A DNA stretch of 64,000 bases from Candidatus Marinacidobacterales bacterium (lineage in GTDB: Bacteria > Acidobacteriota > Vicinamibacteria > Marinacidobacterales > SMYC01). Made by a program: the position numbers and the translations under genes. A model generated the notes under the pieces. It saw only the letters and a program-made list of their open reading frames with translations. It searched no databases and had not been told where the DNA came from. Where the stretch lies: NCBI GenBank assembly GCA_965237955.1, contig OZ250169.1, forward strand, positions 1,024,001 through 1,088,000. The letters run 5' to 3'. Of the stretch, positions 1-64,000 are shown piece after piece (the first letter of the stretch is position 1; every line of letters begins with the position of its first letter).

Positions 1-349
1 CGGGTCCGTCGGCAAGACCGCCGTCGGCGGCGCGAAGGACCGTCAGACTAATCGCGTGAGCGCCGCTGTCGTCGAGAACGTAGACCAGCCTACACTCCAG
101 GGCTTCGTAGCCGAGAACGTCAAGCCTGGCGCAAAGGTGTACACCGATGATCACGGCGGCTACGATGGGCTGCCGAACCACGAGACGGTCAGACACTCAG
201 TGAAGGAGTACGTCAACAGACAGGCGCATACGAATGGGATCGAGTCATTCTGGGCCATGCTCAAACGTGGCTACTACGGCACCTACCACCGGATGAGCCC
301 GAAGCACCTTGGCCGCTACGTCAACGAGTTTGCCGGACGGCACGTTTGA
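1..349 (+). CDS. IS1595-family (ISXO2-like) transposase, 3' part, runs off window start
   Basis: Motifs VYTDDHGGY, HTNGIESFWAMLKRGYYGTYHRMSPKHLGRYVNEF. Confidence 0.9.
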   Translation, partial: GSVGKTAVGGAKDRQTNRVSAAVVENVDQPTLQGFVAENVKPGAKVYTDDHGGYDGLPNHETVRHSVKEYVNRQAHTNGIESFWAMLKRGYYGTYHRMSPKHLGRYVNEFAGRHV

Positions 350-393
350 CAGCCCATCGGCCGGGCTGTATTGCATGGTACGGAGGTGGAATC

Positions 394-648
394 ATGAACA
401 GAGCCGGTGGAGTCCTCTCGATCCTTGGTGGGGCGGCTGCAATCGTTGTGGCGGTTGCAGCAGGACCTTGTGCCCGCATAACCGATGTACGGGACGATAT
501 GCGAGTCCTTGGTACGAAGGTGGACAGGCTGAATGAAAAGCTAGATACCAAGGCGGACAGCAAAGACATACGGGCTCTTGGTTCGCATCTGGACAGACTA
601 TCTGGGAAGATCGACGTAGTACTGGACACGGTTAAGGAGCTACCATGA
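394..648 (+). CDS. Small membrane-anchored coiled-coil hypothetical protein (IS1595 passenger)
   Basis: GGAGG RBS before ATG 394; hydrophobic N-terminus followed by heptad-like region. Confidence 0.5.
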   Translation: MNRAGGVLSILGGAAAIVVAVAAGPCARITDVRDDMRVLGTKVDRLNEKLDTKADSKDIRALGSHLDRLSGKIDVVLDTVKELP

Positions 649-809
649 AGGAGAAGGAATCGAAACCAAAGCGCGGGCGGCCGCCCAGCAGCAAGTACAA
701 CGAGCAAATCCACATCGACGCTACGCCAGAACAAGTAGCGCGGTTGCTATTCGTAGGTAGGCCGAAGTCCTTAGCAGAGTGGAAACGAGAGAAGAAGATC
801 GCGCCGTGA
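645..809 (+). CDS. 54-aa basic protein with AT-hook-like KRGRP motif (IS1595 passenger)
   Basis: Manual translation MKEKESKPKRGRPPSSKYNEQIHIDATPEQVARLLF...; ATGA overlap with upstream stop. Confidence 0.55.
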   Translation: MKEKESKPKRGRPPSSKYNEQIHIDATPEQVARLLFVGRPKSLAEWKREKKIAP

Positions 810-810
810 G

Positions 811-840
811 GGGGTTTGTGTAAACTAGTATATAATTCCC
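811..840. repeat. IS1595 right terminal inverted repeat
   Basis: Reverse complement reads GGGAATTATATACTAGTTTACACAAA, resembling IS1595-family termini; directly follows the passenger ORFs. Confidence 0.6.
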
Positions 841-2244
841 TTTGAAATAGGCCATAAATCAGCAACTTAGTGTCTGTGTTTGCGACCGGGCCAAGGGCCG
901 TGGGCTTTACAATCGTCTTGGGCGGGCGGGTCGTCACCATGCAGATGACCACCTAGTCGAGAGCGAATATCGAAGCGTGTTCCTGAAGCGGTTTCCACGC
1001 TACGCCGGTCGAGCCCGCCGAGGGGCTACCGTCGCCGGCGACCATCTACGCGGCACGGCAGTAGTAGTTGAGAATGCCCACAAGTCGCTCTCGCGACACG
1101 ATGGGGCCAGCGTCATTCGCGCTTGCCGGCAGAGGTGTGATGAGCTCGTTGCCGAGACCTTGGTGGTTCCGTTCTGTGTGATAGTGCACTACGTATTCGG
1201 TTACCGCTGTGCGCAGGTGTCGCTCACTGAGAGGTACGAAGCGGTCGAGACACTCTCGACGTATGGAGAGAACGAATCTTTCCGCATATGCGTTCAGATT
1301 CGGACTATTAGCGGGAAGGCGAAGGGGCTTCACGCCTGAATCTCTCAACAGCCCACGTACCGCCTCGGTGAATAGCGGGTCCCGGTCGTGGATGAGGTAT
1401 CGCTTGCCAAGGAGGAAACCATCCCACATGTCAGTGAGGTTTCTTACCACCTGCTTCATCCACTCCCCGTTGGGGTCCGACGTTATCCCACCGATGCACA
1501 CGCAGCGAGTGGCGATATCGATGACAAACAGGACATGGTAGCGGACGAGCCCGAACGGGTTCACAACCTCGACGGTGAACAGGTCTGTCGCAGCGATGGC
1601 GCCCCAATGAGCCTTGATGAAGGTGCTCCACGACATGCTCCTGCCCCGCTCCGGCGCAGGAGCGATACCGTGCTCGGCGAGGATCCTCTTGATAGTGTTG
1701 CGTCCGAGTTCATGTCCTAGGTTCTTGAGTGCGCCTCGCAGGCGCGTATATCCCCACGTCGGGTTCTCCCGCGCCACGCGCACAATGAGCTCACGGATGT
1801 CCTTCGCCGTCGGAGGTCGGCCTGGACTCCGGTTCTTGCTGCCATCGTAGTTGGCTGCAATGAGGTGGCGGTACCAGCGCAGAAGCGTAGCGGGTGTGGC
1901 AACGGACGCAATCTGGGCCAGCGCCTCGCGGCCCAAAGCCTGGGCCTTGACGGCGAGCCTGCGCCGGTCGTCGTCCGAGAGACTGAGACGCTTGCCCCGA
2001 AGCCCGGCTCGGAGCACACGGTTCTCCTCTTGCAGGTAGTCGATCACATCCTGCTGCTGGCGGTTGACCCAGCCAGCTAGAACGAGCAGTAGGAATTGCA
2101 CGTGGTACGTCATCATGGATCTGAAGATAACACCCTCGGGCCAGACGATTGTAAAGCCTACGGCCCTTGGCCCCGGCGCAAACACAGACACTAAGCTGCT
2201 GATTTATGGCCTATTTCAAAAGGGCCGAGTTTTGGCACAGGACG
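841..2244 (-). mobile_element. rve-integrase element with CGTCCTGTGCC-type ends
   Basis: End CGTCCTGTGCCAAAACTCGGCCC at 2244 (-); ~78-bp inverted repeat 841-918 / 2143-2220. Confidence 0.75.
1046..2116 (-). CDS. DDE integrase-core (rve) transposase, apparently intact
   Basis: [17 protein letters not shown]; DDE motifs ATDLF, LIHDRD, NAYAERF; C-terminal NYYCRAA. Confidence 0.9.
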
Positions 2245-2597
2245 GGGTCCAGAATCGAGGCCAAGCTACCACAGCGTAGCGGGCTAGCACGTTCTGGCCC
2301 AGGTGGGCCTAGGCCTCCTTGATGTCCTTACTTGCCTCGGATTCGGCCTCAATCAAGGGTCCGGCAATGCTTGAGAGCATATCCCGTTCATCGTCGTTCC
2401 CCTGCCCGTTCCTGATGGCCTTGAGCCGCTCCGTCACGCTACCCCTGGTGGCCCTCCGTCGCCGTTCGGAGGTCGGCCTGGACAAGTAGTAGAAGCGACT
2501 ACTACTGTGAATAAATCAACCGGAATAAGAACCCGCAAGAAGCACGGAACCGTATCAAGCCGTGGCGGTAGCACTCAAACACGTCGGAGGTCCTCGG

Positions 2598-3488
2598 CTA
2601 CGGCTTCTTTCCGACGTTGATGATTATTGCCTTGGGGGTCTTGTCTCGTAGCTGTTCGGTCCGGCTCGATCGGCAGGGAATTCCTGCGGCGGTGAGAACC
2701 CTGCTTAGGATCAATAGGGCAGCCTCCGCCTCGCTGTTATCCGGCCCGACGAACGCGGTCACGCCGGAGTCGTGTGCCGTTCCGGCAGTGTTTCCGGCGG
2801 CGTCGACAACGATAGCGCTGATCTGGGACGGCACTCTAAGCCATCCGGCCGACTTCAGCACGGCGTCAAGAGTTCGAAGGAGTGCCAACGGCTCCGGGTC
2901 TGCAAACACAGAGAAGCCGAAATTTTGTCCCGCGAACTCCTTCAGTGCGGCGATGATCTTGTCTTGGTCCTCCGGCGCTATGGTCCTAGTCCCCTGGATC
3001 TTTGATTACTATACAAAGTTAGGCTTTTCGCCAGCCCATAAGATTCATAAGATTCATGCACTTAGAATGGTTTCGGCAAGCTCTGCTTTATCTAGTTTGT
3101 TCTGATACAGGGGACTAGGCTCCTTGAGCTTCGCAAGCTCTAGCCGTGCCTGCGAGGCAACGACATTCGCCTCCGCGGCGCGGGCCTCGGCAGCAGCGAC
3201 CTGGGACTCCAGTTCCGCTCGCGCGAGGCGCTCGGATTCTGCGATCTTCATCGCCTCGGCGGCTTCGGCCTGCGCGGCGGTTATCTTGATCGTGGACTCG
3301 GTCCGGTACTTTTCCAACTCGCGGTCTTTGGCGGCGTTGACCCGCGCGGACAAATGGTAAATCACAAACGTCATGCCGGCGACGAGCAACAGGCACACTA
3401 TGTAGGCTATGTTTGCCCACTGTAGAAGCTTATCGAGGGCCAAATGACCTCCACTTAGGCTGCTCAAAAGAGCGTTATACTTTGACAA
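2598..3488 (-). pseudogene. Membrane-anchored coiled-coil hypothetical protein split by an IS630-type MITE
   Basis: Removing the 129-bp insert restores one 253-aa frame (...KLKEP-RTIAPEDQDKII...). Confidence 0.75.
2986..3118. mobile_element. IS630-derived MITE
   Basis: CTAGTCCCCTGGATCTTTGATTACT...TACAGGGGACTAG; ends match the IS630 at 32339-33527; CTAG on both sides. Confidence 0.85.
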
Positions 3489-3601
3489 TACTCGCAGATC
3501 CTACCGTACACATTGACTAGCGACCCGCAGGAGGCCTTGCGGCACCGGTTATGAGAGCTGGCGGCCGTACTGGGCTTGATCCGGTTTCGTAGACGGTTTA
3601 G

Positions 3602-4519
3602 TTACCCGCCAACCTTTTGATAGGCCCGTTCAAGTAGCGGCTTCACGAGTTCGAGATCGCTCTGGCTCTTGACCGACAGCTCAAATGCGTTGTGCCCGAT
3701 GTTTGTCACGTCTCGGGCGAGTTTCTTGGGTACATCCACCTTCTTGGGATCGAGCTTGACGTAAAGGCGTACGCTGGCCTTATGGATCCTCATGGTCACG
3801 AAGTTCTGGGAGATCTTGTAGGCGATGAAGGACTTCTTTGGGATTTCGTTAACCGCTGGGTCGAGTCCAAGAACAAACCTCTGGATCGATCGCGCCAGCT
3901 CTTTCATCGGGGCTGGTTTGTCCTTGAAGTGCTGCTCAACAGTGTAGGAACCGGTCTTGCGCGATATGGCAGCTTTCTGGCCTGCCGTCAGCGTGCTTCC
4001 GGACGGTAAACCAGATGGGGAAGTAGTGATGGACTTCTGGAAGACCTCTTCGAGATAGAGCGAACTGTTCTCGAAGAATCGATAGGTCCAAAGCTCCAGA
4101 TTCGCTCCCATGACCTGAACAGCGTGCAAGTCGTACTTCTTGTAGTTCGGGGCGAGGCAGATGACTCGAATATCGGACCAATCCACCTCGACCTTATCAC
4201 CAAAGGACTTCCGAGCCGCGATTTCAAAATCTCCTTGATGATCCTGAATCCAGGCCAGGTAATAGAGACTCTGGTTAATCAGCTCAGAAGATTCCACTTT
4301 CTTGTATTCGATGATGACTGGGTTGTAGTCTTCCGAGAGCGCGAGCGTGTCTATCCGTCCAGCGTGCTGGGCACCGGTGGTGAACTCAGTAGCTACGAAA
4401 CGACACCCGAAGACAGATTCGAGATTGCTCTCGATCAACGTCTGTAGATTTTTTTCCGTCGCGAAGTTCGTCTGATTGACGGGGGACAGAGTGGTCTTGG
4501 CGACAGTGAAAAGGGGCAT
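3602..4519 (-). CDS. NucS-like PD-(D/E)xK nuclease domain plus DUF5655-like C-terminal domain
   Basis: EKNLQTLIE and GRIDTLALSEDYNPVIIEYK; RBS before MPLF at 4519. Confidence 0.75.
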   Translation of the reverse strand: MPLFTVAKTTLSPVNQTNFATEKNLQTLIESNLESVFGCRFVATEFTTGAQHAGRIDTLALSEDYNPVIIEYKKVESSELINQSLYYLAWIQDHQGDFEIAARKSFGDKVEVDWSDIRVICLAPNYKKYDLHAVQVMGANLELWTYRFFENSSLYLEEVFQKSITTSPSGLPSGSTLTAGQKAAISRKTGSYTVEQHFKDKPAPMKELARSIQRFVLGLDPAVNEIPKKSFIAYKISQNFVTMRIHKASVRLYVKLDPKKVDVPKKLARDVTNIGHNAFELSVKSQSDLELVKPLLERAYQKVGG

Positions 4520-4782
4520 TCTCGCTCCTGGGTCAGGATTTGGTTCGGTGTTCAGCAGCGATAGCTGCTTGGACTCTCCAGGCTGAGCCTGGCGGGCCAC
4601 TGGATCACAACGTCGCCTTCCTCGAGAGTGTACGTGTCCTGTTTCATGCCTGACTTCGGCATGAGAGCATTCTGGATCTCGTTCCGGGAAGTTGACGATT
4701 CAACTCCCTTCTCAGTGCTCTCACCTGGAGGCAGTATATCGCCATCCGTGAGGCCCGCAAAGGTCATAGTTGCCTTGAATTG

Positions 4783-4880
4783 GGTGCTTCCGCAGTCAAG
4801 TGTTGGCGGCCGCCGCGTAACCTGTTCGCGTGCTAGAGTTTTAGCCTGATTTCGAGAGGCGCAGTTCTTTCGTCGATGCC
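4783..4880 (+). repeat. Terminal fragment of a GGTGCTTCCGC-type element
   Basis: Near-identical inverted copy at 20891-20987; related starts at 22894 (+) and 55238 (-). Confidence 0.6.
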
Positions 4881-4975
4881 TGTGCTCCGCAAAAAATCGA
4901 TCCGGCGTTGATTGCGCGTTTTAGACCTGCTATGTTCGGCTGCTTCTGACCGATCTTCTTTTTTTGCGGATCACA
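4881..4975. mobile_element. ~95-bp MITE (TGTGCTCCGCAAAAAA...TTTTTTGCGGATCACA)
   Basis: Terminal IRs; second full copy at 11955-12044. Confidence 0.8.
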
Positions 4976-5008
4976 AGGGGACAGCCCAGTTCGGTATTGC
5001 TCTTGGGC

Positions 5009-5023
5009 ATCCCTTTCAGGGAT
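5009..5023. promoter_or_regulatory. Putative HigA operator palindrome
   Basis: ATCCC-tttca-GGGAT just upstream of TATACT and the higB start. Confidence 0.4.
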
Positions 5024-5038
5024 ACTTATACTGTCCTC

Positions 5039-5332
5039 ATGCGGGTCATCGCGAAGCGGACACTGCGCGCTTATTGGGAAAAGGACCGCAGGGCAGAACA
5101 ACCGCTGAAGGCATGGTATGCGATCGCAGCGAAAGCCGAGTGGTCCTCTCCGGCGGACGTAAAGGCTGTTTATGGAAATGCCAGCATCGTTGGAAACGAC
5201 CGGGTTGTATTTAATATCGGCGGGAACAGGTATCGGCTTGTCGTCCGTTTCGACTATGCGAGCCGGATCGGATTCGTGCGTTTCGTGGGAACGCACGCCG
5301 AATACGATGCGGTCGATGCATCCAATGCCTAG
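5039..5332 (+). CDS. higB: Type II TA toxin HigB
   Basis: MRVIAKRTLRAYWE...RVVFNIGGNRYRLV...FVGTHAEYD. Confidence 0.93.
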   Translation: MRVIAKRTLRAYWEKDRRAEQPLKAWYAIAAKAEWSSPADVKAVYGNASIVGNDRVVFNIGGNRYRLVVRFDYASRIGFVRFVGTHAEYDAVDASNA

Positions 5333-5341
5333 GAGTGCAAC

Positions 5342-5716
5342 ATGAACATCAAACCGATCAAGAGCGAAGCCGACTACGACGCCGCGTTAACCGCGATCGA
5401 CGGCCTGATGGGCGCCGCGCCGGACACGCCCGAAAGCGACAAACTTGAGGTTCTCGTTACCCTTGTAGAAGCTTACGAAGCCGAGCGCTGGCCGATAGAG
5501 GCACCGGATCCGATCTCGGCGATTGAGCACGTCATGGAGGCCCGTGGCCTGCGCCAGAAAGACTTCGGAGCGCTGATTGGCTCCCAGCCACGTGCTTCGG
5601 AAGTGCTCAACCGACAGCGCCCGCTCACTCTGCCGATGATCCGAGCCCTGTCGATCGGATGGAACCTTCCTGCCGACGTGCTTGTACGCGAGTACGACCT
5701 CGCGAACACGACATAA
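5342..5716 (+). CDS. higA: Type II TA antitoxin HigA (HTH)
   Basis: IKPIKSEADYDAAL...LVEAYE...PDPISAI...SEVLNRQRPLTLPMIRAL. Confidence 0.93.
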   Translation: MNIKPIKSEADYDAALTAIDGLMGAAPDTPESDKLEVLVTLVEAYEAERWPIEAPDPISAIEHVMEARGLRQKDFGALIGSQPRASEVLNRQRPLTLPMIRALSIGWNLPADVLVREYDLANTT

Positions 5717-5896
5717 CATATAGGAACCAACTACCTGTGTTCCGCAAAAACTCGATCCGTCGTTGATTCCGCAGTTTAGAGCTGCAAGGATTGGCCGTTT
5801 CGCGACGAATGGATGAGGTGATCCGACGTCATTGTAAACGTCGAAAGGTTCGCTCTTGCGGTCTATTTCAAAAGGGCCGAGTTTTGGCACAGGACG

Positions 5897-6961
5897 CGGT
5901 CCAGCCGTCGGCCGCGACCACGTCTCAAGACCAGCTTCAGTTTCTCTTTCAGCCGTTTCACTGACTCCGGAGCCACTTTCAGCCGGGGCGTACGGTGCAC
6001 GGTAACGCTATACCCCAGAAATTTTCGTCTCCAGGGGCGCGCCACCGCGCTCTTGTCCCGATTGACCTTCAGCCGGAGACGTTCCCATAGGAACTTCTCT
6101 AGTGATTCCATCACCCGTTCGCCTGCGCGCCGCGACTGCACGTACACGTTACCGTCATCGGCGTATCGGCAGAAACGATGCCCACGTCGTTCCAGTTCTT
6201 TGTCCAGCTCATCGAGCAGGACATTACTGAGCAACGGGGACAGCGGGCCACCTTGCGGCGTCCCTTCGCGTCGGGGCGACACCACTCCACCCTCCATCAT
6301 TCCCGCCTGTAAATAGCGACGAATGAGACGGAGGACCTGTGGGTCCTTCACTCGTCGGGCGCCGCGACATCAGGATGTCGTGGTTCACTCGGTCAAAGAA
6401 CTTTTCCAGGTCCAGGTCCACCACCCACCGGTAACCCGCTGTCATGTGAAGACGGGACCAGCTCACTGCTCCCAAAGCGCTACGTCCCGGACGGAAGCCA
6501 AAGCTCCATTTCGAGAACGTAGGCTCGAACAGCGGCGTGAGAACCTGTAGCAGGGCTTGTTGGATCATTCGGTCCAGCACCGTCGGGATACCCAGCATGC
6601 GAGTTCCTTTTCCTCCCGGCTTCGGTATCTCTACCTTTCTCACCGGGGCGGGATGGTACTCGCCGCTTCGTATCTCTTCTCGGATGCGCGACCAGTGCTC
6701 ACGGCAGTACGCTATTAGCTCGTCCACGGTTATTCCGTCGACTCCTGGCGCACCGCCGTTTGCCACCACTCGCTTATGCGCTTTCATCATGTTCTCTCGG
6801 CGCAGCACCTCCTCGATGAGCAGCAAAGCCTCGTCGTTGGCTTTGTCTCCACGTGCCGTGAGCGCTTGACGCGCAGAAGTCGTATCCTCAGCGGTTCCGC
6901 CGCCTACTTTCCGATTCCGCTCCGGCTTCTCAGCCTTCTGCTCTGCGTCTTGTTCTCTCAT
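5897..6961 (-). pseudogene. ltrA: Group II intron reverse transcriptase/maturase (class C-like), frameshifted near 6360 and 3'-truncated
   Basis: GAPGVDG, LGIPTVLDR, DLEKFFDRVNHD, GTPQGGPLSPLL, RYADD; cut at 5896 by a CGTCC end. Confidence 0.9.
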
Positions 6962-7122
6962 CGAACGTTTCGAGCCAACTCGGCTCCTCGTGTTCGGTCC
7001 TTTACCGCTGTGCGCTGCGGTTTAGTATGACCTCGGCTGACTTCTGCTCATCCATCGCCACGCTTCTCAGCGTTGCTAGCCCTGTGGCAGACAAGCAGAT
7101 CTCCCAGGGTAAGGCGCGTGAC
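6962..7122 (-). ncRNA. Remnant of group IIC intron RNA upstream of the RT ORF
   Basis: CCTTACCCTGGGAGATCTG and GAAGTCAGCCGAGGTCATA motifs typical of IIC introns; 5' part replaced by IS21. Confidence 0.6.
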
Positions 7123-7342
7123 TGCGTATTCCGGGGCATCGTGAACGCAGATTCCAGCCGAAGGTGAACATCCATTCCAAAGCATCGTGAACACGGATTC
7201 CGGGGATCGTGAACATCGATTCCGGGGAAGGTGAACACGGATTCCAGGCAACGTGAACGCCGGTTCCGGCATCGCGAACGCTCATCGATAGCACGTTTCA
7301 AGGCAACTCTAGGTCGTACCCGGAAGGAGGACGATCTAGGAA

Positions 7343-8899
7343 ATGGCAGCTAAGAGGTTATCGATGAGAAAAATACGAGAGGTTCTAAGGTTAAAGTACG
7401 AGCTGGGTTTTACTCACCGCATGATCGCAAAGGCACTTCGCGTGGCGGTTGGAACGGTGAGTGAGTACCTGGCCAAGGCGAAGAAGGGTGGTCTGAGGTG
7501 GCCGCTCCCGGAGGAGCTGAGCGAAGGGGAGCTGGAGGCAGGGCTGTTTCCGCCGCCGGGCTCGTCTGGCGCACGGCCGGGTCTGGACTATGCCCACATC
7601 CACGAGGAGCTGAGGCGTCACCGAGAGCTGACGTTGCTGCAGCTGTGGGTGGAGTACGCGGAGAATAAGCCGGGAGCGTACGGCTACAGCCGTTATTGCG
7701 AGCTGTACGGTCAGTGGAAGAAGAAGCTGAACCCGACGATGCGTCAACGGCATCGAGCAGGCGAGAAGACATTCGTCGATTTTTCGGGGAAGAAGCCTCA
7801 CATCGTCGATCCGAAAACGGGAGAGCTCGTCGAAATGGAGCTGTTCGTCGGGACGTTGGGCGCGAGCAGTTACACCTACGTCGAAGCGACACTGAACCAG
7901 TCGCTGGAATCGTGGGCGAAGGCCCATAAGGGGATGTCGGATTACTTCGGTGGCAGTACGGAGATCTGGGTTCCGGACAACTTGAAGAGCGGCGTGGATT
8001 TGGTGGACCGTTACGAGCCAGGGATCAACCGGACGTACGAAGAGCTGGCGACGCATTACGGTGCGGTTGTGGTCCCGGCTCGGGTGTTCAAGCCGAAAGA
8101 CAAAGCGAAGGTGGAGTCGGCAGTGCAGGTGGCGCAGCGCTGGATCCTGGCGGTGCTTCGTCATCGCACGTTCTTCAGCCTGGCGGAACTGAACGAAGCC
8201 ATCTGGGAGAAGTTAGAGGTCCTGAATGCGCGTCCGATGCAGAAGCTCGGTGTGAGTCGGCGGGAGTTGTACGAAAGGCTAGACCGGCCCGTACTGAAAC
8301 CGCTACCGCAGGAGAGCTACGAGTTATCGACGTGGAAGCGGTGCAGAGTGAACATCGACTACCACGTGGAGGTGGAGAACAACTTGTACAGCGTTCCCTA
8401 TCAGCTCATTCACGAGAAAGTCGAGGCACGGGTGACGGCCTCGGTGGTGGAGGTCCTGTTCAAGGGAAAGCGCGTCGCGTCGCATCCCCGCAAGAAAGGA
8501 AAGGGGCACTACTCCACGAACCCGGAGCATATGCCACGTTCGCATCGGGAGCACCTGGAGTGGACGCCGTCGCGGCTGCTCCACTGGGCGGAGCAGTCAG
8601 GTCGCGCCACGGGAAGGCTGGTTGCGGGGATTCTAGAGAGTCGGCCTCACCCGGAGCAGGGATTTCGCTCTTGCCTGGGAGTCATGCGACTAGGCAGCCG
8701 CTGGGGCAGTGAGCGTCTCGAGGCCGCTTGCGCACGAGCGGAAGCTTTGAGCTCTTACAGCTATCGCACGGTGAAAAACATTCTCTCGGCTGGTCTGGAT
8801 CGTGTGGTGCTCGAATCGGACGCCGAAGCGAAACCGCGAGAGGAGCACGAGAACATCCGAGGCGCGGATCACTACGAAGGAGGAGAGTCCCGATGCTGA
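7343..8899 (+). CDS. istA: IS21 transposase IstA
   Basis: MRKIREVLRL, FVDFSG, VPDNLKSGV, PKDKAKVESAV. Confidence 0.95.
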   Translation: MAAKRLSMRKIREVLRLKYELGFTHRMIAKALRVAVGTVSEYLAKAKKGGLRWPLPEELSEGELEAGLFPPPGSSGARPGLDYAHIHEELRRHRELTLLQLWVEYAENKPGAYGYSRYCELYGQWKKKLNPTMRQRHRAGEKTFVDFSGKKPHIVDPKTGELVEMELFVGTLGASSYTYVEATLNQSLESWAKAHKGMSDYFGGSTEIWVPDNLKSGVDLVDRYEPGINRTYEELATHYGAVVVPARVFKPKDKAKVESAVQVAQRWILAVLRHRTFFSLAELNEAIWEKLEVLNARPMQKLGVSRRELYERLDRPVLKPLPQESYELSTWKRCRVNIDYHVEVENNLYSVPYQLIHEKVEARVTASVVEVLFKGKRVASHPRKKGKGHYSTNPEHMPRSHREHLEWTPSRLLHWAEQSGRATGRLVAGILESRPHPEQGFRSCLGVMRLGSRWGSERLEAACARAEALSSYSYRTVKNILSAGLDRVVLESDAEAKPREEHENIRGADHYEGGESRC

Positions 8900-9651
8900 C
8901 ACCCGAAACGATAGAAAAGATGAACGCCATGAAGTTGTTCGGCTTGGTGTCCGCGTTCGAAACCCAGTTGAGCTCGAGCGAATACAAGGAGCTGAGCTTC
9001 GAGGAACGTGTGGGACTCCTGGTCGATGCCGAGTGGACCGCCCGCGAACAGCGTAAGCTTTCTCGACGACTGCGAGCGGCAAAGCTCCGCTATCCGGCAT
9101 GTTTGGAGAACGTGAACTTCCAAGCGCCTCGAGGCTTAAACCGCGAACAGATCTTGAGCCTGGGCAACTGCCGCTTTGTCGGTGAGCGCCATAACCTGCT
9201 CATCACCGGCCCGACGGGGATTGGCAAATCGTTCTTGGCTTGCGCCTTCGTGGAGCGGGCCTGTCGTCGCGGCTTCACCGGATGCTACGTGCGAGCACCG
9301 CGCTTGCTCCACGAGCTCGCGGTCGCTCGTGGTGATGGTTCCTACGCCCGGCTTTTGACGAAACTCGCCAAGCTGGACTTACTGGCTATCGATGATTGGC
9401 TGCTTCACCCGCTGAAAGAATCGGAGAGACGGGATCTAATGGAGGTCATCGAAGACCGCGCCGAGCGTGGCTCCACACTCATCGCGACCCAGATTCCGCT
9501 CAAGCAGTGGCACGAAGCGATTGGCGACCCAAACCAGGCAGACGCTATCTGCGATCGCATTCTCCACAGCGCGCACCGCATCACTCTCAAAGGAGCTTCT
9601 CTGAGAAAGACCAAGGCTGCGCCAAAGGCATTTGACAACGCCGATGCATGA
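8893..9651 (+). CDS. istB: IS21 helper ATPase IstB
   Basis: Walker A GPTGIGKS, LLAIDDW, DAICDRILH. Confidence 0.95.
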   Translation: MLTPETIEKMNAMKLFGLVSAFETQLSSSEYKELSFEERVGLLVDAEWTAREQRKLSRRLRAAKLRYPACLENVNFQAPRGLNREQILSLGNCRFVGERHNLLITGPTGIGKSFLACAFVERACRRGFTGCYVRAPRLLHELAVARGDGSYARLLTKLAKLDLLAIDDWLLHPLKESERRDLMEVIEDRAERGSTLIATQIPLKQWHEAIGDPNQADAICDRILHSAHRITLKGASLRKTKAAPKAFDNADA

Positions 9652-10110
9652 GCGAGCGAGGGACCACAGCGTCGATGCGATAAAAACGGGTGAAACCGCC
9701 AAACCCGGGGTACCAGACGATGCGGCGCCAAAACGACGCGCGAGAATGCCTCAGGAAGCGTCTTCTCGAGCCAGGCCATACCCCAGCAACCCCCCGAAAC
9801 CAGCCCCACATCGCCCGGGGTTCGGCCGCGGCAGGTCGCTGCCTACGGGAGCGGGAAGGTCGCTTCGCGTCTTTCCTTACGCCCGCTCCCTCCGGCACCG
9901 ACCTGCCGCCCCTTGCTACACAACACGCAGGTAAGATAGGTTCACGTTTTCAATCAGTGGGAAGGAGGTCACCCAACACTTCATCGCTTCGATGAGCGTT
10001 CGGCTTCACCGGATTCGCTGTTCAGCTTGCTCTGGATTCGGCGTTCACGATGGCGGGAATACGCAGCTTGCTGCTAACCGAGCCCATTCACGAAGTGGGC
10101 GCTGGCAGGC

Positions 10111-10983
10111 TCACAGCGTTTTGACGAGCACTCGCTGTTTCTCCCAATCGTCGGGAAGTGGATGATGCAAGAGGTAGCTCGAGGTCAGCCCAACGGGCTG
10201 GCGGCCTTCGACAATGGCGCGGACGATGTCGGGAGCCAGGAAGGCATAACGGATTGCCTTGCGCACGCGGTCCGTTGGTATGGCGTCTTCGGTGGCAATC
10301 TGCTCATAGGTTTTGCCTGCTTTGATCCGGTCGAGCCAGGAGAGGGCGTTAGCGATATTGCGCAGGAGTGTGCGGTCGACGGATTTCGTGGGGTTGCCCA
10401 GAACGAGCTTGGTCTCGACGCCGCGTAGGCGCAAGCGGAACGGTGCGCGGATACGGAGTGCATCCTCGCGAATGCGCTCGGGTCCCATAGAGAGGCAAGC
10501 AGCGAACGCATTGCGGTCGAGCAGGATGGACACAGAGCCGGGGCTGATATCGACCCGCCGGATAAGACGGAGCAGGGGGGCTGCCGAGGCACTATCATCA
10601 TTGCTACCGGAACACAGCCCGTCTAAAAAGCGACGCACCGAGGCGAGCTCTTGCATCGTCGGAGTGTGGATCAACGAGGCCGAGAAGGTCGTAGCATCCA
10701 CATGCTGTCGGATGAGATGCACGACGGTCTGTTCCAGCATCGGGGCGGGCAGTCGCCAGCCGGAGAGGTCCTTTTGGCCACTGTGCTGGATGAGGCGCCG
10801 GGAGACGTAGTAGCGGAGCCGTTGCCCGTTTTTCTTTTTGGTGTGGCTCGGCGTCAGCCGGTCCCCGGTCTCGTCGAAGAGCTTGCCTGCCAGTGGGGAA
10901 CGGGCTGCACGGCCCTTCGTCGTGCGTCTCCTTGGTTTGGCAGCCTCTGCCTGCAGCTGCGTTTGGACCGCGTCCCAGAGCTC
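10111..10983 (-). pseudogene. C-terminal half of a large serine recombinase
   Basis: ELWDAVQ...[21 protein letters not shown]...LRYYVS...AFLAPDIVRAIVEGRQP...LPDDWEKQR. Confidence 0.8.
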
Positions 10984-11888
10984 GTGGTGGGGATGGCGAA
11001 GTCGAATCCGAAGTGGGGGTATACACGCATTCGCGGCGCCCTCTCGAATCTCGGCCATATCGTAGCCAGGAGCACCATCGCCAATATTCTGCGAGAACAT
11101 GGCATCGAGCCTGCGCCGGAGCGAAGTGAGCGAACGCCATGGCGCACGTTTCTCGCCGCCCATTGGGAAACCGTTGCTGCGACCGACTTCTTCACCGTCG
11201 AGGTCGCCACAGTTCGCAGGCTCGTGACCTACTACGTGCTCGTCGTCGTCGAGCTGTCTTCGCGAAAAGTACACATTGCCGGAATAACTCCCGGGCCAGA
11301 TGGCCCGTTCATGATGCAGGTCGGTCGGAATCTCACCGACCCATTCGACGGCTTTCTGCGCGGCAAGCGATTCCTCATCCTGGACCGCGACAAGAAGTTC
11401 ACCACGGAGTTTCGCGATTTGCTGGAGCACGCCGGAACGGACGTCATTCGGCTGCCGCACCGTTCGCCGAATCTGAACGCTTACGTCGAAAGGTTTGTTT
11501 TGTCGATCAAGAGCGAGTGCTTGGAGCGGATGATCTTTTTCAGTGAGCCATCGCTGCGTCGTGCCGTCACTGAGTTCATCCATCATTATGACGGAGAGCG
11601 CAACCATCAAGGGCTTGGGAATGCGTTGCTCGAAGCGGAAGAATGCGTCGGCAGTCCTCACGGGAAAGTGCGATGTCGTAAGAGATTGGGCGGCTTGCTC
11701 AGCTATTACCACCGCGACGCCGCATAGGAGTTCGGGCGCGCCAGCTGGACGTAACGGATGGTTTGGAGGAGAGGTCTGCTCGGGAGCGCCTATCGCAGAG
11801 CCAGTGCCGCGTCGGCTGGTCTCCGTGAATCTCGAGAACGCCTCCAGGATTCGAGCTTTCGGCTCCGTTCGCATTTTCGGACACGACG
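10978..11888 (+). mobile_element. 5'-truncated rve-integrase element (ORF remnant to 11727) with right end
   Basis: Inverted near-copy of 27300-28209; joined to the recombinase through GAGCTC microhomology. Confidence 0.85.
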
Positions 11889-11954
11889 GGGTGGGCCGTG
11901 CGGTTGCCGGGTTATGTGCCTGAGGTTTTGAGCCCGCGAGCTGGGTCTTACGCC

Positions 11955-12044
11955 TGTGCTCCGCAAAAAGTCTATCCAGCGTTGATTGCGCGTTTTAGAC
12001 CTGCTATGGCTGCTTCCGGCCGATCTTCTTTTTTGCGGAGCACA
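11955..12044. mobile_element. ~90-bp MITE, second copy
   Basis: Perfect terminal IR TGTGCTCCGCAAAAA / TTTTTGCGGAGCACA. Confidence 0.85.
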
Positions 12045-12066
12045 GGTCGAGTTTTGGCACAGGACG

Positions 12067-12297
12067 CGCAACAGCACCCAAAACTCGCGGTCGACATTCG
12101 AGAGCCGCAGCCGTTTCACCGAACGGCGGAGGACGGCGAGCTGCTGCCGAAGAGCGACATTCTCGAGAGCCAGCTCGCGACGAGCCTTGAAGGCAGAGAC
12201 GAGAGCGCGAACAAACGACGAAATCATGCCGGCATGGTCCCGGCAGACCGGAGACCAATCAAGTTCGGTGCGCGCGGATGAACAAATAGAAGGCACA
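12067..12297 (-). mobile_element. Left-end fragment of an RELALEN-type rve element
   Basis: Near-copy of 13257-13487, truncated by a CGTCC end at 12066. Confidence 0.8.
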
Positions 12298-12582
12298 GGC
12301 GTTCTATGGTCGTCCACAGGCGCTCCGGCTCGACAACGGCCCGGAGCTGACAGCCTAGGTCTTCGTCGACTGGTGTAACCGGCGCGGCATCGCCCGGTAC
12401 TCGTCCTGTCCAAAAACACAAACGAACTCAAGACCAGCGCGCCGGGCCGTTTCGATCGTCATCGACTTGTGGCGAGCCCCAGTTCTGGGACGTGTCGGAG
12501 GCGATGTCGGCGATTCGGGTTCCCCCGTACGCGCAGGGAAAACACCGTCCAGCAACGGGATGCCACGGCTCCCGGGCGGAGA

Positions 12583-13487
12583 GAGGACGATCACGTGGTC
12601 GAGACACTCACGTCGAATGGAGCCGATCATCCTTTCGACCAATGGATTCTGCCACGGGGAGCGCGGTGCGGTAAGGACCTGCTCGATCCCGAGACCGTCG
12701 ACGCGAGTATCGAAGTACGCTCCGTAGGTCTGGTCTCGATCCCGTACCAGGTACCGAGGCGCCGTGTCCCATGGAAAAGCATCGACCATTTGCTGCGCCG
12801 TCCACTCGGCAGAAGGATGTTCGGTGACATTGAAATGAACGATACGGCGACGGTCGTGGCGAAGGACGATGAAGACGAACAGAACTCTGAAGGTTGCGGT
12901 CGGCAAAGTGAAAAAGTCGAGCGACACCAAGTCCTTTACATTGATTATCGAGAAAGCTCCGCCAAGTATGGGACGGTGGCATGCGATGGCGAACCATATA
13001 CTTGGAGACGGCTGCCTGGGAAATGGAGATGCCTAGCTTCGCCAGCTCGCCATGCACGCGGGGAGCTCCCCAGAGAGGGTTGGCCCTGCTCATGTTCCGA
13101 ATCAGCTCACGTATTTCGGGAGCGACGCTTGGTCGTCCGGGCCTACGCCGTCGGCTCTTCCAAGTCCAATATCGTCCGAACCCACAACGGTGCCAGCGGA
13201 TGACCGTCTCAGGTTTCACGATGACGAGGACGCTCTCCCAGTCAGTCCAGATTCTGCGCAACAGCACCCAAAACCCGCGGTCGACCTTCGAGAGCCGCGG
13301 CCGTTTCACGGAACGGCGGAGCACGGCGAGCTGCTGCCGAAGAGCGACATTCTCAAGAGCCAGCTCGCGACGAGCCTTGAAGGCAGAGATGAGAGCGGGA
13401 ACCAACGACGAAATCATGCCGGCATGGTGCTGGCAGACCGGAGATTAATCAAGTTTGGTGCGCGCGGATGAATAAATAGAAGGCACA
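12583..13487 (-). pseudogene. rve-integrase transposase (MISSLV...RELALENVALRQQL type), frameshifted and 3'-truncated, with left end TGTGCCTTCTATTTATTC
   Basis: ANPLWGAPRVHGEL; [32 protein letters not shown] in a second frame. Confidence 0.85.
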
Positions 13488-13562
13488 GCGTCTGGAACCT
13501 TGTTGGCGCGAATTCGACGACCGACGAGCTACCGCTCGAGGTGCTCTCGGGTAATCTCAACC

Positions 13563-14099
13563 TCAGGAAGCTCTGGCATGATCATTCACCCAACGTCCCA
13601 GACTTCGCCAGCAGCGAAGCATGTCGTCGTAGCTGTAGTGCGCATTGCGACCACTAGGGTTCGGAAGAACGAACAACCGTGAGCCTCCCAGAATTTCGCC
13701 GCGCGGTCCGCATTCGATTATCTTCGGTACGCGACCGGCGGAGAGTTCAGGCCAGAACCCTCGAAAAACGGTGACCCCGAGGAAGCCGACGGCCTTCGGA
13801 CTGTAACGCATCACCTTCTCGGCGAGAAGCCTACGCCCTTTCTCGAAGTCGACCCGGTCGAGTTCCGAGCTCCCACGCGACGCCCTCGCGACGATACTGG
13901 TCAAACCGATACCGTACTCGGGCAGACGCAAGTCATCCTCGTAGGTCATGAGCCGCGGGACCAGTCCAGACTCGTGCAGCAACCTCCAGAACTTGTTTCC
14001 ACGGCCGGCAAAGTGATGGCCAAGCTCATCGGATCGCTTCCCTGGATTGATCCCGACCAGCAGGACGTCGAGGCCGTGGGAAAGGTAGTCCGGTAACAC
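13563..14099 (-). CDS. mug: G/U mismatch-specific DNA glycosylase
   Basis: LLVGINPG...HHFAGRGNKFW...VLPNPSGRNAH. Confidence 0.9.
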   Translation of the reverse strand: MLPDYLSHGLDVLLVGINPGKRSDELGHHFAGRGNKFWRLLHESGLVPRLMTYEDDLRLPEYGIGLTSIVARASRGSSELDRVDFEKGRRLLAEKVMRYSPKAVGFLGVTVFRGFWPELSAGRVPKIIECGPRGEILGGSRLFVLPNPSGRNAHYSYDDMLRCWRSLGRWVNDHARAS

Positions 14100-14454
14100 T
14101 CGGAAAGCATAGCGCAGGGCGGTGTGCTCCGTAAAAAGTCGATCCAGCGTTGATTGCGCGGTTTAGAGCTGCCATGCTCGGCTGCTTCGTGCTGGTCGAC
14201 CGGACGACGCCACCCGGCGTCTTAGGGACGTGGAGAGGCTCGCTCTTGCGACTGTTTTCGAATATCCGGCCTATTCTCCTGGACGCCGTCGCGTTCGCTT
14301 CGCAACGTATGCTGCTCGCGCAGCGCCCTCGCCGCAGAGAACTTTTCCGGAAGACGATTGGGTGCGAGCACGACTGCAAACGTGGCACAGCGGTCATTAC
14401 CAAGGGGCTGAGGGATCGTCGTTCCAACACGCGCGGGTAGGATGTGTCTGCGGT

Positions 14455-14738
14455 ATGCGGGCCAGCGTGTCGGACAACGTGAGGCCTAGAGCGTGTCCTT
14501 CGATTCCAGCCTCTTCGAAGAGCTTTGCCAGGAACTTGCCTATCGCCTCCAGCTCGCTGAGGTTCGGGGTGAGCATCTAAAAGTGCACCACCCCCGGTGG
14601 GAGGGGCGCACGCACGCAAAGATCCATGTCCCCACGCCCACTGTCGGCGAAGCGGGCAACGACCATCTCGTCGGGACGGAGCTCGATCCCCACACCGGAT
14701 GGGGCCGGCTCCAAGAGCCAGCGCTTCAATTGGCTGAG
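14455..14738 (-). pseudogene. Possible PilM-like N-terminal fragment, degraded
   Basis: Manual translation WLLEPAPSGVGIEL...PLPPG...TPNL...LTLSDTLARI across a frameshift and stop. Confidence 0.3.
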
Positions 14739-14779
14739 TCTAGAACGCGGCGGCGCTCATCGCGGCCGGCAACACCGCC

Positions 14780-16576
14780 GTGGCCGACCCGGCGCAGATC
14801 TGGGGCAACCCGACGATCGAGGACGATCTGAAGCTCTTCGGCAACTTCGGCTACCTGCACACTAACGGCCTGCAGTTCTACGGCCATGCCAACTACGCCG
14901 ACAAAAAGGTGACCGAAGGCTTCTATTTCCGGAATCCCAACTCGCGGCAGAACATCTACAGCCTCGATGGAGGCGAGACGCTGCTCATCGGCGACATGCT
15001 CGCCGCGAACGGCATGGGCTCCGCCAACTGCCCCACCGTGAGGATCACCGACAACGTGCCGGATCAGGCAGCCCTCGAGCAGGTGTTCGCCGACCCCAAC
15101 TGCTTCTCCTTTCAAGAGATCGCGCCTGGAGGCTTCACCCCACAGTTCGGCGGCCACGTGAGCGACATGTCGGGGGTCGCCGGGCTGCGCCGGCTCGCAG
15201 CCAACGGCCTGACCTGGGATGCGAGCGCCAGCTACGGCGCCCACCAGTCGGACTTCTTCTTCAATAACACCGTCAACGCGTCGCTCGGCCCCGACACCCC
15301 GCGCGACTTCGACCCGGGTCTGTACCGGCAGGAGGAGATCAATCTCAACTTCGACCTCTCCTATGCCGCCAGCGACATGATCAACGTCGCCGGCGGCGCC
15401 GAGTGGCGTGACGAGCGCTTCACGATCGGGGCCGGCGGACGGCCGTCGTGGGACGTCGGCCCGTACGCCGCGCAGGGCTTCGTCTCCGGCTCCAACGGCT
15501 TTCCCGGATTTCCCGACTATACGGCCGGCACTTGGACCCGCAGCAACGTCGCGCTCTACGGCGACGTCGAGCTGCGGGGCCCCGATGACCGGTGGGCGGT
15601 CGGCGGTGCTGTCAGGTTCGAGCACTTCGACATCTTCGGCGCCACGACGAACGGCAAGCTGTCGGTCCGTTACGGGCTGGGCGACGCCGTCTCGGTGCGT
15701 GGCGGCGTGAGCACCGGGTTCCGCGCGCCGACGCCCGGCCAGCAGAACACGCTCAACGTACAGACGACCATCGACCCTGAGACACTGGAACTGGTCGACA
15801 GCGCCAACGTGCCGTCCACCTTCAGGGCCGCGGAGTTGCGGGGCGGCCAGCCGCTCCAGCCCGAGACGTCGTTCAACTCGACGGTCGGGCTGGTCGTCGA
15901 TACCGGGCCGTTCACGTTGACCGCCGACTACTTCCGCGTCGATGTCTCCAATCGCCTCGCCCTGTCGCAGACCTTCACGCTCACGACGGACGAACGCGCG
16001 CTCCTTCTGTCAGAAGGCATCACCTCGGCGGGCACTCTGGCCTTCTTCCGGTTCTTCATCAACGACTTCTCGAGCCGGACTCAGGGGATCGACCTCGTCT
16101 CGACCTACACGCCCCCCGCATTCGCCGGCGACACGGTCTTCAGCGTCACCATGAACTACACCGACACGGCGGTAACGAAGGAATCGGACCTGCTCGGCCC
16201 CGGCAATATTCTCGGTCTGACGCGAGGCGTGCCCAAGACCCGTTGGAACGTCGCCCTCAGCCAGCGCGTCGGGCGGGTGGGCCTGCTCGGCCGCCTGAAC
16301 TATTACGGCTCCTGGGTCGACCACTTCGACGCACGGTTCGTCCGCGGCCCGGCCGCGCCGGTTCTGGACGGCCGGTACATCGTCGACCTTGAGGCCAGCA
16401 TCCCACTCGCCAACGAGGTGACGCTGGCGGTCGGTGGCCAAAACATATTTGACGTTTTCTCGGACAGGATGGACCTTTTCGCTGCCGAGTTCGGCCTCCC
16501 CTACAGCCAGTTCACGCCGTGGGGTTTAAGTGGCGGGTACTACTACGCCCGCATCAACTACCAGTGGGGCCACTAG
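14780..16576 (+). pseudogene. TonB-dependent receptor, 5'-truncated (barrel only)
   Basis: STGFRAPT and YYYARINYQW; paralog of 55318-58224 lacking plug and signal peptide. Confidence 0.85.
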
Positions 16577-16792
16577 CTGTCATCAATCTATTCCGAAACG
16601 TCCCGGCGTGCCGATCTTGAGTTCGTTTGTATTTTTGGACACGACGCGTTCGCCGGCACAGGCAGGCCAACTGAAGCAACACTTGATGGCAGAAGCACCG
16701 AAATCAAGCTGTCGTGTGATAGATTCTTGGGTCCGGAAACCGATGCAACGTGTCCACGGGCTTGAGAAATGCCAGGAATTTGAGAGGTTTCA

Positions 16793-17100
16793 ATGAAAGA
16801 CAATAAAACGATTGCCGAGCTGACATCGGAGTTGGTGGCACAGGTGGAGAAGCTGCTGCATAAGCTAGTTCCACGAATCACCGCTGTTCTTGCTGAGCCG
16901 GACGCTGCTGAGCCGGACGCTGCCAAGCCGGACGCTGCTGAGCCGGAGGCTGCTGAGCCGGACGCTGCTGAGCCGGACGCTGCCGAGCCAGAGGCTGCCG
17001 AGCCAGAGGCTGCTGAGCCAGAGGTGCTGAGCCGGAGGCTGCTGAGCCGGAGGCTGCTGACGATGGCGATTCGCAATCCCCGGAAGACCGCGCAAAGTAA
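16793..17100 (+). pseudogene. Small acidic protein with (AAEPD/E)n repeat, frameshifted near 17023
   Basis: RBS GAGAGG; after correction the repeat frame ends ...DDGDSQSPEDRAK*. Confidence 0.45.
16891..17059 (+). repeat. 15-bp tandem repeat GCTGCTGAGCCGGA[C/G], about 11 units
   Basis: Directly visible. Confidence 0.9.
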
Positions 17101-17208
17101 TGGAGGGCATAGAACTGAGGCAGGGGATATGATTCTTCCCCCGAACGCTGCGGGGATAGAACCCTTCTTCTACCGATGATTAAGTCGAAACCCTCGGCCA
17201 GAGCGGGG

Positions 17209-17475
17209 AAGCTCGGCTCGGCAAACGAAAGTGGCACACAGAATCGGGCTACAGCAAACGGAGCAAAGTCGAGACAACGTTCCATCGCTACAAGGCTATC
17301 GTGGGCTCAGCAATGCGAGCGAGAGGGCTGGCGGCACAGAGAGTCGAGGCAAGGATCGGGTGCAAGATTCTCAACACGATGACGGCGCTCGGGATGCCTG
17401 ATAGCGAGATGATCGGATGATGGGAGTCGGGGCCAAGCGAGTTCTCGGCCTCTATCGGAGTTGTGCACCAAGGCA
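17209..17475 (+). mobile_element. IS5 (IS903-like) right-end fragment
   Basis: Matches 49295-49561. Confidence 0.9.
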
Positions 17476-17502
17476 GCAGATCTCCGGCCAGGATGGCCCA
17501 GA

Positions 17503-17964
17503 ATGAGCGGCGGTGAGGTGATGTTCCACTACACCCTATCAACCTGCCACACAGAGAAGACGCCACGCTCGGATGTACGACTCGAGACGCTGGCCGCATT
17601 GCGTTCTACCGTCGAGGTAGCCATCGGTGGCAAGGCGGTGCCATTGCCAGGATTCCCCTATTACGCGCTCAGCATCAGGAACACCTGGACCGGCGCGGTG
17701 GGCTGGCTTATCGAGGGAGCCGAGCGGCGCGTCCTGGTTCGTTGCGTGACCGCCTGGACGGGCGGGGGCGTGACGAAGGGCTTGGCCTGGTTGGCGGCGA
17801 CACTACCGGCGGATCTGGCTCTAGAGTTTCCCTGCTGTCTGGTCAAGCCTGGAGTAGCATTCCTTAAGGATTCCGGCGCGGCTAGTTGTCTTGATGACGC
17901 GGAACGTTGCATTAGCTGGGCGCTCGTCGATGCGAGCGCGCCCGACCCCGAGACGGCGGCCTGA
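17503..17964 (+). CDS. Hypothetical protein
   Basis: Open frame with plausible composition; no recognised motif; start uncertain. Confidence 0.4.
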   Translation: MSGGEVMFHYTLSTCHTEKTPRSDVRLETLAALRSTVEVAIGGKAVPLPGFPYYALSIRNTWTGAVGWLIEGAERRVLVRCVTAWTGGGVTKGLAWLAATLPADLALEFPCCLVKPGVAFLKDSGAASCLDDAERCISWALVDASAPDPETAA

Positions 17965-18202
17965 TTCGAGGCCAGGGTGGGTTGTCCATCATCATTATTA
18001 GTCCGGGACTGGACTCTAGGGTCCGGACCGCTGTCCCTTCCATAAACTTGAGCTGCATGAGATTGTCAAACTGCCTGCAACCAGGACGCTCTGGTCATCT
18101 TCATGTAGGACGTTTTGAGAGCCGGCGTCGGCTCTACTCAGGGGTAGAGGTGTGAACCGCCCCGGGTTTTCCGGAGACTCCAACTCTTGAGAGGATGGAG
18201 TC

Positions 18203-19449
<1,247 letters not shown>

Positions 19450-19525
19450 AACAGTCTCCGGAAAACCCGGGGCGGTTCAGTGTAAGCTGGTGCGAAGTTC
19501 TGCAGCCGTCCCGAGCAGATCGGAC

Positions 19526-19578
19526 TCAAGCAGCGCGTCGAGTGTAATAATGATGGAGACCACCAACCTTTGGAATGG
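19526..19578 (-). pseudogene. rve-integrase C-terminal remnant; its 3' region is interrupted by IS3 and ends near 17983
   Basis: AIPKVGGLHHYYTRRAA*; TCATCATTATTAGTCCGG near 17988 matches the element end at 46814-46838. Confidence 0.6.
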
Positions 19579-19689
19579 CGTCCTGTGCCGAAACTCGGCC
19601 CTTTTGAATGGTTGGAGAAGATTGTGATCCGCAAAAAAAGGAAGAACGCGTATCGGCGGGCAGAAGAAAACGCCCCCGATGCCGACACC

Positions 19690-19836
19690 CCATTAGACTG
19701 GACTTTGCGGCGCAAAAGAGCGAACGTCGGGTGATGCTGAAGGATACAGGGGTTAGCCAGGAATGTCGTTCTGGACGGTTTGGACCTCGCCAGCCTGCGG
19801 CGGGTCTGGGAGCAGACCTCTGGGGCTGCTCCTCCA
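19690..19836 (+). pseudogene. Truncated second copy of the DUF2924 5' region
   Basis: Homologous to 26105-26249, including ATTAGACTGGACTTT. Confidence 0.75.
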
Positions 19837-19868
19837 CGTTCGCTCTCAAGCGCGAGAGGAACTAATAA

Positions 19869-20753
19869 ATGCCGTCCGATTCGGAAGACCGGAACATCGA
19901 GCAGCCGGAAGAAAGTGCGGTTTCCGAACCCGTCCTGACGGACGATGGCGAGTCCCTCCGGCATTGGCTCCTCGTCCCTGCCGGAGTCGTCGGGATTGCT
20001 TTTGTCGTGGGAATCGTCCTGTACTTTCTCCTTACTGGCGGAGGTATCGACGAGGCTCCCGACGCACTCGAGGCGCCGACGAGCACCGTGGCAGAGCCGG
20101 CTGCGCCACCGTCCGGCGAGACGGGAGCTCTCCCCGAGGCGGCGCCGATCGTTTTGCCACCGCTGTCCACCAGCGATGACTTCGTCCGCGCGATGGTCGA
20201 GAAGCTCTCCGCACATCCCGTGCTGGCGTCGTTTGTGGTGACCGAGCAGCTCGTTCGCAAAGCGGTGGTCGTCGTGGCCAACGTTGCGGAAGGGCTCAGC
20301 CCGGCTCGTTTGTTCCCGCATCTACGACCGGAGGAGCGGTTCGAGGTCGCCTCCCACTCGGGCCGACTCGTCATCGACGCGGAGAGCTACCATCGATATA
20401 ACACGTACGTCGACCTCCTCGTTTCCCTCGATTCTGCTGGCCTCGTCGAAACGTACCGCAATGTGAGACCCCTGATCGACGAGGCGTATCAGGAACTCGG
20501 CTACGGCGAGCAGCCATTCGAGGACGTTCTGACCATGGCCTTCGCGGTCGTTCTGAAAACACCCATTGTTCGGGGTGATATGGCCGTCGAGACAGTAAGC
20601 GTCAACTACACTTACTCCGAGCAGTGGATCGAAGACCTCCCGCCCGTTCAGAGACAGCTTCTTCGCATGGGACCGGACAACGTCCAGCGGATCCAGGCGA
20701 AGCTACGGGAGATCGCGGTCGAGTTCGGTCTTCGTCTGCCCGCCGAGGGCTGA
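19869..20753 (+). CDS. DUF3014 family protein
   Basis: One TM segment, Pro-rich linker, LPPLSTSDDFVR, SYHRYNTYV, QLLRMGPDN. Confidence 0.85.
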   Translation: MPSDSEDRNIEQPEESAVSEPVLTDDGESLRHWLLVPAGVVGIAFVVGIVLYFLLTGGGIDEAPDALEAPTSTVAEPAAPPSGETGALPEAAPIVLPPLSTSDDFVRAMVEKLSAHPVLASFVVTEQLVRKAVVVVANVAEGLSPARLFPHLRPEERFEVASHSGRLVIDAESYHRYNTYVDLLVSLDSAGLVETYRNVRPLIDEAYQELGYGEQPFEDVLTMAFAVVLKTPIVRGDMAVETVSVNYTYSEQWIEDLPPVQRQLLRMGPDNVQRIQAKLREIAVEFGLRLPAEG

Positions 20754-21290
20754 GCCCGCTCCCAGCAGGTGTTTGCTCACTGAATATTTAGAGCCTGCAA
20801 TCTCATTCAATCAGGACTCTGGCGGACAGCCAGTTAGGCTGTGATCCGCAAAAAAGCAGATCCCGTCCTGTGCCAAAACTCGGCCCAGCCGGCATCGACG
20901 AAAGAACTGCGCCTCTCGAAATCAGGCGAAACTCTAGCACACGAACAGGTTACGCGGCGGTCACCAACACTTGACTGCGGAAGCACCTTCGAGCGCGCAG
21001 CCGGACGGTAAGGTCAGGGCAAGGGCAACAACTCCCTCGAATCCTTCACCATCATCACGACGACGGCCTGTCCCCGTCCTGTGCCAAAACTCGGCCCTTT
21101 TGAAATAGACCGCAAATCAACAGCTTAGAGGCCCTTGGAATCCGCGCAGAATCCAGGGTATTTCGCGCCGCAGGGCTGGCTTCCGACCCCTGGGCTGCGG
21201 GTGGCGGGCGACAGGCCCACCGGGGGTGCGCACGGCCGGCTCAAATCGGCTGCGGGGCGAGCTTGCAGGCAACGAACTACGCACCCGGAA

Positions 21291-22096
21291 GGAATACGTA
21301 TCCGACCGCGATGCCGGATTCAAGCAACGCGCTTTACCTGCAGGTGCTCCACGGTATGCGGACCGACGATCCGTCGTACGTGGTCAAGGTCGACAAGATG
21401 ACCGGCGAGACGCTGTGGTACATCGAGCGGCCGACGACGGCACGGCGCGAGTCTCCGGATTCTTACACGACGCCGACGTGGCTCGAGTACGACGGCAAGA
21501 CGGAACTCGTCATCACCGGCGGGGATGCGGTCACCGGGCACGATCCCGACACCGGCCGAGAACTCTGGCGCGCGAACGTCCTCAATCCCCAGAACAACGG
21601 GGCCTACCGGATCATCGCCTCGCCGACGATCATGGGCGATCTGATCGTCGCGCCGAGTCGGGTGCGGCCCATGGTCGCGATCCGGCCGGGCGGCAGCGGT
21701 GACATCGGCGACACGCACGTCGCGTGGGAGTTCGACCGAGGCCCCGACGTGCCGACGCCGGTGAGCGCCGGCGAGTATGTCTACGTCGTGACCGACCGCG
21801 GCGTGGCCTACTGTCTGAGGCTCGACACGGGCGAGGTCGTCTACGGCCCCGAGCGTTTGCCGAGCGGCACCTACAGCTCGTCTCCCATCCTCGCCGACGG
21901 CAAGATCTACGTCTCGACCGAGGAGGAGGGCCTGTGGACCGTGTACCGGACCGGGCCGGAATTCGAGATCCTCGCGTCAAACTCGTTCGACGACGGCTGC
22001 ACGCCGTACTGCCTCAGCTCGGTGGCGGTGTCACAGGGCCAGCTGTTCATTCGCTCGAGCGCCAACCTCTGGGTAGTCGGCGAACGTAGACATTAG
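21291..22096 (+). pseudogene. PQQ-like beta-propeller protein, 5'-truncated
   Basis: Repeats DKMTGETLW, DPDTGRELW, SSPILADGKIY. Confidence 0.8.
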
Positions 22097-22180
22097 CTGG
22101 TGTCCCCCCAGTCCCCTCTAATCAACCTGGGTCGGGGAGAGATGGGGGAAACGGAAGATCAGTCCATTATCGGCTTCTCG

Positions 22181-22414
22181 TCAACCGTCATCCGTCAGGC
22201 CCAACGTTCGGTCCAGATCTGCGAACTGCTTCGCGTCCTCGAAGCCGGCGACCATCTCCGGCGAGTTCATCGCGTGGTCCATCGCTGCCGCGTCGTCGAA
22301 CCACAACTCACCGATGCTATCCGGGGCGGCCTCCACAGGAGCGGACGTGACGTAGTTCTTAGGTCCTTGGTATAGAGCAGGCGGGCCCTTGGTCAAGGCG
22401 GTGCGGGTGGCCTC
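22181..22414 (-). pseudogene. EthD-family fragment
   Basis: DSIGELWFDDAAAMDHAMNSPE...DAKQFAD. Confidence 0.6.
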
Positions 22415-22678
22415 AGGGCCGGCGACAAAATAAGTTCCCGTTTTCAAGACGGTCGGATGGTGTAGTTCCATTTGGGTAGAGTCTGGTCCTTTGTAACGGA
22501 AAGCGCCTGCATCCGCTCGTCAGTGATTTTGACGCCCTTCGGATAACGACGCCGGATAAGGTGTGCGCGTACTCGCAAACCGGAAGAGGTGGTGGTCGTG
22601 CGGATGTATTTGAGGATGGTTTCGTAGCTGTCGAGAGGCCTGCCCGCCCAGTTCTTGCTGATCTCGCTGAACAGACGG
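22415..22678 (-). mobile_element. ISAzo13-family transposase C-terminal fragment with terminal IR
   Basis: RLFSEISKNWAGRPLDSYETI...YPKGVKITD...WNYTIRPS*. Confidence 0.8.
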
Positions 22679-22995
22679 CGTCCTGTGCCAAAACTCGGCC
22701 CTCTTGAAATAGCCGATAAATCAGCAGCTTAGCGTCTGTGTTTTGCGACGGTGCCAAGGGCTGTGGGCTTTACAATCGTCTGGCCCGAGGGTGTTATCTT
22801 CGGATCCATCATGACGTACCATGTGCAAATCCTACTGTTGGTCAGGCAGCCGTTGTTCGATCGGGCAGCCCTGCTGCTCACACAGACCTCATGGGTGCTT
22901 CCGCCATTAAGTGTTGGTAAAATGACGCTAAGACTTTGCGGTGCATTAAATTACAGCCATGGTCTTCCAAAAGGGCCGAGTTTTGGCACAGGACG
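22679..22995. mobile_element. 317-bp non-autonomous derivative of the CGTCC rve element
   Basis: IR CGTCCTGTGCCAAAACTCGGCCCT at both ends; contains the first codons of the transposase. Confidence 0.8.
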
Positions 22996-23092
22996 GGGTG
23001 CCGGGTGTGCAATTTTCGTCCGCCACTAACAGCTCATTGCGAAGCTCCTCGACTTGCCTGGTCGTGAAGACATCCATCCTCCTGCGAACCTC

Positions 23093-23683
23093 TCACTGGG
23101 AACAATGGTCGAGAATCTGCTTCTTGCGCCCCGAACAGCAAGTTTCGGAACTGAAATAGGAAGCCCACAGGATGTCGGCAAACCCCTTGCCCGGCATCGT
23201 GGCTCCCTGCTGCTCCCGGTTCTGCATTAGCGCCGTACCCACGCCGGGAACGTAGGTCAACTCCATGCTGTCTCCCTTCTCCAGGTCCTTTTCAAAGTAG
23301 CCTAGGAAGGTATCGATCTGAGATCGGATACCGGGGGAGCCGCCGGGCGGCAAGTTCTTATCGAGAGCATCTTCGAGCGCGTCGGCCATATTCTTCGCGT
23401 CGACGTCGCGGAGCAGATCGATACGGAGAGATTTTGCCCCATCCATCGAGATCAGCATCTGCGGATCGCAGGTGCGGTTCTCGGCATACGCGCCCATCGT
23501 GTAGACGTCAAGCCACCACCGCTCACGAAGTCCGGCACCGATCAACATGAGAGTCCGGACACCTACCTCTGCCGTGTCCGCGTATGTGTTTCCCTTTACC
23601 GTCTGGGTTTTCGCCGATAGGGGCACTATCGACGACGCCATCAGCACGATGGCGCCCAGCGGCGTCACGGTTCGATTGCTCAT
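23093..23683 (-). CDS. Chalcone isomerase-like exported protein
   Basis: Signal peptide; LIGAGLRERWWLDVY, LTYVPGVGT. Confidence 0.8.
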   Translation of the reverse strand: MSNRTVTPLGAIVLMASSIVPLSAKTQTVKGNTYADTAEVGVRTLMLIGAGLRERWWLDVYTMGAYAENRTCDPQMLISMDGAKSLRIDLLRDVDAKNMADALEDALDKNLPPGGSPGIRSQIDTFLGYFEKDLEKGDSMELTYVPGVGTALMQNREQQGATMPGKGFADILWASYFSSETCCSGRKKQILDHCSQ

Positions 23684-23760
23684 GGTCTTTTCCTCCGAGG
23701 CTTAGTCAACCTGTCACACCTCGCTCAAAACCACCAGTCGTCGTTGTCGGCGACTCCCCT

Positions 23761-24750
23761 CTAGGGTTCATCGGTCGGCGCCGACGTGTTGATGTCTGGG
23801 TAGAGCCACGAGTGTTCGAGTCCGGCGTGTCGCTTCCCGTATCGTTCCGGTATGTTCTGTGTCCAGTTGCTGGGCAACGTCAGACAGCACACCAGTAAAA
23901 CAACGAGTACGATTCTCTGTAACACGAATGGCGCTTTTTCAGGCGGGGCTTCCACCTCCAGTGCCTCTCTGGCACCACTTCGCAGCCGACCCAGACGCCG
24001 AATGCGCGATCGGATCAAAAAAACGACACCGATCGACACCATGATGAGGTTCAGGGTCTGCCCGGTCCCGAGAGCCAGACGGTGAGTCGGATAGTCGCGA
24101 AACAGATCAATGAATACACGCAAGAACGCATACCAGAAGACGAAACGAGCTGCGGTTGCCCCCGGCGTTGGGTTCATCTTTCGAACACGGAGGAGGAAAG
24201 GCACCAGCAGAAGATTCTTGATGCCGTCATAGAGAACCACCGGATGCCGGATTCCAACTGCGTCGGGAAACCGCACGCCCCACGGCACATCGGTGAGAGC
24301 ACCCACGATCTGGCCGTCGATGAAGTTCCCGATCCTTCCCATTCCCATCAGAAACGAACCGGGGATCACGACTGCATCGAACAGCGCGAGCAGGTCCTTT
24401 CGATAGAGCAAGGCGAAGGAGGTGACAGCTACAGTCGCTCCGAGAAGGACCCCGTGAGACGCCAGGCCCCCAAGCCAGTATGCCGGAATGAGGGTAGGGT
24501 GCGCGCTGTAGAAGGGCCACTCGTCGAATGCGACTTCGATGAGACGCGCCCCGACCAAAACGCCCACCACGATGAAAAGGGTGAGGGTGTATACGTCTCT
24601 GGAAGTGAGTCCGAGCCGAAGCCTGTGGCGGCGCAGAAACAGATGCAAATGCAGGAATCCCAGCGAATAGCTAAGCCCATACCACCAGAGATAGACGCCG
24701 CCCACTTCGGCAATGATCGGATCGACATTATGGACATAGGGTCCGAACAT
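23761..24750 (-). CDS. lgt: Prolipoprotein diacylglyceryl transferase
   Basis: WYGLSY, GGLASHG, GRIGNFIDG, RHPVVLY. Confidence 0.9.
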   Translation of the reverse strand: MFGPYVHNVDPIIAEVGGVYLWWYGLSYSLGFLHLHLFLRRHRLRLGLTSRDVYTLTLFIVVGVLVGARLIEVAFDEWPFYSAHPTLIPAYWLGGLASHGVLLGATVAVTSFALLYRKDLLALFDAVVIPGSFLMGMGRIGNFIDGQIVGALTDVPWGVRFPDAVGIRHPVVLYDGIKNLLLVPFLLRVRKMNPTPGATAARFVFWYAFLRVFIDLFRDYPTHRLALGTGQTLNLIMVSIGVVFLIRSRIRRLGRLRSGAREALEVEAPPEKAPFVLQRIVLVVLLVCCLTLPSNWTQNIPERYGKRHAGLEHSWLYPDINTSAPTDEP

Positions 24751-24858
24751 CTTTTAAGCTCCCCGTCCTGTGCCAAAACTCGGCCCTTTTGAAACAGACC
24801 AGCTGGTCGAATCTGTTTGTCGCTTCGTGGTCGGCGCGCTCGGCAACGGCACTCACAC

Positions 24859-24999
24859 ATGATCCAGATCGTTCCTCAACTGAAGGTATTGGTGGCTTGC
24901 GAGCCGGTTGATTTCCGCAAGGGTATCGATTCTTTGGCTTGCGTGTGCCGACAACAATTCCATCTCGATCCGTTCCTCGGCACGTTATTCGTTTTTCGT
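24859..24999 (+). pseudogene. tnpB: IS66 TnpB N-terminal fragment
   Basis: EPVDFRKGIDSL...LDPFLGTLFVFR. Confidence 0.85.
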
Positions 25000-25373
25000 T
25001 CATTCTCTCCCTCGCGATTCGACGTTACGACCGTCAGGCTCCCCGATGCGCTCTCTACCGTCAGACGGCACATCGTTCCTTCACCCTGAACCGAGTTCAG
25101 CGGAGGCGTCATCATTGCCGCCCGACAAGCCCATCCCGCCCTGTGCCAAAACTCGGCCCTTTTGAAATAGACCATCAATCAGCAGCTTAGTGTCTGTGTT
25201 TGCGACCGGACCAAGGGCCGTAGGCTTTACAATCGTCTGGCCCGAGGATTCAGGATCAAGACGACATTGCCGGTCCTGTAGCGCAGTGCCGGCCAGGCCG
25301 TCTTGCGGGATAATAGACAGAATCAAGTAGCCCGCGCGCATCGGCTCCGCGCAGGGTTCGAATTGGAGGATTT

Positions 25374-25823
25374 ATGGGGATCGATCCTTTAAGAGCTTCC
25401 TCTTCTTCTCGATGGAGTTACTGGAAGACGCCCGTCCTGTTCGGCGTCGGATTTTGTGTTCTGCAAGTCCTGGTCGCTCTTGTCCGGTTCGGCTCCATGG
25501 ATTCTTGGAATCCAGAGGAGTTGCTGTTTGCGATTCCGGCTTTGTTCTCCGGCTTGGTGCTGTTTTTTCTGGGCGGTGTGCTGGTAGGGTTGCTGGTGCA
25601 ACGCCTCTTGAGAGGAGTTGTCGGAGCCTCGCGGAGCGTTTTACTGATCACGCTCGGGGTGGCGACTCCGCTTGCTGTACTGTTCAGCCTCGTCGGCGGA
25701 TTGCTCGGCCCACATATGGTGGTTATCGGCGTTCTCGCTCCGTATCTGCTCCTGGTCGGAATCCCGCTGTTGCTCCGGCAATGCTGGCAGCGTCTCAGAA
25801 ATCGGCCTCGTCCGAAGGAGTGA
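25374..25823 (+). CDS. Hypothetical four-TM membrane protein
   Basis: GGAGG RBS; four hydrophobic segments. Confidence 0.7.
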   Translation: MGIDPLRASSSSRWSYWKTPVLFGVGFCVLQVLVALVRFGSMDSWNPEELLFAIPALFSGLVLFFLGGVLVGLLVQRLLRGVVGASRSVLLITLGVATPLAVLFSLVGGLLGPHMVVIGVLAPYLLLVGIPLLLRQCWQRLRNRPRPKE

Positions 25824-26147
25824 TCCTGCGGGCTTCGGAGAACCGAACGTTCACAGAATCGTTGAAAGGACCTCGTCTGTCCCCGTCCTGTGCCAAAACT
25901 CGGCCCTTTTGAAATAGACCACAAATCAGCAGCTTAGACGCCCTTGGAATCCGCGCAGAATCGAGGGTATTTCGCGCCGCAGGGCTGGCTTCCGACCCCT
26001 GGGCTGCGGGTGGCGAGCGACAGGCCCACCGGGGGTGCGTACGGCTGGCTCAAATCGGCTGTGGGGCAAGCTACGGGCAGTGAGCTTCACACCCGGAAGT
26101 CCCTCATTAGACTGGACTTTATCGAGCAGAAGAGCGAACGTTCGGTG

Positions 26148-26579
26148 ATGCCGCAGGATATAGGGGTTGGCCGGAACGTCGTTTTGGACGGTTTGGACTT
26201 CGCCAGCTTACGGCGGGTCTGGGAGCAGACCTTTGGGGCTGCTCCTCCAAGCTCGCTCTCGCGTATCTTCCTGCGCCGCGTTCTCTTGCACGAACGCCAG
26301 TGCCGGACCCATGGCGGGCTTTCGGCCGCAACCCGGCGCGCTCTGGCTGCCATGGCGAACGAGACACCAAGCTCCGGCGCTCCCGCAGGGTCCGTTTCTG
26401 CCGGCACCCATCTCGTCCGCGAGTGGAATGGCCGGACCTACCAGGTCGAGGTAGTCGACAACGGCTATCGGTTCGATGGCAAAACCTATCCGTCCCTCAC
26501 TACCATCGCAAAGCGAATCACCGGCACCCACTGGTCAGGACCACGCTTTTTCGGTCTCACGCCCAAGCGCAAGGCCTAA
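26148..26579 (+). CDS. DUF2924 family protein
   Basis: GTHLVREWNGRTYQV...YPSLTTIAKRITGTHWSGPRFFGL. Confidence 0.9.
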   Translation: MPQDIGVGRNVVLDGLDFASLRRVWEQTFGAAPPSSLSRIFLRRVLLHERQCRTHGGLSAATRRALAAMANETPSSGAPAGSVSAGTHLVREWNGRTYQVEVVDNGYRFDGKTYPSLTTIAKRITGTHWSGPRFFGLTPKRKA

Positions 26580-26580
26580 C

Positions 26581-27300
26581 ATGAAGAAGATCCGCTGTGC
26601 CATCTATACGCGAAAGAGCGCGGAAGAAGGTCTCGAGCAGGAGTTCAACTCCCTCGATGCGCAGCGAGAAGCCTGCGCCGCGTATGTCGCGAGCCAGAAA
26701 GCGGAGGGCTGGGTGCTGCTGCCAACCGTCTACGAGGACGCGGGGCTCTCGGGAGGAACCCTGGAGCGCCCGGGCCTGCAGCGCTTGCTCGACGACATCG
26801 ACGCAGGTCTCGTCGACCGGATTGTGGTCTACAAGGTCGACCGACTGACCCGTTCCCTCTCCGACTTTGCGAAGCTCGTCGAACGGCTCGAGGCGGCCGG
26901 CGCGGTTTTCGTCTCGGTGACTCAGTCCTTCAACACCGCGACCAGCATGGGACGACTGACGCTGCATATGCTGCTGTCCTTCGCACAATTCGAACGCGAG
27001 GTCACGGCCGAGCGGATCCGCGATAAGGTCGCTGCCTCCAAGCGCAAGGGACTATGGATGGGCGGCCGCGTGCCGCTCGGCTATGAGAAGGACGGGCGCA
27101 CGCTGTGCATCAACGAGGCTGAGGCCAAAACGGTCCGGACGCTCTATGCGCTGTACCGGAAGCACGGAACGCTCCGGCAGATGAAGGCCGAGGCGGACCG
27201 TCTGAGACTGCGCACCAAGCAACGCTTCGCCGCGGATGGAACCCGGACTGGCGGGCTGCCGTTCCGTCGCGGACACCTCCACTGCCTGCTGACCAATCCC
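26581..27300 (+). pseudogene. Large serine recombinase, N-terminal half
   Basis: RCAIYTRKS, VYKVDRLTRS, SFAQFEREVTAERIRDK; interrupted after LLTNP. Confidence 0.92.
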
Positions 27301-28651
27301 GTCCTGTCCGAAAACGCGAACGGAGCGGCAAGGTCGAATCCTAGAGGCGTTCTCAAAACTCGCGGAGACCAGCCGACGCGGTACTGGCTCTGCGATAGGC
27401 GACCCCGAGCAGACCTCTCCTGCAGACCATCCGTTCCGTCCAACTGGCGCGCCCGAACTCCTATGCGGCGTCGCGGTGGTAGTAGCTGAGCAAGCCGCCC
27501 AATCGCTTACGACATCGCACCTTCCCGTGAGGACTGCCGACGCATTCTTCCGCTTCGAGCAACGCGTTCCCGAGCCCTTGATGGTTGCGCTCTCCGTGAT
27601 AATGATGGATGAACTCAGCGACGGCACGGCGCAGCGATTGCTCACTGAAGAAGATCATCCGCTCCAAGCACTCGCTCTTGATCGACAAAACAAACCTTTC
27701 GACATAAGCGTTCAGGTTCGGCGAACGGTGCGGCAGCCGAATGACGTCCGTTCCGGCGTGCTCGAGCAAATCGCGAAACTCCGTGGTGAACTTCTTGTCG
27801 CGGTCCAGGATGAGGAATCGCTTGCCGCGCAGAAAGCCGTCGAATGGGTCGGTGAGATTCCGACCGACCTGCATCATGAACGGGCCATCCGGCCCCGGAG
27901 TGATTCCGGCAATGTGCACTTTTCGCGAAGACAGCTCGATGACGACGAGCACATAGTAGGCCACGAGCCTGCGAACTGTGGCGACCTCGACGGTGAAGAA
28001 GTCGGTCGCCGCAACGGTTTCCCAATGGGCGGCGAGAAACGTGCGCCACGGCGTCCGCTCACTTCGCTCCGGCGCGGGCTCGATGCCATGTTCTCGCAGA
28101 ATATTGGCGATGGTGCTCCTGGCTACCGTATGGCCGAGATTCGAGAGGGCGCCGCGAATGCGTGTATACCCCCACCTCGGATTTGACTTCGCCATCCCCA
28201 CCACGAGCTCGCTAATCTCGGCCATGACCCGGGGCCGTCCGGGCTGTTTCCGCCGCTCGCTCGCTGTAGTACCACTTCCGCGCAATCAGCCTTCGGTGCC
28301 AAGCCAGAAGGGTTTCCGGTGTGACGATACCGGCGACTTCTGCCAAGAGTTTCCGGCCAAGCGCCTTACCCTTTACCGCGAGCCGACGTCGCTCGTCGTC
28401 TGTGAGACGAAGCTTCCTCCCGCAAAGCCGAGCTTTGAGGACTTTGTTCTCCTCGAGCAAGTAGACCATAGCGGCCTGTTGGTCACGCTGGATCCAACCA
28501 GCGATGGTGATGACCAACAATGTCAAGGGCTGGATCGGCGTGCTCATGACCGAGGATTCTAGCTCCCATTGGCCAATCAAGCGTAGATACGTCTATTCCG
28601 AAACGTCCCGGCGAGCCGGTCTTGAGTTCGTTTGTATTTTTGGACACGACG
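27300..28651 (-). mobile_element. Complete rve-integrase element; transposase 28547-27461 frameshifted near 28265
   Basis: Imperfect IRs CGTCGTGTCCAAAAATACAAACG / CGTCCTGTCCGAAAACGCGAACG; no TSD. Confidence 0.88.
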
Positions 28652-28665
28652 GGAACGGAGCCTTT

Positions 28666-28968
28666 ATGAAGAAGCCTCGTAAGACAAAGAAGATGCCGAC
28701 GGTGAGCGCCGATGAGATCGCGCGCCGTGCCGAACGCGGCGAGGACATCTCGAAGTTCTTTACCAACGAGGGCAAGATGATGCCACCGATTCAACGAGTG
28801 AACGTCGATTTCAGTCGCGAGATGCTCACGGAGTTAGACGAAGCAGCTCGCCGGCTCAACATCAGCCGCCAGGCTGTGATCAAAACGTTGGTGCGCGAAG
28901 GCCTCGACCGGCGCTACATGGCCTCGTCCGTCCGCAAGGGCTCGCGCCTTCGAAGCACCGATTCCTAA
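28666..28968 (+). CDS. BrnA/CopG-like ribbon-helix-helix antitoxin
   Basis: GEDISKFF...QRVNVDF...LDEAARRLNISRQAVIKT. Confidence 0.8.
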   Translation: MKKPRKTKKMPTVSADEIARRAERGEDISKFFTNEGKMMPPIQRVNVDFSREMLTELDEAARRLNISRQAVIKTLVREGLDRRYMASSVRKGSRLRSTDS

Positions 28969-29294
28969 GGCCCGATCCCTGCCGTACGGTACAATTCCAA
29001 CTCCTATGCCGAATTCGGCATAGGAGCTCTGTCTGGACGGTTGTGACCGGCCTCACGGTTGAAGCTCCGCGGGATCCCGATTCGAAGAGAAGGTCAGGCA
29101 AGGTCTGGTAAGGATTGGTCCCTTCCCGCGTCAACGGTTTTTGCTCGGTCACGGCGGACAGAGCTTGCTCGCTCCCTCGCTCGCTCGAAGCTTGGCGAGC
29201 CCAAAGTCCAGAAGCATAGGACCGGACTTCGTAAGAATAATGTTGCCTCCGGACGACTTCTTCGGATTGAAAAACGGGCGGGGCAGCCAGCTGT

Positions 29295-30761
29295 CTATTT
29301 CTCGCGGCGTTTCATCGCGTCGCGGAGTGTGCTCGCGAGCGAGCCGAAACTCTCGCTCTTCTCTGCTTGTTGTCGCTCCGCGTAGTCGCGGGCCTCGCCC
29401 TTTTCGGTAGCTTCCTTGACGGCTTTCGCGCTCAGACGGATCCGGCGGTTCGACGGGTCGACTTCGAGAACGATCACCTCCACGTCGCTGCCGACGGGGA
29501 ATGCTTTTCTGAGATCGTCGCCCTTTTCCACACCGGTCTCTTCGAGGGGGATCAATCCGGTATTGCCTGCATCGAGGAAGACGAAGACGCCATAGCTCTC
29601 GTGGTCTTTGACCTTACCGACGAGGCGGGCGCCAGGCGCGATCTCACTACCCTTCGCTTCTGTCGCCTTCGCCGAGCCTTCTTCGGCGATCGCGATGCCC
29701 ATTCGTTTGCGCTCGGGGTCGATGCTCAGGATCTCGGACGCGACCTCGGTGCCGGGCGAAACCGATGACTTCCATCCGTCGGTCTTGCCAGTCGGTGGGA
29801 ATGTGGAGACGTGCGCCAGAGCTTCGATCCCCGGCACCAGCTCCACGAACGCGCCGAAATCGGCAACGCGGGTGACGCGACCGCTCAGCACTTGACCGAC
29901 TCGATAGTCGGTGCCCACACTCGTCCACGGATCGGCCTGGAGTTGTTTCAGCCCGAGGGAGATCCTCCCCTTCTCCTCGTCCACCCGCAGGACTTTGACG
30001 GTGATCTCATCACCCGGCTGAACGACACTCGTCGGGTCGGACACGCGCGACCAGCCCATCTCCGAGATGTGGAGCAGACCCTGCACGCCGCCGCCGAGGT
30101 CGACGAACGCACCGTATTCGCGCACCGACACGACGCGACCGGGCAAGACGGCGTCGGGAACGATGAGCTGGCGGACTTCCTCCGCGCGCTCGCGCTCCTC
30201 TTCCTCCAAGATGGCGCGTCGGGAGACGACGATGTTCTTGCCTTCCTGTTTGAATTCGATGACGCGGAACGTGTAGCTCTTTCCTTCGTGGACCGAGGGA
30301 TCTTCGGTGAATCGCGTGTCGATCTGGGAGATCGGGCAAAAAGCGCGCTGTCCGGAGAATCGAATTTCGAAGCCTCCCTTGATGGCCTTTTCGACCCGTC
30401 CCTCGACGGGCAAACCGGATTGGAACGCGCCGTTCAGCGCTTCCCGGGTGGCGGCGCTCTTGGCCAGTTTGTGGGAGAGCTTTATCCCGCCGGTCGTGGA
30501 AACGACGATGGCCTTGACAGTGTCGCCGACCTGAACTTCAACGCCCGCGTCTGGATCGGCGAGCTCCGTGAGGTCGATGGTCGCCTCGCCTTTGCCGCCG
30601 ACGTCGACGAACGCGACGTCCGAGCCCAACGCGACGATTTTTCCTTCGACCGGCTCGCCCTCGCGGAGGAACGTGGGCTGGAAAGATTCCTCCAGCATCC
30701 GCGCGAAATCTTCTTCTTCCTCGGGAGCAGTTTCGTCTGGCTCTTCGGGCATGACGCGCAT
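29295..30761 (-). CDS. Multi-S1-domain RNA-binding protein (RpsA-like)
   Basis: Repeated S1 domains, e.g. YGAFVDLGGGVQGLLHISEMGWSRV. Confidence 0.88.
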   Translation of the reverse strand: MRVMPEEPDETAPEEEEDFARMLEESFQPTFLREGEPVEGKIVALGSDVAFVDVGGKGEATIDLTELADPDAGVEVQVGDTVKAIVVSTTGGIKLSHKLAKSAATREALNGAFQSGLPVEGRVEKAIKGGFEIRFSGQRAFCPISQIDTRFTEDPSVHEGKSYTFRVIEFKQEGKNIVVSRRAILEEEERERAEEVRQLIVPDAVLPGRVVSVREYGAFVDLGGGVQGLLHISEMGWSRVSDPTSVVQPGDEITVKVLRVDEEKGRISLGLKQLQADPWTSVGTDYRVGQVLSGRVTRVADFGAFVELVPGIEALAHVSTFPPTGKTDGWKSSVSPGTEVASEILSIDPERKRMGIAIAEEGSAKATEAKGSEIAPGARLVGKVKDHESYGVFVFLDAGNTGLIPLEETGVEKGDDLRKAFPVGSDVEVIVLEVDPSNRRIRLSAKAVKEATEKGEARDYAERQQAEKSESFGSLASTLRDAMKRREK

Positions 30762-30795
30762 TCTAGCCCAAACGCATTAGAATGGTATCGCAGAT

Positions 30796-32342
30796 GTGGG
30801 ACTACGTGCACGCGCATCCGTTTCTGTCGTTGATCGGAGCCTTCATCGTCTTTCTGATCGCCGTCGCGCTGCGCGACATTTTCCCAGCGGAAACACACCA
30901 TCAAGCACAACTTCCCCATCGTGGGCAACATCCGCTACTGGTTCGAGACCATCGGCCCCGAGCTCCGGCAATACTGGGTGGCCAGCGATCAGGAGGAGCT
31001 TCCCTTCAATCGCTCCGAGCGCGCCTGGATTTACGCGTCGGCCAAAGGTCAGAACAACACGTTCGGATTCGGCACCGCCGAGCAGATCTACGGCGTGGGC
31101 TACCCCATCATCAAGAACGCGGTCTTTCCCTTTCCCGAGTCGAAAGCCACTTACCCGGGCGATGACCCGACGGCGGTACCGTGTCTCAAAGTCATGGGCG
31201 AGCACCACGGGCGCCGCCGCCCCTATCGGCCCGAGTCGATCGTGAACATCTCGGCGATGTCCTTCGGCTCGCTCGGCTCCCGCGCGGTGTCGTCTCTCAA
31301 CAAGGGTGCGAAGGAGGCGCACTGCTACCACAACACCGGCGAAGGCGGCGTGAGCCCATACCACAAAGAAGGTGCGGACGTGATGTGGGAGCTGGGCACG
31401 GGTTATTTCGGTGCCCGCGACGCCAACGGGGATTTTTCTCTGGACGTCCTCGCCGACGAATGCCAGCGGACTCCTCAGATCCGCGCCATCGAGATCAAGC
31501 TATCCCAAGGTGCCAAACCGGGAAAAGGTGGGATCCTGCCCGGCAAAAAAGTAACGCCGGAGATCGCCAAAGCCTGCGGCGTGCCCGTCGGGGTGGACTG
31601 CATTTCACCGAACGCGCATTCGGAGTTCAGCACCGTTTCCGAGATGATCGACTTCATCGAAGAAATTGCCGAGCGCACCGGTCTTCCCGTCGGCATCAAG
31701 GCTGCCGTCGGCAAAATGGACTTCTGGCATGAGCTCGCAGCCGCCATGAACGCCATGAAAGGGCGCGACGCCGGGCCGGACTTCATCACCATCGACGGCG
31801 GTGAGGGCGGGACGGGCGCTGCGCCTTTGACGTTCGCCGACCACGTCTCGCTGCCGTTCAAGATCGGATTTCAGCGGGTCTACGAAAACTTTCAACAGGC
31901 AGGAATCTCGAAAGACATCGTCTGGATTGGCAGCGGCAAGCTCGGTTTTCCCGATCGCGCGATGATCGCGCTCGCGATGGGCTGCGATCTCATCCACGTC
32001 GCCCGGGAGGCGATGATGTCCATCGGTTGTATTCAGGCCAAGAAGTGCCACACCGATCTCTGCCCGACCGGTGTGACAACACACAACCGCTGGCTTCAAG
32101 CCGGTCTGGACATCGACGACAAGGCGACGCGCTTTGCCCGCTACGTCAAGACGTTCCGCGAAGAGCTTTTGAGCCTCGCTCATGCCATGGGCTACGAGCA
32201 CCCCTCTCAAGTGAGCGGCGACGACATCGAGTTCAGCACCGGTACCAACAAGTTCACGACGCTGCGCGAGCTCTTGGGATATTCGCGAGATCCGACCGAG
32301 TTCACGAAGATGGAGGACTACGAGAAGACCGACTCGCGCTAG
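30796..32342 (+). CDS. FMN-binding glutamate synthase family protein, apparent frameshift near 30884
   Basis: NISAMSFGSL, NTGEGG, EIKLSQGAKPGKGG, DGGEGGTGAAP, CIQAKKCHTDLCPTG. Confidence 0.88.
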
Positions 32343-33527
32343 TCCCCTGGATCTTTAATTACTGTCCAAATTCGATTTGCCATGTGTATCGAGCGTTCGC
32401 TGGGCGAACCGAGCGATGGTTTCGAGGATTTGGTCGGCGGATTTCGTCCACTTGAACGGCTTTGGGTTCTCGTTGTGAGCATCGAGATAGTCTTGTATCG
32501 CAACGCGGAGCTGAGGCACGCTCGTGTGCGAGCCTCGTCGCAAGGCGTGTTCGGTGAGCAAGCCAAAGAAGCGCTCAGCGAAGTTGAGCCAAGAGGCGTG
32601 TGTCGGTGTGAAGTGAAAGTGGAACCGAGGTCGCTTGGAAAGCCAGCGTTTGATCGCCGGTGTCTTGTGCGTGGCGAGATTGTCGAGCACGACGTGGATG
32701 TCCAACTCGCTGGGAACGGCTGCTTCGATCTCAGCGAGGAACTTCTTGAACTCTAGCGCTCGATGTCGCGCGTAGCACTTTCCGAAGACTTCACCTGTTG
32801 CGGCGTCGAGTGCGGCAAACAGGTCAGTCGTTCCATGCCGAATGTAGTCGTGGGTTTGTCGCTCGGGCTGGCCCAAGCTCATGGGCAGGACAGGTTGAGC
32901 ACGCTCGAGCGCTTGAATCTGCGATTTCTCGTCGACGCACAGGACGACCGCGTTATCCGGTGGGTTCATATACAGGCCAACAACGTCGCGTACTTTTTCG
33001 ACCAGTTGTGGGTCTTGCGAGAGACGAAACGATTCCGAGCGGTGCGGTTGAAGCCCGAACGTTCGCCAAATACGTCCAATCGTCGAATGACTCAGCCCAA
33101 GATGCTTGGCCATCGAGCGCGTACTCCAATGGGTTCTCCCCTTTGGAGTCGTCTCCAGCGTCTTGGTCACGACTTCCTCGATCTGGTCATCGCCGATTTT
33201 GCGAGCCGCTCCCGGCCGAGGTTCGTCGTACAACCCTTCCATTCGTTGTTCTACAAAGCGTCTTCGCCACTTGCCCACCGTGCTCCTCATGGTGTGCATC
33301 TTCCTAGCAACTTCCATATTCGTCAGACCCGCCGCGCAATCCAGCACGATCTTCGCTCGGAAGGCTTGGTGCGGCGAACTACGGCTGCGTCGCGCCAGTC
33401 GCGTCAGCGCTTCGCTTTCTTGAGACGACAGCTTCAATTCGGCTTTTCGCCGGCCCTTGTGTTTCATGCATTTAGCAGATCACAGAAGGGCCGGTGTTGT
33501 CTAGCTTTTTCTGTTCCGGGGGACTAG
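32339..33527 (-). mobile_element. IS630-family element
   Basis: CTAG at both ends, GTCCCC termini; inserted at the stop codon of the upstream gene. Confidence 0.93.
32355..33467 (-). CDS. IS630 transposase
   Basis: [36 protein letters not shown]. Confidence 0.95.
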
Positions 33528-33544
33528 CGAGTCGCACCGACTCT

Positions 33545-33711
33545 CCCTCTCCCGCAAGCGGGGGAGAGGGCCTGGGGTGAGGGGGATGTCCAGGGGGATG
33601 TTGCCGACCTGGTTCAAGGCCGACTTCGAGTCACACGGAGTCATGTGGTGGCACCCTCACCCCCCTCGTATCGCCAGAGCTCGGGACCCTCTCCCGCGAG
33701 CGGGAGAGGGG
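33545..33711. repeat. Inverted pair of CCCTCTCCC...GGGAGAGGG REP-like palindromes
   Basis: Hairpins at ~33545-33584 and ~33654-33711 between convergent genes. Confidence 0.7.
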
Positions 33712-33728
33712 GAATAGGGATCGCGAGC

Positions 33729-35204
33729 TTATTTAAGTGCTTTCGCCATCGAACGGCACACGGTCTTCAGGACTTCGATACGAGCCCAGCGCTTGTCGTC
33801 TCCTGCCACGACGTGCCATTTGGCGTATTCGGTGCTGGTGCGCTGGATCATTTCGTTGGCCGCAAGCTCGTAGTCAATCCGACGCTCTCGGTTGCGATAG
33901 TCGTCGGGTGTGATCTTGTACTTCTTGAACGGTACTTTCTCGCGGGCCTTGAAGCGGCGGAGCTGTTCTTCCTCCGACAGGTGGACCCAGAATTTGAGGA
34001 CGAGCACGCCTCGGTCCGCGAGCTGACCTTCGAAGTCGTTGATCTCGGCGTAGGCGCGCTTCCACTCGTCCTCGGCTGCAAAACCCTCGACGCGCTCCAC
34101 GAGCACGCGCCCATACCAGCTCCGGTCAAAAATCGCGACGTGCCCCGCGCGCGGAATGTTGCGCCAGAATCGCCATAAATAATGATGTGCGAGCTCTTCG
34201 TCGGTAGGAGCGGCAATGGGGATGACGCGATAGTGAGCGGCGTCCATCGCACGCGTCAGTCGGCGGATGGCGCCACCTTTGCCCGCCGCATCCCACCCTT
34301 CGAACGCGAACACGGAGGACATCCCTTCGTCGTGCGCCTTTTCGCTCAACTCCGCCAGGCGACCCCAGAGCTTTTGGAGCTTCTTTTCGTAGTCGTTCTT
34401 TTCGAGCTTCGCGCTCAAATCCACCTGATCGAGGACGGTAATGGGGCTGGGTTCCCCGGCACTCGTGCGCGGAGTCGTTTTCCGGGGTTTCGGCGGTCGT
34501 CCGAGGCGTTTCGTCAGCGACTGGATGATGACCTGCGCCACGGTCACGTCGCGGTAGTTATCGTCCGTGCTCTCGACGACGTGCCATAAAGAGGCATCAC
34601 GGCTCGTCTGCCGTAGAACCCGCTCGGCAACTTCCCTCACGTCTCCGTAGTGTTTGTGGAGAATGCGATCCTCTTTGACGACTCGCCAGGCGCGGCCCGC
34701 TTTCTTCTCCGCTCTTTTGAGGCGCTTTTTGAGCTCTTTTTTCGGCGTGTGTAGCCAGAACTTCAGGATGAGCGCGCCATCGTCCGTAAGCGCTTTCTCG
34801 AAACTCTGGATGTGCCGGACGCGCCGATCGAGCCCCACCTCGTCGATATCACCAACAACTCGATCGACGATGACTCGAGTCATCCACTCTCGCAAATAGA
34901 GTCCGATCCGACCCCGAGTCGGCAGCGTCCTCCAATAGCGCCAAAAGCGAGGTCGCTCCGCCTCTTCCTGTGTCAGATCTTCGTAGACATTCGCCGCGAG
35001 GAATCGCGGATCCATCCACTCGTGCAGCATGTTGGACACCTCGGTGCAACCGGGCTGATCGTCGCCGCCGAGGACGAGAATGACGGGAAAATCGGAATCG
35101 CGCAGCTCGTACTGCACGGTAAGGAGGCCCACGCGGAGCACCGGCTCTTGCTTCTTGTAGTCCTGCTTGCTCGTTTTACGCCCGAGCTCCGCCGCTTCGA
35201 ACAT
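33729..35204 (-). CDS. pap: Polyphosphate:AMP phosphotransferase (two-domain PPK2)
   Basis: MFEAAELG, FEGWDAAGKGGAIRR, FDRSWYGRVLVERV. Confidence 0.93.
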   Translation of the reverse strand: MFEAAELGRKTSKQDYKKQEPVLRVGLLTVQYELRDSDFPVILVLGGDDQPGCTEVSNMLHEWMDPRFLAANVYEDLTQEEAERPRFWRYWRTLPTRGRIGLYLREWMTRVIVDRVVGDIDEVGLDRRVRHIQSFEKALTDDGALILKFWLHTPKKELKKRLKRAEKKAGRAWRVVKEDRILHKHYGDVREVAERVLRQTSRDASLWHVVESTDDNYRDVTVAQVIIQSLTKRLGRPPKPRKTTPRTSAGEPSPITVLDQVDLSAKLEKNDYEKKLQKLWGRLAELSEKAHDEGMSSVFAFEGWDAAGKGGAIRRLTRAMDAAHYRVIPIAAPTDEELAHHYLWRFWRNIPRAGHVAIFDRSWYGRVLVERVEGFAAEDEWKRAYAEINDFEGQLADRGVLVLKFWVHLSEEEQLRRFKAREKVPFKKYKITPDDYRNRERRIDYELAANEMIQRTSTEYAKWHVVAGDDKRWARIEVLKTVCRSMAKALK

Positions 35205-35422
35205 CCCGCCCCCTCCAACGGGAGGCATCATATCGCCCGTTCGATGTTGCGTTTACGAAAAAGCTCGACAAAGCACGCAGCACGAGTACAATGGGGCGTT
35301 TTTTGTTGTGTTGGAGTAGGCATTTAGGGGTCGGCGAGAATACAAGCGCCATCATATAAATCGCGGGCTTTTCGAGTTACCGTCCGCTCCGCTCCCGCCT
35401 CGTCACAACGGGGAGTCGAAGT

Positions 35423-36033
35423 TTGTCCGACTCGGACCGACGTAAGCCTAACGAAGAATCGGGAGATCCCAACAAGATGTCGCGACGGGAAGAATATTTC
35501 GAAGGCGCCACACTGTCACCCGACGAAGTGACGTTCCAGCGAGAAGGGCTTCCGGATGACTACCGCATGCGCTACGAAGAAGACCACTACGTCGACGAGC
35601 TCGTCGCCGCGGGAAGTATGCCCCAGCTCCGGCTCGTCCCCGTCAGCGAGATCGAAGGCGGCTTCGGCAGTGGTGGTGAAAGCCTGGACGGCCTCATCGA
35701 CTCGATCCAGGCGTACGGCGTCCTGCAACCTTTGTTAGTACGAAGGCTCCGAGGTCGCTACGAGCTACTCGCCGGCTCCAAACGCCTGGCTGCCGCTGTG
35801 AACGCAGGTCTCAAAGAAGTCCCCTGCCTCGTCCACGAGGTCGACGACGTCGAAGCGCGTCGTCTCGCCGAGGCAGCCAATCGACGAGCCAGCCGCACGG
35901 CCGTGGCGTCGAGCTCCTCGCTTCAATGGAGTACGGACGCGATGATTCTCGTCGCAGGAAGCCTCAACACGATCCTTTCGACGCTCGGCCTCTTGGACAA
36001 ACCCGACAGCTCGCTTCGCGACCGCGTCGCCGT
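35423..36033 (+). pseudogene. ParB-like N-terminal half of a ParB/HATPase-like gene interrupted by IS5
   Basis: LIDSIQAYGVLQPLLVR...YELLAGSKRLAAA...VPC; start uncertain. Confidence 0.8.
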
Positions 36034-36785
36034 TGCCTTGGTGCACAACTCCGATAGAGGCCGAGAGCTCGCTTGGCCCCGACTCCCATCATCCGATCAT
36101 CTCGCTATCAGGCATCCCGAGCGCCGTCATCGTGTTGAGAATCTTGCACCCGATCCTTGCCTCGACTCTCTGTGCCGCCAACCCTCTCGCTCGCATCGCT
36201 GAGCCCACGATAGCCTTCGCCACTCTGCTCGTCGACACACAGATGGAGCTTGCGATAGTCCCTGCTCTTTGGTGCTCTGCGCAGCTGGCCGGCGTGGACA
36301 GCGAGACCGCTGCTGTCGATCAAGATGTGCAACGGCGTCTTCTGCTTGTCTTGGTAGAAGGGGACCTTACCCAGCTTCGCCTTGCGCCTCGAGATCGTGG
36401 TGTGATCGGGCACATCATTGTCTAGCTTCATCAGAGCGAACAACGATCGCAGCAATCCCTCGCTCTGCCTAGATGACAGATGAAACACCATGCCCAGGGT
36501 GACAGCCGTCTCGATGGCGTGGTTCGAGTACTTACGTTGACGGCCCGGTTTCCTCCTCCTCGGCCGGGGCGCGTCCCAGTTCACAAGCTTGCCGGCGGTG
36601 AGCGAGATCCAGACGGTCAGGCTCCCACGGTTGCGTAGACCCGCCTCATATTCACGCCAATTCCTCACGCGATAGGCCTTCTTCACATACTTCCGCTGAG
36701 TGCGTTTGAAAATGCTCATGGGGAACCTCGAATCCGTGAGTAAAGGACAATTGTGGACCGAGATCGCGAGTTGTGCACCAAGGCA
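36034..36785 (-). mobile_element. IS5 (IS903-like) internal-deletion derivative, 752 bp
   Basis: IR TGCCTTGGTGCACAACTC; 335 bp shorter than 48475-49561. Confidence 0.93.
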
Positions 36786-36891
36786 GCTTCGCGGCGGTAA
36801 TAGTTGAGCAAGCCGCCCAATCGTTTGCGACATCGCACATTCCCGTCGAGACTGCCCACGCGCTCGTCCGCTTCGATCAACGCGTTTTCCA
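36786..36891 (-). pseudogene. rve-integrase C-terminal remnant
   Basis: ENALIEADERVG...[16 protein letters not shown]. Confidence 0.7.
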
Positions 36892-36934
36892 ATGTATCCA
36901 GATATCTCTGTTATAGAGGAGATGAAGTATTTTT

Positions 36935-38653
36935 GCCTCTCCTGCCATTTCAGTGGATCCTCTCGAGGGTGAGACCGCCACAGTTTAGGTAGACGAGACT
37001 GATGAGAGCTTCGGCAGAGTGGAGTCCAAAGCTGCGGTGGCTCAGCAGCCGGATTTTGTTGTTCATTCCTTCGAGTCGGCCGTTGCTGAGTCTCCACGTG
37101 ACCCACGCGATGACGCCATCGAAGTGGCTGCGGATCATCTTCGCCGCGCGTTTGACGGGCTCTATCCTCGAGCTCATAGCGCGCCGCAGCCATCCTCGGA
37201 GAAACTTCTTGGCCCATGTCTCGGTTTTGTAGGTGTAGAGGTCCATGAAGTCGTCGCGCAGAAGCATGGCGCGGTAGAGGCGACGATTAGCTCGCACCTG
37301 CTCGCGGAGCACCCGTTTGTCTTTCGCGCTGCGGTTGTGTTTGGCCTTGAGAAGGGGAAACTTGGTGTTCTTGAGGTTGCGCCGGGCAGTCCCTTTGAGC
37401 TCGCGCACCAGCTCGCGCCGGGTCTTATCCACGGCCTCGTTCAGATGCTTGACGATGTGGAAGCGGTCAAAGATCACCCGTGCCTGAGGAGCCTTTTTGC
37501 CGACGACAGTTATGTACGGCTCCCACATGTCCATGCTGACCGCTTCGAGCTCCGCGGCTCTTTGTGGTCCGAGCTTGCGGAAAAACCGCAGCAGCGTCTT
37601 GGCCTTGCGCTCCTTTCCCGCCCAGACGACCCGGCCGCTGAGATGGTCTATTACCACTGTTAAGTACTTGTGGCGTTTGCGGTAGCTGATCTCGTCCATC
37701 CCAATCACCCGCAATCCATCGAGCTCGCGCCGCTCATCCCGCTGCTCGGCAACCACTCGCTGGATGATCCGTCGCACCGAACGCCACGTCACTCGGAAAT
37801 AGTTCGCTACGGCGCTGACGTCCGTCCTCTGTGCCAGCCACGCTACCTCTTGTTCGAAGCTTTTGGTAAAGCGGCTTCCCTTGTCGGCCCAAGGCACCTT
37901 TTCTCTGACCACTCCACACCACCGACATACCACTCGTCGGATCGAGTAGCGAAGATAGGTCCGGACTCCGAACAGGTCCAAGTGCCGCCAGTAGCGATTG
38001 TAGCGATCTTTGTTCTTGCGGACCTTTCGTCCGCAAATCCCGCACAGAGGCTTCCTCCTCCGTGGTACTACATCCACCACCACTCTGGCTTTGTCCGCCT
38101 GGAAGTGGAAACCTCGGACCCACAGGCCTTGCAATCCGATGAGCTTGTTGACTAACGTAGTAACGCGCATCGCGGGAACGCTCTTTTCTCTTTCGGGAAA
38201 AAAGATTCTAGCGTTCTCGCCGATGCGCATCTACACATGGCTTACCCTCTCAACCCACGGGCCTCACCAAATGCCACTGCCCCTCAGCGGGAGACGAGGC
38301 TGTGGGAAACGCCCCCACGGTTCTGGTCGTTCAGACCTTGCTCACGACTGAGTTCTCTTCGAAGCCTGGAAGGGCGTTTTCCATAGCCTCCACTAATCGA
38401 GCCCCCCCTTCCTTATTCCATATGAATTAATCTTTCTTGTATATATATCAGGAGGGGCCTGTGGGCGCTCGTGGGAAACGCGAAGCGTTTTCCAAGCGAT
38501 TGTGGAAAACGCCGCTCCACGTTTGTACGTGCTCACAACCTTTCCCTAAACGCCTCTCTCGCCCGGAGTTTCCGGCGTTTTCCACAATCGCGGCAGCGTC
38601 CATAGGCCATGCCCTCCAACACAAATCAGATCCCCCGAAACGACAGGAGAACC
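36935..38653 (-). mobile_element. ISL3-family element, copy 1
   Basis: IRs GGTTCTCCTGTCGTTTC / GCCTCTCCTGCCATTTC; 8-bp TSD GTATTTTT. Confidence 0.95.
36950..38170 (-). CDS. ISL3 transposase
   Basis: Zinc finger CGIC/CRWC, IGMDE, SMDMWEPY, FDRFHIV, NGRLEGMNNKI; start may be 38230. Confidence 0.95.
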   Translation of the reverse strand: MRVTTLVNKLIGLQGLWVRGFHFQADKARVVVDVVPRRRKPLCGICGRKVRKNKDRYNRYWRHLDLFGVRTYLRYSIRRVVCRWCGVVREKVPWADKGSRFTKSFEQEVAWLAQRTDVSAVANYFRVTWRSVRRIIQRVVAEQRDERRELDGLRVIGMDEISYRKRHKYLTVVIDHLSGRVVWAGKERKAKTLLRFFRKLGPQRAAELEAVSMDMWEPYITVVGKKAPQARVIFDRFHIVKHLNEAVDKTRRELVRELKGTARRNLKNTKFPLLKAKHNRSAKDKRVLREQVRANRRLYRAMLLRDDFMDLYTYKTETWAKKFLRGWLRRAMSSRIEPVKRAAKMIRSHFDGVIAWVTWRLSNGRLEGMNNKIRLLSHRSFGLHSAEALISLVYLNCGGLTLERIH

Positions 38654-38756
38654 GTATTTTTTTTGACTCAATGTATTCTCCCATTTAATGATAGTTGTGT
38701 GAACATTGTTGTGGAACCCAAATAGTTATTTCATCTCTCAGATAAAGATCTCACGT

Positions 38757-40841
38757 TTACCTTAGGTATCTGTCAAACCATCTGACTATGTGCTGTTGCC
38801 TCTCCACTATGTGTTTGGGCCCTTTGATTCCGTGACCTTCTCCGGGGAAGCTGACGAACTCGACGACTCTATTCAGCTTCTTCAATGCTATGAAGAGCAT
38901 TTCAGCCTGCTCAATCGGGCAAACCCAGTCCAGCTCGGAATGGATGAGCAAGAGCGGCGTCTTCATATTCTTGACGTAGGTGATGGGGGACTTTTCTATG
39001 AACATCTGGGGGTCATCCCACGGTTCCTTCATCTCAGAGATCTCATGGGGCGAACCATGGTAGCTGAAGTGGTTGCTCATACTCGCCATCGAGATGGCCG
39101 TCTTGAACCGGTCCGTGTGCGCTATGATCCAGTTCGTCATGAAGCCGCCATAGGATCCGCCTGCGACCCCCAGCCTCTCCGGGTCGACGAAGGGATAAGT
39201 CTCGATAACATAATCTATGGCCTCCATGATGTCCCGGTAATCCCGATCACCCCAGTGGTCTGGGGCCTCAGCTGAGCGCACGAATAAGATGTCAGCTGCG
39301 AAGGATTCTCCGTACCCGGTACTGCCCCTATAGTTCGTGTAGACCACAGCAAAGCCGTGCTCCGCCAACACCTGGTAACCACGCCTCAATCCATATCTGT
39401 ATCCGCCTCTTGGCCCACCGTGAATAAAGCTGACCATCGGGTACTTCTCACCCTCTTTGAGTTCATGGGGCTTGACTATCCATCCCTGGACTTTGACGCC
39501 GTCGCTGGCGGTGAACCAGAACTCCTCGGGCTCGACAAGCCTCAGCTTCCCCAGGAGGGTCCTATTCATCTCCGTCCTCTTCGCTTGACCACCGTCGTCC
39601 AGGATCCAGAGCTCGCTGGGAGTCATGGGACCCGAGGCGTTGAAGGCGAAGACCTTCCCGGCCTCGTCCATGGTGAAGGAGCCGATGTTCATCTTTCCCT
39701 CCGTCAAGGCCTCGACCTCCCCCTCAAGGCTCACCCTGTGAATATGACGGGTGCCGTGGTTGGGGAACTTGACGTAGACGTACTTCGAGTCTGGGGACCA
39801 CTTGACCGAGGCTCCTCTGGCGACCGTCCGGTCGAAGTCAGCAGTGAGGCACTTGGGCTCGCCGCCCTTTACTGGCAAGACCCAGATGTCGGCATTTCTG
39901 TACACGTGGCGCCTGTGGGAATCACGCTCCTCCATGACGCGTCCACCGAAAGCGATGTACTCCCCATCCGGAGACCAATCCAGACTTTGTATACGGGCTC
40001 CCCGCCCCCTCCATAGGACTTCTGGATCTCCTCCTTTTGAGGAGATGGTGTAGATACGCCCGCGAGAGAAAAAGACTACGCGGCTGCCATCGGGGGACCA
40101 GTCGACCATATTTATGTTGAACTCTCCATCGGTCAGCTGCTTTACCTGACCGCTTTCGGGCTGGACTGAGAAGAGATGCCTCCACCTATCATGTATGAAT
40201 TCACGTTCCGATGGGGTCTTGTAAGGATAGCTTCTGATGATCTTGACGTCGCTGCCCTTCGCTCTCTCGCCTTTGAAGACGTTTGAGAGAAAAAGTATGG
40301 TCTTGCCGTCGGGGGACCAGGTGGGGCGCTCAACGCCTTCCTCTACAGAGGTAAGACATCTTGCCTCACCGCCGTCGGCAGGGATCACGAATATCTGCAT
40401 CCCTGGTTTATTCTCCTCGCTCAAACGATCGGAGAGGAAAAGGATGGTCTTCCCATCTGGGGACCATCTGGGATGGCTGTCGTTGCCGTTGCCGTATGTA
40501 AACTGTTTCGGCTCTTTCTCATCCAAAGGGAGGAGCCATATGTGGCTGTGGTATCTGTCCTCTTTCACGTTCGCGGTCGTGTAAGTGAAGAGAACTTTGG
40601 TACCGTCAGGGGATATCTGTGGATCCGATACAGGTTGCCCAGGAAAAATTGGCGTGATCCTGTAATCTTCCAGTTTTTTCATTCCCAACGCTTTGTTAGG
40701 GTTATCAGGATTGCCAGGTGGGTTTTCAGGCTTGCCTCTTGTTGTTCTTACTTGGCCTTCACTAAAGTCTATAAAAACCAAAGCAAAAGCCAGGAAGGCC
40801 ACCAATCCAAAAAGTTTCAGATTATGGATTTTTTTCATCAT
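38757..40841 (-). CDS. S9-family peptidase (PD40 propeller) with added N-terminal export leader
   Basis: IHGGP, GGSYGG, IHSELDWVCP, FPGEGH; repeated WSPDG. Confidence 0.93.
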   Translation of the reverse strand: MMKKIHNLKLFGLVAFLAFALVFIDFSEGQVRTTRGKPENPPGNPDNPNKALGMKKLEDYRITPIFPGQPVSDPQISPDGTKVLFTYTTANVKEDRYHSHIWLLPLDEKEPKQFTYGNGNDSHPRWSPDGKTILFLSDRLSEENKPGMQIFVIPADGGEARCLTSVEEGVERPTWSPDGKTILFLSNVFKGERAKGSDVKIIRSYPYKTPSEREFIHDRWRHLFSVQPESGQVKQLTDGEFNINMVDWSPDGSRVVFFSRGRIYTISSKGGDPEVLWRGRGARIQSLDWSPDGEYIAFGGRVMEERDSHRRHVYRNADIWVLPVKGGEPKCLTADFDRTVARGASVKWSPDSKYVYVKFPNHGTRHIHRVSLEGEVEALTEGKMNIGSFTMDEAGKVFAFNASGPMTPSELWILDDGGQAKRTEMNRTLLGKLRLVEPEEFWFTASDGVKVQGWIVKPHELKEGEKYPMVSFIHGGPRGGYRYGLRRGYQVLAEHGFAVVYTNYRGSTGYGESFAADILFVRSAEAPDHWGDRDYRDIMEAIDYVIETYPFVDPERLGVAGGSYGGFMTNWIIAHTDRFKTAISMASMSNHFSYHGSPHEISEMKEPWDDPQMFIEKSPITYVKNMKTPLLLIHSELDWVCPIEQAEMLFIALKKLNRVVEFVSFPGEGHGIKGPKHIVERQQHIVRWFDRYLR

Positions 40842-40893
40842 GTCCTCCTTATTTTAAAGGATAGGAAAAATCATAGCTTCGCTGATGGGTGCC

Positions 40894-41008
40894 TGTGCCA
40901 ATTTTCGCAGGGTGCATGAGAGAAGGTTCCATTTCAGTACCTCGTGGAGCATAGCAAAGCCCAAGAGCGGCAGGTCGAGGACCGCGGATCGAGTTTATGA
41001 AAGGCACA
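40894..41008. mobile_element. Putative ~115-bp MITE (CCTGTGCC...GGCACAGG) carrying TGCTATGCT
   Basis: 8-bp IR; TGTGCCTTTCATAAACTCGATCCG resembles other TGT ends; degenerate homolog at 46924-47010. Confidence 0.5.
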
Positions 41009-41163
41009 GGAAGCCGCTCGGCAGGTCAAGTAAGGGCAGTTACTTCAGCTCGCGTTCGATCGCTGCTCGATCGCGCCGTCAAGAGGGCAAGTGACGCCTC
41101 CGGGATACAAGAAACACTGGCACGCTTGAGTTTTGGTGTTAGACCATGAGATTTGGATGGCGG

Positions 41164-41234
41164 GACCGGTATGAATCGAGAGGTTCACGTACCGTTCTGA
41201 GGGGGGCTGGGGTGAAATTCCCAGGCCTACTCAC
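41164..41234 (+). ncRNA. Orphan group II intron domains V-VI
   Basis: GACCGGTATGAATC-GAGA-GGTTCACGTACCGTTC, then GGCTGGGGTGAAATTCCCAGGCCTACTCAC. Confidence 0.8.
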
Positions 41235-41400
41235 CTTTCGAATCGACTCTGATTGTCCTCCACAGACCGTAAAAGCCGACCAGAAACCGATCATGCAACC
41301 AAGAACAAAAAAGTTAAGCTACCTCACCTATGACTTACTCCTAACAGCTGCTTTTGTCTGAAGCCGTAAAAGCTTGCAACGTTATGTCATTGATGTAAAG

Positions 41401-42915
41401 CTAATATGGATTCGACGGCATCATATCCCACGCTTGAAGTGTCGGAACCTTGGTCAGGCCACCCTTCGAGAACAAGACCACGCCTTGGCTGTCTGTGCGC
41501 CTCGGATAGATGCGTCGCATCACCGCCTGGCGATTGTTGGCAAAAACCTCGATTACCGACTTGTCCACAAAAACTCGCAGTTTTAGCGGCTCACCGGGCT
41601 TCAATTCAAACGGTCCCGCTTCCACTGACTTCGGCCCTTCGCTCAGGCTCGACTCAGTGGTGTCGACCTTGAGTTTTTTCTCGTTCGCATCGTAAAAGAC
41701 AAGCGTCTCCTCTTCACCGCCCGGCGAGGCACAGACCTTCACACCGAACTGCTCGGCACCGTCGGGTATCATTTCAATCAACAGTTCAATGCTGTTTCCG
41801 CGAATGTTCTCCAATGGCATCTCGCTGTCGGCCTGAATAGTCAAATTCTTAATCTCCTTCGGATTGTATCGCAGCACTTCCAGTTCCTTCGGCGGCCACA
41901 TCCGCAGCATGCCGTCTTCTCCCAACGCTAGGACACGAGGCAGGCTGTACGTGCCCAACCATCCGCTGGTTGGCTTCTTGTCCATACCCCAGGCCTTGTT
42001 AAAAATCCAGGCCCACATGATCCGGCGTCCCTTGTCATCCAACAAACTCTCCGGGGCAAAGAAGCTCCTGTCCACCCAACTCATTTGCTCATGGTATTCG
42101 GGATAGAACTTCTCGTTCTTCCACTGGCCCAGGTAATAGCGAGCACCAAGCGGGTGACTGATACACAGAAGCATGTGTTTATTGCCCAGCTTGAAAAAAT
42201 CAGGGCAGGACACGTCTTCGTTGATGTCTACACCCTCAAGACTATGGGCCATCAAGTCACCGACATACTTCCATTCGCCGTCCAGGCTGTCAGACTTGGC
42301 GATTGCGGGTCTTTCCCCGCCGAAGATGGCGTAGTACGTATTGCCCTCAACCCAGCCGTGCGGGTCCCATGACCGGTACTTGCCATGATGAGGGTCACCC
42401 TCACTGGTTTCTGGAGTAATAGGATTTGAATCCAGCTTCTTCCAGTAGTTCAGGTCATCATCGAGGGCAACTGCCATAGCGTTGCCCTGGCCTACCTGGT
42501 GATAAACTATAGTAGGCACGCCTTCTTTGTTGATGAAGGTGTTTCCGCTGAATATGCCGTCAATCAGTCCTGTTGGGTGGTGACGCCAGTGAACAAGGTC
42601 TACGCTTGATACGTGGCCCCAGCTTGATACGTGGCCCCCGTTCTGCCCCTTGTAGTCCTGGAAAATATAGAAAAGATGGTATCGACCTTTCCAGAATATG
42701 GCTCCGTTGACATCACCGCCTTCCCAAGCAACAAAGTGGTATCCCGGCCGATATGGGTCTTGCAACAGCTCTTCCCTCAAGGCCCGAGTGTTCCGCATCA
42801 TTTCGGACAGATTTGCTTGCACCCCCGCCGTGCTACGATCGCACCGCGCCAGAATGACCGCCACAATGGAGAAGAATAAGAAAATCAAAAAGGCTTTTAA
42901 ACTCGTTCTTTTCAT
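41401..42915 (-). CDS. Glycoside hydrolase family 32 protein, exported
   Basis: YRPGYHF, DVNG, YHLFY, WGHVSSVDLVHW, FFAPES, LRVFVDKSVIEVFAN. Confidence 0.9.
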   Translation of the reverse strand: MKRTSLKAFLIFLFFSIVAVILARCDRSTAGVQANLSEMMRNTRALREELLQDPYRPGYHFVAWEGGDVNGAIFWKGRYHLFYIFQDYKGQNGGHVSSWGHVSSVDLVHWRHHPTGLIDGIFSGNTFINKEGVPTIVYHQVGQGNAMAVALDDDLNYWKKLDSNPITPETSEGDPHHGKYRSWDPHGWVEGNTYYAIFGGERPAIAKSDSLDGEWKYVGDLMAHSLEGVDINEDVSCPDFFKLGNKHMLLCISHPLGARYYLGQWKNEKFYPEYHEQMSWVDRSFFAPESLLDDKGRRIMWAWIFNKAWGMDKKPTSGWLGTYSLPRVLALGEDGMLRMWPPKELEVLRYNPKEIKNLTIQADSEMPLENIRGNSIELLIEMIPDGAEQFGVKVCASPGGEEETLVFYDANEKKLKVDTTESSLSEGPKSVEAGPFELKPGEPLKLRVFVDKSVIEVFANNRQAVMRRIYPRRTDSQGVVLFSKGGLTKVPTLQAWDMMPSNPY

Positions 42916-42957
42916 TTGTTTAATCTCCTTTTAGATTTTCAAATTACCATGCCCTGG

Positions 42958-43071
42958 GGCGTTGGTGTATAAATCCGGACAACCCTAAAGGAATCAGCAA
43001 GTTACGTTTTAGGGCAAAAGTTAGCGGAGTCAATGGAATCAACGACTTACCAGTATTCATGCACCAACGCC
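42958..43071. mobile_element. 114-bp MITE with IS903-like IRs
   Basis: GGCGTTGGTGTATAAAT / ATTCATGCACCAACGCC. Confidence 0.65.
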
Positions 43072-43265
43072 TGAACAACTTCATCAATGCGACCCTCGCC
43101 GCGACCGTGGCCCAAGCGGAGACACTGGCTTTTTTCGAAGATCGTCTGAAGGATGTAGACCTAGAGGCGCTGCGCCAACGTGTCGAAGCTTTCATGAAGC
43201 GCACGGAGTCAGGCGACGAACCTTCGATCGAAGAACTACGGAAGGCCATGGGCGAACGGTTCTAG
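43072..43265 (+). pseudogene. C-terminal fragment of a small, possibly antitoxin-like protein
   Basis: LNNFINATLAATVAQAETLAFF...; 5' end replaced by the MITE. Confidence 0.4.
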
Positions 43266-43292
43266 CGCAGCGCGTAGGATCAAAAAACTCAA

Positions 43293-43700
43293 TTACCTGA
43301 GGATTGTCGCCAGCACCTCTCCCGCGCCGTCCTTGATGTTCAACCGTCCATCGGTGGCGTGGGTCGACGGGTTCATCAGAACGACTTCGGTAGCGTGACC
43401 GGCGCCGTTCGAGAACAGCGGAAACATCAGCTGCTCACGCGTTTCGTCCGACGCTTCCTGCAACGGCACGTCGGAGAAGACGAGCTCGCCGCGCGCGTTC
43501 GTCACTTTCTTCAGAAGCGTCAGCCCGACTTCGCTGTCGTAAAAAATCTGCAGCGAGCCCCTAAGCGCCCCGATTCCGAATGTATGTTCGAGATCGAGCA
43601 CCATCTTCTTCCCGAGCGGTACGATGCGCTCGTAGCGGCTGCGATGGTTGCCGTCGACGTCGAAATGGTTCCAGGTAGATCGACGTCCGCTGCGGGCTCG
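43293..43700 (-). pseudogene. C-terminal fragment of a hypothetical exported protein
   Basis: LMFPLFSNGAGHATEVVLMNPS; no credible start. Confidence 0.4.
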
Positions 43701-43789
43701 GCCACACCGCAAAGCACGGCCGCGAGCAAGAAACTGGATAGGAGCTCTATCGTCCCTCACCTCCAAGGAATTTCCGCTCCGAGACTAGT

Positions 43790-44839
43790 CGCGAGACCCG
43801 CGCAGCGACTCGCGCGCGCGCCGCGGGATTGGGTGGAATCGGTGGAACGGCGGAAAGTCGAGCTCGCCTCCCGGGAATGCCTGTCGAAGGGCATCACCAG
43901 CTTTCAAGACGCAGGCTCGTCGTTCGCGACCATCATCTCTTGAAGACGATGGCGGAAGAGGGCAACCTCGACCTGCGTCTGTGGGTCATGATCAGCGGGT
44001 CGAGCGAAGAGCTCGCGGTCAAGCTGCCTCACTACAAGATGATCAATGTCGGCGATCAGCGGTTGACGGTCCGCGCGATCAAGAGAGGGATCGATGGCGC
44101 CCTCGGCTCGCACGGTGCCTGGCTTCTCGAGCCGTACGCGGACATGCCCGAGAGTACGGGTCTCAACACGACGAGCCCCGAAGTCATCTCCGAGACCGCG
44201 GAGCTCGCCATCCGCCACGGGTTCCAGCTGTGTGTTCACGCCATCGGCGACCGCGGCAACCGGGAAACGCTGGATATATTCGAGAGTGCCTTCGAGGCAA
44301 ATCCGGACAAGACCGACCTGCGCTGGCGCATCGAGCACTCGCAACACCTCCATCCCGACGACATCCCCCGCTTCGGCGAGCTGGGCGTCGTCGCGTCGAT
44401 GCAAGGGATCCACTGCACGTCGGACGGACCCTGGGTCGTGCTCCGTCTCGGTGAGAAACGTGCAAGAGAAGGCGCGTATCCGTGGCGCACGCTCTTGGAG
44501 ACCGAAGCCGTCGTTGCCAACGGCACCGATGCGCCGGTGGAAGACGTGGATCCGATCGCGAGCTTCTACGCTTCCGTGACCCGGCGGATGAAAGCGAACG
44601 GCGAGCTCTTCTATCCCGAGCAGCGCATGACGCGGGAGGAGGCGTTGCACTCGTACACGCTCGCTCCCGCGTGGGCCGCGTTCGAGGAGGACATCAAAGG
44701 CTCACTCGAAGTCGGGAAGCTCGCGGACGTCACCGTGTTGTCGAAAGACATCATGACCGTCCCCGAGGAGGAAATCTGCGAAGCGAAGGTGATCTACACG
44801 ATCGTGGGCGGCGACGTGAAATACGAAGGGCGGCGTTAG
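43790..44839 (+). pseudogene. Amidohydrolase_3 (YtcJ-like), 5'-truncated, frameshift near 43940
   Basis: KGITSFQDAG; DGALGSHGA, HAIGDRGN, RIEHSQ, GTDAPVE, GKLAD. Confidence 0.88.
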
Positions 44840-44868
44840 GCTGGAAACGCAAAGAAATCAACGCAAAG

Positions 44869-44935
44869 GCGCAGAGACGCAAGGGCGCAAAGTCCGGCTA
44901 GGCTACGCTCTCTTTGCGCCCTTGCGCCTCTGCGT
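44869..44935. terminator. Long REP-like hairpin between convergent genes
   Basis: GCGCAGAGACGCAAGGGCGCAAAG / CTTTGCGCCCTTGCGCCTCTGCGT. Confidence 0.65.
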
Positions 44936-44944
44936 TTGCTTTTC

Positions 44945-45497
44945 TTAGCTTGCGTCGGTGGGGAGGGTCATTGTCAGGCGGCATCCACCTGCGGCGGTTG
45001 GGGCGATCTCGAGTCTTCCGTTGTGGAGCTCGGCCGCGCGCTTGGCTGCTAGGAGCGACACTGCTGCGCCGAAGCCGCCCGGACGCTCGTCCCAGTGGGG
45101 GTCGAACCAGTGGGACCAGGACGATGTCGGCATACGCACTGCGTCTTGGGACACGGTCAAGTTGACGGTGTTGGTGAGCTCGTTGAGCGTCATGTCGACC
45201 GAGAGCCTTCCGCCCCGGCCCGAACGCATGAACGCAAGAATCGTTTCGATAGCGCCCGAAATCGCCACCGCCACGAGCTCTTCGTCGGCCCGGATCGGGC
45301 AAGCGCTCAGGCTTCTCGCGTGGAGCTCGATGCCGAGTAGTCCACGCTCGTCCTCCGAGGCGGTGAGCACGTTCTTTAGAATCGTTGCAGCGTCGAACGG
45401 TCGTCGCGTGAGTGCCGGCTCCGCCCGCAGGATCTCGAGACCGCGCATCAGCCGATTGGCCCTGAGCGCTTCGGCGCGGATGAGACCAACGGCGACG
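44945..45497 (-). pseudogene. C-terminal HATPase-like half of the gene starting at 35423
   Basis: Begins with the TSD CGTCGCCGT; AAKRAAELHNGRLEI...GCRLTMTLP. Confidence 0.8.
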
Positions 45498-46249
45498 TGC
45501 CTTGGTGCACAACTCGCGATCTCGGTCCACAATTGTCCTTTACTCACGGATTCGAGGTTCCCCATGAGCATTTTCAAACGCACTCAGCGGAAGTATGTGA
45601 AGAAGGCCTATCGCGTGAGGAATTGGCGTGAATATGAGGCGGGTCTACGCAACCGTGGGAGCCTGACCGTCTGGATCTCGCTCACCGCCGGCAAGCTTGT
45701 GAACTGGGACGCGCCCCGGCCGAGGAGGAGGAAACCGGGCCGTCAACGTAAGTACTCGAACCACGCCATCGAGACGGCTGTCACCCTGGGCATGGTGTTT
45801 CACCTGTCATCTAGGCAGAGCGAGGGATTGCTGCGATCGTTGTTCGCTCTGATGAAGCTAGACAATGATGTGCCCGATCACACCACGATCTCGAGGCGCA
45901 AGGCGAAGCTGGGTAAGGTCCCCTTCTACCAAGACAAGCAGAAGACGCCGTTGCACATCTTGATCGACAGCAGCGGTCTCGCTGTCCACGCCGGCCAGCT
46001 GCGCAGAGCACCAAAGAGCAGGGACTATCGCAAGCTCCATCTGTGTGTCGACGAGCAGAGTGGCGAAGGCTATCGTGGGCTCAGCGATGCGAGCGAGAGG
46101 GTTGGCGGCACAGAGAGTCGAGGCAAGGATCGGGTGCAAGATTCTCAACACGATGACGGCGCTCGGGATGCCTGATAGCGAGATGATCGGATGATGGGAG
46201 TCGGGGCCAAGCGAGCTCTCGGCCTCTATCGGAGTTGTGCACCAAGGCA
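45498..46249 (+). mobile_element. IS5 internal-deletion derivative, second copy
   Basis: Same length and deletion junction as 36034-36785. Confidence 0.93.
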
Positions 46250-46348
46250 GTGGAGAGGTACTTTCGAGTGAACGAACGGATTTCGTTCATTCCCCGATGA
46301 CCTCCGCCCACACGGGCGGTACCATTGCTGTCAAGTTGGGAACGTGGA

Positions 46349-46398
46349 CCACAAGATATAGTCGTAGCTGCACCCAACCTGACCACACGATATTGTGG
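46349..46398. promoter_or_regulatory. Tandem NrdR-box-like palindromes
   Basis: CCACAAGATATAGTCG and CCACACGATATTGTGG, starts 34 bp apart. Confidence 0.5.
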
Positions 46399-46424
46399 AG
46401 CGTTGTCTCAATTTGACAATACCC

Positions 46425-46838
46425 CGCCGAGCGCTGGATCGGGAGTTGTCGTCGAGAGATGCTCGAGCACGTGGTCGTCCTGAGCGAGCGGCACCTCGTC
46501 CGACTCGTGCTCTCTTACCTCCGCTACTATCACCAAGACCGTGGTCACTTGGGTCTCAACAAGGACACCCCCAAACGAGAGACCCGTCACGCCACGACCG
46601 TCATCGACGGCGAACGTGATCGCGCTGCCACGAGTCGCTGGACTCCATCATCGCTACGAGTGGCGCGAGGCCGCATAGCGCCCGTTGCCGGTCGTGACGG
46701 GTTCACGTCGCCAGAGCTCTTGATGTTTGCATCCCCCGCTCTTGAACCCGGTGACTCGTGTGCTCCCGACGACGTCACGGGGCGTCGATGCCTGCTTTCG
46801 TCGTGGGTTTCCGTCCGGACTAATAATGATGAGCCACA
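46425..46838 (+). mobile_element. rve-integrase C-terminal remnant plus right end
   Basis: IGSCRREMLEHVVVLSERHL...GLHHRYEWREAA*; end CCGGACTAATAATGATGAGCCACA. Confidence 0.75.
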
Positions 46839-47031
46839 GGTATCGTTGTCTCCCGTCGAGCGCGGCCCGAATTATGCCTGCACTCACCTTCTGCTTCCCT
46901 GAAGGATTAGCCACACGTCGCTTCTGCCGCTCTTGGGCTTCTGCTATGCTCCAGCACGGACGGCATGGACATTTCTCTCATGCACGCGCTGAGAAAATTG
47001 GCGCCGGTACGCATCCTTTAAAAAGGAGGAC

Positions 47032-48411
47032 ATGATGAAAAAAATCCATAATTCGAAACTTTTTGGGTTGGTGGCCCTCCTGGCTTTTGCTTTGGTTTTT
47101 ATTGGTACAGACTTTATTGAAGGCCAAGTAAGAACAACAAGAGGCAAGCCTGAAAACCCACCTGGCAATCCTGATAACCCTAACAAAGGAGGCCATAAAA
47201 CCCAAGACCGCCCAGCAGACGTTGTGTTCTGGAATTGTTGTGAGGATCCTAGCGGAGGAGATCGTTCAGCGGTTAGTGACACATCTCCCCAGATAGATTC
47301 ATCTACTCAAACAAATACGTCACAATTTGCGAATGCGAAAGAAAAATTAATTAGCATGGGATTCAACGTACCTGGTGAATCACATAAGCAGGAGTTTGTA
47401 GGAAGCTTAGATATACCAATTGACATCAAAGATAGATTTTTGGAAATCTTAGACGCTATAACTAGCGTGTTAGGCAGCTATCCTAATTTTGTCTACGTCG
47501 CTTACAATCGAAATGGCACAGAAGCGGATGCCAAGCCTGTTTTTGACAGGTTGTCTGAAATTGATTTTTCACTAGATGGATTCACTATTGCCGAATTACA
47601 AAGGAAAGCAACCTGCCTTGGAGGATCCAATGCTGGGGAACCCAGAACAGTCACAACTGAACCTTATAGTGTATGCATTCAACATTTAGCTTTTATTCAA
47701 AATCCTTTTAATCATCCACCTCAAGAAACTAAAGCGCACCCAGACAAAATTTTAGGTAGGCGTGTACTTAATTATGCACATGAATATTTTCATCATTACG
47801 AACGAGCTCATGCCTTAGATAGGGGACTTAACTATCAAGGAGATCTAGAAAATCCTCAAACAACCGTGGATGCTCCACCGTGGTGGACAGAAGGAGCGGC
47901 AGTAGCATTCCAAAATGCATGGTATAAAGCAAACTGGAGTACCCTATCCTTTTTTGAAGGTAAAAAATGGGGAGATGTAAAAGTTAGCATTATGTTCAGT
48001 GATGATCCAGGAGTTTATAGAGAGTTTAGACGTGGCATTATGGATGCCCCTGGCAGGAAAAGAGAGGGTTGTACCCCAAATTTTAAAATGGGACCCTATA
48101 CCGACAGATATGACACCGAGCGAGCTCCAGATGCTGATCCATGTCGGGCTTTCATGTTAGCTGTACCATATATCGCATCGTTGACTTCGTACAAAACAGT
48201 GTTAATTGATATACCTCAAGATTACTATGATCTTGGTTTTTGGGGAGCTTTTGAAAAGCATGTGGGTATGAACAAACAGGAATTTTATGATAATTTTAAT
48301 GCCTTTTTGAGGTCTGGTAATCCAGAAGATGAACCACCTGAAGGTTGGGCTCCTCCTGAAGGCGATATAGCATCATATGCTAACTTTCTAGAAATAGTCC
48401 CTAAAAAATAG
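47032..48411 (+). CDS. AT-rich exported protein with HExxH motif (putative zinc metallopeptidase)
   Basis: AAGGAGG RBS; leader shared with the S9 gene; YAHEYFH...WWTEGAA. Confidence 0.8.
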   Translation: MMKKIHNSKLFGLVALLAFALVFIGTDFIEGQVRTTRGKPENPPGNPDNPNKGGHKTQDRPADVVFWNCCEDPSGGDRSAVSDTSPQIDSSTQTNTSQFANAKEKLISMGFNVPGESHKQEFVGSLDIPIDIKDRFLEILDAITSVLGSYPNFVYVAYNRNGTEADAKPVFDRLSEIDFSLDGFTIAELQRKATCLGGSNAGEPRTVTTEPYSVCIQHLAFIQNPFNHPPQETKAHPDKILGRRVLNYAHEYFHHYERAHALDRGLNYQGDLENPQTTVDAPPWWTEGAAVAFQNAWYKANWSTLSFFEGKKWGDVKVSIMFSDDPGVYREFRRGIMDAPGRKREGCTPNFKMGPYTDRYDTERAPDADPCRAFMLAVPYIASLTSYKTVLIDIPQDYYDLGFWGAFEKHVGMNKQEFYDNFNAFLRSGNPEDEPPEGWAPPEGDIASYANFLEIVPKK

Positions 48412-48474
48412 GCAATTGGTTTTTGGGACCGCATTGAGTTTGGCTCATTCTTATTAAATTTCCACCTTCTGACC

Positions 48475-49561
48475 TGCCTTGGTGCACAACTCGCGATCTC
48501 GGTCCACAATTGTCCTTTACTCACGGATTCGAGGTTCCCCATGAGCATTTTCAAACGCACTCAGCGGAAGTATGTGAAGAAGGCCTATCGCGTGAGGAAT
48601 TGGCGTGAATATGAGGCGGGTCTACGCAACCGTGGGAGCCTGACCGTCTGGATCTCGCTCACCGCCGGCAAGCTTGTGAACTGGGACGCGCCCCGGCCGA
48701 GGAGGAGGAAACCGAGCCGTCAACGCAAGTACTCGAACCACGCCATCGAGACGGCTGTCACCCTGGGCATGGTGTTTCATCTGTCATCTAGGCAGAGCGA
48801 GGGATTGCTGCGATCGTTGTTCGCTCTGATGAAGCTAGACAATGATGTGCCCGATCACACCACGATCTCGAGGCGCAAGGCGAAGCTGGGTAAGGTCCCC
48901 TTCTACCAAGACAAGCAGAAGACGCCGTTGCACATCTTGATCGACAGCAGCGGTCTCGCTGTCCACGCCGGCCAGCTGCGCAGAGCACCAAAGAGCAGGG
49001 ACTATCGCAAGCTCCATCTGTGTGTCGACGAGCAGAGTGGCGAAGTCGTCGCCGGCGAGCTGACGAGCAAAAGAGCCCGCGATTCATCGCGGGTTGCATC
49101 GCTTGTCGGACAGATCGACAGTCCCATCTCATCGGCCAGAGCTGACACCGCATACGACGCCAGCGGCGTCTATGAGGCGATCGAGAATCACAGCGCTCAT
49201 TGCTCGCCGAGGGTGCTGATACCGCCGCGCAAGGGCGCCCAGCTCGCATCGGGGCCGGCGAGCAGCCGACAGCGCAATCGCAACATTGCAGCACAAGCTC
49301 GGCTCGGCAAACGAAAGTGGCACACAGAATCGGGCTACAGCAAACGGAGCAAAGTCGAGACAACGTTCCATCGCTACAAGGCTATCGTGGGCTCAGCGAT
49401 GCGAGCGAGAGGGTTGGCGGCACAGAGAGTCGAGGCAAGGATCGGGTGCAAGATTCTGAACACCATGACGGCGCTCGGGATGCCTGATAGCGAGATGATC
49501 GGATGATGGGAGTCGGGGCCAAGCGAGCTCTCGGCCTCTATCGGAGTTGTGCACCAAGGCA
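48475..49561 (+). mobile_element. IS5-family (IS903-like) element, full length
   Basis: 18-bp IR TGCCTTGGTGCACAACTC; no TSD. Confidence 0.95.
48541..49506 (+). CDS. IS5 transposase
   Basis: YRVRNWREYEAGLRNRGSLTVW, IDSSGL, ADTAYD, YSKRSKVET. Confidence 0.95.
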   Translation: MSIFKRTQRKYVKKAYRVRNWREYEAGLRNRGSLTVWISLTAGKLVNWDAPRPRRRKPSRQRKYSNHAIETAVTLGMVFHLSSRQSEGLLRSLFALMKLDNDVPDHTTISRRKAKLGKVPFYQDKQKTPLHILIDSSGLAVHAGQLRRAPKSRDYRKLHLCVDEQSGEVVAGELTSKRARDSSRVASLVGQIDSPISSARADTAYDASGVYEAIENHSAHCSPRVLIPPRKGAQLASGPASSRQRNRNIAAQARLGKRKWHTESGYSKRSKVETTFHRYKAIVGSAMRARGLAAQRVEARIGCKILNTMTALGMPDSEMIG

Positions 49562-50178
49562 ATGTCGGTGCGCTTGTCGACCACTTCGGCACGGGCTTGC
49601 TCGGGGCTCATGTAGGCTGGCGTCCCGAGAATGTGGCCGTCACGGGTCATGTGGGACGGTGCGGTTTTCGTTCTCGACCCGTTTCGAGGAGTCTCTGTTA
49701 TAAAGGGCTTGGCGAGGCCGAAGTCCAGCACTTTGACCAGCCCCTCCGGAGTTATTTTCACGTTGTCCGGTTTGAGATCCCGGTGCACGATCGCTTGCGC
49801 GTGCGCGGCTTCGAGCGCTTGGGCGATCTGCTTGAAGACCGTGAGGATATCGCGCAAGCTCATCGAGCGCGCGTCGAGTCGTTCGCCGAGCGTTTCCCCC
49901 GGGACGAGCTCGAGGATCAGAAAGAGGTTTTCGTCGCGGCGCTCGAGGCCGAAAATGGATCCGATGTTCGGATGATTGATCGAAGCTAACACTCGCGCTT
50001 CGCGCTCGAATCGCTTGACGCGCTCCGCATCTTGGGCCACGGAATCAGGCAGTGCTTTGATCGCTACCTCGCGTTTGAGCTCGGTGTCGCGTGCGAGGTA
50101 CACCTCGCCCATGCCTCCGGCACCCAGCGGAGACAGAACTTCGAAAACACCGAGTCGTGTTCCAGGTTCCAACGCCAT
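49562..50178 (-). pseudogene. Hanks-type Ser/Thr kinase truncated by IS5
   Basis: LGAGGMGEVY, VAIK, HRDLKPDN, DFGLAK, GTPAYMSPEQ. Confidence 0.92.
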
Positions 50179-50277
50179 AGGTGATCTCAAGCCTCGAACA
50201 GAGATCAGCCTAGCACCGCGACTCCATGGATTCCAACATGAAAAGTGCTGTATCCTTCGATTGTCGTTGAGACCGGT

Positions 50278-51099
50278 ATGAACTCGCGCGGACGCACCTT
50301 CGTCGGGTGGCTAATCATCTTGTCGTGCGTCCCCACTCCGGTACTAGCAGCCAAGCTTCAAATGGACACCCTCAACGCGTGGTTGGAGTACAAGCGACTG
50401 ACCGAGGAGCGGATCGAACGCGAGCTCGCATCAACCGAAGGGTTCCTCATCTTTGACTTTCTCCTCGAGAGTGACCGAGTTGCGATCCGATCCGCGTTGG
50501 ACTCCAGCGACACCTTTATCAAGAAGCTGAAAACGCGGAACGAGGAGGGTGGCGACATCAAGATTACGAAAGGGCTCGTGCACCACTGGTACGGGATCGT
50601 TCTCGTCCGCGGCACCGAGCTCGAGGACGTGCTGCGCTTGGTTCAGGACTACGACAACCACGCGAGCTACTTCGAAGACGTGGAGGACTCGCGCCTCGTG
50701 TCTCATCAGGGCGACGAGTACGAGATATTCTTGAGACTCCGTCGCAAGAAAGTCATCACCGTGCACTACAACACCGAGCACCACGTTACCTACCATCGCC
50801 GCGCGCCCGGTGAGGTGTGGAGTCGCAGCGAGTCCACCCGCATCGCCGAGCTCGATAATCCAAGTACGACGCGCGAGCGTGAAAAACCCCTCGAGAACGA
50901 TCGGGGCTTCATGTGGCGCCTGAATTCCTACTGGAGGTTCCAACAAGTTCCCGAAGGCGTCATCGTCGAGTGCGAGTCCATCAGCCTCAGCCGGACGGTT
51001 CCCATCGCCTTCCGCTGGATCGTCAAACCGTTCATCAACTCCGTCCCGCGGGAGTCTCTCGAATTGGCGCTCCGCCCGCTCCAGGATGCGTTCAACTGA
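50278..51099 (+). CDS. Exported hypothetical protein (possible START/SRPBCC-like fold)
   Basis: Signal peptide; GFMWRLNSYWRF...ECESISLSR. Confidence 0.75.
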   Translation: MNSRGRTFVGWLIILSCVPTPVLAAKLQMDTLNAWLEYKRLTEERIERELASTEGFLIFDFLLESDRVAIRSALDSSDTFIKKLKTRNEEGGDIKITKGLVHHWYGIVLVRGTELEDVLRLVQDYDNHASYFEDVEDSRLVSHQGDEYEIFLRLRRKKVITVHYNTEHHVTYHRRAPGEVWSRSESTRIAELDNPSTTREREKPLENDRGFMWRLNSYWRFQQVPEGVIVECESISLSRTVPIAFRWIVKPFINSVPRESLELALRPLQDAFN

Positions 51100-51256
51100 A
51101 AGATCTGGAAGTGAAGCGCGCGATTTTCGAGGGCGAGTTTTGGAATGTCCGCTAGAGTGTAGAGTGTCATCGGCAGAGGACGAGCTGAAGGCGCAAGTAA
51201 CTGAATCTAAAGGCCCATGCCATGGCACAGGCTTTGCTTTACACTTTGAGTAGCCC

Positions 51257-51991
51257 ATGCGCATTCGATTCGTTTTTGCTCTGCTGGCGGTTGCGATGGT
51301 GGCTCCGCTGGCGAGCGCACAGGAAGAGCCCGACTTTCTGTTCGGCGCTCCCCGGGGTGCGTTCTCCATCCGCGGCGGATACCTGATCGCGTCGGCCAAG
51401 AGCGACATCTATGAGTTCTTGTCGGAGGAGCTGACCATCGAAAGCAATGACTTCAACGCGCTGGTCTTCGGCATCGACGTCGCGCTCGCGATCCACCCTC
51501 GGCTGGATGTGCTCGCCGGCTTCGAGTACAGCTGGACGGCCATCGATTCCGAGTACCGCGAGTTCGAGGAGGACAGCGGCGCGCCCATCACCCAGACCAC
51601 CGAGCTCAGGACGGTTCCGCTCACGGGGAGCATCAAGCTGTACTTGACGCCGCGCGGACGAGAGATCAGTCGTTTCGCGTTCGTGCCGAACAAGGCGCGA
51701 CCTTACGTGGGTGCCGGCGCCGGTCTCATTTGGTATCGGCTCGAGCAGATCGGTGATTTCGTGGATTTCGCCGATCTTTCTATTTTCACCGGCGAGTTTC
51801 GCTCGAGCGGCTTGGGCACGGAGGCACACGTGTTTGGTGGTCTGGACCTCCAGCTGAGCCCCAAGTGGTACCTCTCGTTGGAGGGACGCTACGTCTGGGC
51901 CGATGCGGACCTGTCCGGAGACTTCGTGGGCTTCGACCCCATCGACCTCAACGGCCTCCGGATCACCGCGGGCTTTAGCTACAGTTTTTGA
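51257..51991 (+). CDS. Outer-membrane beta-barrel protein
   Basis: Signal peptide; RPYVGAGAG; C-terminal GFSYSF. Confidence 0.85.
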   Translation: MRIRFVFALLAVAMVAPLASAQEEPDFLFGAPRGAFSIRGGYLIASAKSDIYEFLSEELTIESNDFNALVFGIDVALAIHPRLDVLAGFEYSWTAIDSEYREFEEDSGAPITQTTELRTVPLTGSIKLYLTPRGREISRFAFVPNKARPYVGAGAGLIWYRLEQIGDFVDFADLSIFTGEFRSSGLGTEAHVFGGLDLQLSPKWYLSLEGRYVWADADLSGDFVGFDPIDLNGLRITAGFSYSF

Positions 51992-52014
51992 GATAGAAGA
52001 CACAGGAGGACGCC

Positions 52015-53184
52015 ATGACGACAACACTCCTATTGGCCTTAGCACTGGCCGGCGCGCCAGGACAAAACGAAGTGGCCAATCTCGACTCACGATGGGTTCC
52101 CTGGCTCGGATGCTGGGAGCTCGTCGACGACCAGCGGCGTGAGCCCCTCATCGGCGAAGCCGATCCCACCCAGGGCCAGGACGTCCCGCTACGCGGGCTC
52201 GTGTGCCTGAATCCAGCGCCCGACGGAAACGGTGTCACCGTCACTACCGTCGCGGGCGGTGAAGCGTTTCTCGAAGAGACGCTCGTCGCCGACGGCGAGA
52301 AGAACCCGTCTGCCAAAGGCAAGTGCAGCGGCTGGCAGCGCACCGAGTGGTCCGCGGATGGCTATCGTCTGTTCACGAGCGCCGAGCTCACCTGCGAGGA
52401 GAACAGTAGGCTGACCGTCTCGGGGCTCAGCATGATGGTGCCTCGGTCCACGTGGGTCGACATCCAAATCGTCGAGAGCAGCGCCGGACGTGCCGTCGTG
52501 ATCCGCCGCTACCGCCCGGCAAACGATACCGAGGTCATCGACTCGGGAGCTCCGGTTCTCAACACCGACCTCAAGATGAAATCGTACCGAAGCCGGCTCG
52601 CGCTCACCAACCCGCTTTCTGCCGACGACATTACCGAGGCTGCCAGCAAAGTCGCGCCCGAAGCTCTCGAAGCCGCGGTGTTGGAGCACGAGGAAGGTTT
52701 CGCGCTCGACGCCGCCGCGTTGACGCGTCTCGATGATGCCGGAGTCCGTCCCGGACTCATCGATCTAATGGTCGCGCTTTCGTATCCCAACCAGTTCGTC
52801 GTCAACGCGGGCTCAGGCGACGGCGCCGGCGGTGGCGGCTTCGCACTCCCCGGCACCTACTACCGCACCGGTTTTCCCTACAGCTATCGAACGCCGTATT
52901 ACGTGACCCCGTTCAGTTATTACTATTGGTACGCGCCACACCATCCTCGATACGTGGTGCGGCCCGTCGCCGTCCCGGAGGTTCGCCAGGGACTCGTCAG
53001 CAAGCGCGGCTACGCGCAAGTCGCACCCAGTCCTACCGGTCGTCGCGCCCGTCATCGCGGCGGCTCCGGCGGCGGTAGTTCCGTCTCCGGTTCGAGCCGC
53101 TCGTCGGGGTCGAGTGGATCGGTCAGTAGCCAGGGCTACTCGCGCGGTGGTTCATCGGGCCGCAGCGCTACCAGGAAGAAGTAA
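52015..53184 (+). CDS. Exported hypothetical protein with Tyr-rich segment and Gly/Ser tail
   Basis: GGAGG RBS; signal peptide; RWVPWLGCW. Confidence 0.8.
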   Translation: MTTTLLLALALAGAPGQNEVANLDSRWVPWLGCWELVDDQRREPLIGEADPTQGQDVPLRGLVCLNPAPDGNGVTVTTVAGGEAFLEETLVADGEKNPSAKGKCSGWQRTEWSADGYRLFTSAELTCEENSRLTVSGLSMMVPRSTWVDIQIVESSAGRAVVIRRYRPANDTEVIDSGAPVLNTDLKMKSYRSRLALTNPLSADDITEAASKVAPEALEAAVLEHEEGFALDAAALTRLDDAGVRPGLIDLMVALSYPNQFVVNAGSGDGAGGGGFALPGTYYRTGFPYSYRTPYYVTPFSYYYWYAPHHPRYVVRPVAVPEVRQGLVSKRGYAQVAPSPTGRRARHRGGSGGGSSVSGSSRSSGSSGSVSSQGYSRGGSSGRSATRKK

Positions 53185-53191
53185 GCCGCAC

Positions 53192-53432
53192 CTAACCGGC
53201 ACGTGTGCCGTTGGGGACGGGTGTCTCCGGAACGGCGAGTCTCGGGAGCACGCCGTCGGCGTAGCCGGTGTCAAAGAGCATGCCTTCGGAAATCTCGCCT
53301 CGCATGCGGCGCGGTTTCAAATTCACCACGAAGAGCGCCTGACGCCCTTCGAGCTCAGCCGGGTTCTCGCGCTCTTCTTTGAGGCCCGCGAGGATGGTGC
53401 GCTGGTGGTCCCCGAAATCGACCGTCAGTTTA
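53192..53432 (-). pseudogene. tRNA-binding (CsaA/Trbp-like) protein, C-terminal fragment
   Basis: Manual translation LTVDFGDHQRTILAG...ALFVVNLKPRRMRGEISEGMLFD...PNGTRAG*. Confidence 0.75.
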
Positions 53433-53439
53433 ATGACTT

Positions 53440-54751
53440 CAAGTGGTACCTCTCGTTGGAGGGACGCTACGTCTGGCCGATGCCGTTCTGTCCGAGGACT
53501 ACGTCGGCTTCGACCCCATCGACCTCAACGGCCTCCGGATTACCGCGGGCTTTGGCTATAGTTTTTGAGTAAGATAGAAGACACGAGGAGGACGCCATGA
53601 CGACAGCACTCCTATTGGCCCTAGCGCTGGCCGGCACAAGACGAAGCCGCCAATATCGACTCCCGGTGGGTTCCCTGGCTCGGATGCTGGGAGCTCGTCG
53701 ACGACCAGCGGCGTGAGCCCCTCATCGGCGAAGCCGATCCCACCCAGGGCCAGGACGTCCCGCTACGCGGGCTCGTGTGCCTGAATCCAGCGCGCCCGAC
53801 GGAGACGGTGTCACCGTCACCACCGCCGCGGGCGGTGAGGCGTTTCTCGAAGAGACGCTCGTCGCCGACGGCGAGAAGAACCCGTCGGCCAAAGGCAAGT
53901 GCAGCGGCTGGCAGCGTACCGAGTGGTCCGCGGATGGCTATCGTCTATTCACGAGCGCCGAGCTCACCTGCGAGGAAAACCGTAGGCTGACCGTCTCGGG
54001 GCTCAGCATGATGGTGCCTCGGTCCACGTGGGTCGACATCCAAATCGTCGAGAGCAGCGCCGGACGTGCCGTCGTGATCCGCCGCTACCGCCCGGCAAAC
54101 GATACCGAGGTCATCGACTCGGGAGCTCCGGTTCTCAACACCGACCTCAAGATGAAATCGTACCGAAGCCGGCTCGCGCTCACCAACCCGCTTTCTGCCG
54201 ACGACATTACCGAGGCTGCCAGCAAAGTCGCGCCCGAAGCTCTCGAAGCCGCGGTGTTGGAGCACGAGGAAGGTTTCGCGCTCGACGCCGCCGCGTTGAC
54301 GCGTCTCGATGATGCCGGAGTCCGTCCCGGACTCATCGATCTAATGGTCGCGCTTTCGTATCCCAACCAGTTCGTCGTCAACGCGGGCTCAGGCGACGGC
54401 GCCGGCGGTGGCGGCTTCGCACTCCCCGGCACCTACTACCGCACCGGTTTTCCCTACAGCTATCGAACGCCGTATTACGTGACCCCGTTCAGTTATTACT
54501 ATTGGTACGCGCCACACCATCCTCGATACGTGGTGCGGCCCGTCGCCGTCCCGGAGGTTCGCCAGGGACTCGTCAGCAGCCACGGCTATGCGCAGGTCAA
54601 GCCTCGTCCTACCGGTCGTCGCGCACGTCGTCGCGGCGGCTCGGGCGGGGATGGTTACGTTTCCGGTTCGAGCAGCTCGTCAGGGTCGGGTGGATCGGTC
54701 AGTAGCGAAGGCTATTCGCGCGGTGGTTCGTCCAGCCGCTCCGCTACCAGG
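53440..54751 (+). pseudogene. Tandem duplicate of 51862-53176, frameshifted
   Basis: Direct sequence match with indels near 53485, 53640 and 53795. Confidence 0.9.
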
Positions 54752-54793
54752 ATGAGGCAGTTTGGAGCTATCCGGTCTCGGCTAGTAACCATA

Positions 54794-55013
54794 GAATAAC
54801 AGGGAATAACAGGGAATAACAGGGAATAACAGGGAATAACAGGGAATTTGGGCCATTTTTGTGCAGATCCGGCCGTTTTTTGACGTGGCAACCCTCTATA
54901 TTTCAAATGGTTAGATGGCAATTCCCTGTTCCGAAATAACAGGGAATTTCTGATGAAAGAACAGGGAAGTGGAAATCGGCGAACAGGGAATTGAGATGGA
55001 CGAATAGGGGAAT
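54794..55013. repeat. (GAATAACAGG)x5 tandem plus dispersed direct and inverted AACAGGGAA motifs
   Basis: Directly visible. Confidence 0.9.
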
Positions 55014-55317
55014 GTCAGAGCAGCACGTGAGGAGTTCCATTCGAGCACACGAATGGTTTTCTGCCTCTCCGTTCAAAAGAGTTGTGCTCCGCAAAAAGTC
55101 GATCCGGCGTTGATTGCGCGGGTTTCGCTATCGTTTGTGTTCTTGGACACGACGAGGTCGTGAGCGCTATTTTGGCTGTAACTTAATACACCGTAACGTC
55201 TTAGCGTCATCTCACCAACACTTAATAGCGGAAGCACCGCACAGGACGGGGAGAAACAGATAGGCCGCGCCTACGGAGCACCGCGCCAGCCCTCGACCCT
55301 ACCGGGAGCCCTCCCCC

Positions 55318-58224
55318 CTACATGCCTCCCCACCGGTAGTTGAGGCGCGTGTAGTAGTAGGTGCCATTGAAGCCAAACGGTGAGAACTGGCCGTATTGAT
55401 TGCCGACCGTGTCAGTGCCGAACCTGTTCACGTCGGGGTACGTGCCCAGCACGTTTTCACCGCCGACCACCAGGGTGACGGCATCGCCGAACGGAATGCC
55501 GAGTTCGAGGTCGAGCAACGCCTTGCCTGAATAGGCCGGGTACAGCCAGGGCTCCGCCGGTCCGCCAGCGACATCGACGGCATTCCGTCCATCTTCGCTG
55601 TCCCAGAACTGGCCGAAGTAGTTCAGCCGGCCCATCAGGCTCCACCGGTCGGCGCGGTGGATGGTGCTGACGTTCCATCGGGTATTCGGCAATCCCCGTT
55701 CCAGCGTGTTGATGCGGAATTCATCGATCACGGCGCTCTCGATATTCTTGACTGCTGTGTCCGTGTAGTTGAAGACCGCGCTGACCGTCGTGCGCCCGAC
55801 CGCCAGGCTCGCAATCAAGTCGAGACCCTGGGTTGTCGTCGAGAAGTCGTTCAGGAAGAACCGGAACACGGGGAAATTCCGCGCCTCGGGAATCCCTTCC
55901 TCAAGCAGCGTCAGGATCTCGGGCTCCGACAGTGCGATTTCCTGCGACAGGGCGACACGATCGTCAATATTGATCCGGAAGTAGTCGGCGGTGAAAGTGA
56001 ATGGGCCTTGCTCGAAGACCACGCCCGCGCTGACGTTGAGTGATTTTTCAGGCTGGAGCTGCCCGCCGCCCCGCGCGACGGCCACCGCGGAGGTAGCCGG
56101 GACGACGCCGTTGTTGGTCAACTGCCCGCCGATGAACGCAGTCGTCACGTTGAACGCGTGCTGCTGCCCTGGGGTCGGTGCCCGGAACCCGCTGCTCACG
56201 GCGCCACGCAGCGAGAACGCGTCGGTCAGTCCGACGCGCGCCGCGAGCTTGCCGTTCGTCGTTGTGCCGAAGTCCTCGAAGTTCTCGAACCGGACGGCCG
56301 TGCCGACCGTCCACTGGCCGCCCGGGTCGTTAAACTCGACGTCCCCGTAGACCGCCACGTTGCTGCGGTTCCAGCTGCCCGCCGTCGTGTCAGCTCGGTA
56401 ACCGTTGAAGCCGTTCGACCCGGAGCTAAAGCCCTGGGCGGCATACGGGCCGATCTCCCACGACGGCTGCCCGCCCGCGCCGATCGTGAACTGCTCGTCA
56501 CGCCACTCCGTGCCGCCCGCGACGTTCACCATGTCGCTGACCGGGTACGAGACGTCGAAGTTGATGTTGACGTCGTGCTGCCGGTAGCTGCCGGGCTTGA
56601 ACGACGTCGGCGTGTCGTAGCCGAGCGACGCGTTGACCGTATCAAAGATGAACTGATCGACTTGGCTGGTGCCGATGTTGATGCTCGTGTCCCAGTTGAG
56701 GCCGGTGCTTGAGAGCCGGCGCAGGCCGGCGACTACCGAATGGTCGATGAGGTCGCCGCCGAACTGCGGCGTGAACCCGCCGGGGAACCGGCTGTGGAGC
56801 GTGAAGCAGTTCGGGTCGGCCTCGACCTGCTGGAGGGCGGCCGCATCGGGGACGTTGCCGATGATCGGGACCGCGGGGCAGCCGCCGGCGCCCTTGACGC
56901 CGGTCTCGGCCCAGACCCGGTCGCCGACGAGCAGGGTCGGGAGGCCGTCGACCACGGGGCCGCGGAAGACCCCGCCGCGGGTATGCGGGTTCCGGAAGTA
57001 GAAGCCGCCAGTCACCGTGCGGCTCGCGTAGTTGGTGTGGCCGTAAAATTGCCATTGGTTCGCGAACAGATGACCGAAGTTGACGAACAGCTTCAGGTCG
57101 TCCTCGAGTTTCGGTGATCCCCAGACCTGGGCCGGGTTGCGCAGGTTCGTATTGCCGGCCTCGATGATGTTCTGCGCATCCGTGCGCTGAATGCTGCGGT
57201 TGGTCGGCCCGGCGTTGCCGTACTCCAGGCTGAGGTTCACGAACCCGGTCCTGCCGAGCGGCAGTCCGGCATTCGCGGCGACCGTGACCGCCTGCCCCCG
57301 GCCGCCGATCCCGTTGCAGGAATGCTTGATGTCGCCGATGATGCCCTCCCCGCAGGTGGACAGGCTACCCGGGTTCGCATCGAGGTAGGCGCCTGTGCGG
57401 AACTCCAGGCTGCCGCCCGAACGGGCATCCTTGAGCTGGAAGTTCATGACGCCGGCAATGGCATCCGAGCCGTATTGCGCCGCTGCGCCGTCGCGCAGCA
57501 CCTCGGCCTGCCGAATCGCAATCGAGGGGATGACGGAGAGATCCGGTCCCTGCGAACCATCCGCGATGCCGTTGCCAAGCCAGGTGATGACCGCCGCGCG
57601 GTGGCGGCGCTTGCCGTTGACTAGGATCAGCGTGTGATCCGGCGCCAAATTGCGCAGGGACGCTGGCCGGACGATGGTCGCCGCGTCGCTGATCGGTTGA
57701 ATGCTGATGTTGAACGAGGGGATGACGGTCCGCAACTGCTCGCCCAGGTCCGTACTGCCCTGGCTGGCGAAATCCTCGCTTCGGATGACGTCGATCGGCA
57801 CGGCCGAGTCGGTCACCGACCGCGGCTGGGCACGGGTCCCGACAACGACCACCAGTTCTTCAAATCCTCCGACCGCCATCTCCACGTTGATGGAGGCCGT
57901 GGCGCCGGCGCTCACCTCCACCACCTGCGCGGGCGCGGTGAAGCCGGAGAGAGTGAACGTCACGCCGTATGTCCCCGGGGCGAGACCGCTGAACGTGAAC
58001 TGGCCAGTCCCGTCGGTGACGGTCACCCGCCCGCTGCCCGCCGCGTCCCGCGCTTCCACGGTGACGCCGGGGAGAATGCTGCCCGTGGCGTCGGTAACCG
58101 TCCCGGAGATCGTCGCGTCCTGGGCGTTGGCAACGCCGGGCGCGTACACGACGGCAGCGAAAACCAGCACCAGCAAAAGGAAAGCCGGTCTGTGATTGCA
58201 AAGTGTCAACATTTGTCGCTCCAT
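55318..58224 (-). CDS. TonB-dependent receptor with N-terminal carboxypeptidase-regulatory-like domain
   Basis: ISGTVTDATG, VVVVGTR, LILVNGKRRH, DGAAAQYGSDAIAGV, SGFRAP. Confidence 0.95.
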   Translation of the reverse strand: MERQMLTLCNHRPAFLLLVLVFAAVVYAPGVANAQDATISGTVTDATGSILPGVTVEARDAAGSGRVTVTDGTGQFTFSGLAPGTYGVTFTLSGFTAPAQVVEVSAGATASINVEMAVGGFEELVVVVGTRAQPRSVTDSAVPIDVIRSEDFASQGSTDLGEQLRTVIPSFNISIQPISDAATIVRPASLRNLAPDHTLILVNGKRRHRAAVITWLGNGIADGSQGPDLSVIPSIAIRQAEVLRDGAAAQYGSDAIAGVMNFQLKDARSGGSLEFRTGAYLDANPGSLSTCGEGIIGDIKHSCNGIGGRGQAVTVAANAGLPLGRTGFVNLSLEYGNAGPTNRSIQRTDAQNIIEAGNTNLRNPAQVWGSPKLEDDLKLFVNFGHLFANQWQFYGHTNYASRTVTGGFYFRNPHTRGGVFRGPVVDGLPTLLVGDRVWAETGVKGAGGCPAVPIIGNVPDAAALQQVEADPNCFTLHSRFPGGFTPQFGGDLIDHSVVAGLRRLSSTGLNWDTSINIGTSQVDQFIFDTVNASLGYDTPTSFKPGSYRQHDVNINFDVSYPVSDMVNVAGGTEWRDEQFTIGAGGQPSWEIGPYAAQGFSSGSNGFNGYRADTTAGSWNRSNVAVYGDVEFNDPGGQWTVGTAVRFENFEDFGTTTNGKLAARVGLTDAFSLRGAVSSGFRAPTPGQQHAFNVTTAFIGGQLTNNGVVPATSAVAVARGGGQLQPEKSLNVSAGVVFEQGPFTFTADYFRINIDDRVALSQEIALSEPEILTLLEEGIPEARNFPVFRFFLNDFSTTTQGLDLIASLAVGRTTVSAVFNYTDTAVKNIESAVIDEFRINTLERGLPNTRWNVSTIHRADRWSLMGRLNYFGQFWDSEDGRNAVDVAGGPAEPWLYPAYSGKALLDLELGIPFGDAVTLVVGGENVLGTYPDVNRFGTDTVGNQYGQFSPFGFNGTYYYTRLNYRWGGM

Positions 58225-58464
58225 TTGTCGCTAGAAAAGCCGACGGCCTGTTTCGTTTGGAACCGGGGTATTGTCAAGTTTCAGGGTGCTTGCGCTGTTT
58301 GCTGTTGGTGATGTGTACGTATCCCTTTGCAAAAAAAGCGCTTACACTCCATTTAGCGTGCGGCGAAGGTCGCGAGCGCTATTTTTGGCTGTAATTATCA
58401 CAGGTAAACCCCGGCTCTGCCGGGGGTGACTCACAGAGGTTTGACCGTGTGAGGCAGTAATAAC

Positions 58465-60180
58465 GGTTCTCCTGTCGTTTCGGGGGATCTGATTTGTGTT
58501 GGAGGGCATGGCCTATGGACGCTGCCGCGATTGTGGAAAACGCCGGAAACTCCGGGCGAGAGAGGCGTTTAGGGAAAGGTTGTGAGCACGTACAAACGTG
58601 GAGCGGCGTTTTCCACAATCGCTTGGAAAACGCTTCGCGTTTCCCACGAGCGCCCACAGGCCCCACCTGATATATATACAAGAAAGATTAATTCATATGG
58701 AATAAGGAAGGGGGGGCTCGATTAGTGGAGGCTATGGAAAACGCCCTTCCAGGCTTCGAAGAGAACTCAGTCGTGAGCAAGGTCTGAACGACCAGAACCG
58801 TGGGGGCGTTTCCCACAGCCTTGTCTCCCGCTGAGGGGCAGTGGCATTTGGTGAGGCCCGTGGGTTGAGAGGGTAAGCCATGTGTAGATGCGCATCGGCG
58901 AGAACGCTAGAATCTTTTTTTCCGAAAGAGAAAAGAGCGTTCCCGCGATGCGCGTTACTACGTTAGTCAACAAGCTCATCGGATTGCAAGGCCTGTGGGT
59001 CCGAGGTTTCCACTTCCAGGCGGACAAAGCCAGAGTGGTGGTGGATGTAGTACCACGGAGGAGGAAGCCTCTGTGCGGGATTTGCGGACGAAAGGTCCGC
59101 AAGAACAAAGATCGCTACAATCGCTACTGGCGGCACTTGGACCTGTTCGGAGTCCGGACCTATCTTCGCTACTCGATCCGACGAGTGGTATGTCGGCGGT
59201 GTGGAGTGGTCAGAGAAAAGGTGCCTTGGGCAGACAAGGGAAGCCGCTTTACCAAAAGCTTCGAACAAGAGGTAGCGTGGCTGGCACAGAGGACGGACGT
59301 CAGCGCCGTAGCGAACTATTTCCGAGTGACGTGGCGTTCGGTGCGACGGATCATCCAGCGAGTGGTTGCCGAGCAGCGGGATGAGCGGCGCGAGCTCGAT
59401 GGATTGCGGGTGATTGGGATGGACGAGATCAGCTACCGCAAACGCCACAAGTACTTAACAGTGGTAATAGACCATCTCAGCGGCCGGGTCGTCTGGGCGG
59501 GAAAGGAGCGCAAGGCCAAGACGCTGCTGCTGTTTTTCCGCAAGCTCGGACCACAAAGAGCCGCGGAGCTCGAAGCGGTCAGCATGGACATGTGGGAGCC
59601 GTACATAACTGTCGTCGGCAAAAAGGCTCCTCAGGCACGGGTGATCTTTGACCGCTTCCACATCGTCAAGCATCTGAACGAGGCCGTGGATAAGACCCGG
59701 CGCGAGCTGGTGCGCGAGCTCAAAGGGACTGCCCGGCGCAACCTCAAGAACACCAAGTTTCCCCTTCTCAAGGCCAAACACAACCGCAGCGCGAAAGACA
59801 AACGGGTGCTCCGCGAGCAGGTGCGAGCTAATCGTCGCCTCTACCGCGCCATGCTTCTGCGCGACGACTTCATGGACCTCTACACCTACAAAACCGAGAC
59901 ATGGGCCAAGAAGTTTCTCCGAGGATGGCTGCGGCGCGCTATGAGCTCGAGGATAGAGCCCGTCAAACGCGCGGCGAAGATGAGCAGCCACTTCGATGGC
60001 GTCATCGCGTGGGTCACGTGGAGACTCAGCAACGGCCGACTCGAAGGAATGAACAACAAAATCAGGCTGCTGAGCCACCGCAGCTTTGGACTCCACTCTG
60101 CCGAAGCTCTCATCAGTCTCGTCTACCTAAACTGTGGCGGTCTCACCCTCGAGAGGATCCACTGAAATGGCAGGAGAGGC
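58465..60180 (+). mobile_element. ISL3-family element, copy 2
   Basis: 8-bp TSD GTAATAAC; 3 bp shorter than copy 1. Confidence 0.95.
58948..60165 (+). CDS. ISL3 transposase
   Basis: Near-identical to 36950-38170. Confidence 0.95.
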   Translation: MRVTTLVNKLIGLQGLWVRGFHFQADKARVVVDVVPRRRKPLCGICGRKVRKNKDRYNRYWRHLDLFGVRTYLRYSIRRVVCRRCGVVREKVPWADKGSRFTKSFEQEVAWLAQRTDVSAVANYFRVTWRSVRRIIQRVVAEQRDERRELDGLRVIGMDEISYRKRHKYLTVVIDHLSGRVVWAGKERKAKTLLLFFRKLGPQRAAELEAVSMDMWEPYITVVGKKAPQARVIFDRFHIVKHLNEAVDKTRRELVRELKGTARRNLKNTKFPLLKAKHNRSAKDKRVLREQVRANRRLYRAMLLRDDFMDLYTYKTETWAKKFLRGWLRRAMSSRIEPVKRAAKMSSHFDGVIAWVTWRLSNGRLEGMNNKIRLLSHRSFGLHSAEALISLVYLNCGGLTLERIH

Positions 60181-60233
60181 GTAATAACAAAGTCCTCCTT
60201 AGAAAGCGCCAACTTCCAAACAAGGAGGACTCA

Positions 60234-60758
60234 ATGAAAAACTACGAAAGCCTATCGCACACGCGGTACGACTGCAAATACCATGTTGTCTTTATCCCCA
60301 AATACCGACGGAAGAAAATCTACGGGGCGATTCGGCGGCATCTGGGAGAGATTTTTCACGAGCTGGCGAAGCAGAAGGAAAGTCGCATCTTGGAAGGGCA
60401 TTTGAAGGGCGGTCACGTCCACATGTGCATCAGCATTCCACCGAAGTTTGCGGTGTCGAGTGTGGTGGGCTTCATGAAGGGGAAAAGCGCAATTTCGATA
60501 GCTCGAAACTTCCTGGGGCGCAAGCGTAACTTCACGGGGGAGAGTTTCTGGGCGAGGGGCTACTTCGTGTCCACGGTAGGTTTGGATGAAGAAGTTGTTC
60601 GTGAATACATCCGGCACCAAGAAAAGGAGGATCAACGCCTAGAGCAGCTGAATCTGGTTTGGTCGGCCAAGAATGCGTATTCCAGCCATCGTGAACGCCG
60701 AATCCAGAGCAAGCTGAACAGCGAATCCGGTGAAGCCGAACGCTCATCGAAGCGATGA
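60234..60758 (+). CDS. tnpA: IS200/IS605 HUH transposase TnpA; C-terminus reads into the IS21 end
   Basis: CKYHVVFIPKYRR, HVHM, FWARGYFVSTVG, YIRHQE. Confidence 0.9.
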   Translation: MKNYESLSHTRYDCKYHVVFIPKYRRKKIYGAIRRHLGEIFHELAKQKESRILEGHLKGGHVHMCISIPPKFAVSSVVGFMKGKSAISIARNFLGRKRNFTGESFWARGYFVSTVGLDEEVVREYIRHQEKEDQRLEQLNLVWSAKNAYSSHRERRIQSKLNSESGEAERSSKR

Positions 60759-61085
60759 AGTGTTGGGTGACCTCCTTTCCACTGATTGAAAACGTGAACC
60801 TATCTTACCTGCGTGTTGTGTAGCAAGGGGCGGCAGGTCGGTGCCGGAGGGAGCGGGCGTAAGGAAAGACGCGAAGCGACCTTCCCGCTCCCGTAGGCAG
60901 CGACCTGCCGCGGCCGAACCCCGGGCGATGTGGGGCTGGTTTCGGGGGGTTGCTGGGGTATGGCCTGGCTCGAGAAGACGCTTCCTGAGGCATTCTCGCG
61001 CGTCGTTTTGGCGCCGCATCGTCTGGCCCCGGGTTTGGCGGTTTCACCCGTTTTTATCGCATCGACGCTGTGGTCCCTCGCTCGC

Positions 61086-61844
61086 TCATGCATCGGCGTT
61101 GTCAAATGCCTTTGGCGCAGCCTTGGTCTTTCTCAGAGAAGCTCCTTTGAGAGTGATGCGGTGCGCGCTGTGGAGAATGCGATCGCAGATAGCGTCTGCC
61201 TGGTTTGGGTCGCCAATCGCTTCGTGCCACTGCTTGAGCGGAATCTGGGTCGCGATGAGTGTGGAGCCACGCTCGGCGCGGTCTTCGATGACCTCCATTA
61301 GATCCCGTCTCTCCGATTCTTTCAGCGGGTGAAGCAGCCAATCATCGATAGCCAGTAAGTCCAGCTTGGCGAGTTTCGTCAAAAGCCGGGCGTAGGAACC
61401 ATCACCACGAGCGACCGCGAGCTCGTGGAGCAAGCGCGGTGCTCGCACGTAGCATCCGGTGAAGCCGCGACGACAGGCCCGCTCCACGAAGGCGCAAGCC
61501 AAGAACGATTTGCCAATCCCCGTCGGGCCGGTGATGAGCAGGTTATGGCGCTCACCGACAAAGCGGCAGTTGCCCAGGCTCAAGATCTGTTCGCGGTTTA
61601 AGCCTCGAGGCGCTTGGAAGTTCACGTTCTCCAAACATGCCGGATAGCGGAGCTTTGCCGCTCGCAGTCGTCGAGAAAGCTTACGCTGTTCGCGGGCGGT
61701 CCACTCGGCATCGACCAGGAGTCCCACACGTTCCTCGAAGCTCAGCTCCTTGTATTCGCTCGAGCTCAACTGGGTTTCGAACGCGGACACCAAGCCGAAC
61801 AACTTCATGGCGTTCATCTTTTCTATCGTTTCGGGTGTCAGCAT
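61086..61844 (-). CDS. istB: IS21 helper ATPase IstB
   Basis: Same protein as copy 1. Confidence 0.95.
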   Translation of the reverse strand: MLTPETIEKMNAMKLFGLVSAFETQLSSSEYKELSFEERVGLLVDAEWTAREQRKLSRRLRAAKLRYPACLENVNFQAPRGLNREQILSLGNCRFVGERHNLLITGPTGIGKSFLACAFVERACRRGFTGCYVRAPRLLHELAVARGDGSYARLLTKLAKLDLLAIDDWLLHPLKESERRDLMEVIEDRAERGSTLIATQIPLKQWHEAIGDPNQADAICDRILHSAHRITLKGASLRKTKAAPKAFDNADA

Positions 61845-63394
61845 CGGGACTCTCCTCCTTCGTAGTGATCCGCGCCTCGGATGTTCTCGTGCTCCTCTCG
61901 CGGTTTCGCTTCGGCGTCCGATTCGAGCACCACACGATCCAGACCAGCCGAGAGAATGTTTTTCACCGTGCGATAGCTGTAAGAGCTCAAAGCTTCCGCT
62001 CGTGCGCAAGCGGCCTCGAGACGCTCACTGCCCCAGCGGCTGCCTAGTCGCATGACTCCCAGGCAAGAGCGAAATCCCTGCTCCGGGTGAGGCCGACTCT
62101 CTAGAATCCCCGCAACCAGCCTTCCCGTGGCGCGACCTGACTGCTCCGCCCAGTGGAGCAGCCGCGACGGCGTCCACTCCAGGTGCTCCCGATGCGAACG
62201 TGGCATATGCTCCGGGTTCGTGGAGTAGTGCCCCTTTCCTTTCTTGCGGGGATGCGACGCGACGCGCTTTCCCTTGAACAGGACCTCCACCACCGAGGCC
62301 GTCACCCGTGCCTCGACTTTCTCGTGAATGAGCTGATAGGGAACGCTGTACAAGTTGTTCTCCACCTCCACGTGGTAGTCGATGTTCACTCTGCACCGCT
62401 TCCACGTCGATAACTCGTAGCTCTCCTGCGGTAGCGGTTTCAGTACGGGCCGGTCTAGCCTTTCGTACAACTCCCGCCGACTCACACCGAGCTTCTGCAT
62501 CGGACGCGCATTCAGGACCTCTAACTTCTCCCAGATGGCTTCGTTCAGTTCCGCCAGGCTGAAGAACGTGCGATGACGAAGCACCGCCAGGATCCAGCGC
62601 TGCGCCACCTGCACTGCCGACTCCACCTTCGCTTTGTCTTTCGGCTTGAACACCCGAGCCGGGACCACAACCGCACCGTAATGCGTCGCCAGCTCTTCGT
62701 ACGTCCGGTTGATCCCTGGCTCGTAACGGTCCACCAAATCCACGCCGCTCTTCAAGTTGTCCGGAACCCAGATCTCCGTACTGCCACCGAAGTAATCCGA
62801 CATCCCCTTATGGGCCTTCGCCCACGATTCCAGCGGCTGGTTCAGTGTCGCTTCGACGTAGGTGTAACTGCTCGCGCCCAACGTCCCGACGAACAGCTCC
62901 ATTTCGACGAGCTCTCCCGTTTTCGGATCGACGATGTGAGGCTTCTTCCCCGAAAAATCGACGAATGTCTTCTCGCCTGCTCGATGCCGTTGACGCATCG
63001 TCGGGTTCAGCTTCTTCTTCCACTGACCGTACAGCTCGCAATAACGGCTGTAGCCGTACGCTCCCGGCTTATTCTCCGCGTACTCCACCCACAGCTGCAG
63101 CAACGTCAGCTCTCGGTGACGCCTCAGCTCCTCGTGGATGTGGGCATAGTCCAGACCCGGCCGTGCGCCAGACGAGCCCGGCGGCGGAAACAGCCCTGCC
63201 TCCAGCTCCCCGTCGCTCAGCTCCTCCGGGAGCGGCCAGCTCAGACCACCCTTCTTCGCCTTGGCCAGGTACTCACTCACCGTTCCAACCGCCACGCGAA
63301 GTGCCTTTGCGATCATGCGGTGAGTAAAACCCAGCTCGTACTTTAACCTTAGAACCTCTCGTATTTTTCTCATCGATAACCTCTTAGCTGCCAT
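61838..63394 (-). CDS. istA: IS21 transposase IstA
   Basis: A few substitutions relative to copy 1. Confidence 0.95.
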   Translation of the reverse strand: MAAKRLSMRKIREVLRLKYELGFTHRMIAKALRVAVGTVSEYLAKAKKGGLSWPLPEELSDGELEAGLFPPPGSSGARPGLDYAHIHEELRRHRELTLLQLWVEYAENKPGAYGYSRYCELYGQWKKKLNPTMRQRHRAGEKTFVDFSGKKPHIVDPKTGELVEMELFVGTLGASSYTYVEATLNQPLESWAKAHKGMSDYFGGSTEIWVPDNLKSGVDLVDRYEPGINRTYEELATHYGAVVVPARVFKPKDKAKVESAVQVAQRWILAVLRHRTFFSLAELNEAIWEKLEVLNARPMQKLGVSRRELYERLDRPVLKPLPQESYELSTWKRCRVNIDYHVEVENNLYSVPYQLIHEKVEARVTASVVEVLFKGKRVASHPRKKGKGHYSTNPEHMPRSHREHLEWTPSRLLHWAEQSGRATGRLVAGILESRPHPEQGFRSCLGVMRLGSRWGSERLEAACARAEALSSYSYRTVKNILSAGLDRVVLESDAEAKPREEHENIRGADHYEGGESRC

Positions 63395-64000
63395 TTCCTG
63401 GATCGTCCTCCTTCCGGGTACGACCTAGAGTTGCCTTGAAACGTGCTATCGATGAGCGTTCGCGATGCCGGAACCGGCGTTCACGTTGCCTGGAATCCGT
63501 GTTCACCTTCCCCGGAATCGATGTTCACGATCCCCGGAATCCGTGTTCACGATGCTTTGGAATGGATGTTCACCTTCGGCTGGAATCTGCGTTCACGATG
63601 CCCCGGAATACGCACCTTACCTCTATCTACCGCGCCAGCCCCCGACCCTACCGGGCTTGAGCGCACCGCGCTGCCAACATCTTGGGGGCGGTTCGGCCCT
63701 GAATGCCTCACTTGACAGCAACGGCACCGCCCGCGTGGGCGGAGGTCATCGGGGAGTGACCGAAATCGTTCGTTCACTCGAAAGTACCGACCGACAGGTT
63801 GTCAGAAGTGGTACGTCAGACTCAGGCTGAAACCGAGCAGTGTCATGTCGTCTGTCGTTATGGTTCCTGATACCGGTTCGCTCCCGTCCCTGCGTACATT
63901 CGGCACGTGGCTGCGTAACGGAATCCATTCAATACCGTCGTCACGGAAGGATGAGAAGTTGACCCAGCGGCCCTTCACCCCTAGAGACACAGATTCCGTC

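Follow-up and report, generated by a model that had tools for sequence, protein, structure and literature searches.

Insertion-sequence ends that may be joined one at a time border shared gene modules in a Marinacidobacterales genome

IS481 elements produce target site duplications (TSDs) of 2-15 bp, mostly 6 bp, according to the part of the published account used here (PMC10045372), and excerpted descriptions give 5'-TGT as the IS481 terminus and duplication classes of 5-6, 16-17 and 27-28 bp for IS1202. In the relevant section of a further source (PMC7986276), one end of IS911 or IS30 is joined beside an end-like sequence and the host processes the branch; the same section describes flank exchange at like ends by IS26, whose conservative route leaves no new TSD. 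Here, these systems are compared with the repeated ends in a 64,000-nucleotide stretch of genome G000 (the window). We consider it reasonably likely that the ends belong to an insertion sequence (IS) whose transposase joins one end at the target GAYCC|NST, where the bar marks the junction, and that the stretch is a patchwork lying in a zone shared between genera; we infer both the joining mechanism and the transfer route.

The source of the repeats is a 1.43-kb single-gene DDE IS with 5'-CGT ends, designated family A. Its transposase is a 356-aa protein encoded by one continuous ORF (PF13683) and carries the rve-type DDE triad D178/D244/E279, invariant in 20 sequences, which agrees with an earlier reading of the sequence alone (the sequence-only reading) that had attributed the ends to an rve family. 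The best NCBIfam match of the transposase was NF033577 (IS481), which scored 101.9 bits where the cut-off is 224, and NF033516 (IS3) reached 84.1 bits where it is 160. An OrfA/OrfB frameshift is a feature of IS3 elements and is absent in family A, where the single ORF is uninterrupted. The element is an unclassified relative of IS481 and IS3 that falls below both family cut-offs. The modelled transposase is predicted to resemble IstA, TnsB and integrase folds; a single-sequence fold was discarded (pLDDT 41), and a sequence-based search for a solved structural relative found none. Proteins similar to the transposase form at least 7,994 clusters, and the clade carries generic labels only. CGT is present at both ends in 13 of 20 more distant relatives, mostly ~60% identical, and an abutting repeat was found in none of these 20. 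The genome contains 511 ends in total, yet only ~22 full copies, along with MITEs and sister families; family D has TGT ends instead of CGT, and family C numbers 24-61 on a stricter count.

CGT-type ends were confirmed at every coordinate previously listed for the window, with 16 matches at ≤1 mismatch against 1.9±1.3 expected. The features are as follows.

837..2244, minus strand: family-A IS copy with the DDE transposase gene at 1046-2116 and the upstream end at 2244
19579..19608, plus strand: solo family-A end of 30 bp, then a TGT-type sister end at 19623
19869..20753, plus strand: DUF3014 gene, an intact second copy
20840..20995, plus strand: 24-bp stub of a TGT-type sister end, then the family-A end at 20864 that truncates it (target GATCC|)
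21075..21326, plus strand: MITE fragment covering positions 1-252 of a 345-bp MITE
21327..22678, no single strand: one module with a 5'-truncated PQQ propeller gene (plus), an EthD fragment (minus) and a multi-copy IS-like fragment
22679..22995, no strand assigned: complete two-ended 317-bp MITE, 15 genome copies, TSD at chance
22996..24763, minus strand: chalcone-isomerase-like gene (23093-23683) and a second lgt (23761-24750), both intact
24764..24801, plus strand: solo family-A end of 38 bp
24802..25125, no strand assigned: IS66 scrap with an internal inversion
25137..25247, plus strand: solo family-A end of 111 bp, its inner side fused to the hydrophobic-ORF module
25248..25883, plus strand: hydrophobic 149-aa ORF (25374-25823) without a family match
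25884..27299, plus strand: unit of an end, DUF2924 and a large serine recombinase, cut at 27299
27300..28651, minus strand: complete 1352-bp sister IS with families B/C ends, transposase frameshifted

An IS1595-type insertion, flanked by an 8-bp duplication, splits the second end of the copy at 837..2244. Several assignments differ from the sequence-only reading: the ends at 11888, 12402, 16646, 27300, 28651 and 55154 belong to sister families. The supposed orphans 22679+ and 22995- together form the 317-bp MITE, and 27300+, taken for a solo variant end, pairs with 28651- in the sister IS. PQQ and EthD, counted as separate pieces, are a single piece with no end between them, and the chalcone isomerase-lgt module, described as enclosed by ends, lies on the outer side of both adjacent ones. 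The cargo labels DUF3014, PQQ_2, EthD, Chalcone_3, LGT, IS66 TnpB, DUF2924 and Resolvase were upheld; the 149-aa 'membrane' ORF matched no family.

The outer edge of the ends is as exact as had been claimed: across 180 junctions, identity to uninterrupted homologues drops from 0.88 at position -1 to 0.38 at position 0, which places the junction point directly before CGT. The flank logo of 473 distinct junctions is marked by A(-4) 0.68, C(-2) 0.89 and C(-1) 0.77, and 206 targets, rebuilt from homologous copies and not from parent and daughter genomes, with no event caught, yielded the one-sided consensus GAYCC|NST. This consensus resembles the element's own end. Symmetry of the 206 reconstructed targets was rejected at all staggers from -8 to 40 (p≤5e-28), and upon subsampling to n=67 the best family-A stagger gave a median p of 1.5e-8; as controls, IS903-like targets were best at 9 bp (p 2e-4) and IS21 gave p 0.09 at 6 bp. 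The asymmetry was also found in the sister families. CC occupies both flanks in 21 of 37 complete elements, and the two ends of complete copies have identical target polarity. A partner junction at staggers -8 to 12 was found for 0/174 ends with an uninterrupted homologue, the inverted motif was not in excess 8-60 bp outward of ends, and no gap below 37 bp was seen in the 76 pairs of co-located flanks that 259 two-ended elements provided. No clean empty site was recovered, the single copies in G009 and G017 giving the left flank only, or neither flank. Taken together, the one-sided target, the missing partner junctions and the lack of a clean empty site point towards single-end strand transfer, and the junction statistics fit what had been proposed from the sequence. 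The spacers of back-to-back ends cluster at 11-12 and 23-29 bp. Abutted CGT ends with a spacer below 12 bp, as in a circle or tandem junction, were not found in G000; one with a 1-bp spacer occurred in G021 among 41 genomes searched, and none among the matches listed from four runs.

No TSD above chance was detected in 22 full copies and 31 MITEs, as first reported, nor in 25 copies from related genomes. A long fixed TSD of the IS1202 kind was rejected, since neither the corresponding duplications (5-6, 16-17, 27-28 bp) nor a symmetric register up to 40 bp was found, and an 870-bp repeat flanking a 14.8-kb composite proved to be a 33-copy repeat rather than a giant TSD. Within the same zones, in-place TSDs were seen in 0/49 copies of the IS903-like control, so TSD loss by itself is not diagnostic there; IS21 kept its TSDs in 8/16 cases and IS3 in just 2/9, and the Fisher contrast with these two was set aside because the IS903-like control likewise lacks TSDs. 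The enrichment of family A in zones is circular, as the zones were drawn from the ends.

The inner sides are short, in line with the sequence-only reading: of 407 non-complete ends, 273 (67%) reach no further inward than 220 bp, and the median is 114. Microhomology of 3-8 bp marks 13 of 26 clean inner joins, and 155 of 511 inner junctions were not classifiable. Inner truncations probably arise from microhomology deletions and other elements, not from the transposase; the fragment of the 345-bp MITE, for example, meets the PQQ gene at a deletion that has 0-1 bp of microhomology. Different interiors also occur behind a constant junction. The outer junction at 24764 leads into three different interiors within G000, that at 20864 recurs in G023 with a different interior, and in seven flank groups, none with an empty copy, the interiors were classed as different; transposase-driven exchange and homologous recombination would yield the same pattern. 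The junction at 19579 is present in G012 and G018 and has a different outer flank in G013, and the one at 25884 is fixed by uninterrupted sites. For the DUF2924-recombinase unit, the genome contains 81 left ends with 76 distinct flanks, and no common or fixed right end was found.

As had been suggested, the cargo at the ends is modular; it recurs elsewhere in the genome and in other genera beside different neighbours. Overall, lgt, DUF3014, PQQ and the hydrophobic ORF reach 94-100% identity in other genera. The DUF3014 protein is 97-100% identical in G013, G018, G023 and G033 and partial in G012 and G015, and a further copy, 47% identical, lies at G000:3.82 Mb. The PQQ-EthD module is 99.8% identical in G015 and G013, there without these ends at its borders; the chalcone-lgt module has three copies in G000, and lgt is 97-100% identical in six genomes (four other genera). 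The 149-aa ORF is 89-99% identical in G013, G015, G018 and G021, and the IS66 scrap shares 99% identity with an IS66 present in multiple copies in G021 and in one copy in G000. Roughly half of the end-rich sequence read from two other genera matches this genome at ≥93% identity, in ~1-kb blocks that match the module size. Borders of shared blocks lie within 8 bp of a clade end in 240 of 712 cases (null 16±4); the 472 borders away from such ends count against our preferred explanation. So does a peptidase region close by, 95% shared with G009, a genome in which no exact family-A end occurs. Because many short end-bordered modules occur nearly unchanged in other genera, the stretch is probably a reshuffled mosaic and not an integron-like array with a fixed order. 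As regards possible vehicles, ComEC is common and missing from G015, the conjugative coupling protein PF02534 and portal PF04860 were absent in 5/5 genomes searched, no integrase or conjugation family was found in the 67 of 117 G025 ORFs scanned, and tRNA anchoring of zones is weak (4/24 zone borders lie within 7 kb, compared with 6.9% of randomly placed sites). Irrespective of the chemistry, the sharing reflects recent, far-reaching gene flow, which adds second housekeeping-type copies; when assembled genomes are assessed, such copies could be counted as contamination.

We hypothesize that the 3'-OH of one end would attack a single target strand, like step one of IS3/IS481-type copy-out, at a site resembling an end. 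The branch would then be fixed, through replication or repair, as a deletion or duplication of adjacent DNA or as a translocation, and one junction between flank and CGT would remain. Short-homology deletions and other elements, rather than the family-A transposase, would later trim the inner sides, and interiors may be swapped by crossovers in shared end sequence or by renewed attack at an existing junction. The modules may come from related bacteria, our guess being natural transformation anchored at shared repeats. A point against this scheme is that two-ended MITEs, such as the 317-bp one, did spread with new flanks on both sides, which requires two events each or a two-ended route. Serial adjacent deletion, formerly offered as the simpler alternative, is probably what the single-end reaction yields most often, which makes the two ideas compatible.

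A single complex could instead transfer both ends, each choosing its own GAYCC|NST near or far, with variable target deletion or duplication as the result. The target polarity shared by the two ends of complete copies, a full copy that replaces 705 bp inside a 33-copy repeat, the spacer clusters of back-to-back ends and an IS481 that landed without a TSD at the joint of a 60-kb duplication (reported in section 7 of PMC11708052) would all suit this account. We nevertheless regard it as unlikely: 133 facing pairs <15 kb apart show no in-place long direct repeat save the one 870-bp case already identified as a 33-copy repeat, and the solo-end excess and the one-ended recombinase unit need further events. 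A conventional two-ended IS that makes a short TSD, its footprints erased by inter-copy recombination and two-ended adjacent deletions, is a still poorer fit and seems improbable. The complete loss of in-place TSDs by the IS903-like control and the low retention in IS3 speak for such decay, and TSD loss by these routes is documented in the abstract and discussion of PMC11708052. However, both target halves would be expected among the junctions and one is missing, IS21 keeps half of its TSDs in the zones, the pattern is the same in relatives from other phyla, and the asymmetry test already weakens this account.

The sequence-only reading proposed an integron-like system, in which cassettes would be added sequentially, all facing one way, to a growing array, a view to which the six consecutive plus-strand solo ends of the window, several intact and mobile cargo genes and a plus bias at 7.75-8.13 Mb lend some appeal. 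Apart from that bias, orientation is random genome-wide (267+/244-), with 195 strand runs vs 204±10 shuffled when only complete elements were removed, and six same-strand solo ends in 8 kb occur as one run, the one here, vs 0.66±0.78 shuffled (p=0.50); an apparent run excess after removal of facing pairs <1.6 kb (124 vs 160) was dropped because the removal biases the test. In addition, two of the 'orphans' are paired, cargo lies inside or outside the ends, several pieces are broken, no related locus read keeps two neighbouring modules in the window's order, and the 18 PF00589 tyrosine recombinase matches of G000 include 0 inside the window. Ordered accretion is therefore very unlikely. Assembly chimerism at repeats would be suggested by the metagenome-assembled origin of the genome, its contamination of 6.2% and the fact that no compared contig spans the entire stretch. 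Against it, contigs from other public runs, one run possibly being the source sample, read through the 19579 and 25137 junctions as well as the inner join at 24801, identical junctions occur in other genomes, and the modules are just ~1 kb, which leaves this explanation barely credible.

Returning to single-end joining, we tentatively entertain a broader possibility: a very large DDE clade may have abandoned concerted two-ended integration and act as a single-end splicer at end-mimicking targets, its thousands of ends in these Acidobacteria turning megabase zones into a communal pool that is recut into 1-kb modules and handed on between genera and families. Should single-end transfer be its usual route, IS detection that relies on TSDs would overlook or misinterpret the whole clade, and the element (356 aa, short ends, defined target) would offer a simple test system for one-ended DDE reshaping of chromosomes.

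Among described systems, integron cassette arrays likewise hold small unrelated cargo between repeats; here, DDE ends appear to stand in place of attC, many pieces are broken, and the window has neither an integrase nor a common orientation. One-ended telomeric transposons (bioRxiv 10.1101/2024.11.13.623437) share units with a single transposon end, but they are TnsBC/Tn7-like and use the telomere as the other end, whereas here a single-ORF IS occupies internal sites. IS26 (IS6 family) also places cargo between repeated copies, and its flank exchange at like ends may have a counterpart here; its transposase is unrelated, it additionally makes 8-bp TSDs, and its copies are whole direct repeats, in contrast to the mostly stubs and MITEs in both orientations seen here. 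IS1202/IS481EU elements have a related DDE core, and their ~10-bp-spaced length classes recall the back-to-back spacers, although their TSDs are long and none of those classes occurs here. With IS481, family A shares a single ORF, an HTH and rve_3 DDE core and D-(35)-E spacing; it differs in its CGT ends and in the lack of a TSD, an outcome that looks like the rule here. As in IS911 and IS30 (IS3/IS30 families), the target looks like the element's own end; single-end transfer there is a side reaction beside TSD insertion, whereas the junctions of family A are of one polarity only and occupy hundreds of short degenerate sites.

The sequence-only reading had taken window positions 19579..27300 for an integron-like array of cargo set between co-oriented orphan transposon ends. 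The end motif is genuine, its 11-mer being present at each position given. Six of the nine ends in the span are solo, all on the + strand; the other three belong to complete elements, 22679 and 22995 being the two termini of one MITE and 27300 pairing with 28651. The co-orientation does not exceed chance: with complete elements removed, the genome holds 195 strand runs versus 204±10 after shuffling, and one run of six same-strand ends within 8 kb versus 0.66±0.78. The proposed genome-wide scan bore out strong clustering of the ends, while strand bias is confined to 7.75-8.13 Mb, with 55 + and 25 - ends from 7.75 Mb to the contig end. Nor does the cargo order recur, none of the 22 loci compared in relatives (1.5-kb flanks) showing two adjacent modules in the window's order. 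The feature exists and the integron frame is wrong: the ends are those of a TSD-less, one-polarity insertion sequence clade, which marks the borders of modules common to several genera. An assembly chimera is very unlikely: contigs of other runs read through the 19579, 24801 and 25137 junctions. One of these runs may be the source, and no single contig covers the full stretch. Between 33 and 48% of the window's sequence words are present in five runs labelled sponge metagenome.

The ends belong to family A, a DDE insertion sequence with 5'-CGT ends. Its 18-bp end occurs 511 times in the source genome (G000; 8.13 Mb, one contig), 267 times on + and 244 on -. Facing end pairs delimit an element of 1426-1430 bp with inverted repeats of ~100 bp and a single 356-aa ORF, present in 22 complete copies; two-ended MITEs of 134, 317, 329, 345 and 395 bp total 31 copies. 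The transposase carries HTH and rve_3 domains, scores below the cut-offs of both IS481 and IS3, and keeps D178, D244 and E279 in all 20 aligned sequences; its predicted structure (pLDDT 72) resembles IstA, TnsB and retroviral integrase folds. Of 7,998 candidates that were scored, 7,994 prove homologous at E<=1e-20, all under generic names. The same region also contains sister families, whose ends are of CGT or TGT type. A 36%-identical relative on Streptomyces plasmid NZ_CP108024.1 (locus L214:1310-2790) has inverted ends with CC immediately outside each, suggesting that the CC rule may reach as far as Actinomycetota. No paper on the family or such zones was among those listed in searches of mainly open literature; the family may already have a name elsewhere. 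Literature context comes from PMC11708052, PMC10045372, PMC7986276, PMC11410982, 10.1101/2022.12.17.520857 and 10.1101/2024.11.13.623437.

Uninterrupted homologues place the outer junction directly before CGT, and 473 distinct junctions give the flank consensus SGAYCC; the lost side reads NST. Since a two-ended insertion would leave both target halves among the junctions, pooling them should yield a logo with symmetry at the TSD length; the logo is asymmetric at every stagger from -8 to 40 (206 sites), also in a subset of 67 sites. The controls meet expectation: symmetry is greatest at 6 bp for IS21 and at 9 bp for a 1085-bp element that we take to be IS903-like, with a presumed 9-bp TSD; 4 of the latter's 120 flanks match a 9-bp partner at another site. 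No partner junction was found for any of 174 testable family-A ends. A survey of 259 two-ended elements (G000 and further loci, some double-counted) yielded homologues of both flanks in 142, co-located in 76, and no gap below 37 bp among these 76. Twenty-five complete copies in related genomes show TSD matches of 0-3 bp only; of 20 more distant relatives, mostly of other phyla, 13 have two CGT ends and similar flanks, and none has an abutting repeat. TSD absence alone is not diagnostic, because in-place TSDs inside the zones, the end-rich chromosome regions, were found for 0 of 49 IS903-like copies (IS3, 2/9; IS21, 8/16); the argument therefore rests on the asymmetry.

CGT ends also occur back to back, the spacers measuring 11-12, 17 or 23-29 bp apart from a single 1-bp case; the cases are few, and helical phasing is possible:
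G000:C1:326432-326457, back-to-back CGT ends
G000:C1:7838746-7838772, back-to-back CGT ends
G000:C1:7854559-7854587, back-to-back CGT ends
G021:C2:671442-671463 (a related genome), back-to-back CGT ends
A 21-bp tandem duplication with borders like the target motif adjoins a sister-element end in G009 (L257:1540-1620) and is missing in G013, both related genomes.

On the inner side, 104 of the 511 ends enter complete elements, 97 break off at a recognised terminus, either their own or that of a different element, 138 are fused to sequence for which a homologue exists elsewhere, 17 extend >2.5 kb and 155 are unclassed; microhomology of 3-8 bp was found at 13 of 26 clean joins. Trimming of the inner side is thus due to deletion and to other elements. 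One outer junction often has varied interiors: within G000, three occur at the lgt junction (24764), and the related G023 has another at the 20864 junction. A DUF2924 and large serine recombinase unit (~3.5 kb; window 25884-27299 and 10068-10990) is amplified with a single end. Its 81 left ends have 76 distinct flanks, and 24 copies reach the far part, each with its own stop point and several fused to a facing end; this long non-coding part might hold a recombination site. Other window features are a 587-aa chimeric ORF at 10111-11874 (-), a sister transposase fused by deletion to the serine recombinase far part; a disrupted reverse-transcriptase-like frame bearing a YADD motif at 5890-7122 (-), probably a group II intron fragment, which is interrupted by a family-A end and IS21; a two-gene pair between clade ends at 5040-5716 (+), resembling a HigB/HigA toxin-antitoxin module; and tandem repeats of 15-bp (16890-17060) and 10-bp units (54795-54850).

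The zones total ~2 Mb of G000. Family-A ends are absent from G000:C1:4750000-7250000, although IS21 and IS3 copies are present there; this 2.5 Mb contains the GC-skew maximum (6.03 Mb), opposite dnaA (2.35 Mb). The IS903-like control (IS5/IS903-like, e.g. G000:C1:135536-136620) has 123 of 125 ends inside the same zones. The largest G000 zone begins 479 bp from tRNA-Ser(tga) (G000:C1:126836-127455), close to which the sole zone of G025, from another family, also ends (L253:13590-13675). In both genomes a zone begins a few kb from tRNA-Ser(gct), and a XerC/D-sized tyrosine recombinase gene lies <10 kb from a zone border (G000:C1:2813113; G025:C1:43080).

Among 40 relatives, eight have 101-535 family-A ends per genome; they represent five genera in two families. 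Fragmented assemblies may hide ends, yet the count is 0-6 in several genomes that are near-complete. Six of the eight share the cargo lgt at 97-100% identity, while a further G000 copy, at 1.60 Mb, is 27% identical to it. DUF3014, PQQ-EthD and the hydrophobic ORF are shared similarly, the IS66 scrap matches a multicopy IS66 of G021, and PQQ, chalcone-lgt and the hydrophobic ORF have further copies in G000. For G013 and G015, 0.8 Mb each was selected as end-rich; 53% and 46% of these bases have a match in G000 at >=93%, or 25% and 19% when low-copy DNA alone is counted. Identity is only 70-85% in a core-like stretch of G013. The 368 low-copy blocks (median 855 bp, 98% identity) have 240 of 712 borders <=8 bp from a clade end, versus 16±4 after shifting. 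In G025, 28 of 31 ends lie within a single ~135 kb zone, of which 32-79% of each 20-kb piece examined is shared, with zero sharing in both flanking pieces. G009, which is not end-rich, shares too.

Target polarity, junction precision, missing partners and module sharing are direct observations. We infer that, probably, one 3'-OH attacks a single strand at an end-like site, after which replication would fix a deletion, duplication or translocation. A two-site concerted version of the transfer would look the same in sequence alone, and we consider it unlikely. As to carriage between genera, ComEC is present in four of five genomes searched, and a coupling protein and portal are absent from all five. 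Our guess, by analogy, is that the carrier could be transformation anchored on shared repeats, the prior work behind it being homology-facilitated illegitimate recombination.

Follow-up and report, generated by a model that had tools for sequence, protein, structure and literature searches.

Peptidase genes in a Candidatus Marinacidobacterales genome that probably join a leader of Aminicenantia-like origin to foreign bodies behind insertion-sequence ends

The closest described parallel to the genes analysed here is the erp family of Borrelia (ospE/ospF/elp; upstream homology box), in which, according to the accessible part of the source, one promoter, leader and sorting sequence heads bodies of many origins and the genes are shuffled by recombination (PMC10016077). 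The preliminary description of our locus had stated that no equivalent was known, a view that the erp genes contradict. A conserved leader plus first mature residues on bodies of independent origin is found here as well; however, Erp proteins, as presented in that part of the source, are lipoproteins encoded at one allelic cp32 prophage site behind a conserved promoter, whereas here the leaders of genes A and B have no lipobox Cys, the genes are scattered over the chromosome, the upstream region varies, and leader and bodies apparently come from different phyla or domains. The second parallel is the IS91/ISCR family. As far as the accessible portions of two papers go, the oriIS of ISCR1 carries outward promoters (PMC6218425), and the oriIS end of IS91 lies beside a target tetranucleotide and has subterminal palindrome(s) (PMC13181058). 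Here, too, co-oriented genes begin shortly after the 3' end of a Y2/HUH element, and a preferred tetranucleotide adjoins that end; but most of the ends are solo, several subtypes occur, CCTT is the usual tetranucleotide, the downstream genes include hydrolases instead of resistance genes, and the promoter is only a candidate. By analogy, the present genes would work like erp leaders combined with ISCR1 outward promoters, without being members of the erp family.

Two further precedents concern signal peptides. Insertion of a whole N-terminal segment accounts for 34 signal peptide gains in Enterobacterales (PMC5952966), and the acquisition of a complete signal peptide by a non-exported protein is common to both cases; the available part of that paper names no donors and reports no IS nearby, whereas here the donor family is traceable and the leader is reused. 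In phytoplasmas, the SVM motif (PF12113), one presumed signal-peptide motif, occurs on SAP11 and SAP54 according to the accessible text of PMC8026896; it differs from the present leader, which matches no Pfam model, in sequence family and host. The accessible part of PMC12633904 contained nothing on shared leaders. Our literature searches for a three-source, cross-domain assembly showed no such case among the papers listed, and the name of the host order did not occur in the 12 papers that a search on it listed. Shared leaders and IS-supplied promoters are known already; the three-source, cross-domain assembly would be new.

The order Candidatus Marinacidobacterales belongs to the Acidobacteriota and is known from sponges. 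The window, that is, the whole stretch of 64,000 nucleotides analysed here, lies in a genome of this order (G000; 8.13 Mb, 60% GC, IS-rich). It contains gene A (40841-38757, minus strand), which encodes a 694-aa protein assigned to the S9 peptidases by Pfam, and gene B (47032-48411, plus strand), which encodes a 459-aa protein without a Pfam family. The segments 40973-40692 (minus strand) and 46924-47187 (plus strand) had been described as homologous, and the alignment agreed (80.8% identity over 292 columns, E 2e-75; coding arms 92-94% complementary); the motifs, RBS and leader peptide quoted at that time were likewise found in place. The claim that the homology ends at a Lys held for the A/B match, which stops at the Lys codon 40694-40692, but not for gene B, whose leader-derived part runs on. 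An assembly artefact was ruled out, because identical junctions recur in other assemblies (the P0003 cluster of 20 members; P0079-P0081) and in two further genomes of the order, G009 and G013. A contig of RNA run X1 covers 47016-47213; such contigs are uninformative on transcription, strand or start.

The leader comprises an RBS, a signal peptide and a linker. In gene A, the RBS (40842..40850, minus strand) is part of a donor 5' UTR and recurs in the native loci L040 and L041. It is followed by a predicted Sec/SPase I signal peptide of residues 1-29 (40755..40841, minus strand), recognised by hydropathy and by the native homolog L036, with a basic n-region and a 15-residue h-region (mean Kyte-Doolittle 2.95, residues 10-24), and then by a Pro/Asn/Lys-rich linker (40692..40754, minus strand) that is common to genes B and C and of the type found in the native family. 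Cleavage would take place before Gln30, a position at which L036 reads A-H-A-Q. In gene B, the RBS (47023..47031, plus strand) was located by alignment with gene A, and the predicted signal peptide covers residues 1-31 (47032..47124, plus strand), appearing as a single low-confidence helix (9-21) in the structure model. Residues 32 to about 91 (47125..47304, plus strand; pLDDT below 50) consist of the linker and what appears to be a remnant of the native donor protein, as aligned with P0082, P0250, P0252 and P0260. Since gene B matches copy C for 10 codons past the Lys and the native family proteins to about residue 91, it seems to keep the longest piece of the donor gene. An Rfam scan of the leader and of the upstream region returned nothing. 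A profile search of solved structures gave no match (best E 0.98).

A search for the leader across the genome, as the preliminary description had suggested, recovered more than the two window copies: G000 holds six, five on S9 paralogs and one on the HExxH protein of gene B. Of the five S9 copies, four (A, C, D and E) are intact, while the gene of copy F is broken by an IS and truncated. Because the genome holds six leader copies, a one-off duplication between the two window genes was ruled out. The S9 leaders are nested versions (prefixes or deletions) of the N-terminus of gene B, ending after the RTT codons in D, after PNK in A and after QDRPA in C, with copy E having the junction of C plus an internal deletion. 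The 3' leader junctions thus differ between copies; moreover, no terminal repeats bounding the leader and no machinery that mobilises it were found. The leader itself is not a transposable unit.

Next, the distribution of the leader was examined in sequence databases. A leader profile gave 40 matches in 1.84 billion representatives, 39 of them at the N-terminus; P0282 was left out of the 40 profile matches, its match being internal. The leader heads at least five body groups without a BLASTP link between them (E 1e-4, with 55 residues removed first), FG-GAP propellers and several unnamed families among them. A signal-peptide and linker family without a Pfam model appears to head many body types. 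The expectation that many unrelated bodies would carry this leader was accordingly correct across databases, with at least five further groups, but not within the present lineage, in which only two such body families were found. One family member, from G552, is named Ca. Aminicenantes, and ten others that were looked up carry no taxon; within the Aminicenantia class, 3 of 201 genomes had a match to the profile, as did 1 of 400 genomes from the rest of the phylum. Leader DNA in the native AT-rich loci L040 and L041 is 89% identical to that of copy C. The UTRs of E and F match these two loci at 74-81%, and those of C and D match another AT-rich locus, L039, at 93-98%. The stretch of donor UTR retained in the copies is only 9 to about 100 bp long, and the DNA further upstream differs from copy to copy. 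L039 itself, a contig of 40.6% GC, carries a leader-HExxH fusion together with a longer AT-rich native upstream region and the 3' flank of gene B. The leader is likely to represent the 5' end of a family of uncharacterised secreted proteins from Aminicenantia-like bacteria, and in view of the matches of L039, L040 and L041 to the UTRs, leader and fusion, the fusions probably formed in an AT-rich donor. No donor genome with an S9 fusion was present among 251 Aminicenantia-class genomes, which yielded one S9 match (39% identity, with a different signal peptide). L035 and L015 were rejected as chance matches. In the native family (P0250-P0289, L036, L040-L043), the signal peptide and the Lys/Pro linker are common to secreted proteins whose bodies vary, and one member, P0283, is a chimera that combines two of the body types.

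The preliminary description had placed the upstream part within a MITE-like unit and had joined promoter, RBS and leader into one mobile unit; neither view stood. The region upstream of gene A (module U; 40861..40973, minus strand) is best read as an oriIS-like 3' terminus from an IS91-family element whose transposase is missing, as judged from the contexts of the related copies u3 and u5, which start directly after the RAPP-stop of Y2 transposase remnants. Its last bases are CCTAT, after which comes the tetranucleotide CCTT (40860-40857). The module U of gene B (46846..47015, plus strand) is of a second subtype that lacks its last ~25 bp; it is about 80% identical to that of gene A and 93% to copies u2 and u3, and it follows the end of an rve_3 remnant. 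What had been taken for the left arm of the MITE is a 32-bp terminal stub of an rve_3 (IS481-like) element (40977..41008, minus strand), and the same end at G000:4145278 and 5348783 adjoins rve_3-like transposase remnants. The right arm is contained in a longer repeat, which continues to 40857 and recurs without the left arm; the latter is missing from the other U copies of G000, including copy u1 (95.8% over 119 bp); inverted repeats bounding the repeated unit are absent. The MITE was hence rejected as a chance pairing of the rve_3 stub with a motif inside U.

Several features of related ends fit this assignment to the IS91 family. RAPP lies 227-228 bp ahead of the end motif in four end families, and related end families finish 199-263 bp past Y2 remnants in a CTAT motif, although only 7 of 23 Y2 remnants have a CTAT-type end motif within 700 bp. 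CCTT follows 16 of 27 oriIS-like ends, which were hand-picked. Both window copies of U are solo, in a genome with 14 PF04986 matches. U also contains an extended -10-like motif (40948..40956, minus strand; TGn-TAT-CT kept in related copies) as a candidate outward promoter; a sigma-70 consensus scan of both U copies found 0 sites. By analogy with ISCR1, it is plausible that U acts as an outward promoter. Of the 27 hand-picked oriIS-like ends, 11 had a co-oriented gene start within 200 bp; the corresponding figures were 19 of 208 for IS5 ends and 35 of 600 for random CCTT sites, and the excess over IS5 ends had p 8e-5 (0.002 without the three leader genes). This resembles the ISCR1 pattern, here in a marine genome and outside antibiotic resistance.

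Genome-wide, many solo IS91-type ends, of about eight subtypes, closely precede co-oriented genes, several of which have signal-peptide-like starts, and solo oriIS-like ends before genes are about four- to five-fold enriched over IS5 ends; examples on C1 are at 24026 (-), 3998304 (-), 6404168 (-), 8056635 (-), 1742876 (-) and 947916 (+). In addition, an 839-bp piece comprising a gene and U is 97.6% identical between L027:3085-3922 and G000:C1:1225432-1226270; it precedes a C-type gene in L027 and unrelated DNA in G000, and looks like a unit moved by its oriIS end.

A question raised by this arrangement is whether promoter, RBS, signal peptide and linker could form one mobile cassette (MITE plus leader) placed before captured ORFs. 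U precedes both window copies and also the C and B types in G013, both bodies are foreign, and the higher share of gene starts near oriIS-like ends than near IS5 ends would suit such a cassette. However, U and leader are mostly found apart: only two of the eight U copies in G000 precede a leader, the other six do not, and four of the six leader copies are without U. Furthermore, the upstream ends and their junctions differ, with intact oriIS-like ends of three different subtypes at A, D and E, a fourth subtype with a deleted tip at B, a remnant beside another IS at C and none at F; in G009 and G013, an oriIS-type end was seen at four of nine leader copies and at none of the other five. The unbounded leader and its variable 3' junctions also speak against a cassette, as does the leader-only search among proteins of 252-804 aa, in which nine of 32 candidates formed leader-bearing clusters (six S9, two HExxH and one native). 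We therefore regard the cassette as highly improbable and, as a single unit, largely refuted. The leader and the upstream IS91 end appear instead to be two separable modules.

We then turned to the bodies. That of gene A (38757..40691, minus strand) comprises a beta-propeller and a catalytic domain with the nucleophile motif at 39161-39147; PF00326 scored 170.8 bits against a cut-off of 22.6, and the propeller and Ser-Asp-His motifs were read from the translation. Three read-through codons precede a Met at 40682, which is the fourth codon after the Lys (ATG 40682-40680), in agreement with the internal Met reported earlier. Because 85 of 110 leaderless S9 homologs begin with an M-K-K-L-like start, this Met (MKKLE) appears to be the relic start of the S9 body. 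Among the best 120 S9 matches, 110 are without the leader and 10 carry it, and every taxon name shown is Bathyarchaeia; the S9 bodies are likely of archaeal origin. Their GC3 is 0.64-0.70, compared with 0.73-0.86 for three host genes. An AT-rich, non-coding 3' tail (38687..38756, minus strand, in gene A), recognised by inter-copy identity, is common to A, C, D and E and is 85-94% identical among them, whereas the bodies are mostly 50-85% identical.

The leader is predicted to export these enzymes. The N-terminal segment might alternatively be an uncleaved anchor, or the S9 enzyme might be made mainly from the relic Met and stay cytoplasmic, given that this archaeal Met is still in frame in gene A and that Ser or Ile at -3 and Gly at -1, though acceptable, depart from the canonical Ala-X-Ala. 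Yet the internal Met is no longer present in C, D and E, a strong RBS sits at the leader, and the native homolog has A-H-A-Q at the same site, so we consider a cytoplasmic or anchored product very unlikely and retain export as the prediction.

The body of gene B (47320..48411, plus strand) carries the HExxH motif at 47779-47793 and, from conservation and fold, the candidate third ligand Glu287; the downstream Glu lies on a second helix in sequence and model, and H250, E251, H254 and E287 are conserved in 90-100% of 60 homologs. The structure model of this body (pLDDT 81) is mostly helical, and the known folds that it matches best are those of gluzincins (Z 10.9, rmsd 4.7, 231 aligned); Foldseek gave a best E of 0.013, and VIA gave Z 10.9 and 10.8, with M30 and M1 tied. 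Family leads came from Atlas rows with M61 in 13% and M9 in 32% of members. Judging from the model and the motif, the body is a probable gluzincin zinc metallopeptidase. It is more AT-rich, as had been noted (GC 0.41, GC3 0.28). Of 74 HExxH matches, 70 are without this leader and four have it, and the names shown include SAR202 and Dehalococcoidia. The closest homologs of both bodies thus lack the leader and come from other taxa, as anticipated. The 3' flank (48412..48478, plus strand), apparently imported with gene B, is also found 3' of the homolog in L039 and in L028. One leaderless HExxH homolog, P0006 (71% identical), begins with a related sequence of lipoprotein type, in which a lipobox-like Cys takes the place of the SPase I-type site, and the 22 other leaderless N-termini inspected differ.

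Having compared the bodies with their homologs, we examined how leader and S9 body came together. Synonymous differences between the leaders of A, C, D and E amount to 5-27% of sites, whereas the synonymous divergence of the bodies is 59-62% between A/E and C/D and 31-40% within each group; for the pair E/C, the synonymous difference is 0.05 in the leader and 0.62 in the body. Diversifying selection as the source of body divergence was unsupported (dN/dS 0.19-0.55 among S9 bodies). In trees of 21 S9 sequences (6 leader-bearing and 15 leaderless, picked from an earlier tree), the leader-bearing proteins were monophyletic in 0% of 200 bootstrap trees, and the AU test rejected their single clade (p 4.8e-10); the grouping tested was named after a first tree had been seen, and mosaic genes strain or violate the tree models used. 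Leaderless P0108 is 81% identical to C, while C and A are only 65.5% identical, and leaderless P0086 is sister to A and E. Since the leader-bearing S9s do not form one clade and their leaders are far closer than their bodies, it is likely that the leader was grafted or spread more than once, although the S9 tree is equally compatible with one leader gain and two losses.

Another account of these data would be a single S9 fusion followed by duplication and gene conversion at the ends, with gene B as a separate one-off chimera. The nesting of all S9 leaders within the N-terminus of B, the junction common to C and E, and the 3' tail common to all four S9 copies are consistent with it, as is the confinement of the leader-bearing S9s to a small part of the tree with long branches. 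On the other hand, the placement of P0086 and P0108 within the group has starred support, P0086 has the same short form of the C-terminal loop as A and E, and two UTR types exist. We consider a single fusion unlikely; the likeliest S9 history combines a small number of fusions with recombination at the first and last S9 codons, which are conserved. Two side observations were made on S9 genes. L005 (G000:C1:3014918-3016852) encodes a more distant S9 of archaeal-looking type, 43% identical to A, whose signal-peptide-like start is of another kind and may reflect a leader gained independently a second time. In L001 (copy C) and L002 (copy D), about 30 residues are missing in frame after the catalytic Ser region relative to P0108, which may alter substrate access.

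The S9 types and gene B were found in 3 of 55 genomes of the order (G000, G009 and G013), of which G009 and G013 represent another genus and hold four and five copies. Their chimeric genes are 93-98% identical in DNA to those of G000, compared with 75-76% for ribosomal protein S1; therefore, whole chimeric genes, not the leader alone, are likely to have moved between genera recently. The genes sit in different surroundings between genomes, at scattered, non-syntenic chromosomal sites.

Overall, we regard it as probable that these are chimeric peptidase genes in which a leader from an Aminicenantia-like family was placed on foreign bodies, which moved as whole genes and took their promoters from IS ends. 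The 5' end of the leader family (UTR, RBS, predicted Sec signal and Pro-rich linker) would have been joined in frame to S9 and gluzincin-like bodies, routing both enzymes out of the cytoplasm. Rare in-frame fusions to foreign bodies probably took place in an AT-rich donor with several leader-family paralogs; homologous recombination, acting where the first and last S9 codons are conserved, would then have spread leader and 3' tail among already-diverged bodies, and short in-frame deletions would have trimmed the linker. At least two genera of Ca. Marinacidobacterales would have received the finished genes in one piece. There, IS ends may repeatedly have taken the place of the donor's AT-rich promoter, the commonest being oriIS-like ends of the IS91 family, which would supply an outward promoter as ISCR1 does. 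This would make a traceable case of a horizontally acquired cytoplasmic enzyme becoming a likely exported one, in which the sequence still reveals the family that donated the signal, the relic start codon of the body and the replacement of the promoter. A broader proposal is that the leader is a dedicated, recombinogenic expression and export front end of Aminicenantia-like bacteria that repeatedly captures foreign bodies, while IS91-type ends supply promoters and carry the completed genes from host to host. We hold this to be improbable; if true, it would amount to a two-part natural pipeline that makes foreign cytoplasmic enzymes, archaeal ones included, secreted.

Finally, a remnant of group II intron domain V/VI (41162-41235) lies between gene A and a neighbouring GH32 gene (41401-42915, minus strand), the GC of which, 0.53, is below that of host genes. 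A GH32-like fragment, judged by eye, also adjoins the fusion gene in L039.
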